Shown here in pieces: positions 1 through 64,000 of a DNA stretch of 64,000 nucleotides (positions are counted from its first letter, which is position 1; each line of letters opens with the position of its first letter). The stretch lies in contig NW_021832611.1 in the NCBI RefSeq assembly GCF_006345805.1, forward strand, positions 248,001-312,000, written 5' to 3'. Both the position numbers and the translations under genes were made by a program. The stretch comes from Octopus sinensis. Its lineage: Eukaryota. The notes beneath the pieces are model-generated. The model searched no databases and had not been told where the DNA came from. It worked only from the letters and a program-made list of their open reading frames with translations.

Positions 1-89
1 TATAAATTAAATAATCTATTTTTCACTAAAAAAATTAATTAATTTTAATTATCTTCTAAAAAAACTGCGACCACTTCGACAAAAGTACC
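1..89. mobile_element. Right end/TIR of a Merlin-type DNA transposon (continues beyond window)
   Basis: AAAAAAACTGCGACCACTTCGACAAAAGTACC plus upstream sequence is near-identical to the right end of the element at 61166-61823. Confidence 0.75.
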
Positions 90-184
90 AAAAATTTTTA
101 TTTTTGAATTTATCTAAGGAAAAACGTAAAAAATATTTTGACTTTCATAAAATGAATATTTTCGTTAAATTTTTTTTCTTAAAA

Positions 185-600
185 TGGATAGTCTACTGTA
201 ATTGTTTTAAGTCTGAAAATAGATACATTCTCATAGAGATGCCTAGAAAGATTGGATAATACATATATATTCTAGTCACGTGGAAATCAGGGAATGTGTA
301 GACTCGGCCATAAAAAACAATCTCTTATTTTTGTCGAGCAAGAGCACTGATGAGAGCACGAAAGGGGACTCACCTAGTGTTGCCTATTTATTACTGCCCA
401 TCTCCTTCTCGATTAAGGACTCAGAATTGAGGAGGCAACTGGATGTGAAGAATTCTCAGCTGGAAACCCAGCAGATGGAGAACAGGCGACCTCAAGTGCC
501 GAATAGAAAACAGTCCAAACACGTGGAATATTGGTTATACTTAATAGTAAGTGTGTTGTGTTTCTTAGTGGCGTACTATTTGTTTTATTGGTTGTGGTAA
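185..600 (+). CDS. Small unknown protein, coiled coil plus C-terminal transmembrane (tail-anchored-like)
   Basis: ATG at 185 and GT-AG splice into the 276-600 frame, which ends YWLYLIVSVLCFLVAYYLFYWLW; 5' structure uncertain. Confidence 0.5.
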
Positions 601-861
601 AAGAGTTAGACTAGCACAACGACATTGGTCTGCATCTTAACCCCCACTTGGAATGCAATTTCCACCTACCGAGCACTCACGGAATGCCCCAATGCCCTCC
701 CTGATAACTTGATAACTATCCATCAATTTCGAAATCAACTCTGATGATTTGGAATTGTTTTCGCGATTAAAATATTCAGATAATTCATTCCTCAAAAAAA
801 CTATGGCAAGAATGTTTCCCCGAGATAACCATTTCACTAATAAAATTAAAATAAATGTTTA

Positions 862-916
862 GATGTTTCTCGCGAGATCTCCAATAGATCCGCGAACTCC
901 AGGTTTAGAACCACTG
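862..916. mobile_element. Solo hAT-like terminal fragment
   Basis: Ends GCGAACTCCAGGTTTAGAACCACTG, similar to the end of the hAT at 47403-49118 (GCGACTCCCGGTTTGAAACCTCTG). Confidence 0.45.
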
Positions 917-939
917 TTTTAAGGACAGTTTAATGCATC

Positions 940-1090
940 TAAGCTCGTAGAAACTTATCTACACTCAGCTGCATTAAGTAACCCTTGTGATATTTGATGA
1001 CCACTTTATCCCATGTCATCACACATAAAATATCCCTGTCTTTACACTGGTTCTTTAGCCATAGCTCGTTCCTCTTTTCAATTTTAACTG
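940..1090 (-). mobile_element. R4-like non-LTR retroelement 3' fragment
   Basis: Minus frame reads CVMTWDKVVIKYHKGY, matching LILTWDGVVSKFFKKY of the 42005-42772 ORF. Confidence 0.55.
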
Positions 1091-1274
1091 TTTATAAAAT
1101 ATCTAGGCATCTAATGTGCCTAGATTAACTTGGGGTACGGATAAAATTCACTGTAGTTTGCTTATCTTATAAAGATAATTAATATTGAAATAATTAAGTA
1201 AGAATTTTAATAATATTTACGATAGAAATGTTATAAAAATACGTTTCATAGTTACTAACAATTTTAGTTACTGA

Positions 1275-1745
1275 ATGGGAGAAACTATACCTACTCAGGC
1301 TGTCTTTAAAATATATGCTCCAACTGTTATCGAAAGAGAAAACCTCCAGTTTGATTTTTTAGGTGTGTATGATCAGAATTTGACTCATAAATGTGATGAA
1401 TTAAAAAGCTATTTTGAATCAAAAAATGTATTCTTTATGTTAATAAAATTACATTTTTAGATTATTAATATTTTGAAATCTTTAATTGCAGTACTAATGG
1501 TGGAGAAGCCACAAGATCACATAAACTTTTTACAGAAAATATTGAGTACTTGCCAAGTTTATAAATTTCCTGATGATATTTAATAACAGAATTATTTAGA
1601 GATTAATTTTGAGACTTTTATTTCAGGAAAACACCCAATGAAAGATGTACACAGACTCAAATATATTCAGCAAATAGAAAATAGAAATGACTATCATGGA
1701 ATGATTTTTGAATTAACAGAACTCTTATTCGGAAACACCATATGA
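1275..1745 (+). CDS. Small protein with RIIa/DPY30-like docking-dimerization motif
   Basis: Two GT-AG introns give an open frame containing YFESKNIINILKSLIAVLMVEKPQDHINFLQKIL; TGA at 1743. Confidence 0.6.
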
Positions 1746-2756
1746 GATTATATATAATTTTCTAATTTTAACATTGATATAATTTCTAATTCAATAAAAG
1801 CAATTCGCACCTCAGATCAGTAATCTAAATAGACATTATCCCTTTTTTAATCAGTTTAAATAATATTTCTTTTAAAGAGAACTGCAACAATTACTTTTCA
1901 TCAATATTAAAAATGCAAAAATATCAATAATTAGTTTAAACTTTAAAGCAATGTTTTGTGTAGATATCGATTTCAAAAAGCACACAAATTATGTTTTGCC
2001 TGTGTCAAACAATGTTTCAATGTTGCTGGACACTAGGCAGAAAAAATTGAATTATCAACAAAAACGAGGTACACCAAATTTAGTAGTTTCGAAATTTTGT
2101 AAACTCTGATGTGTCTTTCCTCAGAGTTCTGAAAGAAGTTGCAATATTGAAGTAGACTGCATTTTGGTAGTGTAGAGTGCTTGGTTCGGAGAAAAGAGTT
2201 TTTTGTGCATTTATTTTGGGTCTACACCCATTTGGGACGCCCGAGGATAATGGGCAAAATATCATTTCTCTGAAATATTTTCTAATGCAAGTGCATTTCC
2301 CAAAAAAAAATAACGCTGAAAAACAATTTTGAAAAGAAAAATGGTTACGCTGATGAATCAATTAACCAGCACTGCAATTGATCCGACTAGATGAGTTTCA
2401 GTTCGTCACGTTCACTTGGACTGCTTTTTGGATAAGACTGAATAGCAAAAACTATAACAGTAAAGGCAATATATATTTTATAAAAATTATTGACTAACCA
2501 ATAAAAATCATCTTTGTTTAAAAAATGATAAAAAGAAGGTAAAAAGGCGTTCAGAATTAAAGCAAATGTTCCTTAAAATCATAATTTAATAAATGTAATC
2601 TGTGATTACTAAAAACAAACGAGTATATAAGCATCAATAAAAACGCGAAATAAATTAATAATTTTATATAAATTAAATTATAAAATAAACAAATTATAAA
2701 CGGACAACCCTGAATAATTAATTTAAAAATAGCACTATTGTTCGCGTGTTATCATC

Positions 2757-5163
<2,407 letters not shown>

Positions 5164-5809
5164 GCTTAGTTGTTAGACTAACTTTTTCACTCGTTTTATC
5201 AATTAGTTTAATATTTCTTTTATTTTTCATACATAGCTTGAAGATTTGTATTTTTTACGTTTTATATAAGATGGGCGAAAAGAAGGAAAACGGAATTATC
5301 CCAATTTAAATAAAATGTGATTTTTAAAATCATTTTTTCAGTTGCAATCTTTTTAAATTGGTAGTATTTACTCCTGAAGATTGTTATCTGGATCTATTAA
5401 AACCGTTAAAAGAAAAGTGGATTTTTGTTTATACACTTATATTTAAAAAAATGCAATCGCCAAATATGCATGTCTTTATTGTCTGCACCTATACAGATAC
5501 TTAATGATTTAGTTGCTTAAAATAATAGTCTCTGAAAAAATGAATTTTCCAACATCCTTATTCATTGGCATTTTTGTTGACTAGAAATCTAGAATTATTT
5601 TTTTCATTGACACAATTTATTTGTCAGTACACCTAAATATCAACAATTTACTAACTTTTCTTTATTAAATATAGCTAAATTGTGTCTTTCCAAAAATATT
5701 TTTACTAAAAAATAAAGAATTAGTTTATAGAAAATTTTTTGAACATAAGTTTATTCTGAAATTAATTCTAATAGTCATTTTAGTTACCTAGTTTCAAAAG
5801 TATATTAAA

Positions 5810-8800
5810 ATGACGTTGGATTTTACTACTGATTTTTAGATTAGAGCAGGATATTTCTCATACTACCAAAGCATCGTATTTATGGAAGTTATTAAAGTTT
5901 TACGTAACCAAAGATTATTTTTCGTTTTGTAAATGGAATGACGACGAACTAGAACTAGCCCATGGTTTATTTGTTCAAAAAAGAATAAAAATTAATCAAA
6001 ATATATTATATTTTGTTTTTACGAAAAATAAAAATGTATGATTATGAAAATTTATTTTAAGATTATTTTTATAATTGATTGTGAATTAAATGGATTTTTT
6101 TTCAATTTAGAAACAGAAAATGTTGAAAATCTAATTTTACCTGAAAAAATAGATAATTGTTTATCAACAAATCCTGATTATGAAAGAATAATTGCATGGA
6201 ATTCCAAATCAGGGAATCTTTATGTATTGTGTTCATATTAAAATATTTTTATAGCTTATTGACTCTGATTTGAAGATTGTATTGAGTATGTTTAACGTCG
6301 ATGATGCTATAAGAGCAATATGTCTATTTTATAATGATAGATATTTGGCTGTTTTATCCACAAAATGTGTAATGGTTATTATTTTTTGACAATCACATTT
6401 AAAGGTCTTGGAAATTAGTTATATGAAGACGCAGTTAGTTTTTGTAAATTCGGCCTTATTTCAGTTTCCAGGAAAAATGAACATTCTTCAATTCGTTTCA
6501 GATAAAAATCGGATTTTAGTCTCTACAGATGGTTATCTGATTAAAGTTATTAAATATTATTTTAATAAACTTAAGAAATTTTCTTTATCCCAAATGAAAG
6601 AAGAAAAGAGTCTATATAGTAAGAATTGTGCGTATGCAACTACAATCTCATTTTTAAAAAGTTGTGAAAAGTTCGCAGTTGGGCTTAAAGATGGAATCAG
6701 TAAAAGTTAAAGGAATAATTTTTAGTTCAAATATATAATTTAAATTTGGAAAAAATATTTAGTTTCGCAGCACACCATCGAAAAATCACATCTTTATTTT
6801 CATTTTCAAAGGGATCATATCTCGTTTCTACTAGCGCCGATAGTAATCTAAAAATTTGGTGTCTTGAAACTTATACATTATTTCAAAAGTATGTGCTAAA
6901 TTAATAAAATAGTTATGAAACAAATAAAGAGATATTTATTTGCAAGCCATTTAGTGAAGGGAAAATGATTCTCAGTTTATCCATGAATGAATTAGTAATT
7001 TGGAATTATAAACATATTTACGATTTAATAGCATTTACAAGGTATGTTTATTAATTTTTATCAGATATGAAATTACTCGTTTTAAAATGATCAAATGCCT
7101 TGGTCGTGGATACTTAATTGGACTTATTTTGAATGATACTATCTTGAAAATTTTAGATGAAAATGATTTATACGAAATCAACACTTTCTATTTAAAATCT
7201 AAAGTTCTTGATTATAGCTATGTCTATAATACTGGTAATAAAATTAAATTTATTATTTATTTAAGGAACCCTATGTTTAATTGATTTCTTTTACAACTTG
7301 ATAATAATAAACAAATCCCCGATAAATACGGAAACAGAACATTGCAATCATCATTTTACATGCATTTTATTATGTGAATTTGTTAATCTTTCTAAAAGCG
7401 TTGATGCAAGCATTATTTCATTATTTATTGTTGGTACGGCAACTGGTGATATACAAATATTTGACTGCAATAGAAATCTTTTTATTTTTAATGTCCAAGT
7501 TTTTTATTTAAACTAATTGAATCATATTTATAGTCACATGAGAGACAGAAAGTCGTGGCAATTGCTCAAGAAAAAAAACTCATTATTACCTCAGGGGATG
7601 ATAAATCAGTTTGTATCTGGAATTTAGATATCAATTTAATGAAACTCTCAAATCTATATTCTATCTTTTGCGAACATTCTCCTGTGGATTTATGTGTGAT
7701 ATCTAATAAATTTTGCATAATTGTCTACAGAGATGATAATATATATGGGACCTATATGCTAGATCTTTTAAGGAGAGGTAAAATAAAAATTTATTTTAAA
7801 GAAAAAAATACGAAATCCTATAACACATTTCAGAAAGAGAAAATCACAAATATTTGCAGCTGTTATAAACTAAAAATATATGCAACTCTGCTGTCAAATA
7901 ATATTATTGCAATTTTTAACTGTAATAATGAAATAATAAGGTTTTTTTGTAATTAATTTATTTTTTAAATAGAAAACTCATCTTTAAAGTGGAAGTCTCT
8001 AGTATTTCCTTTATTAATTCGCTTGGGGATATTTTGGTTTCTTTGAAAAATACTTTATGGGTTGTTAAGGCCGAAAATTGTATTTTATATCTCAATTTTT
8101 AGATCTCTTGAACCATTACAAATTAAAACTTACAACTAAACTCTGTGAGAAAAATAAAAAACGTGTAAGTAATGAAATCAAAAAATCAAATTTAAATAAG
8201 AAAGATATTCACATTGTAAAAAAGTAAGAAAAATTATAGTTACGATATATAGATATGAAAGTATTTACGACGATTCAGAATTTTCCGATAATTTGCTCAT
8301 TAAAGAATACGAAGTCTAATATTGAAATTTATTTAGATTAGAAAATAATTTTAAAAAATCAAGATATTTCTGATTTGAAAAAGGGAATTATTGTTCCCCA
8401 AAAAACTATCAGTCCGACAAACAAAAAATTAATTTTAAATAAAAATTTCAATATTCATACAAAAAAAATAATTATGGTAAACTTTTTTTATAAAATATTA
8501 GAATAACTTTCAAAAAAAATCATTAATCCAAGAATCTCAAAAAAGTTCAAAACATGATTCTCCAGTAATTTTATAAATTTTTCAATTATTTGTAGATGTT
8601 AAAAAAATCAATTCCAAATATGTATTCAGTGAAGCCGAAAGTATTTAAAGATTTGACTTATGCATATGATTTTGATGTCATGAACAAAAAGAATGATGAT
8701 TTAAATTTTGACAAGGTTAAATATATTTAATTAAATATTAATTGAATAGGAGATATCTGAAGAACCGATTTTTATAGAGGTGATTTAATAGTTATAAAAT

Positions 8801-10414
8801 GATTAAATTTAGAATCTGGAATCAAACACTTCAGAAAATGATAAAATAATAATTGACGTCGAGAAAATTGACCAAGATTCGATATTTAGTGAAAATGAAA
8901 TAGAAAACACAAATCTCGAGGTGAATTACCTGTTCAATTTAAATACAATGACAGAATGATGGCAACACACTCAATGCCATAGTTACAGAAAAAATTCCAG
9001 AAGTCGAACAGAATAATAATATTTTTGAAGTTTTGAAGAAGAATGAGAAATTTGAAAATATAAAAACCTTTCCCACATATTCTCAAAGTGAATCTAAAGA
9101 TGAAATGAATAGCCACGACCCAATTATTCTTAAGCCCGACCTTCCAACTGTTGATAGAATAAAAGAAACTAAATTCGAAACTAAAGACTCCGAAATTCTA
9201 AATTTGGAGAACCTAGAAAAACATTTTGTAGATGACTATGCTCCAGTATTTATAACCGAAACAAATGAAAATGGAATGTAAAAAATATCAATTATTTTTA
9301 GTGAGTTATCTATTTTTTCAAATTTTAAGCGCGAAAATTGGTTCAAAAATTTTTATCAGCAGACCATGAAGGTTAGATACAATCAATTTATTAATAGAAA
9401 TTCAATAATGAAATGCTAGTATTTATAAAGAATATTCATAACGATATGCTATACAACAATCCACTTGATGTTTCTGATTTTTTGGATATAGTTATTAAAA
9501 ATATTCAGTTTTTAGGTATTTCTTTAATAAGTATAAATCATTAGAAATAAAAGTGATCCATCTATTAATAATTTCGATTATGAGGTTTTATGATTTAGAA
9601 AATAAAAATACATTAATTAAAAAAATACTCAAAATAATTTCAAGCATTCGTTATAAAGATTTTGAAATAATATCAGAAATCATTTCATTATATATAAGAA
9701 GTGACGACGTAACAATGTTAATATCCTGTAGATTATATTTCAGGTCAAATATAATGAATTTATTGAATAAACTCGGATTAAATGACATTGATTTTATTCT
9801 GCAAAATTATCTTAAGCAGTCTATTAAAGAAACGCAAATCAATTATAAAGAGAAAATAGAACAATTTATTAATCGGTATTTTAGATAAATAAAAATCAGT
9901 CAATACACTGAGTTGATAAGTCTACCTTTCGACAACTTGTTAAAAATTGTATTCACCTAGTTTTATAATTATTAATAGAACATTTTGGGAAAAAGAGATA
10001 ATCGTTTGTGTTGATAAATAAAATATAGACGAAGCGACTGCAATCGACGCTGTGAATTACTTTATTCTTAAGAATGTCAAAAAAGATGCTACCAAAGTGA
10101 AAAATGAAATCAAGGAAACAATAATGTTATCAAAAAAATCATCATTAAAAAAATATTGCGAAAAAGTAGTCAATGAAACTGCCTTAACGCAATATGGAAA
10201 AAGCTGCGAAAAACAGATAGGTAGATTATCAAATAGTCATTATCATTCTGAAAAATTAAAATTAAGTAAAGTATTTCATTTCCCGAGTATATATTATCCA
10301 ATCAAGAGATGTACTTTATTGCCATTCACAAAAAATTCGTCGTTTGATGAGACTATTCAATGGCTTAAAAAATATTTCGATATAGAAGAATCTAGTGACT
10401 TTAATATTTACTAA
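5810..10414 (+). CDS. Large WD40-repeat protein with low-complexity middle and helical C-terminus (possibly WDR97/WDR87-like)
   Basis: WD repeats LVSTSADSNLKIW and LIITSGDDKSVCIW; consecutive exons joined by tiny GT-AG introns. Confidence 0.65.
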
Positions 10415-10486
10415 AATCAATACATATTTTCCGTATTTTATATTCAAATAATTGGAGGAAACAGATTTATAAAAAATGATAAATCT

Positions 10487-10860
10487 TGTGGGGTTTACCG
10501 TGGAGACGGAAAACGCCCAGATGGAGTCAGCTTTTGCTTGGAGTAATGGGAAATGCCTCGCGTAGGACTCTATGTTCCCAAACACTTTTTCAAAGACGAA
10601 TATAATCGACTCGGCAATCAGTCCAGGTTTAGCCGCTAAAAGGCTAAAGAATACAAAATCTTGAAATATTCTAACCTGTCGAACAACATGATCTTTTCCC
10701 CAATCTCCGTAGAAACATCCACAACAAATCTCTTGAACTCGTTGGAAAAATGTGGCAACTGATCTTCAGAAAACGAAGAGAGCCTCGAAACAAGCAATGG
10801 CAGTTCCAAAGAATTTCCATTGCGATTCTTAGGGGCAAAGTTTTCTCGATAATAAGTAGT
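10487..10860 (+). mobile_element. CRE-like non-LTR retroelement 3' fragment (REL endonuclease)
   Basis: RGDGKRPDG...GKCLA...KYSNL...PISVETS...FQRISIAILRG with frameshifts. Confidence 0.75.
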
Positions 10861-11229
10861 TTTAGATTAAAACTAACTTAATAAACTATCAAGAACTTAA
10901 AAAATTAATCTTGGTAGTACATATTCAAAATATTTTCTGACAATTTTTTACAACTGCATCAGGGGTGTTCATATTTGTATTTAAAAAGCAAAACATAAAC
11001 AATTTTTAGACGATTTAAAATGAGCACATTACTAAAAAGACACCTTTCTACCTTTCGACAATTATTATCAATTCCTCAGACTTTCTGACATTAGAAGCAT
11101 TGTAAGAAGTAAATCAAAACTAACTAAAAATGGATTTTTTAGTCAAAACAAATAGTTATGGCTGATGTAAATTTGTTAAATTCATTCCAGGAATGGGGAA
11201 TCTGCTGTACCGCGAATAACTAAACAGTT

Positions 11230-11410
11230 TCCTTTCAGGATCATGATCGAGATCCTCTGAAACACCATAGCGTCACTTTTCTCCCTACTGTAAGTTTTGA
11301 AATCATGCTTCTGATTTTCTTAAAAAGTGCATTCTTCATCCAGATGACACCACTTGTCTCAAACTCAAGTGGAACAAATTCTAAACTGTTAAGAAATGGG
11401 TACTCCCGCC
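11230..11410 (-). mobile_element. CRE-like 3' fragment
   Basis: Minus frame EFVPLEFETSGV matches the family FxPxAxETSG motif. Confidence 0.5.
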
Positions 11411-11559
11411 AGGAACCTAATGATCTAAAACAAATAATAAATTTATCTTGTTTCTCTTTTTAATATTTAATTTTATTTAGTTTTAATTTTGTATTCAAAA
11501 ATACAAGAATTATGTTAAAATTAATTTCATTTTTTGTAGACCTGTAATTTACTCTTTGA

Positions 11560-13290
11560 ATGAATGATTCCAAATTGATTTCAACATTATTTGAAAATAT
11601 ATTAGGTTTTCTTGAAAAACCAGCAACACTTGATAACAATATTCATAATCTGGTTAAGCTAGCATATCGTTATGCACTGAGTAAAGGTACACATTTACTA
11701 AATAAAATAAGGAATTTTATTTATGTCACTCAATAATGAAAATATGCTTGAACCAATTTCCACTGTTTTGTTGCCATATCCAATATCTTTGAATTTATAC
11801 AATAATGGAAAAAATATAACACAATTATACAATATTTTGTACAACAAGGTTTCAGAAGATTATGAATTTCTTAAAAATACTTTAAAAAAGTATAAAATGA
11901 TTCCATTCTGTTAGTGTATTAGACCACGACCTTTTCATTAAAAAACTTTGGGAAATTTACGAGGAGGTGCGGCTTTATGGCCACAAACAAGTATGATAAA
12001 AAATTTAACGATAAAAAAGAATATCAAATTATCAATAAACCGCAACGATTTTATGATTTCAAACACACAAGAAAAAAACGAGTTAAAACAAGTTGAATTG
12101 AACACGATTGCAGTCGGTATGACTTCATTGAGTCAATCGGCTGCCGACTTACACAAATTTGTAATTGAACAACTTGGCCTCAATTCAAATGCTGTTAGAA
12201 AAATATCTAAAAAACTACTTTTCTAGATTCCCAAAGAGTCAATATCTTCAAAACTTGCAGATGCCTTTTTATATGCATTTAGACTTTACTCTCAGCAAAA
12301 GTATAGTAAATAAGTTGAGAATTTTAGTCAAATTATTTTTATTCCAATGATAGTGATTGTTGTTAATGATTTCGAGAGCAATATTATTGATCAAACTTTT
12401 GTAGAGATTGAAATCATATCAAAACTCGGAAAAGAATGTCTTGTAAGAAGACTAACTTTAGACTACATTGGCCAACATGCAGAACTGGGAGCGGAGGGGG
12501 AACTTTTACTGTATTATAGTTATTTTGATGAAATAGTGAGCAGAAGTTTGAAGTGGTTATTGTCTATTACCGTACAGCATATTCTCCTGAATTAATTTCA
12601 ACAAAATCTGTTTAAAATATTTTGTGAGATTTTCAGCATTGGAAAGGAAGACGTTTAGTCGAATTATCACGTTGTATTAAATGTCCCTCAATTAATTATC
12701 ATTTAACTGGTTGCAAGAAAGTACAACAAGTGCTGGCCTCCAAAACAGCACTGCGTAGATTTGTCGAGTCTAAATCAGACCTGGAACTTTTATTTAGTTC
12801 AATGGTGGGACAATATTCACTGGACTGCGATTCATTAGGAGACAAAATGACTCAATTTGCCATAGAAAATCCCGATAAATTTGTAATGAAGCCACAAAGA
12901 GAGGGTGGAGGTTTTAAATCATGTTTAAATTAAACAGGGAATAATTTATTTGGAGATTCTCTTGTCTCGCATTTAAAACAGATACAAAATTCTTCGGAAA
13001 GATCGCGGTATACTTTAATGGAAAAAATAATTCCAAAACCCACAAAAAATATAATATTAACAGATCGAAACAACCCAACTGTGGTTGATGTTGTATCTGA
13101 GATTAGTTTTTATGGATTTGTTATCAGGTATCAGGTTAATAGTCGATATAAATTTAGCGATGAAGACGAAATAGTTTTTAATGATGTCTGTGGCTCATTT
13201 GTTCGTATGAAATATGCTGATTGTAATGAGGGAGGGATTGTCATAAGAATGTCTTTTTTTTCTTCACTATATTTGACTGATACAGATTAA
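11560..13290 (+). CDS. GSS: Glutathione synthetase (eukaryotic type), divergent
   Basis: RNDFM, KQVELNTI, NIIDQ, KCPSI..HLTGCKKVQQ, FVMKPQREGGGNN and MEKI motifs across tiny introns. Confidence 0.9.
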
Positions 13291-13691
13291 CTTTTTTTTG
13301 ATAATACTGATTATAAACTTCAATATAGTTTTATTTCAACAATCTAAAATAAACTTTAGCAGCTATTGGAAAAATTATTATCTATCTTTTTGAACTTTAT
13401 CAATCAGATATGAAAGATGACATTACTATTTTCCAGTGTTGTTGTCTAAAAGTCATCCGCGTAATCTTTGTTTTTGAAAATAGGTCAAAATAAAAAAAAC
13501 AGTTTGAATTTTTTAAAATGAATATTTAAGTATGAGCACATTAAAATTAAGTTCTTTCATAAATTTAAAATCAATTGAGATTTCGTTTTATGATTTAATA
13601 ACACACTAACAAATTGATAGATTCTCAATTACTAATAAGTCAAGGTTTCTTTTTAAGTATTATTAAACAAAAAATAGTTATGAATAAAATA

Positions 13692-15185
13692 TTAGTGGTC
13701 ACACATTAACAAATTAATATCAATAGATTTATCCAGACTGACGTAATTCCCACAACTAGTTGAAAAAGTTTGAAACCAGGACGCATAACGTTGTTTAATC
13801 AAATCCAAGTGAGCATTTATGTCGTCTATATAAAATCAACAATATATTATACCAGCTGACAAAAGTCCTTCGTAACTCTCCATAATTCGTTCTAACAAAA
13901 TCTCCTCGGTCATTGAAGGCTTTCTCTCCGTTATGAAAATTCTACAATCTCGAATTTAAAAAACGATTTTATGATTCTTATGAGAGATGGTAGACGACGA
14001 GAAATATTTTTATCAATCTCTTCACTATTAGTCAGTTTTCTTTTAAGTTTCATTGACTGATTTTCCTTAACCTAATAAAATAATTTTAATTAATAAAATT
14101 AAATCTTTAATGAAATTAGAGTTGGAAGAAACAATACTTTAGCAATCAGATGGGCCGGAAGTCCTCGAAGTGCTCTTGCTAGAGGCGTTTCTTTTTGTTT
14201 TGTTTTTTCATCACAAGAAACTGAATTCTCTGCCACGACAGAAGCAATGGCGTCTTTAATCTTCAGAATGATAAAACCACGTAATTATACTTGTATCGGA
14301 GCTTTTATATCGACCAACTCTCGTGCTGTAGTGACTTTTTTGCGTTTTTGATCTTCCTCCAGCAGTTCGACAGGCTCAATGTCTTTTACTGTCTCCAATT
14401 TAAAACGTGGGTGCCATCTCTTTAGCTTTTTTAGTTCAATTTGAACTGGATTTTCAAATGTAGAGATAAATTCCTATTCGAGTAGAAATATTCAAATTTA
14501 CTTGATGGTAAGAATGAGTCAGTTTCATGAGCGAATTCTTAAATATAGACTTCCTCTGACTTGCTAGTTTTGGACTAAAGTAAAGAAATTGTTCGATTTT
14601 TTCAAATCCCACTACAACATTAAAATTGATAAATTAATATTTTGTTGCAAAATATAGCATATTGTGTAAGTAGCACTTAAAGGCAAAATCGAAATACAAC
14701 CCAAATTAGCACGAACAAGTATTCTACTATCGGGAATACGAGAAAAGATATAGGCCGATGGATAAACGGCCTTAATTTGCCCCATTCTCTTCTCGTCAAA
14801 TTTCCTATGATTGAAAATCAATTTTTCACTTTCTGGTGAGTCTTTCGACAGATGGAACTAATTTGTCAAAATAGCAGTCTTCTTTGCGATTGTGGAGTAT
14901 TGAGACAATCATTTCTGTCGCATCGAACAGACTTTTGAGAAGATTGTATTTTGATGGTAGAGATAAAGTTGGGTTTGGAATTAACAAATGACGATATTTC
15001 TCTGACAAAGTTGGTGGCTGAGGGCTGGTAGGAGTTGACTGTTCAAATTTTTGTCTCTTAGAGGCACTACAAATTATATCTAAAGAAATTTAATTTTATA
15101 AATTAGGAATACCCTCTTTTTCGTCTTTGATGCCTCTTTTTATTGTAGCCTTTTTAGGTTCAAAATAGTTAGTTATTCGTGACAT
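13692..15185 (-). CDS. CDT1: DNA replication licensing factor Cdt1
   Basis: N-terminal PIP-degron-like SRITNYFEPKK; LPSKYNLLKSLF...HNRKE...FDEKRMGQIKAVYP; RWHPRF; C-terminal winged-helix region. Confidence 0.85.
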
Positions 15186-16251
15186 AAAATAATGGCCACT
15201 AACTCCGGTACGTTAATTAAAATTGATATTTTATATTATACAAAAGTTGGATTGATTAAATTTATTTATAACTTAAATATCAAATGTATAAGAGTATATT
15301 TTCTTAATCATAACCATATATTTATTTGAGTTTGTTTTCTGAGATATTATATTTTGAAAAGGAATAAGATTTTTTACTAATAAATATTTATTTTTTATTT
15401 CTGATTTGTTCTCTCTTGATCTTAAAAATTGTGTGGCTAGTACAAGAAAAAGCTTAGGCATTTATGTGCCAATCTCTTACCGGTAGTTTTTTTTTAATAT
15501 ATAAAGAGAATTTCGTATTCTTCTTTCTATTTAGATTTTATTTTGAAATTGAAAAAATTAATTGTGTGGAAATAACATGATATTATCAAATGATAATCTT
15601 CTGATTAATTTATCTACATTTTTGTCTGCGGTTTACAATTTTTACTGGTCTTGGGAGTTTATTTCAGTTCAATAAAGTATTACTCCATTCCACAAATAAC
15701 ATAATATGACAGAAATTGGTCGAGCAACAAAAGATTTAAACTTTCCTAAGGAACAAAAATCAAGTTAAATAAAATAAATGAAAATAAATTAACCCAGTAA
15801 ACCAAAATTGAATAGGAATAAAGCACTTTGAGAAAGATTAGAGTTAATTTTAAGAATTAATGAACAGATATTCTTATTTATTTATTTTTGCAGAAAAATG
15901 AAATCATGATAAATCCAAGCCAATTTAACTAGTCAAAATTATCCAAAATATTTAACTTGCGGAATTTATGTAGTTGCCCACACAAATTCGATAACTGTAG
16001 CCAGAAAGCTGTAGCCAGAAACAAGATAGTGCTGTTTTTTAAATAAATTTATCTAAAATAACAATGTGATATAAAGTTTAACCTTATCTGAATTAATATT
16101 TTTCCTCCTAATTCTGGATTAAAAGTCGATAATTTGTTCCTTTAAATGAACACTGAAATTATCAACATTTAACTTGTTTCATTTAAGAGTAAATGCAAAT
16201 CAATATCAAATTGAGTGTTTCATTGAAAGGAACGTAATCCAACATGAAGTA

Positions 16252-16471
16252 ACGAATAACTCCAAATAGTATGACCGCTCCAAATAGTGTGACTATTCAG
16301 ATAGTATGACCATTTTTAAGAAATTTTCGTTTATACTTTTTAATAGTATGGCTATCCAAATAAAATGGATCTTTAAAAAAAATACAACTAAATGACAATT
16401 AAAATAGTATTTTCAAGGTATTTTGGCCATACTATTTAATAGTATGACTCATACTATTTGGAGTGATCCGT
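16252..16471. mobile_element. MITE (Tc1/pogo-like)
   Basis: Imperfect TIRs ACGAATAACTCCAAATAGTATGA / TCATACTATTTGGAGTGATCCGT, TA flanks, internal AATAGTATGAC repeats. Confidence 0.7.
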
Positions 16472-16794
16472 TAGTTGTTTTATTTGTTTGATTATTGGCG
16501 GTATTGTCTCTGAATATAGCCATGGAGACTTGCTCGGCCAGATACCGGTCCTCGGATGGTTCGCAGGTAACCTTTTATATAAGTGACCCGATGTGTCGAG
16601 GCAGGTCTCGGCTGCCACGGGTACAAACGCCTTCCCATTCCCGACATCAGAATACTCCCGTGCTTCTGCCCTTTGACCAGTTCGGATGGGACTCCAAGGC
16701 TTTTGAATGATATTTGTTTGTTGTTTTATAAAATTTACAACAAAAATTTTTTTTGTTGAATAATTTTTTAAAAATTAAATATATTTTTAGTGTA

Positions 16795-17218
16795 ATGAAG
16801 CTGCTCGATCCTTATTGCTATTTTGATGAAAAAGGTTTTTTATTAACTACATAAGCAATTCAAATAAATTAATTATTACTTTTTAGGAGGACCTTTGGGG
16901 GCCTTTCCGTTAATTCATAATTCATATACAAAATATTCATTTCTCCTACAATCACGTGCTGGAAAAACCTGCGATAAATTTCATAGAGATTTTTTTAAAT
17001 GTGCAGCCCAGGTGGGGAAAAATCAAATAAAAACAGCTTGTGCTTCTTATATAGAAGATATGAATGAGTGCGTGAATAGAAGAAAACAAGTAGGATGATT
17101 GGTTTTGTTAAAATAGACCGAACGAGCATATTTAATAAGACAAGAGTATAAAAAGAAGAAAAAAAAATTTGCAGAGCCGCCATTTGCTGATAGTGTACCT
17201 CCTCAAATGTTGCTTTGA
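16795..17218 (+). CDS. NDUFS5: NADH dehydrogenase subunit NDUFS5-like (twin CX9C)
   Basis: CDKFHRDFFKC...CASYIEDMNEC followed by RRKQ..R; two introns. Confidence 0.75.
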
Positions 17219-17437
17219 ATTTAACTAATTTAATCATTAATTTTTAATAAAAACATAATTTTCTGAATTAATAATTTCTATGAAACAACAACATATTTCT
17301 TCCTGGACGATAACTGCAAACTAACCAATAATTAAATTTGTAGATCAATCAAATAGTTTACACTTTAAATTTCTACGAATATCGAATTTTTTGTACGCTA
17401 CGCAATTTTAATATATATTGCACACAGTCTAGTTTAA

Positions 17438-19131
17438 ATGAAGAGATACGCTATGATTCAAACTCTTTTACCCATTTTACTGATTTTGTTTGTTTTATTC
17501 TGCTATTTTTACAACAAAAAATCGAAAAATGTATTTTAATATTAAATAAAAGAAGCTTTCTTTACCTCCTTTTATACCTTCTAAAATTCCATTTTTTGGT
17601 CATATATGGGACTTCAAAAACGACATAACGATTTTTTTAGTTAAAGCGTATGAAAAAGTAGTTCTCATCTATTTTTGAACATTTAGTACGGTCAAGTTGT
17701 GAGCTTCAACATGATGGGAAAAACTATTACAGTCTTTCTCGGGAGTCAAGCCACTGAATTATTTTATTCGAAAGGAAATGACGATTTAAATGAAGAGGAA
17801 ATTTACAATAAGTTTACAAATCCTATTTTTGGAAAAACTGATATTTTAAAAGTATAACAAAAAGATTTATTTAGATTTTCCAACAACATAAACAACTTTT
17901 TTTATTTTTATTTAAAGAAGAATTTTTAGATATATTCATTCCAAAAATTGCTGTCGAAGTTATTAATTTTATGTCAAAGTTTGACAACCTTTCAAATTTT
18001 ACAGGTTTAATCATATAGTCAACTTCAAGATATTCATCATGAATATTCTGAACTTTTTACTCTGATGTTATGCGAGTGTTTATGTGGTTTAAGAATTTTA
18101 TTAATATAAAAGGAAACAATGTAAGGAATATTGTTTTTGAAAACAGAATGAAATGGATATCAGATATAAACAACGTATTTTCAATCCTTGTTTATATTTT
18201 TCCTGCTTGGTTTCCTCTAAAAGTAAAAAAGTAATTTCGAGTCCTCTTTATTAAAAAGTGATGCATACAATTCACAGTTAAAATTAAACGATATGCTGAT
18301 CAAAGAAATTCAGAATAGACACATTTTTAATATATCAGGAAATGATATGCTTCAATTTTTGTTGGATTTTAAATATCAGTACTATATGATAAAATTTATT
18401 TTAGTGACGGACGTAAGGTCGATGAAAAAGCTATTAGAGCTCTGATAATGGGCCAGTTCATTTCAGGAATACAAACCCCTTCTTCTACTGCTGCTTGGCT
18501 AACACTGTTTATTGCACATAATAAAAAAATTCAGGTTTAATGAAATAGAAGATAATTACTAGGACAAGCTATATGAAGAACAAATCAGTGTCTGTGGAAA
18601 AGATTTTAAAAACCTTACCAATGACGATTTAAAAGAAATGGACCTTCTCGATAGATGTTTTAAAGAAACATTACGTTTAAGACCGCCAGCTGCCCTTATT
18701 GCGCGCCGTTGTAAAAATGATATGGTTTTCTGGTAAATCATTAATAAGTCAGAAAATGCTTGGGTATGATATACTCAAAGGGACGTATGTCTGTATATCT
18801 CCTTCTGCAAATCACCATCTAAGTAGTGTTTGGGAAAATCCCACAGAGTTTGATCCTGATCGGTAAAAATTAATATCTCGACTTTTATAGTTTTATTAAC
18901 TATGATATCAAAAAAATGGGCGTATGCTCATATATACCATTTGGATATGGCCAAAGAAGATGCAGTGGAGAAAAATTTGCGAATATACAGATAAAAATAA
19001 CTCTAGCCTACTTAATTCAAAATTATGAAATATTTTTAGAAAAAAATGTCATACCTGGAATAGATATTTCAACCGTTGTTCGAAGTCCTCTTAATTCTAT
19101 GATATATCTAAAATCTCGGAATGCACCTTAA
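17438..19131 (+). CDS. CYP51: Cytochrome P450, CYP51 (sterol 14-demethylase)-like
   Basis: N-terminal TM; PPFIPSKIPFFGH; DLNEEEIYNKFTNPIFGK; KETLRLRPP; FDPDRF; YIPFGYGQRRCSGEKFA heme motif. Confidence 0.8.
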
Positions 19132-19392
19132 CACTACTTTTAACAGTAATAATATCCTGTATTCAATAAATTTCGAAACAATACAAAATTTTTGTTTTAG
19201 ATATATACAGTGTCATATCTAGTTGATATAAGAAAAATTAATTCAAGTCCATAGTCGACCTTACTAATTGAAAAAATTAAAATCTATTTTTTAATATAAT
19301 TCTTATAGATTCTGCTAAGCAACTGTTAGGTTTCAATTAAATTATTTTAAAACCCGGAAAAAATTAAGAAGTCAATAAGAGAACAACATTAT

Positions 19393-20409
19393 TCACAATT
19401 GTAGAGAAGTCCAGGGAATGTTGTCAATTTTTGTCAAATTAATTGTAATCTTGAGCCTAGACAGTGTCACAGAAGACATGGAAGGATTTACAATCTCGAA
19501 ATTATACATACACACCAAACCCCAAACAATTCAATATCTGTCTCGAAATACTTATTCCCAGAAAAAGTAGCTTCTACTACCAATCTACATCCATTTGATG
19601 AGATTTGACATTTTTGAGGATCAGTAGCTCGAGCATACACAACAACCGTAACAGTATCAGCAGAATCCATAAAATCTACTTTACAGCTAGTCTGACCAGG
19701 ATTCTTAATTTTTTACAAAATTTAAAAAATCTCACTTTTGGCCAACGATGATCTCCAATAACACAGCCTCCAATTTTTAAAAAATATTCAATCTCTGCGG
19801 ATTGTTTATTACAGCAAGGCCATAATTGAGTCCTATCGTGAAATGACGGCGGCATCGAATGATATCGGCATTCACTCAGATCATTTGATTGAGTCTACCG
19901 TGGCCTTAAATAATAACATTACAGCAGAACAGCCGTAGTTGAGACATTTTAGCTCAGTAACATTTTGTGTTACATTCTCATAATCTTTAAGAGCATCTCT
20001 TAATGAATCCTCTACTTTAATTTCCAAAGGGACCATTTTCTGATTCTTCGAGGGACGAGAAATTTGTTCTTTCCTGACCTCCTTAGGAGCTGTTTTAACA
20101 GACTCCTCAGGAATAAAGGAAGAGTCAGTTTTGGGAGTTATATTGGGTTTAACAGAAGAGTGCTGCCCATAGACGCAGCCCTTTAACTGTTAATAAACAT
20201 ACTTTACAGGAAAATTAATAAATTCAGTAAAATCTAAAGACTTTTTACCACAACATGACCACTGTTTTAAGGAATCTCTTATTAATGGCTCTCCACTGTG
20301 ATATTGGCAGGAATCTTAGAGGCAATAAATATAATAAGACTCTACTTTCAGTGTTGGTCTCATTTTCATAGGTTTTAAAACAGCCAGGATTGTTACACCT
20401 CAAAGACAT
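19393..20409 (-). CDS. CHORDC1: CHORD-containing Hsp90 co-chaperone (2 CHORD + CS)
   Basis: CNNPGC...CQYHSG...WSCC...GC...H; second CHORD CLNYGC...CRYH...WPCC; C-terminal CS domain. Confidence 0.85.
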
Positions 20410-20599
20410 GCGGTAGACTATGTAGCAATTTATTTTAAATTAAAAAATATTTTCTATAAATTTATATATTTAAATATCATTATGTTTTTTTAAATAATTT
20501 ATTAACCTACATTCTTTTTTGTTTAACTATGGACTTTCAATTTGATGTTGGTCACGCCTCTCAAATTTACACAATGTCTTTTTCAGGTTTTTTAAACTT

Positions 20600-21290
20600 T
20601 CTGTTTACACTGGCCTTCTTCGACGTTCGAGAATTAAATTTGTCAGTGAAGAGGAGGTCGCTCTGCCAGGATCTGAAACGATACAGCATTACTATCTGCT
20701 GCCTACAAGCGACCAAAGTCAAAAAAGGACTTAACTAACAGAATGCTGACCCACAACCTTATCTTCTTTAGGGCTGCCATCATTACGGGATGGGCTTTGC
20801 GATGGATATCAGACTAATGGAGTATTTCAACAGAATATAGAAATTGAATGACAGAATTTGCGTAATTCAATGAAAGATTGCATTTAACTCTAGAATTACA
20901 ATTTTTAAATGTATATGCACCTACTTCTCCACAACCATCTAAAACCCAACGGAACTGGATAACTTTTACCGTTCACTATTTACAGCCCTCGTGGAATCAT
21001 CCAGGAGCTATCTACTTTATATACGTGGAGATTGGAATGCAATGGTTGGAAAGGGAGCCCGAGAACTGAACTCAATGGGTACCCATGGTCGAAGTAACAT
21101 ATCTGGAGTAACCATAGTCAGCTTTAACATCAATAAAAATTATTTATTTGCAACACGGCTATCAAAACCTGGACGCGAAAACGTTGGGACTCAGAAGGAA
21201 ATGTAATCAAAATATATAATCAAATTTTTTTTAATTGACTATTTTCTCAGAAAGCTCTACTCTCAGATGCCCGAGTTGACATAGTGACCG
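20600..21290 (+). mobile_element. RTE-like LINE AP-endonuclease remnant
   Basis: CCLQATK, LNVYAPT, GDWNAMVG and SD motifs with stops and frameshifts. Confidence 0.7.
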
Positions 21291-21389
21291 TATAATATAT
21301 TAAAAAATTTTATTTTTATTTTCAGTCTTATGGTGAAACTACTGTTAAATATAATTTGCATATACATTTTAAGATATTATCGGATTAAA

Positions 21390-21930
21390 GTTTTTCCCTT
21401 AACAACTATTGGAATCATCGGTACGTTTCTATTTGAGATGAGTGCCTATATCTCCAAACGAACCCAACTGGGTGTTCCAAATTTCGAGTCGATCCGTTTC
21501 CAGTTGTGTCTTTGAAAAATGCGGAGTTTGCCCTCGTCGCATTCAAAACGTTAAGCGTTGCCGAAATCCTCACGACGACTTTCACCCACGATATCGGGAG
21601 AAGAATCGCTTTCCGTAGAAGTGAGAGTCGATAATCATCATTGCTCTGGCGGAAAATTTCGATTGTCAACCTCCGTGGAAACATCCAAGAGATCCTCTTC
21701 GCACAGACAGAGAGAAGTACGCTGACGCGCTCAAGAAAGTCAGAAGACGAGCCATCAGGCTTTTCACTTGTGGAGAAGTACTAATTCCTTCCATTCGCAG
21801 TTGAGACATCTGGCTATCTGGGCGGCAAGGAAATCAGCATTGTTCAGGAGATCGGGTCTCGCATGTCGACACTCACAGGGGACGCCTGCGAATCGATATG
21901 GTTTTTTGAGCGGATATCTCTCGCGATCAC
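21390..21930 (+). mobile_element. Two tandem CRE-like 3' fragments
   Basis: DIGRRIA...KISIVNLRGN, then FLPFAVETSG...TGDACESIWFFERISLAI. Confidence 0.7.
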
Positions 21931-22640
21931 TTCATTTTTATAATCGACAAGTTCAATTTTATAATTGGCATAATTTATTATTTCAAAGTCAAAATTGAAC
22001 TTAATTTTAACGTCAACATTGAATTTTCTGCTTTTGTTGATGACAACCTTAATTATGAAATATGCCGAGTACAAATTATATTATAGGATTAAAAAGAAAG
22101 TAAATATACGGTGTCTTGAAAGGATTATTGTTCAAAAATGTGTTGCATTTATAGCGAACATTCAGCTTGAGCTTCCGAGTGCAATTCAAATGCAGAACGT
22201 TGAATTTTTAAAATAACGCTCATTTTCCTTTTTTCTCTAATTTTATACGTTGTCGATTAGTTAAATTGCAAATTATAAAATTAAAGTTGCCAACTATAAA
22301 ATTGAACTTGCGGATTGTAAAATTGAATTTTCTAATAATACAATTCAGCCTGCAAATTCTAAAATTGGAGTTGTTTTCCTATATGTTAAAAACTAATGAT
22401 TTTTTGAATAAAAAAATTTTCATGTGTTCATAGGAAGAAAACTCTCTTGTCTTATTTAAAAGAAGAAAATAATTTCAAAAAATCAATAAGATGAAACTTT
22501 GACTAAAACATCGGTGCATATACTCAATTAAAAAAATATCACAATTTATAAATATGTATTTTAATAAAAAGTGATCGACTTTTTAATCGTATCATCAAAC
22601 ACCACTCTTGACTGTCCTTAATTTTTCGTAAACTAATGTA

Positions 22641-24130
22641 CAGTACCGCTCAAATGTTTCGGACCACCCTATTTCTCAATTTCCAAGTCAATCCTGAATT
22701 ATTTTATTACGGTTCTTAGAGAAACTTATTAGATAAGCTTAAATACATTATTCTATTCAAAATTTTCTTTAAATATTTTGTTGGCGCCAATTGAATATAA
22801 TTGATTTGACTCGATCATATGTTCCGGACCAGTTGCAATCATATGTTTCGAACCAGTTAAATCTCTTAAATTTAATAATTTTGGATTCAATTAAAAACAA
22901 AAGACTATAAATAACAAATGCCGCGTGTTTCACTGGTTGATCGGGTCGCTATCATCACTTTTTTTAAAGATGGAGCTTCACAAAGAGAAATTGCGAAAAA
23001 TTAAAAAATATCCAAAACTGCTGTTCAAAAGAACAATTTCCAGATATTCATCCGTTGGACTATATTCCGACAGACCCAAATCTGGTCGACCGAGATTGTT
23101 ATCCCCAAGATTGAACGCAAATTAGTGAGAATTCGAAGCAGACCCCACAAAAACGGCAAATCAAATTAATTTGATATGAAATTAAATTCTATTGTAAGCA
23201 CAAAACAATTAAAAGTGCCTACAAAGAAATAATTTGAATGGGCGAAAGCAATGCCCTAAAACCAAGTCTTTCCATATGCCATAAAAAGGCTAGAAAAATT
23301 GGTGCATTGAGAATTAACTTGGAGCCAAAATGATTGGGGTAAAATTATTTTTAGTGATGAATGCCAAAATAAATTTGCATTCAAACACAAAAATTATGTT
23401 AGAAGGCCACCAAACTCTAGATTTGACTCAAAATATTGTTTAAAAACACGAAAATTTTCTCCTAGCATTATGGTCTGGGGAGCTATTGCTGCAAAGGATG
23501 GAGAAACATTGTCTTATGCATTAAAAAGTTGATTCCGCAGAGTATCAGAGAATTATAAATGTTGGACTCGAAAATTTTTATGATGAGACCATGTATCTCC
23601 AGCAAGACGGCGCTCCTTCCCATCGGTCCATGTCGACAATGAATTTTTTTCAAAGGAAACAATAAAAATCTTAGAAACTGGGCCGAGCCAGTCACCCGAA
23701 CTGAATATTATTGAAAATATGTGGTCGGTACTAACAAAAACTTTATGATCTGGAACCAAAAGATCTTCCAGAGCTCTGGAATTTGACCAAAAAAAATTTG
23801 GTACGAGATTGAAATTCGTACATTGAAAATATACAATTCACTTCCAGAGCGATAAATGCTGTTATAACGAACAACGGAGGAAATATTAATTATTAACTTT
23901 TTATAAGTTTAATAAATTTCGGTTTTTTTAAAAGGTCCGAAAATATGATCGAGTATAAAATCGATAATTTTAAAATTGCGCCAAACATGAATATCTGTCC
24001 AAGTTTTTAAAATAGAATAAATGTGTTAAGCTTATCTAATAAGTTTCTCTAAAGAACCGTATAAAAATAATTTAGGATTGACTTGGAAATTGAGAAAAAT
24101 AGGGTGGTCCGAAACATTTGAGCGGTACTG
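22641..24130 (+). mobile_element. Tc1 element (IR/DR type), decayed transposase
   Basis: Long TIRs starting CAGTACCGCTCAAATGTTTCGGACCACCCTAT, TA on both sides; RPKSGRPR, FSDE, QQDGA, SPELNIIENMW. Confidence 0.9.
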
Positions 24131-24337
24131 TATAATAGTCAAAATCATTTCTCAGATAGAATTAACTCGTATTTTAATATTATCTAAATTAAATCATTAT
24201 GAATCCTTTTCTATACAATTATAAAATATTAACTCGAAATGTAAAATAATCATAATTTATTTAATATAAATAAAATAACGTGATTAATCTTGTGTGTTCT
24301 TGTATGCATTATTTTGAATGTAATATATTAGAACAAC

Positions 24338-26549
24338 ATGGCGGAATTTGTACAAGAATCATTAGAAGAAATGCTTCCAGAACTACGTTTTATGTCACAA
24401 TCTTCAATTTTCACAACACACGAAACAGAGTAAATAAACATAAATAAAAATCAAAGTGAGATTCTACGAAAAAGAACACAGCATGAATATCGTTTGATAC
24501 GTCGACAAAAAGAGAAAGCTGATTTCCTTCAATACATTCAATACGAGCTTAATTTAATTGCTCTTTTCAACTCTCGTTTAAAAGTAATTTTGTTATATTA
24601 CTTTAGAAACATGGCAAGTCTGTACATACATTGAGCCGTCAGCATATGGCCTCTATTTCTATGAGAATTAATCGCCTTTTTAATCGTGTTTTGCAAAGAT
24701 TTCCCAATGATATCAAACTTTGGTGGTCTTATATTGGATTTTGTCAAAATCTTGTATTAAATACTTAAAATATTATTTTCTCTCACATATTTATGTTTAT
24801 TATATTTAGGAGTGGGATTCAAGAGCATCTCAAGCATACTTTGGGGCACTTAAACATCACAACACAAATGAAAGTATTTTTAGAATTTATTGAATAATAT
24901 CGAAATTCTTTATTATGAAAAAATAATTAATTAATTTTAGAATTGTGGCTAATGGCGGCTCGTTGGAATTAAGTTCCAGATTAGACTTTGGGACAGCCCG
25001 TACCATACTACATAGGGCACTTAAATTTCACAAAAAATCAAAATCGCTTTGGCTTGAAGTGAAGATTTTTAAATAATAAATGTAGTGCTTTTGGCTCGAG
25101 ATTTCTCATGCAATGGAAGCAAGAAATAGACGTTCTCTTCTTGATGAAACTTGTATTATTCCCAAGTACGAGTCCACACTGAAGGACAATCAAAACCATA
25201 TAAAAACAGCTCAGATTGTTTTCAAGAATGTTGTTTCCACCTTTCCAGGTAATTTGGACGTTTTGAATTTTAGATGAGCCACTATATTGGCTTTCCTTTG
25301 CTAGAGAGGTTGTGAAGGTAAATTTTACGGATTCTGATTTTTTGGAATTGCTCAACCACATAATCAATTGGTCAATTTGTTATATTAATTTATTAGTGTT
25401 CGCGAGTTTGAACACGATGGTCGTGTGAAAGGACAATTAATTCGATTTAGGAGCTCATTTTTAAACCAAGATTCTTCCGAAGAAGAGAATAATCTTGCTG
25501 CCATAAAAGATTTTGATTCTGCTATTAGTCAGAGTCCTGATTGTGGTTGTTTCTATTCTCCTATTCTAGATTTGTTAAGAGTCGAATATTTGGATTTTTG
25601 TGTTTATCTGGCAAGAAAATATGGAAATGATTGCAAATATTTCTCTCAGATACACGAACGAATTTCAAAATGCATTGACTGGTTATTGTCGACAAATTCG
25701 GTCATTTCTATTCCGCAGAAATTATTAATTTTATTGGTTTGATTGATGGATTGTGATCATAGATTGACTTTTGTGCGAATATTCAATTATTGGATAAAGC
25801 TAAACAGCTCACATTACTTGGATGCCGTTACTTGGAAGAAAATAGTTCTGAGTTTCTTGCCTTTCCATTGTGGCAAAGAAGAATCAAGTTGGATATTATA
25901 TTGGGGATGTATTCTCATGCTATAAGTTCGATAAAATTGGTAATGGAGTCATCCATGCCTGACGATCAAGTCATGATGCTTTGGGGCTTGCTTTTGTCTC
26001 ATATGAACCTGAGTGGACAGCGAAATGAAGCTCTGGAATTACTAGAGTCATATTCTCATAATCGGAGATGTTTGCCACTCCAAGAATGCTTTATCCGTCT
26101 AAAGGCATCGTCTGTTACTTCTATAGAGTGTCTTCTTAATGGTGATTATAAACGGTGTGATCAAAGTTGCAATATACTTTTAGACTATCTTCATTCAGAC
26201 CATATAGATACTCATTCTTCCAGACAGTCATTGATATTATTCTAGAATATGAGGTTAAGTGGATATTTTTATCATGATAGGCTTGTGGAGGTTCCATCAC
26301 GTGGGAGATGGTTTCTCGGGTTTTGGAGGACGCTGTTACTAAAACAGGCCATGATGAACCGAGTTAGGGTTGAGTTAGTAATGTATAGAAGCATGGCTGT
26401 TATACATTGAATTAGATGGGAGGTTGAATGGCTATAAGCAATTGGCAAATTTGGATTGGAGAGCACTTAAATGTCTTAATAAAGACAAAGTTGGTGCTTA
26501 TATTGAAGGAGTGACTAAATTTAAATCATGTGAAGGAGTTATTTATTAA
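24338..26549 (+). CDS. UTP6: U3 snoRNP protein UTP6 (HAT repeats)
   Basis: MAEFVQESLEEMLPEL...KRTQHEYRL...DFLQYIQYE; HAT repeats; one apparent frameshift near 24965. Confidence 0.88.
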
Positions 26550-26819
26550 CCTTTTTTTATAAATGATTGTTTTTATAAGCAGATTTGGTTCATATTTCTA
26601 ATTCATATATTCAGTTGAATTATAAACTATACCTTCAAAATGTGGGGACCCGAGTCAATACGTACATTTGAATAATATTTAAGTTGCAAATAATAAGATA
26701 GACGTTTCTGTTTTTGACAAAATGTGCAAGTGAGATAACTTTAATAAAAATTGGAATCACTGTGTTTTGAATAGTATTCAATGTTTATTCAAATTTTGCT
26801 TCTTTACGCGGTTTTCATA

Positions 26820-28420
26820 GTTTACATATGAAAAATTGTTTTTTCAAGTTCAGAATAAGCTTCAGACAGGCAAGAGTAGAACAAGTCTATCTCAGTGGGG
26901 TCTTTTTCAATCCTTCCACTGTGGGGTGCGTATACGTTTATAATGGATAGTAAGCTTTTAGATGAGCAAAGCTTATTCATGCTGATCTGAAGTACACAAA
27001 TCCGATCATATATGCTTCAACAGCGATGTACCGTTGGTTTCAGTTCCTTCTTTATTACAAATCCTTGGCCAAAGTGTCTGCATTCACTTCGGAATAAGAT
27101 GAAGTGATAGCCCGACAGTTCCTCTTTTAATCCCCCATGGAGTTTTGTCTCCTGTAAACATCCAACAGAGACTTTGTATCTTTTCAGATCTTCGCACAAT
27201 GCTGTTCTTTTCCAAGATTTAGCGATTCCTCTGACATTAAACGAGAGTAGCGAAAAAGGTGTTAGTTTCCTGCGCTTTTTAGACTCCATCTTTAAAGAAC
27301 CACGTCACAAGTTCAACCAAAGTGTAGCAGAACAGTTTATGCCAGAACATCATGCAAACCAATTTCGCTCGAAATTACCAAATGCAGATGGAGGCTGTTT
27401 GGACATATTCTAAGGATGGATTTGGATGCACCGGCAAACGCCGCTATGGAGGACTATTTCGAAGCTGGGGGCCATCGTTTCCGTGGGCGACCAAGAAATA
27501 CTCTCCCGGGTACGCTAGATAGAGACCTAAAGAGGGCTGGTAAAGAATTAAAGGACGAGGACGATCTCGATGCACTACGGGACGTCGCCCAAGATCGCGG
27601 GAAATGGAATAAACTAATTACTCGTATTGTTTCCTGTGCTGCACAAGCTTTGTCATGATCCATGGCATCGCGAGAGTGTCTATAATAATAAATTGTTTTT
27701 TAATAAAACTTAGCCCTGTGAAGTTTAAACACAGTGACTTTTTAGCTCTCGGTATATTTGCCGAACTGGAATTATTCTTTCTAGTCTCCATTGCAGGAGA
27801 CTGGAACGCTAAAGTAGGTCGAGAAAACAAGTCTACTATCTGGAGACAAAGAAGAGCGATTAGAAATCATCCGAAGGCTATGCTGATAAATTTTTGCCGG
27901 CGTTTGGTCTATTTCTATCTAACATTGCGTTTGCGTATGCTGCACGACATAAGACCACCTGGACAGGCCGCCGAAGAAACGAGTCTGAAGTCTACATGAC
28001 GATTTATAACCAAATTGACTACATTCTTTGCAAACAGAAAGATAGAACACTATTACGGGACTCGAAGTCATACAGAGAGACCATCGTGAAAAGTGACCAC
28101 AGGGTCGTCGTTGCTCTGTTTGACACTAGAAGTTGTTTTTTACGCACTTCAGGAGCGATGCTTTCTCAGATCAAACTGCGAAGATACCTGGTTGAGAGAT
28201 TGTACTCTTCATATACAACTTAGAATATCTATCAAGATTCCATAGAAGTTTTGGATGTTAGGCTAAAAGAAGTTGAGGATTTAAGAATTGTACTCCGATG
28301 TTCTTTACAATGAGGTTGCTCACTAGGAGTAAGCATGAGAACAGACTAAAGATCGAGGACAGCTACGGAAATGTGATTTTTGATGCCACGAAACAAGGCG
28401 AACTTGAGGCGGTTACTTGA
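26820..28420. mobile_element. Rearranged RTE-like LINE remnants
   Basis: Minus: FNVRG..CLQETK..NVYAPH. Plus: RGRPRNT..AQDRGKW 3' end, then AGDWNAKVG..NQIDYIL..SDHRVV. Confidence 0.75.
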
Positions 28421-28879
28421 CGTTGCTCCACCAAAGCTTGGGAAATGGTTCCCTAAAAATTCCCTTAACTTAATATATTTCTAGGTTGCTATCCATAAAA
28501 ATTTTCTCAAATGTTTATGTGAGTGTCACCTTTGTCAAAAAACTTTTTTCCAGGCGTGACTCCACAAAAAAGCAGTTTAAAATCACAGCCCGCCCTACAT
28601 GTCACACTTTCGTAAGTATTTTTGAACCATTTATATACAATTTCCGCTTGGCTCTGTAGATCTCCAAAAGGGTGCAATCCTGTGTGCCTGCGGGCTAAAT
28701 ACCAGAAAAGGACTGTATCGGCGCTTTATACTTGTTTCTATGATTTCTAAGTAATGGGCCTCTGACTGGAAGGCAAGTGGCTGCGATGGTGTCTACAACT
28801 TCTTTATTAAAAAATGAACTCCCTGAATGGCCCCCTATGCAAGAAGATTTTCAGAATAGTCCGAGGAGATTATATCCCC

Positions 28880-29682
28880 GGGAAATGGTTTTATACTGGA
28901 ACAACATATTTGATCCCAAAAAAAGACATCTGTAAAACCCCAAACGATCTTCGGCCCATCACGTGCATGCCTAACCTATAAAAGATAGTAACTTAATGCG
29001 TCAACTCGAAACTATCGGACTTTGTGGATTCATTTGGTCTAATTTCCGACAACCAACTTGGGACGAGAAGGCGATGCCAGGGTGCTAAAGAACAGGCCCT
29101 GATTAATCAATGTATCAATAAGGAATATCAGAACAATTTCTACTCGGTATGGATTGATGTCAAGAAGGCATTCGATTCTGTCGATCACGCCTTTTTATTC
29201 AATGTGTTAGAGTGTTCAGGGATCCCTTCGTGGATAACGGCCTTTGTGAAGAGTATTGTTAAAAGATGGAATGTAAACCTCCAAATTGACCAACGATTAA
29301 CCAAAGTGACCTTAACATGGAGACTTACTCGACGAATCATTTCTTCTTTGTGGACGATCTTAAACTACTTGCATATAAAGAGAATAAGATTGTAGAAATG
29401 ATGAAAACAGTCCGGAAGTTTTTTGAAACTGCCTGGTTGGAGATGAATCCTCAAAAATCTGTGTCCAATCTGGACAATCTTTCGTTCTGTAAACCTATGA
29501 AGGAATGGAAGGATATCGTTATTTGGGGGTGTTAGAAGACAAAGGGAGTGTTGTCCTTAAAGAAAAAGTTATGGGGTCAATCCTACAGAAAGTTAAGGAA
29601 AGAATAATCAATCTCTACAAAACAAAACTAAACTCTGCAAACTTTTTTCATGCCATAAACAAATATGCACTATCGTTATATA
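28880..29682 (+). mobile_element. R4/Dong-like non-LTR element, RT half
   Basis: RPITCMPNLYK, NQLGTRR, WIDVKKAFDSVDH, FVDDLK, YRYLG; ends HAINKYALSLY at the Tc1 insertion. Confidence 0.85.
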
Positions 29683-31119
29683 CAATATGGTTCACAAATA
29701 TTACACCCCTTGACTTTTTGACAAATAAAATCAATTTCCGATACTAATAATTAATTACTTAAACTATTTTTATGCAATTTAGTTCTTATTAAAGTTGATT
29801 TAATAATTTTTATTTTTTTAAAACCAAAAATCAATTTATTTTATATCTGTGAGCAAAAACATGAAAAATTGCCGCCTCATAAATAGTACACCATTTAAAA
29901 AGTCAGTATTTGGTGTGCCCTCCTTTATTTTTGATGACTACTTTTAGTCTCGAGGTTATTGATTCCACCAATTTGATACATATTTCCTTTGGAATTTTTT
30001 TCCATTCTTCAATAATTAAATTTTCTAGATTTTTTTTATTTGTGACGTCAAATGTTAAAATTTTTCTTTTTAAATAGCACCACAGGTGTTCAATTGGATT
30101 TAAATTTGGCGACATGCTCGGCCAGTTCATTTGCAAGATTTTTTGTCAGTCAAAAAACTTTTAGTCTTCTTTGCAGTATGCTTCGAATCGTTATCTTGTT
30201 GGAAAATCGGATTTCCTGAATGTTTGTTGATAAAGGGAACCATTTTTTCCTCAAGTATATTAATGTACATGTCTGCATTCATGATCCCATTTATGATATA
30301 AAGTTCACCAGGTCCTTGCGAGCTCATAGATCCCCATATCTTTATATTTCCGCCGCCATTGTTATTGTAGCCACTATGCATTTTGGATTTATTGCATCGC
30401 CATTTTTGCGCCACACATGCTGAATTCCATCTGATCCGAAGAAATTGATTTTGGTCTCATCTGATCACAGAATTCTATTCCAAAAATTCATATTTTTGTT
30501 TACATATTTTTTGCAAATTGTAAACGGTTTCTTTTGTGCCTTTTTGACAATAATGGTTTCCTTCGAGGTACTCGGCCATATAAATTGCATTCATGTAGTG
30601 TCTTTTTTATTGTAGATTTTGATATTTGAATATCAGAATAAGATTCCAATTGTTTTGCAATTGCAGATGAAAAGATTCTTATATTTAGAGAGAGAACATG
30701 TTATTAGAAACTAACTAATCCAAACGAAGTGTCCCCGCTGCAACTATTTTTCTCTTGTGCTGTGGCTGAATTTTCGATATATTTATTAAAAAACTAAAAA
30801 ATGTAAAATACTTTAATCTATGTTAAGAACAAATTTGAGACATATTTGCAATATTGTCCCATTGTAAATTTATAAGAAAAAGTATGTCCAGTTTTTATTT
30901 TTGTTCACTGTAGCTTGTTCATGGTTATAGGTTTTTGTTTGTTTTCCTCATTTATATTAATTTTCAAACAAATCCGTATTAAACAATTTGAATTATATTT
31001 TTTCTACGATACACAACTAGTATCCTCTATTTATCTAAACGAAATGCATTTTCTACAAACTTCAACAAAAAATTCAAAAATTGTCTACAATAAATCATTT
31101 TTTTATTTAAAAAAACAAG

Positions 31120-31530
31120 TTATGTTTTTTCACCTCGAATTCTTCTCGATAAATGCATATCGTTTGGCATTATAGTTACTCTTTTTCCGTGAATTGCGCA
31201 CAAATTACTGTCTTCGAAAATTCCAACAAGGTAACTCTCTGCCGCTTCTTGGAGAGCGACAATTGCTGACGATTGAAAACGTAAATCAGTTTTGATAAAC
31301 TGAGCGGTTTCTCTCACGAGTCTCTGGAATGGAAGTTTTCGTAGTAACAAATCAGTGCTCTTTTGATATCGTCTAATTTCTCGCATTGCAACAACTCCAG
31401 GTCGAAATCGATGAGGTTTCTTTACCCCTCCAAATTGTGAAACAGACTTGCGAGCAGATTTTGCAGACAACTGTTTCCTTGGTACTTTTGCACCAGTAGA
31501 TTTTCGAGCTGTTTGTTTTGTTCTAGCCAT
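31120..31530 (-). CDS. Divergent histone H3, intact and intronless
   Basis: Full 136-aa H3 ORF; 30 differences from human H3.1 by manual count. Confidence 0.95.
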
Positions 31531-31771
31531 ATTTTTTTATTTCAGACAACAATGACAATGCCAGTATAGTAAAAAAAGACATCATTCCGAAATTTTTTCG
31601 AGTAATGCAAACAAGTATTATTCCGAAAATTTTTTGGTTAAATTACTCGTCATTATTAAAATCAAAAAATTAAATATTTTTTAAATAATATTTTATCAGC
31701 ACCATCAAATAATTGTAACTATTGCTTAAATTGATGAATTTTGCAAGATTACAGACTAAATTACTAGTTAA

Positions 31772-31956
31772 TCAAGTAAACAAAAAGCAGAGAACGATCA
31801 GCTTGCAAGTTGTCGCGCATGATTGTAACCGCGATCCTCCGTTTTAGCCAAGAAGATTTGCGTGCATAAATGTTTTTCCGAGCGATAAGGAGGCCGACGT
31901 CTTTTAAGAACTTGGATGTTTGAGAAGGCAGCGGAGATCTCGAATGGCAAAGGAAC
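31772..31956 (-). mobile_element. CRE-like 3' fragment with 13-bp target duplication
   Basis: FLKDVGLLIARK..SSWLKRRIAVTIMRDN; flanked by AATTACTAGTTAA at 31759-31771 and 31957-31969. Confidence 0.75.
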
Positions 31957-32029
31957 AATTACTAGTTAAAATTCGATTGTTGCAATAGTTATTTAAAGAA
32001 CAAATGAATAAAAAATTATTTTTAAAATG

Positions 32030-32375
32030 TTATTTTGTATTCGTGTACTTAGTAACTGCCTTTGCACCTTCTGTAATAGCATGTTTTGCCAATTCATCCG
32101 GAAGAATCAGACGAACTGCAGTCTGTATTTCACGTGAGGTAATGGTAGCCTTCGAATTCTAATAGACTAGATTTGAAGCCTCGGTTTTTATTTTGTCTAA
32201 ACATCGAATGTAAAACTGTCCATAGCCATCATAGCCTTCTTTGACATCCCAAGTTGATTATGTACTGTCTTTAAAATTTTCATAAGATATATTGAAAAAG
32301 TTTTTCTTTGTTTTCTTTGTAGCAACAGAAACATTTTTGGTTTTAATGGGAGCTCTTTTTTGTCCTTTTGCAAAA
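32030..32375 (-). pseudogene. Divergent histone H2B pseudogene
   Basis: [55 protein letters not shown]; frameshifts and an in-frame stop. Confidence 0.9.
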
Positions 32376-32391
32376 AAGTATCATTCCGAAA

Positions 32392-33282
32392 TTTTTGAAA
32401 CTAATAATTTGTAATGGTAGAAATTTAAAATATTTCTAATAAAATAGAACAATAAAATAAAACGAAAAAGTTATAAATTAGTTAATGTCATGAGGAGATG
32501 CACAGCAAATAGAAAAGCTAAATAGAACAAAAATTAAAAGGGGGAATTTTAGTTAACTCAAATTAACCTCAGAAGCGACAAAAATTATAAAATTTTTAAA
32601 ATATTCGCATCATATTTAAATTTAAAAATAGATGTACATTTTCTCCATAAAACGCGAGATTTTTACTGATTCTCTGACTAAACATAATTATAAAACGATT
32701 CGAAAAAGTAAACTATTAGAAAAAAATAAAATTTTCGAATGATATAACTCTAATTTACTCTATAAATATACTTTTTGTTTTTTCTAGAACATTTCTTACC
32801 GATTAAAAAAAGCAATCGTAGTATTTCACCGTCGTTTGTTAGCTTGTTATGAAATTGCTAATTTTTATCTGGTTAATTTGTAAGGAATATCAATGTATTT
32901 TATTAAAAAAATTATTTATAATTTATCCACCAAATCCGTAAATTGTCCTACCTTGACGTTTCAAGGCATTAACAACGTCCATTGCAATAACAGTTTTTCT
33001 TTTGGCATGTTCAGTGTAAGAAATACAATCACGAACAGTTTGCTCAATAAAAATTTTAAGGACAGAACGTGTCGCGTCGTAAATTTTTCCAGAAATTCTT
33101 CGAACACCTCCTCTTCGACATAGTCTTCTTATTGCTGGCTTAATAATTCCTTGTATATTGTCAATTAATATCTTTTGAAATCGTTTTTGAAACTAATAAT
33201 TTGTAATGGTAGAAAATTAAAATATTTCTTAATAAAATAGAACAATAAAGTAAAACGAAAAAGTTATAAATTAGTTAATGTC
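32392..33282. repeat. About 100-bp direct repeat (32392-32489 and 33184-33282) upstream of H2B and H4
   Basis: TTTTTGAAACTAATAATTTGTAATGGTAGAAA...GTTATAAATTAGTTAATGTC occurs twice. Confidence 0.9.
32923..33186 (-). pseudogene. Divergent histone H4 lacking start codon and N-terminal 15 residues
   Basis: Open frame [27 protein letters not shown]...[13 protein letters not shown], with an in-frame TAG just upstream. Confidence 0.9.
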
Positions 33283-33451
33283 CTCACATATGGCTATGAG
33301 GGCTGGTACTGTCGGAGGAGAGTGACTACTTTGTCAAACAGTTGGAAAAAACAAGACGTTTCGCATTGAAACTGGCTTATAAAGTACAACTTGACGGAGG
33401 GCTAGAAAGCTCGCAAGAATCTGCTGTGCCCACGATCCGGATAGTCTTGAG

Positions 33452-34632
33452 TAGTGATGCACCGATAACCATTTTTGGATTTTGCCGATTACCGATTATC
33501 GGCCAATTTCACCGATACCGATTAATCGGCCATTATATTATACATAAAAATATATTTATATGTAATTTATTTTATTAAAAATGTAATTAAATATTTTGTT
33601 TAACATGTCGAGCGTTGTATGGAAATTTTTGATGTCTCAGACGATAATTCGTTTTTTGCGTATGTAAATTATGCGATATTTTAATATCAAGAGGAGGACG
33701 AACGCGAAAGACATTTACAACATCTAATATGATAAATCATCTTAGGGTTTATCATAGTGAACAATTAGCTGAAGAACAATTGTGTTACAGAAAAAAAACG
33801 ACCTTTGCCTCAATTGAAGCAGTTAACACTTACTCAAGTTATAGAAAAGAAAAATATGTGGAATATTGACGATCATAAATCAAAAATAATTCATAAATTA
33901 ATGGGAGAAATGATTGCAGTTAATTTATTACCCTATTCATTTGTTGGTGATATTGGTTTCATTCGATTACTAAATCATATTATTCCAAATTATTGTATTC
34001 CCTCCAGAAAATATTTTTCGCATTCACTTCAATTATCAATAAATGAATCAATTTTTTCTCAAGAAGATGTCAAAAATATTATTAGTACTAGTCGGGATAT
34101 TGTAAGCCATTTTAATCATTCTGCACTTGCAATTAGCAAATTAACTAACTTGCAAAACTCAATTAAATCTGCCTGTCCATAAATTGAAACAAGATATTAA
34201 TATCAGATGGAATTCTACTTATTACATGTCATCGAGAGTGATCGAACAACGAAAAGCTCTCGTAACATGTGCAATTGATAATATTTCCCGCTTAAGTAAA
34301 ATGGCGTTGAAATATTTAACAGCTCCTGCTTTGTCTGTAGAAAGCGAAAGAGTTTTCAGCACTGGAGGAAATATATATCAACCGAAAAGAAATAGACTTT
34401 TGCCAGAGAATGGAGAAATGATGATGTACCTAAAATATAATTAAGAACATTAGACTTTAATTATTGATTCTTCTAAAAAAAATTTTGTTTTTTTTAACGT
34501 TTTGTTGTATACAATTGTATTCGGAAAATAATACATTACCGATTAATCGGCAGATTTTGCCGATTACCGATAATCGGCAAAGTGGCCGATATGCCGATTA
34601 CCGATTATCGGCGATTAATCGGTGCACCTCTA
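33452..34632 (+). mobile_element. Internally deleted hAT element (ZBED/Ac-like)
   Basis: TIR TAGTGATGCACCGAT / ATCGGTGCACCTCTA; 8-bp TSD GTCTTGAG; CCGAT subterminal repeats; BED finger, RWNSTY, SERVFS. Confidence 0.9.
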
Positions 34633-35171
34633 GTCTTGAGAAAAATTGTAAACATCGATAAATGGGGATACGCATTGAAAGAGACACTTCGGTGCCTCGA
34701 TTAATCTCTTCGATCTTTCCTTGTTTTCTTTCGGTTTCTGATCAATAAACATTCCATTCTATTCCTATTTAAAAAGTATTAAAAAGTAACTTAGCTGAAT
34801 TTAAACAGAAATTAAATTTTATTTATTTTTTTTTAAATATTTTAAATTTATTGACTTAATTAGGATAAATTACATATCACGTGTTATGTACAGCTTGCTG
34901 TTATGTTATTTTTTTGTTCTGCTTGTGGTTGTTAATTCTGGTTTTATTTTTTCTTGCAATTAATACTTTATTTTTATAATATTTTTGTTTTTTTATTTGT
35001 TTGAAGATTATTTAAATTGACTACTGGTAAAATATTTTCTATAGAGTTTATTTTGCAAGTAAATTTGTATTCATTTTATCAATTAATTAATCTTCATTCA
35101 TAAGGATTTCTTGAATTAAATTCATTTTTATCTAGTATTTTATTGTTTATTTTGATTTTTTTAGTATTTTA

Positions 35172-36944
35172 TGTCACAGTCCGAATAAAATACACGCCGA
35201 ATAATTACATTCTTTAATTTTACTGAAATTAAAAATTTACACAACAAAATGTTTATTATTATTAAAAATATGATTTTAATGTAAAATCATTAACCTTTTT
35301 TACTAATTTATATAAACAAAACCAACCACACTCAATTTACGCAGTTAACTTATACGTTTGAATATGTTATTCCATTTTAGGTTATCCTAATAAAATTTTC
35401 ATATAAAATTATCGTTAATTTAAATAAAAAATTATTTTATTATGGATTTATGAAAATTAATCAATTTTAGCTAATCGAGAAATATGAATTCCGTGTAACC
35501 GCTCACCGTCCTCCTTTTCGATAACATAGAGATCATTTCTTCGCTCGACAACATATACTTATTAACATCAAGTCCATCGTACAGCGGATACTGCCGAACA
35601 TTGGCATCGTTGTCCTGTCTAAAAATTAATTTGACGCTTGAGACCTTAAAACCACAGTCGTCCGACATTGATATTTCTTCGTCGTATCTCCATTTTCTTT
35701 TTTCAATCATTTTTTCGCCAGCAATAATTAAGTTTCTAATGCACTTTCTCGTGCTCTGATAATCCAGTTGAATCATAGGCTAAAAGTTGCTCCATTCCCC
35801 CTTCATCAATCCTTCCAGGATTTTCAACACCCATGAATATTATAAAAAGGATTTTTTGTCGAAGAATGAATGCTGTTATTGTAATCATACACGATGTCCT
35901 TTATGCATTCGCGATATCGTCCAAAACAATTTTGAGAAGAACTTGCCGACGATAGCCAGCGTTTTATGCTTTGATTAAATCTACAAATCGATTTTAAATC
36001 ATTAACCTTTCGACTTGCCTTGTACCCAAGGAGCACGAGGCCTCCCACGTACATGTTTTATACCATATTTCGTACATAGAGCATCCATTGCGAATTGCAA
36101 AATTCCCTTCCATTATCAGTGTGTAGAATAAGCGGAGGCCCGACATAATAAAAAATTCTTTGGAATAAATCTGCGATTTCTTCAGAAGATTTGGTCACCG
36201 ACAGTTCAAGCATTACATATTGGAAAAGAATCCACAATTACCAAAATCTATTTATTAACAAAATTCATACCCAGCTAAAGCCATCATTCAACGCCGAATA
36301 TCTTCTGAGGTCAATTAAATCCGCAATGTATCTGTCCCTACATCTCCTTGCAATGATTGGCGTAATCGGAGGCTTCGTAGACAATAATTTTTTCGACTAA
36401 GAATATTTACTAAAAGGAGTTATTACCTGACAGAAAGCACAATTCGAAATCACCTTAGAGATTTCTTCTCTATTCAATCCATAATAGAGATTTCTTAATT
36501 TCGAAAAAAGCCGGTCTCTCCCAAAGTGGTTATAGTTATGTTCCGCCAAATTTTATTTATTAAGTTGGACCTCAACGCAACTTAAGCTTTAATTCGATTT
36601 CATCTTCACAGAAAAAACGCAATTTAAGCCCATTTTTCGAAATATGTTTTTCCATTTTCAAAATGGAAATTCTTTCCCAATTTTGTGAGCCTGTATCGCT
36701 CATGCCGCTCGATTGACGATGTATCAAAGTTGGAGTCTTTCATTTCTTGATTTTGTCCAGTGTTTCCTTAAATAATCTCACTACACGCATGTTTCACGCT
36801 TTTTTAAATAAAAAATAATAATGTGATTCTACTAAAAATAAATAATCAATTATTGATTTTTTCATACTAATTTTTAGATTTCTTTTTTCAGCCATTTGTG
36901 ACAAGTGTAGATTATTCGGCGTGTATTTTATTCGGACTGTCACA
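35172..36944 (-). mobile_element. Ginger-like integrase DNA transposon, decayed
   Basis: 34-bp TIR TGTCACAGTCCGAATAAAATACACGCCGAATAAT (1 mismatch); TTTA flanks; HFGRDR..CAFCQ, ADLID, LHTDNGREF, RFNQSIK. Confidence 0.85.
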
Positions 36945-37144
36945 TTTATTGTTATTTTGATTTTTTAGTATTTTATTGTTTATTTTGATTTTTTTAGTAT
37001 TTTATTGTTTATTTTGATTTTTTTAGTATTTTATTGTGTACTTTTTATTGTGGTAGTTCATTCCTTAAAAGTAAAAATTCAATTTATAAGAAAACAGCCC
37101 CAAATATTTTTTATTGCGAGGCAACAGCCATCTGAATTGCTTTA

Positions 37145-38353
37145 TGTCAGCGTCCATTTGCCGGACCGCATTTCTCATTTTACAATTTTTCGCTAAAAAA
37201 ACAACATATTTTTTTTCCAAGTCCGAAGTTACTCAATTTATTCACTTATTTTCAATATTACAAAAAATATTTATATAATATTTCCATCTTCTCTATGTGT
37301 TGTAAAATTCTCACCCAGTCCATAAATAACGAAGTACTTAGTTACATTTAATTGGTCATATAGAGGGCATCTTTTATTTTGCTCGTTTGCATCTTGGTCA
37401 TGACGGAGCAAAACACAATTGCCAATTTTGATTTCGTCTTCATCAAATTTCCACCGTCTTCGTTTTGACATATAGTCTCCACAAATCTAGAGATTCTTAT
37501 AAGCTCCTTCCCGAGCTTTAGTAAGATTTTCTTCATTACAATCATTAATTTCAGGATTTTGCGGATAGTGTGCACCCATAAAAATATAAAATGGGATTTG
37601 TTTCGTACTTTGATGTACAGTGATATTGTATTGAAATACAATTTTTTTAATTATATTAACATATCTCCCAAAGTCGCCATTTGAGGCCGAGGTTGAAGAT
37701 ATCCAACGTTTAATACTTTGATTAAATCTATTTACATTTTTTGTAGAATAAAATATACCTTTCAACCTGGCCTTGTATCCATGGTAAAAAATCGCATCCT
37801 AATTTTGCTTGATCAGAAGTAAAAAATCGCATCCTAAATCCACTTTTCAAGTAAAATTGTTTTTCATCATCAAATTCAAACGTTTCAGACAATTTTTTAA
37901 GTCTATACTTTTGTCTTTTGGAATTTCAGGACAATAATAATCATTCATTTTAAAATTTTTAATTATTTTTTCTTCCAGCACTTTCTGTCACTTTCGCAGA
38001 ATTTTTCATAGTTTTGCATTCAACAAAAATTTCAATTTGTTAATAGGAGTTAATTTATGGAATTAATTAAGAAAATTTAACCGGTCCGAAGTGGACCCCG
38101 CCAACATAATTGACGTTGCGTTGCCTCTCACGATAGCAACGGAGATCAACTGGAGAAGCCACCGGGTCTCACGTGTGTCGTGGCTTTTTAATGTGGCTAA
38201 GCGTCCAAGCTTCTTTAGGAAGCGAAGCGATTTCCCACTTATTCCTCCAGTTGTCTCGACCACAATCGGACAGAATCATTAAGTCATTATTATTTGAAAT
38301 GATATGTTTTTTTGTTTTAAAGTGATGTACGGTCCGGCAAATGGACGGTGACA
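37145..38353 (-). mobile_element. Second Ginger-like element (integrase C-terminal remnant)
   Basis: TIR TGTCAGCGTCCATTTGCCGGACCG / CGGTCCGGCAAATGGACGGTGACA; 5-bp TSD CTTTA; RFNQSIKRW..YNITVHQST. Confidence 0.85.
38063..38275 (-). mobile_element. CRE-like 3' fragment nested in the Ginger-like element
   Basis: VETTGGISGKSLRFLKKLGR..WLLQLISVAIVRGNA. Confidence 0.75.
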
Positions 38354-38358
38354 CTTTA

Positions 38359-39212
38359 TTTTGACGCCGGTATTGTTACGAGCAGATTCCATGGCCTAAA
38401 CAAGAAAGATTCGGTTTTCACCTCAAGGGAGAGGAATTCACATAGTGTCCCCTCGATGATAGTGAGGTTACGGACTTGGAGTTTTTCACAGTAGAAGATG
38501 CTCGAGCCAGTCCCAGGCGTAGAGCAGCTACCCCATTTAAGATCCACTGACCGGTAGCCTGGGAGCTGGTAAGAGTCATCTTCCTTGAGCTTCGACTCGT
38601 TGACGACAATAATGTCTGGATGGCCGCTGTTCACCATCTCAACGAAGTCGTGATGCCGTCTCTTGATAGATCGGGCATTCACAGCGATTATATTGATAGT
38701 GGCTATGTTGCTGAATTGCTCCCTTCTAGCAGGAGCTCTTGCAGCATATTCATATCCACTCCAAGTTTGGTCAGGGCTCCTACACAACGGCGGAAGAATT
38801 CCAGTAGGGCATCTCTGTTGTGTAGGTCCTGATCCGAGTGGGGACCTCTTTGTGGCAAAGCTTTGTCACGGTGGGTTTCTGCCTTCTTATGGGGGACAGC
38901 CGAGCGGACCACTTCTGAGTTATAACACTCATTAGTGTTTGACTTCGAGCTTGAGAATGTGCTGGGGGCCAGCGACGTCTGAATATACACATCGACTTTT
39001 GACGGACTTTAATGAGGTCCTTTTGTCCAGACTCATTCAGTGGGTTTGGCTTTTACCCAGCGGACTGGGCTTCTAGCCTGTTGGTTCTGGAGGCTGCTGT
39101 TGCGGCTTTGGCAGACGGACATCCGCCGTAGCACGCCAAGTGCCCAGTGTTCTTGCATTTAATGCAAGTTTTTGCAGATGGGACGCTTCTACATTGCTGT
39201 TATTCTTAGACA
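38359..39212 (-). mobile_element. LINE 5' part: ORF1 remnant plus AP-endonuclease
   Basis: IAVNARSIK..PDIIVVNESKL..QLPGY; GC-rich upstream ORF1-like segment; interrupted by the element at 37145-38353. Confidence 0.7.
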
Positions 39213-39457
39213 TTTACAAAGAAATAGCTTCGATGTTAACTAGATTTATTAAAAAAAAAAGAATTGTTAGTTTATTATTTTCATCATTTTAAATTATTAT
39301 TCTTCTATTTTATTTACTTTCGATGTAGTTTAATAGGTCATTAATGTCATATTTTTTTCATAAAGTCATATTTTTTCCATAAAGTTATATTTTTTTTCAT
39401 TTAGTCATATAATGATTAGTTTATTACAAAAAAGAATTCAGTCAAGTGTTGAAAGCT

Positions 39458-40050
39458 TCATGGACGGGAAGCCGACGCGATCGAGAAAGAATTAGAGCGT
39501 ACTATTGCAAAAGATATCCGCTCGAAAAACCATCTTGATTCGCGAGCGTCGCCTGTAATAGCAGACATACCGCCCGAGGAACCGGAAGTCTCAACCGGGA
39601 ATGGAAAGAATTGGAACTTTTCCGTAAGTGAGGAGTACTTCCGCATCTTTTAGCATTCCGCGGTTGTGACAATAGATCCAGGGGCGGATGCGGACATCAG
39701 CAGGTTCTGCGGCGAAGAGAAAGAGTCCACACACGTTGCATCCCAGGTAAGAGGTTCCCCTTGTTGAAGGGAAAACAGTAATCCAGTCAGGCCTTTTTCC
39801 GTCCCCCCGATCGATCCCAGAAGGTTCAAGCAGGGAGGGGATTCCGGCGACTTCAGGGCTCTCTTGATAAGGTCGTTAAGAGCCGCGTGCCGCGGGATTC
39901 GGCAGCACTGCGTCTACACGATAAAGCGTGCAGTCCAAAGCGACAGATTTTTGCGCCACAGCGGCAGACATGTGGCTTGCATAGGCGAAGACCAAGACGT
40001 AAACAAATTCCAGTCCAGAAGGTTCCCAATACTCGGCAGTGGAGTGGCAT
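39458..40050 (-). mobile_element. CRE-like 3' region (zinc knuckle + REL)
   Basis: LRLGL..PHVCRCGA..HALSC..DGKRPD..WDATCVDS..FPVETSG..FERISFAIVR. Confidence 0.85.
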
Positions 40051-40199
40051 TTAGCCGGCTCCGCTGTGAGGGCGACATGCAGTCTCAAAGCAGGCCAAGC
40101 GTGGTGTGGTGAGGGAGAGAATTCTAGTTATTAAGTACTAGTTTTCAGGATTGAGAGATAATTCCCGTTTAAAACAGTCATCTTTTGAATAAGGAATAT

Positions 40200-40800
40200 A
40201 AATTCCCTGGGATCTCTGGAGCGATGGGTGCACGGTCAAGTTTCTTTAGACGAGCAAGCGTCTTTGCCCCGAAAACACAGATCGCACAAATCATCGTAGT
40301 TTGACAGTTTCGTGGATTCGTCTTCTCAGCCGACGAACCGAGTCAACATGCAGTGGAATTCAAAGCTCGCTTGGCGAAAGAGTCGGAAACAAGCAGCTTC
40401 CCGGATTCAAAAGCGTACAGCCGTCTAGACGTTTTGCATCTTCAAGATCAAGGCCCGTCAGTTCTAGAACTGAAGGAAAACCAGGTCTTTCCAGGGCTTT
40501 GTGAATTACATTGTTGATTTCAGTGTGCTCATTCTACAAGACAGAGAATGGATCCCAAGGGCGTCAACTTTAGCCCCACAACGGCAGGGGTGAGGTCTCC
40601 AAACAGGGAGTCCAAGACGATTGCAGATACACAAACGGAGTGAATCCCTATCGAAAACAGTATCCAAAAGCGGAGAAGAGAGAACATTAAGCCAGGAGCC
40701 TGAGTATGGCTGACAGGCGGAACGGAAACAGGCCCTGTGTTGTTCAAGGAGCGGTTCCAATTTTGTCCCAATCTCGCTGAGAAATGACATCGGAATGAAG
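40200..40800 (-). mobile_element. CRE-like fragment
   Basis: SGSWLNV..RLGLPV..PCRCGAKVDALGIHSLSC..DAKRLDG. Confidence 0.8.
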
Positions 40801-41248
40801 TTCAAATTAACTTTGTTTCCAAAGTGCAAGGGCTGAATCAATATCAGAATTTAACGATGATTCAGTTGGACAAAAACACGTTAGAATGTGTAACGTGGAT
40901 GGCTCTCCACATTAAATTTGAGACGACCATACTCGGTGGCTTATTAAGCTTAGGCAATATTATTTTTCTACTCATACGCTCTACAATTAGTAAAAGAGGA
41001 CATATTTGCAGTTCAATTAATCTTGAATAAGTTGTATTTTAATGAATAGTTGCTCCGCGTAGGAGACGATGGAAAAAACAATTCTCTTGCTTGTTAAGAT
41101 CAAGCGAGGTCCACATGAAACCAGAATTGATCAAAATAATAGTGTCAACATTGACAAAGTAGAATTGCTAGTTAATATCACTCAGATATAACTATTTTTT
41201 CCAAATTAATCAATTAAATTCTAATTCATCCACGTTAATTCTTTGATT

Positions 41249-41382
41249 GAGAGGCCGAGCAAATAGACAGGCAGTTTCCGCGCAATATCGCGAGCGAAAT
41301 GTGCTGAAAAAACCAGCTAGACTCACGTCTCTCGTGACTCTTCCTCGAGATCATCAAGCCGATCTCCGAAAGGAACTCCAGC
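41249..41382 (-). mobile_element. CRE-like 3' fragment with 8-bp direct repeat
   Basis: FLSEIGLMISRKSHERRESSWFFQHISLAILRGNC; CTTTGATT at 41241-41248 and 41383-41390. Confidence 0.7.
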
Positions 41383-41452
41383 CTTTGATTCTAACAGATA
41401 TAAGATTTTTTCAACAAAAAAACAAGGGGTGTAATATTTTTGGACCATACTG

Positions 41453-42772
41453 TAATTATTATATTGGCTTGATCGACATTGAGCCTTCGAAATTCGAAAA
41501 TATTGACCTGCAAATCAGGGGCTTACTCGTCTCCTTCAAAATACATTTAAGCCGACAAACAAGGAGCGGCTGTATTTATGCAGGAAAAATCTTAGAAGAG
41601 GATTAACGTCGATTGTTTTTAAAAGTGAATTGATGCTATTCCAGTTCTTGGGTGGCCTTGAGAGAATATCTTCGGTTTGCCTGAGGAGGTCGGGGATTCT
41701 GCGATCAATTAAAACAAATAAATTGCACTTATCAAGGATCGCAGGATTTCTAGCCTCCAAATATGGTATTGAGAGAAAAGAAAGCATATGTGTGGAGTCT
41801 ATCAAAACAGCCCAGAAGTATTGGTTAATCAAGGGGATCGAATGTAAAGCTATGCATTCCATATTATTCAGATGTCTAAATGACCAGAATATTGATATAG
41901 AAACGTCAAGTGGATAGCTTTCGAGAGGAAATGTTTCTCCCAGAAGTGAGGCACTATATTGCCTACTGCAGGACAGAAATCTGTTTTTTTCAACCAAGGG
42001 AGCATTGTGCAATCATTGTATAAGAAGCAAAAAAACGGTTGGGCATTTGCCAACACAGTGTGGGAAAATGCTCAACAGTGATTACGTCAGAAGACATAAT
42101 GAGGTCGTGAGATGTATTCATCTCCATCTATGCAGGAAGTACTCAATCAGCAAAATCAAAAAATTGAAGGGGTATTCTGTCCAATCAATCATATCTACGC
42201 AAAATGTTAAAATACGTGTCGATTCTAAAATAATTACCGACACGAATATTCAGTGCAACAAGCCTGATATATTTGTGTACTACAAAACTAAAAATGAAAT
42301 TACTCTTATCGAAGTTGGAATCACTTCTCAAGACCACCTGAAGCAGGTCGAGGTCGAGAAATGCCATAAATACGATTTATTGGCAGGGGAGTTGTCCATT
42401 CTTAACGACGCTCAAGTGAAAATAATTCCACTGATTTTGACTTGGGACGGGGTCGTTTCCAAGTTTTTTAAAAAATACATTGAAAAGTTGGCTATCGAAG
42501 ACGCAACTCGGTCTTATATACAGTCAGTTGTATTGAAGAAAACATTGGAAAGTATTATTGTTGAGCACAGGCATGGGATCAGAATCACTGATGACGAGAT
42601 AAATTCAGCCAGTAGCCTTTTAATTGAAGCAAGTCATTCGTATAAAGATAATATGGAGAACGAGGGAAAAAGAGTCGTAACTAACCTGGAGACAGAGGAT
42701 CAAGGAGTGATGTTGGTTACTTCCTCCTCTAAAAGGAGGAGATTAACCTCCAGCGGACAACGGTCGGATTAA
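41453..42772 (+). mobile_element. R4/Dong-like non-LTR element, 3' half (CCHC + REL)
   Basis: NYYIGLIDIEP continues the 29682 fragment; CNHC..HLPTQC..RHNEVVR..KPDI..IEVG..KCHKY. Confidence 0.85.
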
Positions 42773-43071
42773 TATCAATTAAATAATATTAACTTAATTA
42801 ATTTGTGTAATTTCCAAGTAACTAAAAAAATTGTTTTTAGTCAAAACAAGAGTTTTTAGTTTGAAAAGTCTCACTTTTGGTCATAAAATAAATTTTAAAT
42901 TTCAAAAAAACCAATATACAAAATTTGTTCACTCAGTTAAATAAGCAGTGTTACTGCTGTGTGCGAAGCAAGTACGCTTCATTGATCGGCAACAACATAT
43001 TCTTAATTATTTAATCTATTTTCAACACCAATCCACAAATATAGATAAAAAGAGTTTTTCAAAACAACAAA

Positions 43072-44108
43072 TTAGAAGACCTTATTTAACGTCCAAATAG
43101 CTGTTTCATATCCCATGAAACACATCTAAAATATACAAAGAAGAGAACTGCATTTGCAAAAAATGCTCTGACAATGACAGGAGCGAATCCTCTATAGAAT
43201 CCTAGAGGACCACCCTCCCTCATAATTTCAGAAACAACATCTCTCAACCCATTCGGATACGTATTCACGGAAGCTACAAAATTATACAACTAAAAATGTC
43301 AAACCAGTCTGAAAACGAGATTTAATCATATCCTGAGGCATTGAGACGACCCAATTGAATACACCAGCCATTCCTCCTGCAAATAACGTTTTAAGAGGAC
43401 TAAGTCCCTCATCAGACGATAGTTTGTCCTTTAATAAATTATAGGTAAGAAAATATGCTCCACTTCCGGGTACATCTATAATTTGGGTGAAAAGCTATTT
43501 TATAACCTCTGTACAGTGTTAGGAGACTTCCTTTATATATTGATCGCATCCCACCTTCTTTAAATAATTTTTTTGCACAGTCAATAGGCCCATTGTAAAG
43601 TTTAACTTGAGAATTTGTCTGTACTTGTAATAGACATTTTATTCTCTCTCCAGGTGCCATCAGAATAACCGTAAATATCCCAGATAATAATCCAGCTGAT
43701 AATATATTTGTATATCTTAATTAATATATTTAATTTTTTATAAAAAATGTTTTAAAAATTTAATACGTTGGCTTTTGTGTGTAGTTTGTCCCCAATTGTA
43801 AGCGAAGACCCACGTTGTAGCCAAAAAAGCATAAAGCATATATTGGGGCTACTCCGACAATCGGAGCTCCCATTCCTTTATAAAATCCAAAAAATCCCTG
43901 ATAAAAATATTTCTAGTACTTCATTTTTCAATATTTTTCGAGCACAATCAGTAGCATTTGTGTAGACAGGAGATAGCCCATTCGAAGTAGCGGTTGACGT
44001 CTGAAGCCTTACTTTAATAGTATCAAATGGAAATCCGGAAGCAACGAGACAGGTTCCTCCAAACCCCCCTGCCAGGAGATCTTTAAATAAACTTTGCTGA
44101 CCAGTCAT
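43072..44108 (-). CDS. SLC25A20: Mitochondrial carnitine/acylcarnitine carrier
   Basis: [17 protein letters not shown]; [13 protein letters not shown]; [10 protein letters not shown]; RAFFANA. Confidence 0.88.
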
Positions 44109-44789
44109 CTTTAGTAATACTAAACTAGTTTTTGTAACTCTATTAATTAATAATTTTAAAAGTTATTACTTCAATGATAAACCAACAAAATTGGAATGTA
44201 AATAAATCTATTTAGAAATTCAATAACAATTTACATTTTTTCAAATTAATTAAATAATAAATAATAGACAAAATTTTTAAATAATTGATCAAGTTTTGTT
44301 TATACTGATTAATATCTAGATTTTTGTATATCAGTCATAGTTTTTTAATCTTTTTTTAACTTTGAATTAGTTTATTTAGTAATAAATCCATACCTAAAAA
44401 TTTTTCGCAATAAATTTATTCAGTCGAAGCTCGTTATGAGACAGACTTTGGCTATGAGGTATTTTGCTTCAGATTCTTAATAATTAATAAAAAATGAACT
44501 TCTTTATGAACCAATTTAAATATTTTAAAACAATTTTTTCTAAATTACTTCATTATTATTTATTTCTTATTTTTTGTCCGTCACTTGGTCATTTTTTTAA
44601 TATTTTCTATGTTCTTAAAAGTTATGAATGCCTAAACTAAAAATTAATTGTGGAAAAAAATTAAATATTCAAAAAACAATATTTCAGAACGTATAAGTGA
44701 ATAGATTTACTGTTGGAAATTCTGGAACATCAATGTCATATAAAAATGCAAGGAAAATAAACTTAACAAAAAAATCAATAAAGTTTTTA

Positions 44790-46030
44790 AAGAAGTGGAA
44801 TCAAACCAAGTGGGACTAACAGTAAACTAAGTGGGTTAAATAACGAACTAAATGAGATCAATAAATGATTAAGTTTATTATAAATATTATATTTCGGTCC
44901 AGAAAATAAAACTGCCACGTAAATCATTGGAAGAGAGAAATCAAATGCATAGAAATAAAATATATTTAATTGGATCAGGTGGGGATTTGAAAAAACGGCA
45001 ATTGAACTCAATATCTCGAAAAAAACGGCATATTGTTGGATAAGAAATGGAGTTAAACCTGACACTAGAGGTGGAAATTATTTTAAAAAAGTTTAAAGGA
45101 GAACATGTCGACTCTTTTATATTATGCTTTAAAGACGATAACCCAACTACACCTCATGGAATAAAAAAATTGAATTAAATTTTCTGCAATTATCAATGTA
45201 AAAATCGAGTATTGCTTGACATCTCTGTATACATTAAAGAAATCGAGATTCAAGCCTCAAAAAGCAAACTGTTAAATTAACAAAATCAAAAGAAAGTAAT
45301 TTGTTGAAAAATATTTAAAATTTTAATATGAAAACAAACCAACTTTCTTCATAGATGAATCGAGCTTTAATCTCAATATCAGCAGTAGAAAGAACAAGAT
45401 GCACTACTTTAGCTGCTGCATCAAAAAGTCAAATATGCATATAATTGGATGCATCTTAAATCTAGAACTCATTTACTATGAAATCCAAAGAGGAGCTTTA
45501 AAAAAAGAGTAGGCTTGTCATTAGATGAATACTTGTTTGATGCAAGCACAGATTAAACATGGTGGTCCAGTTATTGTAATGTTGGAAAATGCACCAGCTC
45601 ATAGTGATATCGAAGAAGTTCTTCGATTGGAGAGTTTATTGATTTTCACATTCTTTGTCTTGGTCCGTACAGTCCAATGTTTAATCCCATCGAAAATGTA
45701 TAGTCAAAAATAATAACTCACGTGAAAAAAAGACATCTCTTCTCTAAAAAACCAAATTTTATTCTAACAAGAGGAAGGTTTTTCAATTAAAGAATATCGA
45801 ACACGGATATTTACAAAATAATTGTAGATAGAATAAAAACAATTCAAATCTAAAGATTGTGTAAGATTTATTTATGGAATACAGGGAAGTATTGCTAACA
45901 CACTAAATATGGTTAACATTAAATTTTAAACAAAAAATTTTTTAGGGTTAATCCAATTTAGTTTGCTATTAATTCCATATTGTTTGATATCAAAAAAGTC
46001 ATTGATTCCACTTAGTTTTTTGCTGATCCC
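44790..46030 (+). mobile_element. IS630/Tc1-superfamily transposon remnant
   Basis: FIDES, MLENAPAH, PYSPMFNPIEN; inverted AAGTGGAATCA-type repeats at both ends; boundaries approximate. Confidence 0.6.
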
Positions 46031-46439
46031 GCTTAGTTTATTACCTTAATTACCCATAGTTAATTTCAAATTTAATCAATTATGTGATCACAAAAATTCT
46101 TTATGATATCTCATTCTTTTTCATTGCTAGCTTTGAGCATCGATATATCTCCGAAACGGACGCTGGCTTTGGGGGAGACAAACTAAATGAGTTGCCGTCC
46201 AGATAAAATTTTTAGATGGTCTTATTCGTGTATTATTACTTTTTATTTGACCAAAGGATTTTTGACCTTCGGTAGTCCTTGAAGTATTCCCCGCCATTAA
46301 TTAAAACGAATAATTTATCGCTTCTCGTTATTATAGTTCACTAATTATAACTAAAAATCACTCATTTACCTACTTAGTGGTAGAATTGTCAAAATAAATA
46401 TTAGTAAAACAAAATTTCCACCATTAAAAATAATTTATT

Positions 46440-47200
46440 TCAACAACAATTTGAATTTCTCTTTTTAAACGGTTCAGGTATAGTGATTTTCTGAGAATTT
46501 GGTAGAACATTTTCATTACTGTTTCCTGTAAGTGATTCATCGAAAGCCTTGTAAATCGCTAAAAATGACAATTTTAATGATTCACCCATAAAAAACTCGA
46601 AAAAAGCCTTTTCAACATTATGACCTGTTCGGGCCGATGTTTCCATAAACATCATATTATTCAACGCTAAAATTTAAAAATTAATAAACAACCTGCAAAG
46701 TTCTTTCCAGCAATTTTAGTAATTACCCTATCTCCTTCCAAATCAGATTTATTTCCCACAAGTAGAGGTAAAAAAAATTTCGAACCAATATATTTTTTGG
46801 CTTCGTTTAACCAATTGGTGAGTGAGTCAAAGGAAGAAATTGAGGTCACGTCGTATGCTAAAATTATTCCATGGGCCCCTCGATAATGTCTTTAATTTTT
46901 AAAAATAAAAAATACCCAGAGCCGACTGATTTAAAACGCTCCTGACCCGCAGTGTCCCAAATTTGGACTGTGATTGTTTTTCCTTTGATTTCAAGAGTTC
47001 TTTATGAGTCAGAATGTTTAAAAAATACTTGGTTAAAAATTCGACTCCAATTGTCGCTTTTGTATTCTCTTGAAATTTTTTTCGCACATAACTATTGAGC
47101 AACTGACTTTTCCCAACGCTTGAATCTCCAATCAAGACAACTAATAAAAGTTTAAGAATATAAAACCACAACTACCTTTAAAGAGAAGTTTTTCACTCAT
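46440..47200 (-). CDS. Rab GTPase (Rab11-like)
   Basis: [35 protein letters not shown]-terminal CC. Confidence 0.9.
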
Positions 47201-47402
47201 CAATATGTATAAACTACAACGCTACTGGTCTAATTATTGAAACAAGTTCTATATATATTTATTACTAAAAAACGAAATAATTAAATTATTTCTATATTTG
47301 AATATACTTGTCTTTAAGTTCATAAATAGATTGACTACAGTAAACCCCTCTAAACCGACTCCTCGGTATACCGGGATAAACTCCGGTCTTGTCACCATAG
47401 AC

Positions 47403-49118
47403 CAGAGGTTTCCAAGCTTTTTTTTACGCGCCTTTCTTAGAGAAAAGTACAATCTTGCGCCTCCCTTTATATTCCATAAATAATACAATTATTATTATCA
47501 AAACCAATTTTTTAAAACAAAAGTAATGAGATAATTTTTTATCCATCTTGGCGCAAAGTTTTCAAATCTTGGTGTCATCGCAGAGAGTGCTACTCTTAGC
47601 TCATTAGTCACTACTAACGAGTTCGATATTAGATTTAATTGCAGCTAGTGCAGAAAATCCAGTTCGCATAAATATGAAGTAGCAAATGGCAACAAAACTT
47701 TCTTGCTTATTCGACAAATTTCATATCCGTTTACATTCAACCAAAGAATTAGGGTTCTCTCTCAAATTTTTGTTTCAATAATGTATCGATGAAATTCTAA
47801 ATCTGCAACTTGATCTTTGAGTTCAAAACACCCTTCTAATCACTTTGAAAGAGATAGCCAGCGTACCTCACAATAGTATAAAAGCGATGTATTTGAATCC
47901 AATCTTCACACAGCTTTGCAAAAAGCGTAGCTCTTAAAGGCATGTGTTTTATGTAGTTTATAACTTTTGTAATTTGCGCAAACATAATCGTCGTTCTGGA
48001 CTCTATTCTTTGAGACAAGTGCTGATCTGTGCAGCATGCAGTGCGTCCAGATAATTTCTGGTGCTCTGTTTTTTACAAGAGCTGAAGACCAGATTTATTT
48101 CCTGACATTGACTTGCTCCGTCTGTACAAAGTCCAACACAATTGACCATTCATGTATTTTCAAAAAAAGTATCAATTATATTATTAAAAATTTTCATTGG
48201 CCGTGCTCCTTCCAGGAAATGGTTTGCAGAATAATAGATCTTCTATTATTGTACTTTCTTCAGCATATCGACATATGCAATTAAAGTGCATTTTTATTTA
48301 TGTCAGCTCCCTCATCAACGTTATAGCAAATTTACAGTTACGTAGTCGAAGAAACCAAATGATCACAAAGATGCTTCAGATATGTCATCAAATTTCTAGC
48401 GACTGTGTTATCAGCAAGCGGTATTGCTGTTTAATTGTGTGCATAGGATTCGCCAAACATTGCTTCAACATACGATAGCTGCTGGCAAAAACTAGAGTTT
48501 CTCCGATATTGTGCGGTTCTTGCATGCAAATCCTGTAAGAAAACTTTGTACGAGCTAGTAAAGCATTTGAGAGACAGAAACATGTTTTAACGTTTCGTTT
48601 GGTTTATCAAACTCTTCTAATTTCTTTTAAAAATTCTTCAGACGTATGGACATGTTCAGAATGCATCGTTTCAAAATGTCTTCTTAATTTGCAATGGCCT
48701 CATACTATCTGCTGCAAGTGTTTTGAGGCAAAGCAAACAGAGGGGTTTTTCCATAGAATCAACAAAGATACGTTGTGAATTCCTAACAATAAGAAGCGGG
48801 AAAGTATTTTCTGTCTTTTGAGTGGTATGGTATGATTAATTCAATATTTTGATTATTGAAACCATCGTCAAAATCTTTATTATTCGTGAATTTTCTTTTG
48901 CAACCACTAAAGAATTTATTCATGTGTTAAAATTATTTAATGTCTAAAAATTAAATAAATTTTTGAAAAAATAAATTTTTAAATTAATAACTCTTATTAT
49001 CGAATTAGTCACGTTTTTTAAATAGATATAATTTCTAAAAATGTTTGAAATACTTTTCGCGCCTCCTTGATCGAGTCAACGCCTCCTAGGGAGCGCGACT
49101 CCCGGTTTGAAACCTCTG
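47403..49118 (-). mobile_element. hAT (Charlie/Buster-type) element, decayed
   Basis: TIR CAGAGGTTTCCAA / TTTGAAACCTCTG; 8-bp TSD CCATAGAC; KLRRHFETMH, WTHCMLHR, LLPFATSY. Confidence 0.9.
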
Positions 49119-49570
49119 CCATAGACCATCATTGCTATTTTATTTTCAATATACCGAATTTCCTCTATTCCGAATACCAACTGTATTTTGTGGTCCCAAC
49201 CTGAATTTTCTCACCTTCTGAAATCAATTTTTGATCTAATCCTATTAATCGCATTTAACCTTGAATTGAGAACAACGATAGAAATGTATATGAAGAACAA
49301 CTCGACAGAAAATTTAAAACTAAAAGATGATAACTGCAAAGAAAACAATTACGTTTCGAATTGTCTTTAAAAACAAACAATAAATGAATCTAACCAAACA
49401 CCTTAGTCAACACAAAAATTTCTCAACAAGAAGTATGGAGTTGGACTAGCACTATATTAGATAAACAATGGATTTTTTAACGAAAATTTGAGAATTATTA
49501 TGTCATTTAAAAAAAGATACAGAAGACTTTATTAATTAAATGTATATGTTTAATTCCAAATGAAAAGTAA

Positions 49571-49786
49571 TTAAGTAAGGAATGCGCAGAGGGGAAACTC
49601 CGGGGGGGCTAAAGCACGCACCCTCTTGCGGAAAGTACCGCATGCGTGTTGCCACGGAAAATAGCGATGGATATCCAATGCAATAGCCACGAAACCTCGC
49701 GTGGCTCTTTCATCCTGTGGGCCAATTTCCCCGATGTCGCTGATGAAGGCCGAGGTAAGAGGCCTGGCGACGCCCGATGTCTCCAA
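49571..49786 (-). mobile_element. CRE-like 3' fragment
   Basis: ETSGVARPLTSAFISDIG. Confidence 0.55.
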
Positions 49787-50033
49787 AGCGATTAATACAG
49801 AAGACTATTAATGACTCAACTTTTTGCCAAAATAAACATAGAAACCAATGCGACACCACTTGCAACAAATTCGTTTTGAATGTTATTAGGTGGATTAGCA
49901 CAGCTTCGATTGACGTGAAATCAAACAAAATTCCCTCTGCTTTAATAATTGTGGTATTCCAGTCAAAATATAAGATATAAACGACAATCTCTAAAACAAT
50001 TAACTTTTTATACTCCTCATGAATAGACTAGTC

Positions 50034-51104
50034 CAGGGGTCGGCAAAAGCAGGCTCACGAGCCTTTGAAGGCTCTTTAACTCTTTCGGTAGGCTCTTTCA
50101 ATTTTTAACTATTTTTTTTTATAAATGATTTCAATTTTTAACTATTTTTTTTGTTTTGTTAATAACAAAAAATCTTTGCACGTTTAACATTAATTTTTTG
50201 TGGTACATCGATATATGCCTAGCAAGAAAAAAATTAATAAAAAATCGATAATGAGCGACATTTTCAATCAAAATGGACTGAAACTTTTGCATTCACGCCT
50301 AATTCAGAACAACTACCGAAATTGCCAGGAAACTTTGAATCAAAATAAAAAGTCAAATTCAGAGAGACACTTTAACACAAAACACTCAAATTTCGCCAAA
50401 AAATATCCAATTGGTGATTCCCGAAAGAAAGCTGTGGAAGAACTTACAAAGAATAATCAGTTCGAGAATTCTGCTTTTAAATGTTGGTCTGACAATGCCA
50501 GGACTGCAAATATTGCCAGTTTTTTAATAAGCCACGAGATCGCAAAAGCCACGAGATCGCCGATGGGGAATTGGTCCCAAATCGCAAAAAGGGAAACAAA
50601 ATGTGGCGCGCCATAACTGAAACGGGCGCCAGACGTGTAACATTTTGGCCTTGCATTTTAACCTTCAAATGTCATTTAATTGTTTCAGTTATGGCGCGTG
50701 ACACAAAATATTTTACATTTTCCTAAATTACGCCAATATTTGAAAGAAAATGATCGAACTATAAATAAAACTTATTTTAAAAATGTTCTTTTGTATATGA
50801 ATGAATCTTTCAATGACAGGTTAAAAATGAATGTTTAATATAAAAAGGTTTAAGAATTTTAGAAAAGAAAAGCAACACTATCGTTCGTTATAAACCCTCT
50901 ATGTGCTAAAGTCAGCAATTTAAATTAATGCATCTAATTAATTTAATTTTCTAAAATGAATTTTTAATTATTTTTTTAATTAATGTCTATTTAATTTTAT
51001 GAATTTAAATTTTTGACAAGTGGTAAAAGGTGGCTCTTCAATTTTTCGAAATTTCCAAAAATGTTCAAAATTGGCTCTTCTCCAAAAGTATTTGCCGACC
51101 CCTG
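50034..51104 (+). mobile_element. Non-autonomous hAT (SPIN/Buster-like)
   Basis: TIR CAGGGGTCGGCAAA / TTTGCCGACCCCTG; 8-bp TSD GACTAGTC; ERHFNTKH N-terminal remnant. Confidence 0.9.
50602..50703. mobile_element. 102-bp Ginger-like MITE nested in the hAT
   Basis: 22-bp TIR TGTGGCGCGCCATAACTGAAAC / GTTTCAGTTATGGCGCGTGACA; 5-bp TSD CAAAA. Confidence 0.8.
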
Positions 51105-51871
51105 GACTAGTCGATAATCTAATGATAGAAAAATTTGCCAGCTTAGACTTAAAATCACTTAAAATCCAAAGATTGGGAATCATCCCTATTTAGACAATAC
51201 CAAACACTTTCAGCTTCTGAAGATAATGACAGTAACTTGGAATTAATACGCACAAACGTTTAACAAATGCTAGACAAAATGAGCCACTTTGCTTGCACTC
51301 AAGATCCTGCATTACTCGATCCCGTCAACAGACTGATCTATTTGAACGATAAAGCAATTGCTGAATTGAAACTAAATAAGAAGTAATCCTTATTGACAGA
51401 TTTTTATTAATTTTAGGTTTCACTTTTTCGTTATACGTAAATTTAATGACTTCATGCCGGACAATTCTGTCGGTCTCAAAGGGAATCTGCGTAGAGAGGT
51501 TTTACTGTACTCGTCTACAGGTTCATAACTAATTGATTATCTGGAATATAAAACCAACCATGCTTCCTATTTGCATAATATGTCGCGAGCCGAGAGTGAA
51601 ACTATGGCAGGGTAAAACCACTATAACAGCAGTCATAAGTCAGGATAAAATAATTCGCGTTAAAAAATTACGTCAATTTAATAGACTAGAAAGGATATTC
51701 GTTAAAAATGATTAAAAGCATAACTTACTGAAATACATCTTTGAATAGCAAGATGTAGCTATTCCGAAAGTTATCTTAATAATAAAATGGTATGGTGTGT
51801 GTCTGTCTGTCTGTGTGTCTGTCTGTGTGTCTGTCTGTCTGTCTGTGTGTGCACACCAACTTCAAATTGGC

Positions 51872-52860
51872 AATACGATGTCCTCGACTTACATGATGAG
51901 GTCCTTAAAACCTTCCCCCCAAAAAAATTAAAAAAAATTTTCTGCATTTTGGTTAAAATGAACAACTACGATGTCCTCGACTTACATGATGAGGTCCTTA
52001 AAACCTTCCCCCCCAAAAAAATTAAAAAAAAATTTTCTGCATTTTGGTTAAAATGAACAACTACAATGTCCTCGACTTACATGATGAAGTCCTTAAAACC
52101 TCCCCCCCAAAAAAATTAAAAAAAATTTTCTGCATTTTGGTTAAAATGAACAACTACAATGTCCTCGACTTACATGATGAAGTCCTTAAAACCTTCCCCC
52201 CCAAAAAAATTAAAAAAAAATTTTCTGCATTTTGGTTAAAATGAACAACTACAATGTCCTCGACTTACATGATGAAGTCCTTAAAACCTTCCCCCCCAAA
52301 AAAATTAAAAAAAAATTTTCTGCATTTTGGTTAAAATGAACAACTACAATGTCCTCGACTTACATGATGAAGTCCTTAAAACCTTCCCCCCCAAAAAAAT
52401 TAAAAAAAAATTTTCTGCATTTTGGTTAAAATGAACAACTACAATGTCCTCGACTTACATGATGAAGTCCTTAAAACCTTCCCCCCCAAAAAAATTAAAA
52501 AAAAAATTTTCTGCATTTTGGTTAAAATGAACAACTACAATGTCCTCGACTTACATGATGAAGTCCTTAAAACCTTCCCCCCCAAAAAAATTAAAAAAAA
52601 TTTTCTGCATTTTGGTTAAAATGAACAACTACAATGTCCTCGACTTACATGATGAAGTCCTTAAAACCTTCCCCCCAAAAAAAATTAAAAAAAAATTTTC
52701 TGCATTTTGGTTAAAATGAACAACTACAATGTCCTCGACTTACATGATGAAGTCCTTAAAACCTTTCCCCCAAAAAATCAAAAAATTATTTTCTGCATTT
52801 TGATTAAAATGAACAACGCGAATGTCCTCGAAATTCATGATGAGGTCCATTAAAACCTTC
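51872..52860 (+). repeat. About 94-bp tandem minisatellite, 10-11 copies
   Basis: Unit AACTACAATGTCCTCGACTTACATGATGAAGTCCTTAAAACCTTCCCCCC...TTTTCTGCATTTTGGTTAAAATGAAC. Confidence 0.95.
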
Positions 52861-53070
52861 AAGGCAAAAATCTCACGTATTAAGAATATCCTTGATGAAA
52901 ACGACAGCGAGAATATTAACAATGATGAACTCCCAATTATTCGCGATAAAGAAATTCAATTCATCCTATGTTTTTCTCTTTAAATTAAATGCATATATCA
53001 TTATCGACCATGAATCAAAATTAAAGCTATTATCATATTTGACTTTGACAGAATGTGCAATCACAGATTG

Positions 53071-53275
53071 CACGACTTTGAATAGAGTGTGCAATTAACA
53101 GATTTTGAAAAACCACTTTGATAGTTGAAACCACATTAGCACAATCATTAACACAATTTACCACCAATTGACGCACGACCTTGAATAGAGTGTGCAATTA
53201 ACAGATTTTGAAAAACACTTTGATAGTTGAAACCACATTAGCACAACCATTAACACAATTTACCACCAATTGACA
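53071..53275 (+). repeat. About 103-bp tandem duplication inside the Helitron
   Basis: CACGAC.TTGAATAGAGTGTGCAATTAACAG...ACCACCAATTGAC occurs twice. Confidence 0.9.
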
Positions 53276-54115
53276 GCGCAATCAGAAGAATTTGCGTAAA
53301 AATATTAACTATTTACTTGAGTTTTTCGTAAAGATAGAATTTATTTTCGGTATGCCTCTTTTCCTAAACTTTTTTATTATTCAAAAATAATTTTTTAAAT
53401 AGATAACCGAAGGAGGAAAAACGAAGCTGAAGAAAAAACGGTCAGCTTAATAAGGTAATTAATTAAATCTTTTTTGTGTGTCGCTTTTTTGTGTGTCGCT
53501 TTCTTGCCTGCCGCATTTCCGCCTGCCGCATCTCCCCCTGCCCCATTTCCGCCAGTAAAAAACAAAAAGAGAAAAAAAAGGAAATTACAAAGGAAAAATG
53601 AAAAAATTAAATATAAAAAAAAATAAACCACAAAAAATGAAAAAAAAAGTGTGCAATGACAATAAACAAGGCCCAGGGACAGTCATTAAAGGTAGTTGGG
53701 TTATTTTTAGAGAGTGAGTGCTTTTCACATGGACAGCTGTATGTGGGATGCTCGAGGGTAGGCAGAAGAGAAAATTTATTCATATATGCCAAGGAAGGAC
53801 GGACGACAAACATCGTTATCAACAGGCGATAGAATAGGGTTACATTTAACCAGGTAGTTTTATACATCTACATAAACTTATAGTTGTTTGATGAAACAGG
53901 CCCTCCGCAGGAGCTAGGTCGCGGTGAGCGAAGCGAGCTGCCGAGCTAGTGTGTTATAATTTTTTCAAATCTTTATATATATTTGATAATCATACTCTCG
54001 AAATAATTTCCATACATATTTGGATAAATAACTTGACTATAAAAATCTAACCAAATAATACATAAAACATCCACCACATAAAAAAATTAAACAAGTTTTA
54101 TAATGCCCCAAATCA

Positions 54116-55609
54116 TTATTGACAGAGAGGAGGAAAAGCACACTGTTTTGAAACAACCAAAATCCTATGCGTATGTGAAATATATCCTCGAATCCTTTTC
54201 TATCAGATAAATGTCGCAAACCACTACCAAATATATCAAATTTGCTAAAAGGCATTCCACCTCATCCTCATCCACATTGTCTCCGTAACTAAGTTCTACA
54301 GCACGAGTGAGTAACGAAATTGGGATTTGATGACTACCAAACATTCGATAGCTAAAAATTACAAAAAATAAAAACAAACACTTTAAAATACAGAGACCGA
54401 TAAACAAACAGCTCCAATCTCTGAATCAGCAGCAAAATACCACGTCGAGCATAAAAAGACTGATACGTTGAAATATTTCGTTTAAACAGTGCAATGTCCC
54501 CCGAACAAATAGATTTCACAATATCAACGAAATAAACAAATGAAAATCGACTGATCAGATCATCTGAAGGTTTGTATCCCTGGATTATTTGAAAGAAAAT
54601 ATACTTCAAAAATCTTTAAAGGAATTAAAAATATAAGAATCGATCTCATATTTGAAACATACTCCATCGGACAATTGTTAAAAGAAAATGATAAGCATTC
54701 GTTGGCTAAGAATTCAAAAACACGATTAACCCTTATCGAACTGACCGTCTAATATGAGTTTCCTCCCATAATAATATCTTAAGGATAAATTTACTAAATC
54801 AACTTGTAGGTAATCAGCTGAGATATTGGGAGTGACTGAAGGAATGGAAGTTGCTCGATCGCCTTCACAAATGGATTTATCATTGGTGCCCGATTTGACT
54901 AAATATTTTTTATTAAAATCCAAAAATTATTAATAAAATAAATATTTCTACTAAAATACAACTTTGAAATAAATCGCTGAAAGTTGATTCACGACATAAA
55001 TAAGCCCCCATTTCTTTCCAACCTCAGCAGACGCAGGTCTCCTAAAAATGAGAGACTGGCCTACGTATCGCATGCAATGACTCTAAATATAGCAAGGATT
55101 GAACCAATCCCCTTCTCGAGGACTTCGTCGTTCTTATATTGGGCACGTGTTTCCATACCAAGATTTTTTACATTTTTACAAAGTTCATTAAGCACCAAAA
55201 TATTCCAATTGGAGTCCTTTTCAGTCTGAAATAACTTGCCGAATGCACTTAAATTGATTTACTGTTTGATCTCACTTTAAAGCTGAGATTTCAAATTCGT
55301 ATGCCTCCGAAGGAATAGTATCTTTTACAGCCATGCAACTATTTAGTGATTTTTTAAGATTAATGTTATTAAACTTGATGTGATTGGTTACTAATTCAGC
55401 CAGCTTCTCGTCGGAGATAGCCAAATCGTAAGACTGAGATGGTGTTAGTGATTTGAAATATTCCGATGAGCTATAACTGAGAGATAATAGTTTCTTTAAT
55501 TAATTTTTTACTGAATACTGTTAGTTTATCTGCATCTTTTGCTTCATACGTGGCAAGAACCTATCAAAATAAAATTCGACGCACAAACCTCCGGTATGTA
55601 TTCAAACAT
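54116..55609 (-). CDS. PCID2: PCI-domain protein 2 (TREX-2 / CSN12-like)
   Basis: INFSAIYFK; YYYGRK; YLIPLKI; DEDEVECLLANLIY; GYISH..LVVSKQCAFP. Confidence 0.85.
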
Positions 55610-55867
55610 CTAATATTGTATTTCAATTCTTATAAGATAAAACGTTCAATAAATTAAAAAAATATTATTTTGAAAATATTTAGTTCAATAAGAGAAACAA
55701 TTTTATGTAGTCAGTTAAGTTCTCGAATTAAATAAAAATAATTTTCTAATTGATTAATTTTTCTCAATAATTATTAAATATATAAATTATATAAAAAGAG
55801 AAAATTTTTAAATAGATTATGAACTTAATTAATCATCTTTATTTTCATTCTATACTTTCTTTTCGGC

Positions 55868-56931
55868 ATGGACTTTTCTGACCAAGAGTTACTCATTATT
55901 GTTAAAATTTAATTTTAGATGGTATTTTGGGAAAATATCACGTCAAGTGGCATTTGCACTCCTCAATCCCGCAGCTATTGGAAGTTTTCTTATCCGTGAA
56001 AGCAATTCACTCCCTGGGGCCTATGTTTTAAGTGTAAAGTAAGCTCGAATTTGAAATTTTCAATTTCTAAGGGAAGTTGGGAGGATGACACATTATGATA
56101 TCAAAATTGTTGATTACGGTGACCGATCAGTTTTTGTCATCAGTGGAAATAACGAATTTCCTTCAATCGAAAACTTAATAGATTATTACAGGAAAAATAT
56201 TCTTACCACTTCCGCATTGACTGAACCAGTTAATTTTTACATAATTAAGCCGATTTTAGATTAAAAACAGTGAAAGCGTTTTGCCTAATAAAGTCAAGTC
56301 ATGTCCATTATTAAAACCCGAAATTAAACTTGATTCAACAAAACGTCACGTATATGATGTACAATATTGTAGAGTCAGGGAGAAACGGCTGTCGGGAAAT
56401 TTAATTTTATAGCTCAAGTACTTTTTTTTCTTATTTTTAAGAGTCAAAATGAATTGTCATTTCAGAAAGGAGATACCTTGACAATTTTACGTAGTTTCGA
56501 CGACAATTTTTGCTTTGGATGTAACTCCTCTGGGGAATCAGGCTTGGTTCCAATAAATTTCGTTGAATTTACAAGTTCTCCAAATTCCGTTGACCGGAGA
56601 ATAACAAAATTTGTATTTTATTCAGTTTTTTAACCGGTCTTAAAGGATAGTGAACTTTCTACTAGCAGAGATTCAAATACGTCAGATAGTCTGAAACATC
56701 TTTCGGCAATATCTAGACCTCTTCCAGCTATGTCTGTTGCAATTAAAAACCGAAATCCCAATGCATACGACAAAGAAGCATTAAAATTTAATGTATTATT
56801 AAATTTAACTTTTTCAAAAGGTTGGCGACAGAATAAAGGTTTTGTCTATTTCAACAAATGGTCAATATTTGGGAGAACTTGATGGAAAAACTGGAACCTT
56901 CCCTTTCACACACATTAAATTTGACGATTAA
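55868..56931 (+). CDS. CRK: Crk/CrkL adaptor (SH2-SH3-SH3)
   Basis: WYFG..GSFLIRES..YVLSV SH2; ELSFQKGD..GLVPINFV SH3; PNAYDKEAL..GTFPFTHI C-terminal SH3. Confidence 0.88.
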
Positions 56932-57411
56932 GATACGAATATAATAATGTTGTTTTATTATTACATAATCTACTCAAATAAAATAAATGATTTTTATATA
57001 GCTTTTGTGATCAGATTTTTTATCTAAGCCAAATAAATGAATTATATTGGAACAGAATATGAAAAATACTTGTCAACAATTAAAAATAAACAGTCACCTA
57101 TGATGATTATTCTTCAGAAGATCTCTTACACACCAAACTTCTTTCCGGATAGTAGTCAAAATAAAATTTTCTTTACGAAAGATTGAAGTTTAAATCTCTA
57201 TATCTTTCTATTATAAAATCGTATTTATACAGTCGATCTTTTTTTAACTTTTGTAAAAACTTTTTTTAGTAGTTGATCTTTTCTAAACATATTCATGGGT
57301 TTTTAAAAAGTATATTAATTATTTGAAAAAAATTAAAATGATAATTTTTACTTCAAGTGAGTTTAATTTTCGAAGATAATTTGTAACCATAACTATTTTT
57401 GGTTGGTAATT

Positions 57412-58326
57412 ATGAAAAAATTGACGACCGAAAAATTATTAAAATTAATAGAAAAAAATAATTTCAGAAATAAATCTGTAAACAATTTAAAATCGGTCAC
57501 TCATCTTCATTTAAATGATAAAGGCATTGAAGAATGTGTAGGGAAATGAATTATTTAAATTTTTAAAGGAATCGTGTTTAAATAGTTGTGAGCAAGTTAC
57601 GACTGTATATTTGTATTCGAATAAATTAACATTAATTCCTGACTTTACTCAATGTATTCACATTACTCACCTCTATCTTCAAAATAATCAAATTTATGAA
57701 ATATCAGGACTTTCTAATTTGAAATCTCTCACCAAATTGTATTATCTTGAAATATATACTTTAGATATTTAAGTAGAAACTATATCAATGTGGTAGAAGG
57801 ACTTGAGAGTTTAATAAATCTAAAAGAACTTTATCTGGATAATCAAACTTTCGAACCCGGAGAAAATCTTATTTTCGACCCCCAGTCAATGTATTCTCTA
57901 TCTGTATTTAATAACTATTTGATAGCTTTAGAAAACTTTAAAAATACTAGATATAAGCTCAAATAATATACGAGAGGTTGACGTAGTTTCAATGTTAGTG
58001 GGACTGAAAGAGCTAAATATATCTTCCAATAAGATTGATAATCTTTCCGAGTTGGTAGATTGGATAAAGAATATATCTTTTCTCGAAGTTTTGAATTGTT
58101 TAGGGAATCCTTTCTGTAAAAATAAAAAATTTTCTGACCAAATAATCACCAATTCTAAAAAACTAAGTAATCCTTTATAAATAATAATAGAAATTCTAAA
58201 TGAAAAAGAGATTCAAACTAATCTTAGACTATACTTAAAAACTCGTTCCGGTTCTAAGATTTCAATCAATGAAAGTATTTTTTTAGTAAAATATTCATCT
58301 TATTAGGTGTAAATTATGGAGCATAA
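57412..58326 (+). CDS. PPP1R42: LRR protein, PPP1R42/LRRC67-like
   Basis: THLHLND, HLYLQNNQI, VVEGLE..LKELYLDNQ..GENLIFDP, LGNPFC. Confidence 0.8.
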
Positions 58327-58639
58327 TCTGATTGATTAACAATATAAATTGTCCGTTTTTTAATATTTTGTTGTGCTTTATTGAATTCACAAATTAGAGT
58401 CCAGTAAAAAACTAATAATATAATTATCTTGCAAATATATTGTGGAATTGCTTTTCATTCGAGTTTTATTTTTTTTTAAATTTTTGTTTTTGCTTTTTAT
58501 TCAAGTTTTTAAATTTTTTAAATTTGTTATTGACATATTGACTTAAAAGATTGTGCATTTTTTAAATTACATGAAATCTGAAAAATTTAACCGTCCTTAT
58601 ATTATAGAGTTTAAAAATTCATTTTGATACCCAGCAGGT

Positions 58640-58860
58640 GAGCTATCTGGAACCAACCTGTTTAAAGGATTGGAGAAAGAATTGATTCAAAGCGATATAA
58701 AATTAAACGTTCAATATCGGCATGGCGGGACAATCAATGGTAACCGAATTGATCGGAAGCAGAATCCGTGCCCAGTTAACACGGGAAGTCCTAGGCAAAG
58801 GTACATCTCAATTCTGACGGCTTTGTTCAGTAGGCATTCAGTTTCCTCACAGGGATAGTA
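58640..58860 (-). mobile_element. CRE-like internal fragment
   Basis: LLNKAVRIEMYLCLGLPV..HGFC resembles the RLGL..HGLSC region. Confidence 0.45.
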
Positions 58861-59041
58861 ATTCAGGCAAATCCCTTCTAGTTCGTCATGTGTTTTAAAG
58901 TACAACAAATTCATTCATTAAATCTCGGGGTCTGTGTAACTAAAAACAATTATTACCTATTTTTTTGTTACTTTGTATATTTAATGAAATCTTAGTTGTT
59001 ATATTTTGTTATCTTTTGATAATAAAATACGTTAAGTCAAA

Positions 59042-59427
59042 ATGGACAAATTACTGCGTGATGTTATGTCTCACCATAACCAGTGCATTGATGGTTGTTT
59101 TTACTATTAAATTAAAACTTAGCATTAACTAATAGAATTAAAAAAGCTTGTAATGAAATAAAAAAGGCCGAGTCGGTACTTAAACACGAGGTCAACACTT
59201 CATCCATCAATGAAGTGAATACATATATTCAAGAAGCCCTTCAATATTTGGACTATTCAGGATATGACCAAAAGGGTAATTTTAATTTTATAAAAACAGA
59301 GTTTTCGACACCTATTAAATTGCACAACTCCCCTTCGATACTATCGAGCGAATCCCTTCCCATTCTGAAGAAAAAGGGAGGAGGCATGAGCACTCCAAAG
59401 AATTTTTGGTCTCTCACCCTTGACTGA
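59042..59427 (+). CDS. Small unknown protein (N-terminal coiled coil, Ser/Pro-rich tail)
   Basis: ATG at 59042 and two GT-AG introns give a continuous frame to TGA at 59425. Confidence 0.55.
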
Positions 59428-59575
59428 TTTTAAAATGTTTTTTTGTTCATATGATTTTATTCTTTTTATAAAAATATAATGATTTTTGACATTTTATAAC
59501 ATTTATAATTAAAATAGGCGCACGCAAAGAATTTATACGATCCTAGTTGAGATTGTTTATAACATTTCTGTGGTT

Positions 59576-60908
59576 ATGGGCAATTTCTTGTGCAAGAAGA
59601 GAAGACAAAAGTTAACAGGAATACAAGTTTTATCATTTTAAACTATAAAATTAACAGCTTCAGACAGATATAGAATTTTCATCCAATAACGCTCTTATCG
59701 AACCGCATAATAAACCACCCAATTATATTTCATTATTGAAAAACGAAGCCCCAATTTCCTCAAACTCCTCTCAAACGTATCGAATGATGTTCGGCCCATT
59801 AATGTATACATATAACCTGAATACAACCTCCCTAAAATGTTTTCATAAACCCAATTCGTCTGTTATTATTGGAACTTGGAATTTACAAGAGTTGGATGAT
59901 ACAAAAATATCGAATCCAGGAGTGTTAGAAACTATTTGTCTGTTCATTCTTCGACGTCGGTATCAATTAGTAATATACTTATCGTAGAGTAGACATTCTC
60001 ACTATTCAAGAAATAGGGTCTGAATCTGCACTCATTAAGGTAATTTAGACCTATACATTTGTTTATTTTTTAATTTAAAAATATTATTTAGATATGTTCT
60101 GAACTTAATTATCCAACTTTTCCTAGAATTAAACTCTTTTTTTCACATAACCGTATCTATAGGAATGATGTCTATGCATATGTATGTGAGCCTACCGGGA
60201 GAATGTATCGGGTTTTGGATTTTGTCATATTTAGTAGGGAACCGAATATTCGGCCATTATTTATACAAAAAATAGAGCTGAAATGCTTGGATCTGCTGTG
60301 CTCAAGTTCCGTCATGGGCAACGTCCGATGATCAGACACCCATTTCTTGCTGTATTTGAACTGGTTTGTTATATATGCTTTATTTAGACTCCAAGTTTTC
60401 GTTTTGTTATGGTTTCCATTCATCTTCGTCCTTCTGAAGCCAAAAATGAGGCAACAAAAATATCATCCACCACAAAACAAATAAGAAAGGCAGTCGCAAA
60501 GGGTCGTATAGTCATTAAATAAATGTAGGCTTTAATTGCAGTGGAAATATTATTTTTGCAGGAGATTTCAATCTTTCTCCAGACAACAGTGGTTCGATAT
60601 GAGTTTTTAGAAATATTTAGAATTTTCTGAATTATACGCAAACGGGTTCTCCAATTTAGTCGATGCAACTACATTTACTAATATCAGTCCCAAAAATATG
60701 AACGGATCAGCTTGTTATGACAATATTTGGTTATCTGATTCACTAAAACGACGTCTTATTGGTACATTGTTGTTGTTTAATATTTTTAGGAGAGTCTGTT
60801 GTTGAGCGTGAAAATCTTGTTCATCCACTGATTCCTTATAATTGGTCGTGGGGCGGCACTGTGAGTGATCATTGCCCTGTTATTGCTTGTTTAAGCTTAT
60901 CTACCTGA
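59576..60908 (+). CDS. EEPD1: EEP-family nuclease/phosphatase, EEPD1-like
   Basis: MG start; GTWNLQ..KISNPGVLE; IQEI; CEPTGRMY; AGDFN; YDNIW; HPLIP..WSWGGTVSDHCPV. Confidence 0.8.
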
Positions 60909-61165
60909 AATCATGTTATTGATCTTGTGGAATATTTATTTTATCAATTTTTTAATTAGTTGAATTGTTCTTGATTTATCTCTTTAAAAATAATTAGATA
61001 TTCATTGAAATATTTAAAAATGACAAACGTAGTTATGACTTTAACAGTTATGTTAAAATAACTCAACGCAAATAAAAGTAGACTTTTTAACTACTGGATA
61101 CTTACTACTAGTGTCGGTATGAAAATCAACCGAGATTTGAAAAAGATGCGGTAAAGTACCGATGC

Positions 61166-61823
61166 GGTACTTTTGTCGAAGTGGTCGCAGTTTTTTTAGG
61201 CCTTTTAAAAAATCTAATAATTTTTGAGGTGGAATATATTATATTTTATTTAAGTCGCTCTATCAATAATTTAAAATATTATTAAATTTTTTACTAATTT
61301 ATTTTCTAATTTTTTAATATTATGGCGAGCATGTACCTAATATTGATATAAACTGGCACTATAGGTCACATGGAAAATTCTGTTGTGGACTTATGCAACA
61401 TCAAATCCGACAGCTCCCAATAAGTAAGGAGAAAATTCTTTGTGGATCCAACGACGGGAGTGCACACCAGACAGTAGAAGTGCAAAATGCAAGAATAAAG
61501 CTCAAAGGAAGCTGTAAGAATCATCTGGGATCTTATTCGCAGGTTTTTTTAGTTAGTTATTTTTTCAGAATTTATGTGGCGAAAAAAATACAGAACTATA
61601 AGGAAGTTTTGCACAGATTGTAAAAGACATAAATTCCCTCTACAGTCCTGAATTTGGATGCCGCGTACTAAAAATGACTAAATTGGTTAAATAAATTTTT
61701 AAATAATTTTAATAACCATTAAATTATTGATAGAGGTTATAAATAAATAATCATTTTTCACTAAAAAAATTATTAATTTTAATTATCTTCTAAAAAAACT
61801 GCGACCACTTCGACAAAAGTACC
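61166..61823 (+). mobile_element. Internally deleted Merlin (IS1595-like) transposon
   Basis: TIR GGTACTTTTGTCGAAGTGGTCGCAGTTTTTTTAG; 8-bp AAAGATGC at 61142 and 61824; remnant TTGVHT..HLGSY..FMWRK. Confidence 0.8.
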
Positions 61824-62349
61824 AAAGATGCTTTTTTCAATATTAGTTTTAGATGAATCGCTTATTAATTATTTTGTAACTTAATTTCTATAAATTTCGT
61901 CAGGCAAACATCCATTATTTATTATTCTTTATTTTTTTACACTTATTTATTTAAAATTTATGATTATGCATGAAATGCGACAATGAGAACGTTAAGTCTG
62001 GAAACCATTGTAAACGAAATAATGTCGTACTTCCTAAGTACCGAGTGGTTTAAGGCAGACCACGCATAAGCCTGTGATTATTCATAAAAATACCTAAAAA
62101 TGCTAGAATGTTACTAGAAAATCCGGGCGACTTAGACGACTTCTAAAAAATCGCAGTTTCAAGAAAAGTGTGGAGGTTTCTTAGAAAAAAGTCATCTGGA
62201 AAGGCGTGTATAAGCCTCGATATTTAAACTTTTTTAATAAATTAATAACTAATTCAAATTGAATTATTTCAATTTTGTTTATAAAAGAAAGAAATTAATT
62301 ATAAATTGTTTTTACAAACGTTTTTGTGTTGTTTAGTCTAACAAATTTT

Positions 62350-63745
62350 ATGGTTTCTCTGAGAAGAGCTTTTAATTTGTCTTTTTCTAAACACAATGAA
62401 ATAATGAAATATCAAAAGTAACACCAATAAAATATACCTCAAGTTTGAGTTATAGAACCGGCATAATGTTGCTTAACATGGGAGGATGTGAGACGTTAGA
62501 AGGAATTAGCGACTATCTGACCAATATATTTACTGATCCAGATATTATTCAACTTCCATTCAGCAGGCAGTCTTTAATATTTATACCGTCTAATAGCGTA
62601 ACTGGAAGACTAATTGCGATCAGAAGAGCTCCCAAAGTGGCTGAATACTATAAGGCAATTGGCGGAGGCAGTCCTATAAGAAAAATAAGCGAAGAACAAG
62701 CAAAAATGATCACAAAATACTTAAATAAAAATTATCCGTCACTCGGTATAAGTTTTTATTAATTTACTTAGGGCCATTTAAATCCTATGTTGGGTTTAGG
62801 TACTCACCCCCGATGATTGATGAAGCGTACGAGGCTATGGAAAAGGATGGGATTAAGCGAGCAGTGGCCCTTTCCCTATACCCACAGTACAGCTGTACCA
62901 CTACGGGGAGTTCCTTGAATTATTTGGCTCAAATCGCTTTAAAGAAAAGATCATCAATAATGTGGAGTATAATTGATAGATGGCCTACTCAAGATTTTTT
63001 TATAAATGTACTTTAAACATTTTGTTAATTTACAGTTTTTGGTCGACAAATTGAGAGATTTGATAATGGATTTTGAAAGTTATGATGATAAACCACCCGT
63101 GATTTTATTCACTGCTCATTCTATACCTTTTAAAGTGAATTATTTTTTATCAATGATAAGGTTTTTGATAAAGGTGATCACTATGTAAGGGAAGTCTTTG
63201 CAACGAGTTATCAAGTCATGAAAAAACTAAATTTAGACTTGCCGTATTGTGTTTCCTGGCAATCACGGGTAGTTTTTGATTATGTTTTAACTTTTAGGTT
63301 GGTCCTATACAGTGGATGGTACCCAGTGTTGATAAAACGCTTACTGGTTTGGCTAAGAATGGCTATCAGAATATCATTTTAGCCCCAATTGTGTTTACTG
63401 CCGATTGCAGCGAGACTTTGTATGAATTGGACATTCTTTATAGAAATTTAGCCACAAAAGTTGTTTTGGATAATTTTAATAATTTTAAGATCGGGATAAA
63501 AAGATTAGTCAGGCTTCCAGTGCCTAATCTTGATCCTGACTTTCTTTATGTTTTTTCACTTATATTAGTTTTAGGGATTAGCCAGGCTGACTGGAGAACA
63601 CATTATCCAACGAGGAGAAGTATCGAATCAATGGAAAATGAGATGTCCTGAGTGTAGAAGCAGTCGTTGTATAAAAGCACGAACTTTTTTCTGTAATAAT
63701 TATATCAAGCATCAAGAGTATTTAACTCAAAATATTCTAAAATAA
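62350..63745 (+). CDS. FECH: Ferrochelatase, mitochondrial
   Basis: MLLNMGG, GGGSPI, YPQYSCTTTGSS, IDRWPT, FTAHS, WQSRVGP, ETLYELD; C-terminal CPECRSSRC Fe-S ligands. Confidence 0.95.
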
Positions 63746-64000
63746 AAACATGTTTTATTAAAATCAACCTTCTTTAGGCTCACATTTTGTGTAAAATCTA
63801 ATTGTTTAAATATCCTTAATCTATTAAGAATTAATTAAGCCTATTTATCAATAAACTGGCATTTGAATGTGTCCTAATTGTGATTTCAATTATTTTTAAT
63901 AAAAATTATATAAATTTAGTGTCTTATTAAAGACAGTTTTTATAATTTTTCTTTTAATAAATCAACAGTGCTTTCCGATTCGTTTTGAGTTCGCACCCGC

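What the first reader, a model, noticed from the sequence alone, without database searches (positions are those of the whole stretch)
29683..41452. Histone cassette inside an 11.8-kb Tc1-bounded segment that splits a LINE
Seen: removing 29683-41452 and one TA rejoins an R4-like RT frame exactly (tcg tta tat aat tat tat att ggc = SLYNYYIG). The removed block starts and ends with matching Tc1 TIRs. It holds the transposase 3' part, then H3/H2B/H4 and many nested TEs; the transposase 5' part is missing. So the histone genes reached this locus with or after the Tc1 insertion. Inference: either a Pack-Tc1 that captured and moved a histone cluster, or a histone cassette mobilised by another vector. 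Transposon-borne multi-histone cassettes are not a familiar feature of Tc1 elements.
Basis: partly seen in the sequence, partly recalled or inferred. Interest (0 to 1): 0.75.

Follow-up and report, generated by a model that had tools for sequence, protein, structure and literature searches.

The report
One-off histone chunk in broken transposon
A single copy of an ordinary jumping gene, in what is likely a tiny parasite sequenced along with an octopus, lost a third of its length and holds instead a 10.7-kb piece of that parasite's own histone gene repeat, likely pasted in once during DNA repair; no second copy was found, so it looks like an accident rather than a mobile histone cassette.

Summary
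The structure is real. Tc1 ends with TA on both sides split an R4-like LINE, and intact LINE copies read SLYNYYIG across the site. The element belongs to a 1.6-kb Tc1 family and has lost 534 bp of its 5' part, replaced by 10.7 kb.

The cargo is a DNA-level copy of about two thirds of the organism's tandem histone unit, including the end of a second Tc1 family that sits in that unit. H3 is intact, H2B and H4 are broken, H2A is absent. hAT and Ginger-like elements came later.

No mobile family was found. Only this pair among 40 exact Tc1-end matches encloses histones, and 0 of 267 fetched loci share any of 11 junctions.

The contig is not octopus. Introns are 24-31 nt, chromosomes carry canonical histones, and its innexin falls outside molluscs: likely a co-sequenced dicyemid. 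Best reading: a single-copy Pack-TIR/orphon made by gap-filling repair, a known class, unusual only in size and cargo. Short-read contigs bridged one inner junction, not the outer ones.

The scan already noted the parasite, its histone repeat and a histone-headed LINE on other DNA.

The parts
28762..29682 (+). R4-like LINE, left part (RT region, decayed); ends in TA 29681-29682
Evidence: RVT_1 hits; paralogs continue into 41453 onward.
29683..30686 (-). Tc1 family a: 3' terminal repeat and transposase 3' part (positions 1-987 of the 1586-bp copy), frameshifted; terminal repeat differs at 3 of 30 nt from the right one
   Evidence: DDE_3 hit below cut-off; family copies 80-96% alike
30687..30770 (.). 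81-bp inner piece of a common ~330-bp repeat, lacking both its ends (filler at the junction)
30771..30912 (.). Right end of Tc1 family b with its TA, joined to the H3 3' spacer exactly as in the host histone repeat
31120..31530 (-). Histone H3, intact, protein identical to array H3; keeps the two upstream TTCGGAATRAT motifs
32028..32370 (-). H2B pseudogene: start deleted, 5-nt and 1-nt deletions, one stop
32372..32499 (.). H2B upstream spacer of one array subtype; about 99 bp of it duplicated at 33184-33282
   Evidence: (D3, D6)
32920..33187 (-). H4 pseudogene lacking codons 1-14, with 3 private amino-acid changes
33283..35171 (.). Non-histone stretch (with 36945-37144) that lies beside a truncated H4 on other contigs too
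   Evidence: C12637, C10781, C9073, C11710, C8311
33452..34632 (+). hAT element, 8-bp duplication GTCTTGAG; absent from sister blocks
   Evidence: Dimer_Tnp_hAT
35172..36944 (-). TGT...ACA-ended element with integrase-like remnant (Ginger-like, label recalled); young, 0.2% from a copy on C8713; absent from sister blocks
37145..38353 (-). Second TGT...ACA-ended, integrase-like element, 5-bp duplication CTTTA; absent from sister blocks
38356..39187 (-). Inner fragment (ORF1 end, endonuclease start) of a LINE also found inside the histone arrays
39413..41381 (-). Piece of another LINE (CRE/R2-like, label recalled, no Pfam hit) with a 387-bp insert at 40561-40947; cut by the right junction
   Evidence: contiguous copies on C10954 and C10756
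41388..41452 (-). Last 65 bp of the Tc1a 5' end including the terminal repeat; TA 41453-41454
41453..42800 (+). R4-like LINE, right part

Best explanation
One Tc1 copy inserted into a LINE and lost 534 bp of its 5' part, and the gap was likely filled once, by DNA break repair, with a piece of the organism's own partly decayed tandem histone repeat, giving a single-copy Pack-TIR or histone orphon. Shown: the nesting, the deletion, the colinearity of the cargo with the array unit, the later hAT and Ginger-like insertions (4.6 kb), and that no second copy was found. Inferred: a break in or near the element (perhaps from attempted excision, since a third of it is gone and one break lies 65 bp from the end), template switching or end-joining with filler DNA, and that the host is a dicyemid. 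The block is predicted to be immobile now; H3 alone may still work.
For: Cargo order (Tc1b end, spacer, H3, H2B, spacer, H4) and non-transcribed spacers match the array unit, so it is a DNA copy and not a retrocopy. A truncated H4 with the same neighbouring non-histone DNA lies on 5 other contigs without the three nested DNA elements, so part of the decay predates capture. Of 40 exact Tc1a end matches on 29 contigs, only this pair encloses histones; on C8744 and C11576 the histones lie outside the element. 0 of 267 loci share any of 11 junctions. Both cargo ends cut unrelated repeats with no target duplication, and an 81-bp filler sits at the left. Five other Tc1a copies also hold 1-3.6-kb foreign inserts, one replacing about 425 bp. 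Private substitutions: LINE 27/770, Tc1a 20/1055, neutral cargo 57/2720, so the LINE is oldest.
Against: No microhomology over about 1 nt at the outer junctions (by eye). No donor on the same 428-kb contig, whereas published single-copy cases favour nearby donors (PMC8277862). Tc1a and cargo ages cannot be told apart (p = 0.8), so capture before a last jump is not excluded. In run X1 one contig bridges the filler|Tc1b junction, but none of the 8 listed of 66 records bridges LINE|Tc1a or Tc1a|filler, and the window's own letters differ from X1 at several places. The end pattern was exact and misses worn ends. The H3 search scored 150 of 178 candidates.
Confidence: 0.68

Rival explanations
1. 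Capture happened elsewhere, and the loaded element (about 7.2 kb before later insertions) then jumped as a unit into the LINE: a true Pack-Tc1 that moved once or a few times.
For: Both ends and the TA duplication are present. Tc1a and cargo have equal private divergence, about 2%. No donor on the contig. The family had full-length 1.6-kb copies.
Against: No second copy among 40 end matches or 267 loci. The left terminal repeat differs at 3 of 30 nt, including position 3, although one other copy also starts CAA. Efficiency of Tc1-type transposition falls with size (recalled).
Confidence: 0.16
2. Another mobile element, or an extrachromosomal circle from the histone array, inserted into the Tc1a, and later deletions removed its ends together with 534 bp of Tc1a.
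For: Sister copies of the decayed H4 block are spread over several contigs. Deletions are common inside the cargo. Circular DNA contigs are reported for dicyemids (PMC6543705, passages).
Against: The sister blocks share no common termini. The cargo ends are two unrelated repeats. No target duplication.
Confidence: 0.09
3. Misassembly: long reads joined the LINE locus to a histone-array region.
For: The assembly mixes two organisms and has many frameshifting indels. Outer junctions were not shown bridged in short-read contigs.
Against: It needs two misjoins that return to the same TA of the same LINE and keep both Tc1 ends. The joins are not in shared repeats. One inner junction, absent from all 267 other loci, is bridged by a 128-nt contig with 1 mismatch.
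Confidence: 0.07

Closest known systems
Single-copy Pack-TIRs of animals (Tan et al. 2021, PMC8277862; abstract, passages and Methods section 14 read)
   Same: Both ends of one terminal-repeat element around host DNA; single copy; TcMariner is a main carrier (115 of 370); gap filling is the favoured origin.
   Different: 34% of the element is lost against a median of 4.6%. No clear microhomology, donor not nearby and not unique. The only histone mention in that paper's main text is an intronic piece of H2BC15.
Histone orphons (dispersed copies of tandem histone repeats; concept recalled, seen here only in reference titles in PMC8190105 and PMC12153100)
   Same: A solitary, partly dead copy of a tandem histone unit with spacers, later hit by transposons.
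   Different: Here it lies inside the ends of a Tc1 element and holds three genes of the unit.
Pack-MULE and Pack-CACTA of plants (PMC6379663, passages)
   Same: Terminal repeats around host sequence.
   Different: Those are families seen to move. Their tandem-insertion model captures DNA that lay between two neighbouring elements, which does not fit here because the LINE rejoins exactly.

Membership tests
Tc1/mariner element | Short terminal inverted repeats with TA duplication | tested here: met
Tc1/mariner element | DDE transposase | tested here: met
   DDE_3 hit, E 8.6e-6, 26.1 bits, below the 28.6 cut-off, on a broken frame; 1586-bp family copies
Single-copy Pack-TIR | Both ends from the same element family flanking the cargo | tested here: met
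Single-copy Pack-TIR | Cargo derived from host DNA with a parent at 90% identity or more | tested here: met
   H3 plus spacer 1.6-2.3% from C10654 and C8311
Single-copy Pack-TIR | Working filters of the published screen: cargo under 5 kb, unique parent, parent free of transposons | tested here: not met
   cargo 10,695 bp; parent is a multicopy, transposon-rich array. These are search filters, so it works like one but would not have been listed
Single-copy Pack-TIR | Microhomology at a breakpoint (about two thirds of cases) | tested here: inconclusive
   0-1 nt by eye; exact donor unknown
Single-copy Pack-TIR | Cargo-free element at the orthologous site | not testable with these tools
   no related genome held; C8698 is syntenic only at ferrochelatase
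Multicopy (mobile) Pack-TIR | Two or more copies with the same cargo at different target sites | tested here: not met
Histone orphon | Solitary copy derived from a tandem histone repeat, away from the array | tested here: met
   only divergent-type H3/H4 hit on the 428-kb contig, among single-copy genes
Dicyemid genome | Introns with median near 27 nt | tested here: met
   one gene only: mtHSP70 introns 30, 25, 24, 31, 26, 27, 65, 26, 25, 29 nt give a stop-free 628-aa frame; literature median 27 bp
Dicyemid genome | Sequence match to named Dicyema genes or 18S | tested here: inconclusive
   no named Dicyema protein; a second, 1667-nt 18S lies beside the divergent histones but no named reference was on hand

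The most novel reading that the evidence does not exclude
The Tc1a moved with its histone cargo as one unit and has further copies in the parasite population, with H3 kept under selection: a Tc1 element that spreads a working core histone gene in a dicyemid.
Probability: 0.1. Interest if true: 0.62.

Novelty: new member of a known kind. Interest (0 to 1): 0.3.

Why it matters
It is a well-dated example of a Tc1 element holding a whole host gene and far more DNA than published animal Pack-TIR screens allowed. It also shows how histone repeats get scattered in a transposon-rich parasite genome. And it warns that genes on these unplaced contigs, labelled octopus in public databases, are likely parasite genes. 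As a single mostly dead copy it opens no new mechanism. If the loaded element proved mobile and its H3 expressed, it would be a transposon-borne core histone.

Tried and rejected
Tc1b as the vector: rejected, since its end keeps the TA joint to the H3 spacer and so was not cut. Retrocopy: rejected, spacers and a transposon end are included. C8698 as the homologous haplotype: syntenic only at ferrochelatase; it gave a LINE paralog, not an empty site. C8318's two Tc1a ends 90 kb apart are both 5' ends, not one giant element. Dating Tc1a against cargo did not separate them. Naming the parasite: the ferrochelatase exon found nothing at E 1e-15, the innexin found no named Dicyema protein, and the 18S primer found in the PMC12953835 supplement is universal. 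No RNA holder listed. Reads: no cover at 30218-30499 at 97% likeness; a hole proves nothing; right junctions not examined record by record. A first intron search was faulty and a first splice was out of frame; both were dropped. The H2B codon count was out of frame and was replaced. Paper searches: histone genes + captured + DNA transposon + histone cluster gave 4 listings, none on this by title or abstract; orphon + histone + transposon gave 18 papers, 14 listed; a search for histone-targeting LINEs gave 0. Subscription journals are largely not covered, and supplements of PMC8277862 were not read.

Full report
OBSERVATION. The block 29683-41452 (11,770 bp) starts and ends with inverted repeats, 27 of 30 nt alike, each next to TA. 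Removing it and one TA restores the LINE frame. Of 13 LINE paralogs examined, 9 run through the site; 8 overlap by the 2-nt TA, the ninth has a small deletion, and the open ones read ALSLYNYYIGL.

THE VEHICLE. The ends belong to a multicopy Tc1 family (here Tc1a). Full copies span about 1.6 kb. The window keeps positions 1-987 and 1522-1586 of a 1586-bp copy, so 534 bp were replaced by 10,695 bp. Foreign DNA inside Tc1a is not rare here: five other copies among those fetched hold 1-3.6-kb inserts, one of them replacing about 425 bp.

THE CARGO. The same divergent histones form tandem units of about 5.1 kb on C2235, C10250, C10743, C13428 and others: H3, H2B, spacer, H4, H2A, and a second Tc1 family (Tc1b) fixed between H2A and H3. 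The window's 30771-33187 follows this order, from the right end of Tc1b with its uncut TA through H3, H2B and H4. H3 is intact and keeps its upstream motifs. H2B has lost its start and carries a stop and two frameshifts; H4 lacks codons 1-14; H2A is absent. A truncated H4 with the same neighbouring non-histone DNA occurs on C12637, C10781, C9073, C11710 and C8311, without the hAT and the two Ginger-like elements. So a partly decayed unit was copied, and 4.6 kb of nested elements came later. One of them is 0.2% from another copy.

IS IT MOBILE? An exact search for the Tc1a end gave 40 matches on 29 contigs (control 1). Three of those contigs also have divergent-type H3 or H4 hits, and only in the window do the histones lie between the ends. 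None of 11 window junctions was found in 267 other loci, 1.42 Mb (loci fetched later were not included). Genome searches with the two outer junctions found only the separate parts (each scored 40 candidates, of 224 and 88). Both cargo ends cut through unrelated repeats with no target duplication, and an 81-bp inner piece of a common repeat sits as filler at the left. Limits: worn ends escape an exact pattern, and the H3 search scored 150 of 178 candidates.

TIMING. Private substitutions per site were 27/770 for the LINE, 20/1055 for Tc1a and 57/2720 for neutral cargo. The LINE is oldest. Tc1a and cargo cannot be separated (p = 0.8), so capture in place and capture just before a last jump both remain possible. 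H3 has 3 private synonymous and 0 replacement changes, against 2 and 6 in H2B plus H4 (Fisher p = 0.06). This is a weak hint that H3 stayed under selection or came from a working donor not in my sample.

READS. Contigs of four public runs were laid on the region and those of X1 again on 29560-30960. One 128-nt contig bridges the filler|Tc1b junction with 1 mismatch. None of the 8 listed of 66 records bridges the two left outer junctions, and X1 differs from the window at several letters, so it may hold another parasite genotype. X1 may also be the source sample. The outer junctions are thus unconfirmed by reads. Misassembly is still unlikely because it needs two misjoins that restore one TA site.

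WHOSE DNA. Source databases label near-identical proteins Octopus sinensis. But the chromosome-size contigs carry canonical H3 and H4 and a 2.6-kb 18S, while the divergent histones and all Tc1a ends lie on small contigs. A second 18S of 1667 nt sits between pieces of the divergent histone array on C1618. The window is gene-dense; 9 of 10 introns of its mitochondrial HSP70 are 24-31 nt. Ferrochelatase is present in a compact and in a long-intron form. An innexin on the window's contig falls outside the clade that joins the chromosomal innexins with mollusc proteins (100/99; long branches). Dicyemid introns have a median of 27 bp (PMC6543705, passages), and Dicyema japonicum was collected from this octopus species and has a genome that is 49% repeats (PMC6736024, passages). 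The dicyemid identity is inferred; no named Dicyema sequence was matched.

COMPARISON. Tan et al. (PMC8277862; abstract, passages, Methods section) found 370 Pack-TIRs in 100 animal genomes, 115 of them TcMariner, nearly all single-copy and ascribed to gap filling. This locus works like one. It differs in size, in the large loss of element sequence with a break near one end (closer to their excision-triggered scenario), and in holding a whole histone gene. It fails the test for a multicopy Pack-TIR. It is also a histone orphon in the classical sense (recalled). My searches found no paper on a Tc1 element carrying several histone genes (listings only for most), but coverage is partial. Other papers opened: PMC6379663, PMC8190105, PMC12153100, PMC12953835 (passages; one supplement searched) and bioRxiv 10.1101/2021.11.30.470311 (passages, on transposon fusions with chromatin domains).

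SIDE FINDING. A young 4.55-kb LINE family begins with the H3 5' leader and codons 1-29 in frame with its first protein. It has 43 exact 3'-end matches; 15 of the 30 fetched lie within 40 nt upstream of a histone-type start codon, four of these an unverified H2B-like start and some likely duplicates. It is not in the window, and the scan had already reported it.

VERDICT. Real structure, single copy, mostly dead cargo, known class: new member of a known kind, interest 0.3.

Noticed in passing
G000:C8697:189497-194030 (L208) and other contigs; 43 matches: Young 4.55-kb LINE family (CCHC ORF1, endonuclease-RT ORF2) whose first frame starts with histone H3 codons 1-29; 15 of 30 fetched 3' ends lie within 40 nt upstream of a histone-type start codon. 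Already noted by the scan.
   Followed up: partly
L064:7029-8502 and other array units: A complete Tc1-family element (about 1.47 kb) is a fixed part of the tandem histone repeat unit, between the H2A and H3 3' ends.
   Followed up: partly
G000:C1618:486-8327 (L224): A 1667-nt 18S rRNA gene lies directly between scrambled pieces of the divergent histone array.
   Followed up: partly
window 2969-5170, 11942-13287, 62400-63648: Mitochondrial HSP70, glutathione synthase and ferrochelatase are compact genes; introns measured in HSP70 are mostly 24-31 nt. These and other genes on such contigs are likely parasite genes filed under the octopus.
   Followed up: partly
G000:C9082:324799-325890 (L306) and about 30 other small contigs: Large family of divergent innexins on parasite-type contigs.
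   Followed up: partly
window 22632-24139: Another Tc1-like element of about 1.5 kb with long inverted repeats.
   Followed up: no
window 51814-52869: Tandem repeat of about 95 bp, also on C2235, C8694, C10781 and C9073, several near histone pieces.
   Followed up: no
G000:C8698:174482-175902: Second compact ferrochelatase, 95% identical to the window's but in non-syntenic surroundings.
   Followed up: partly
window 31572-31642, 32372-32405: A motif TTCGGAATRAT recurs about 60-100 nt upstream of H3 and H2B starts (a variant before H4): a candidate histone promoter element.
   Followed up: partly
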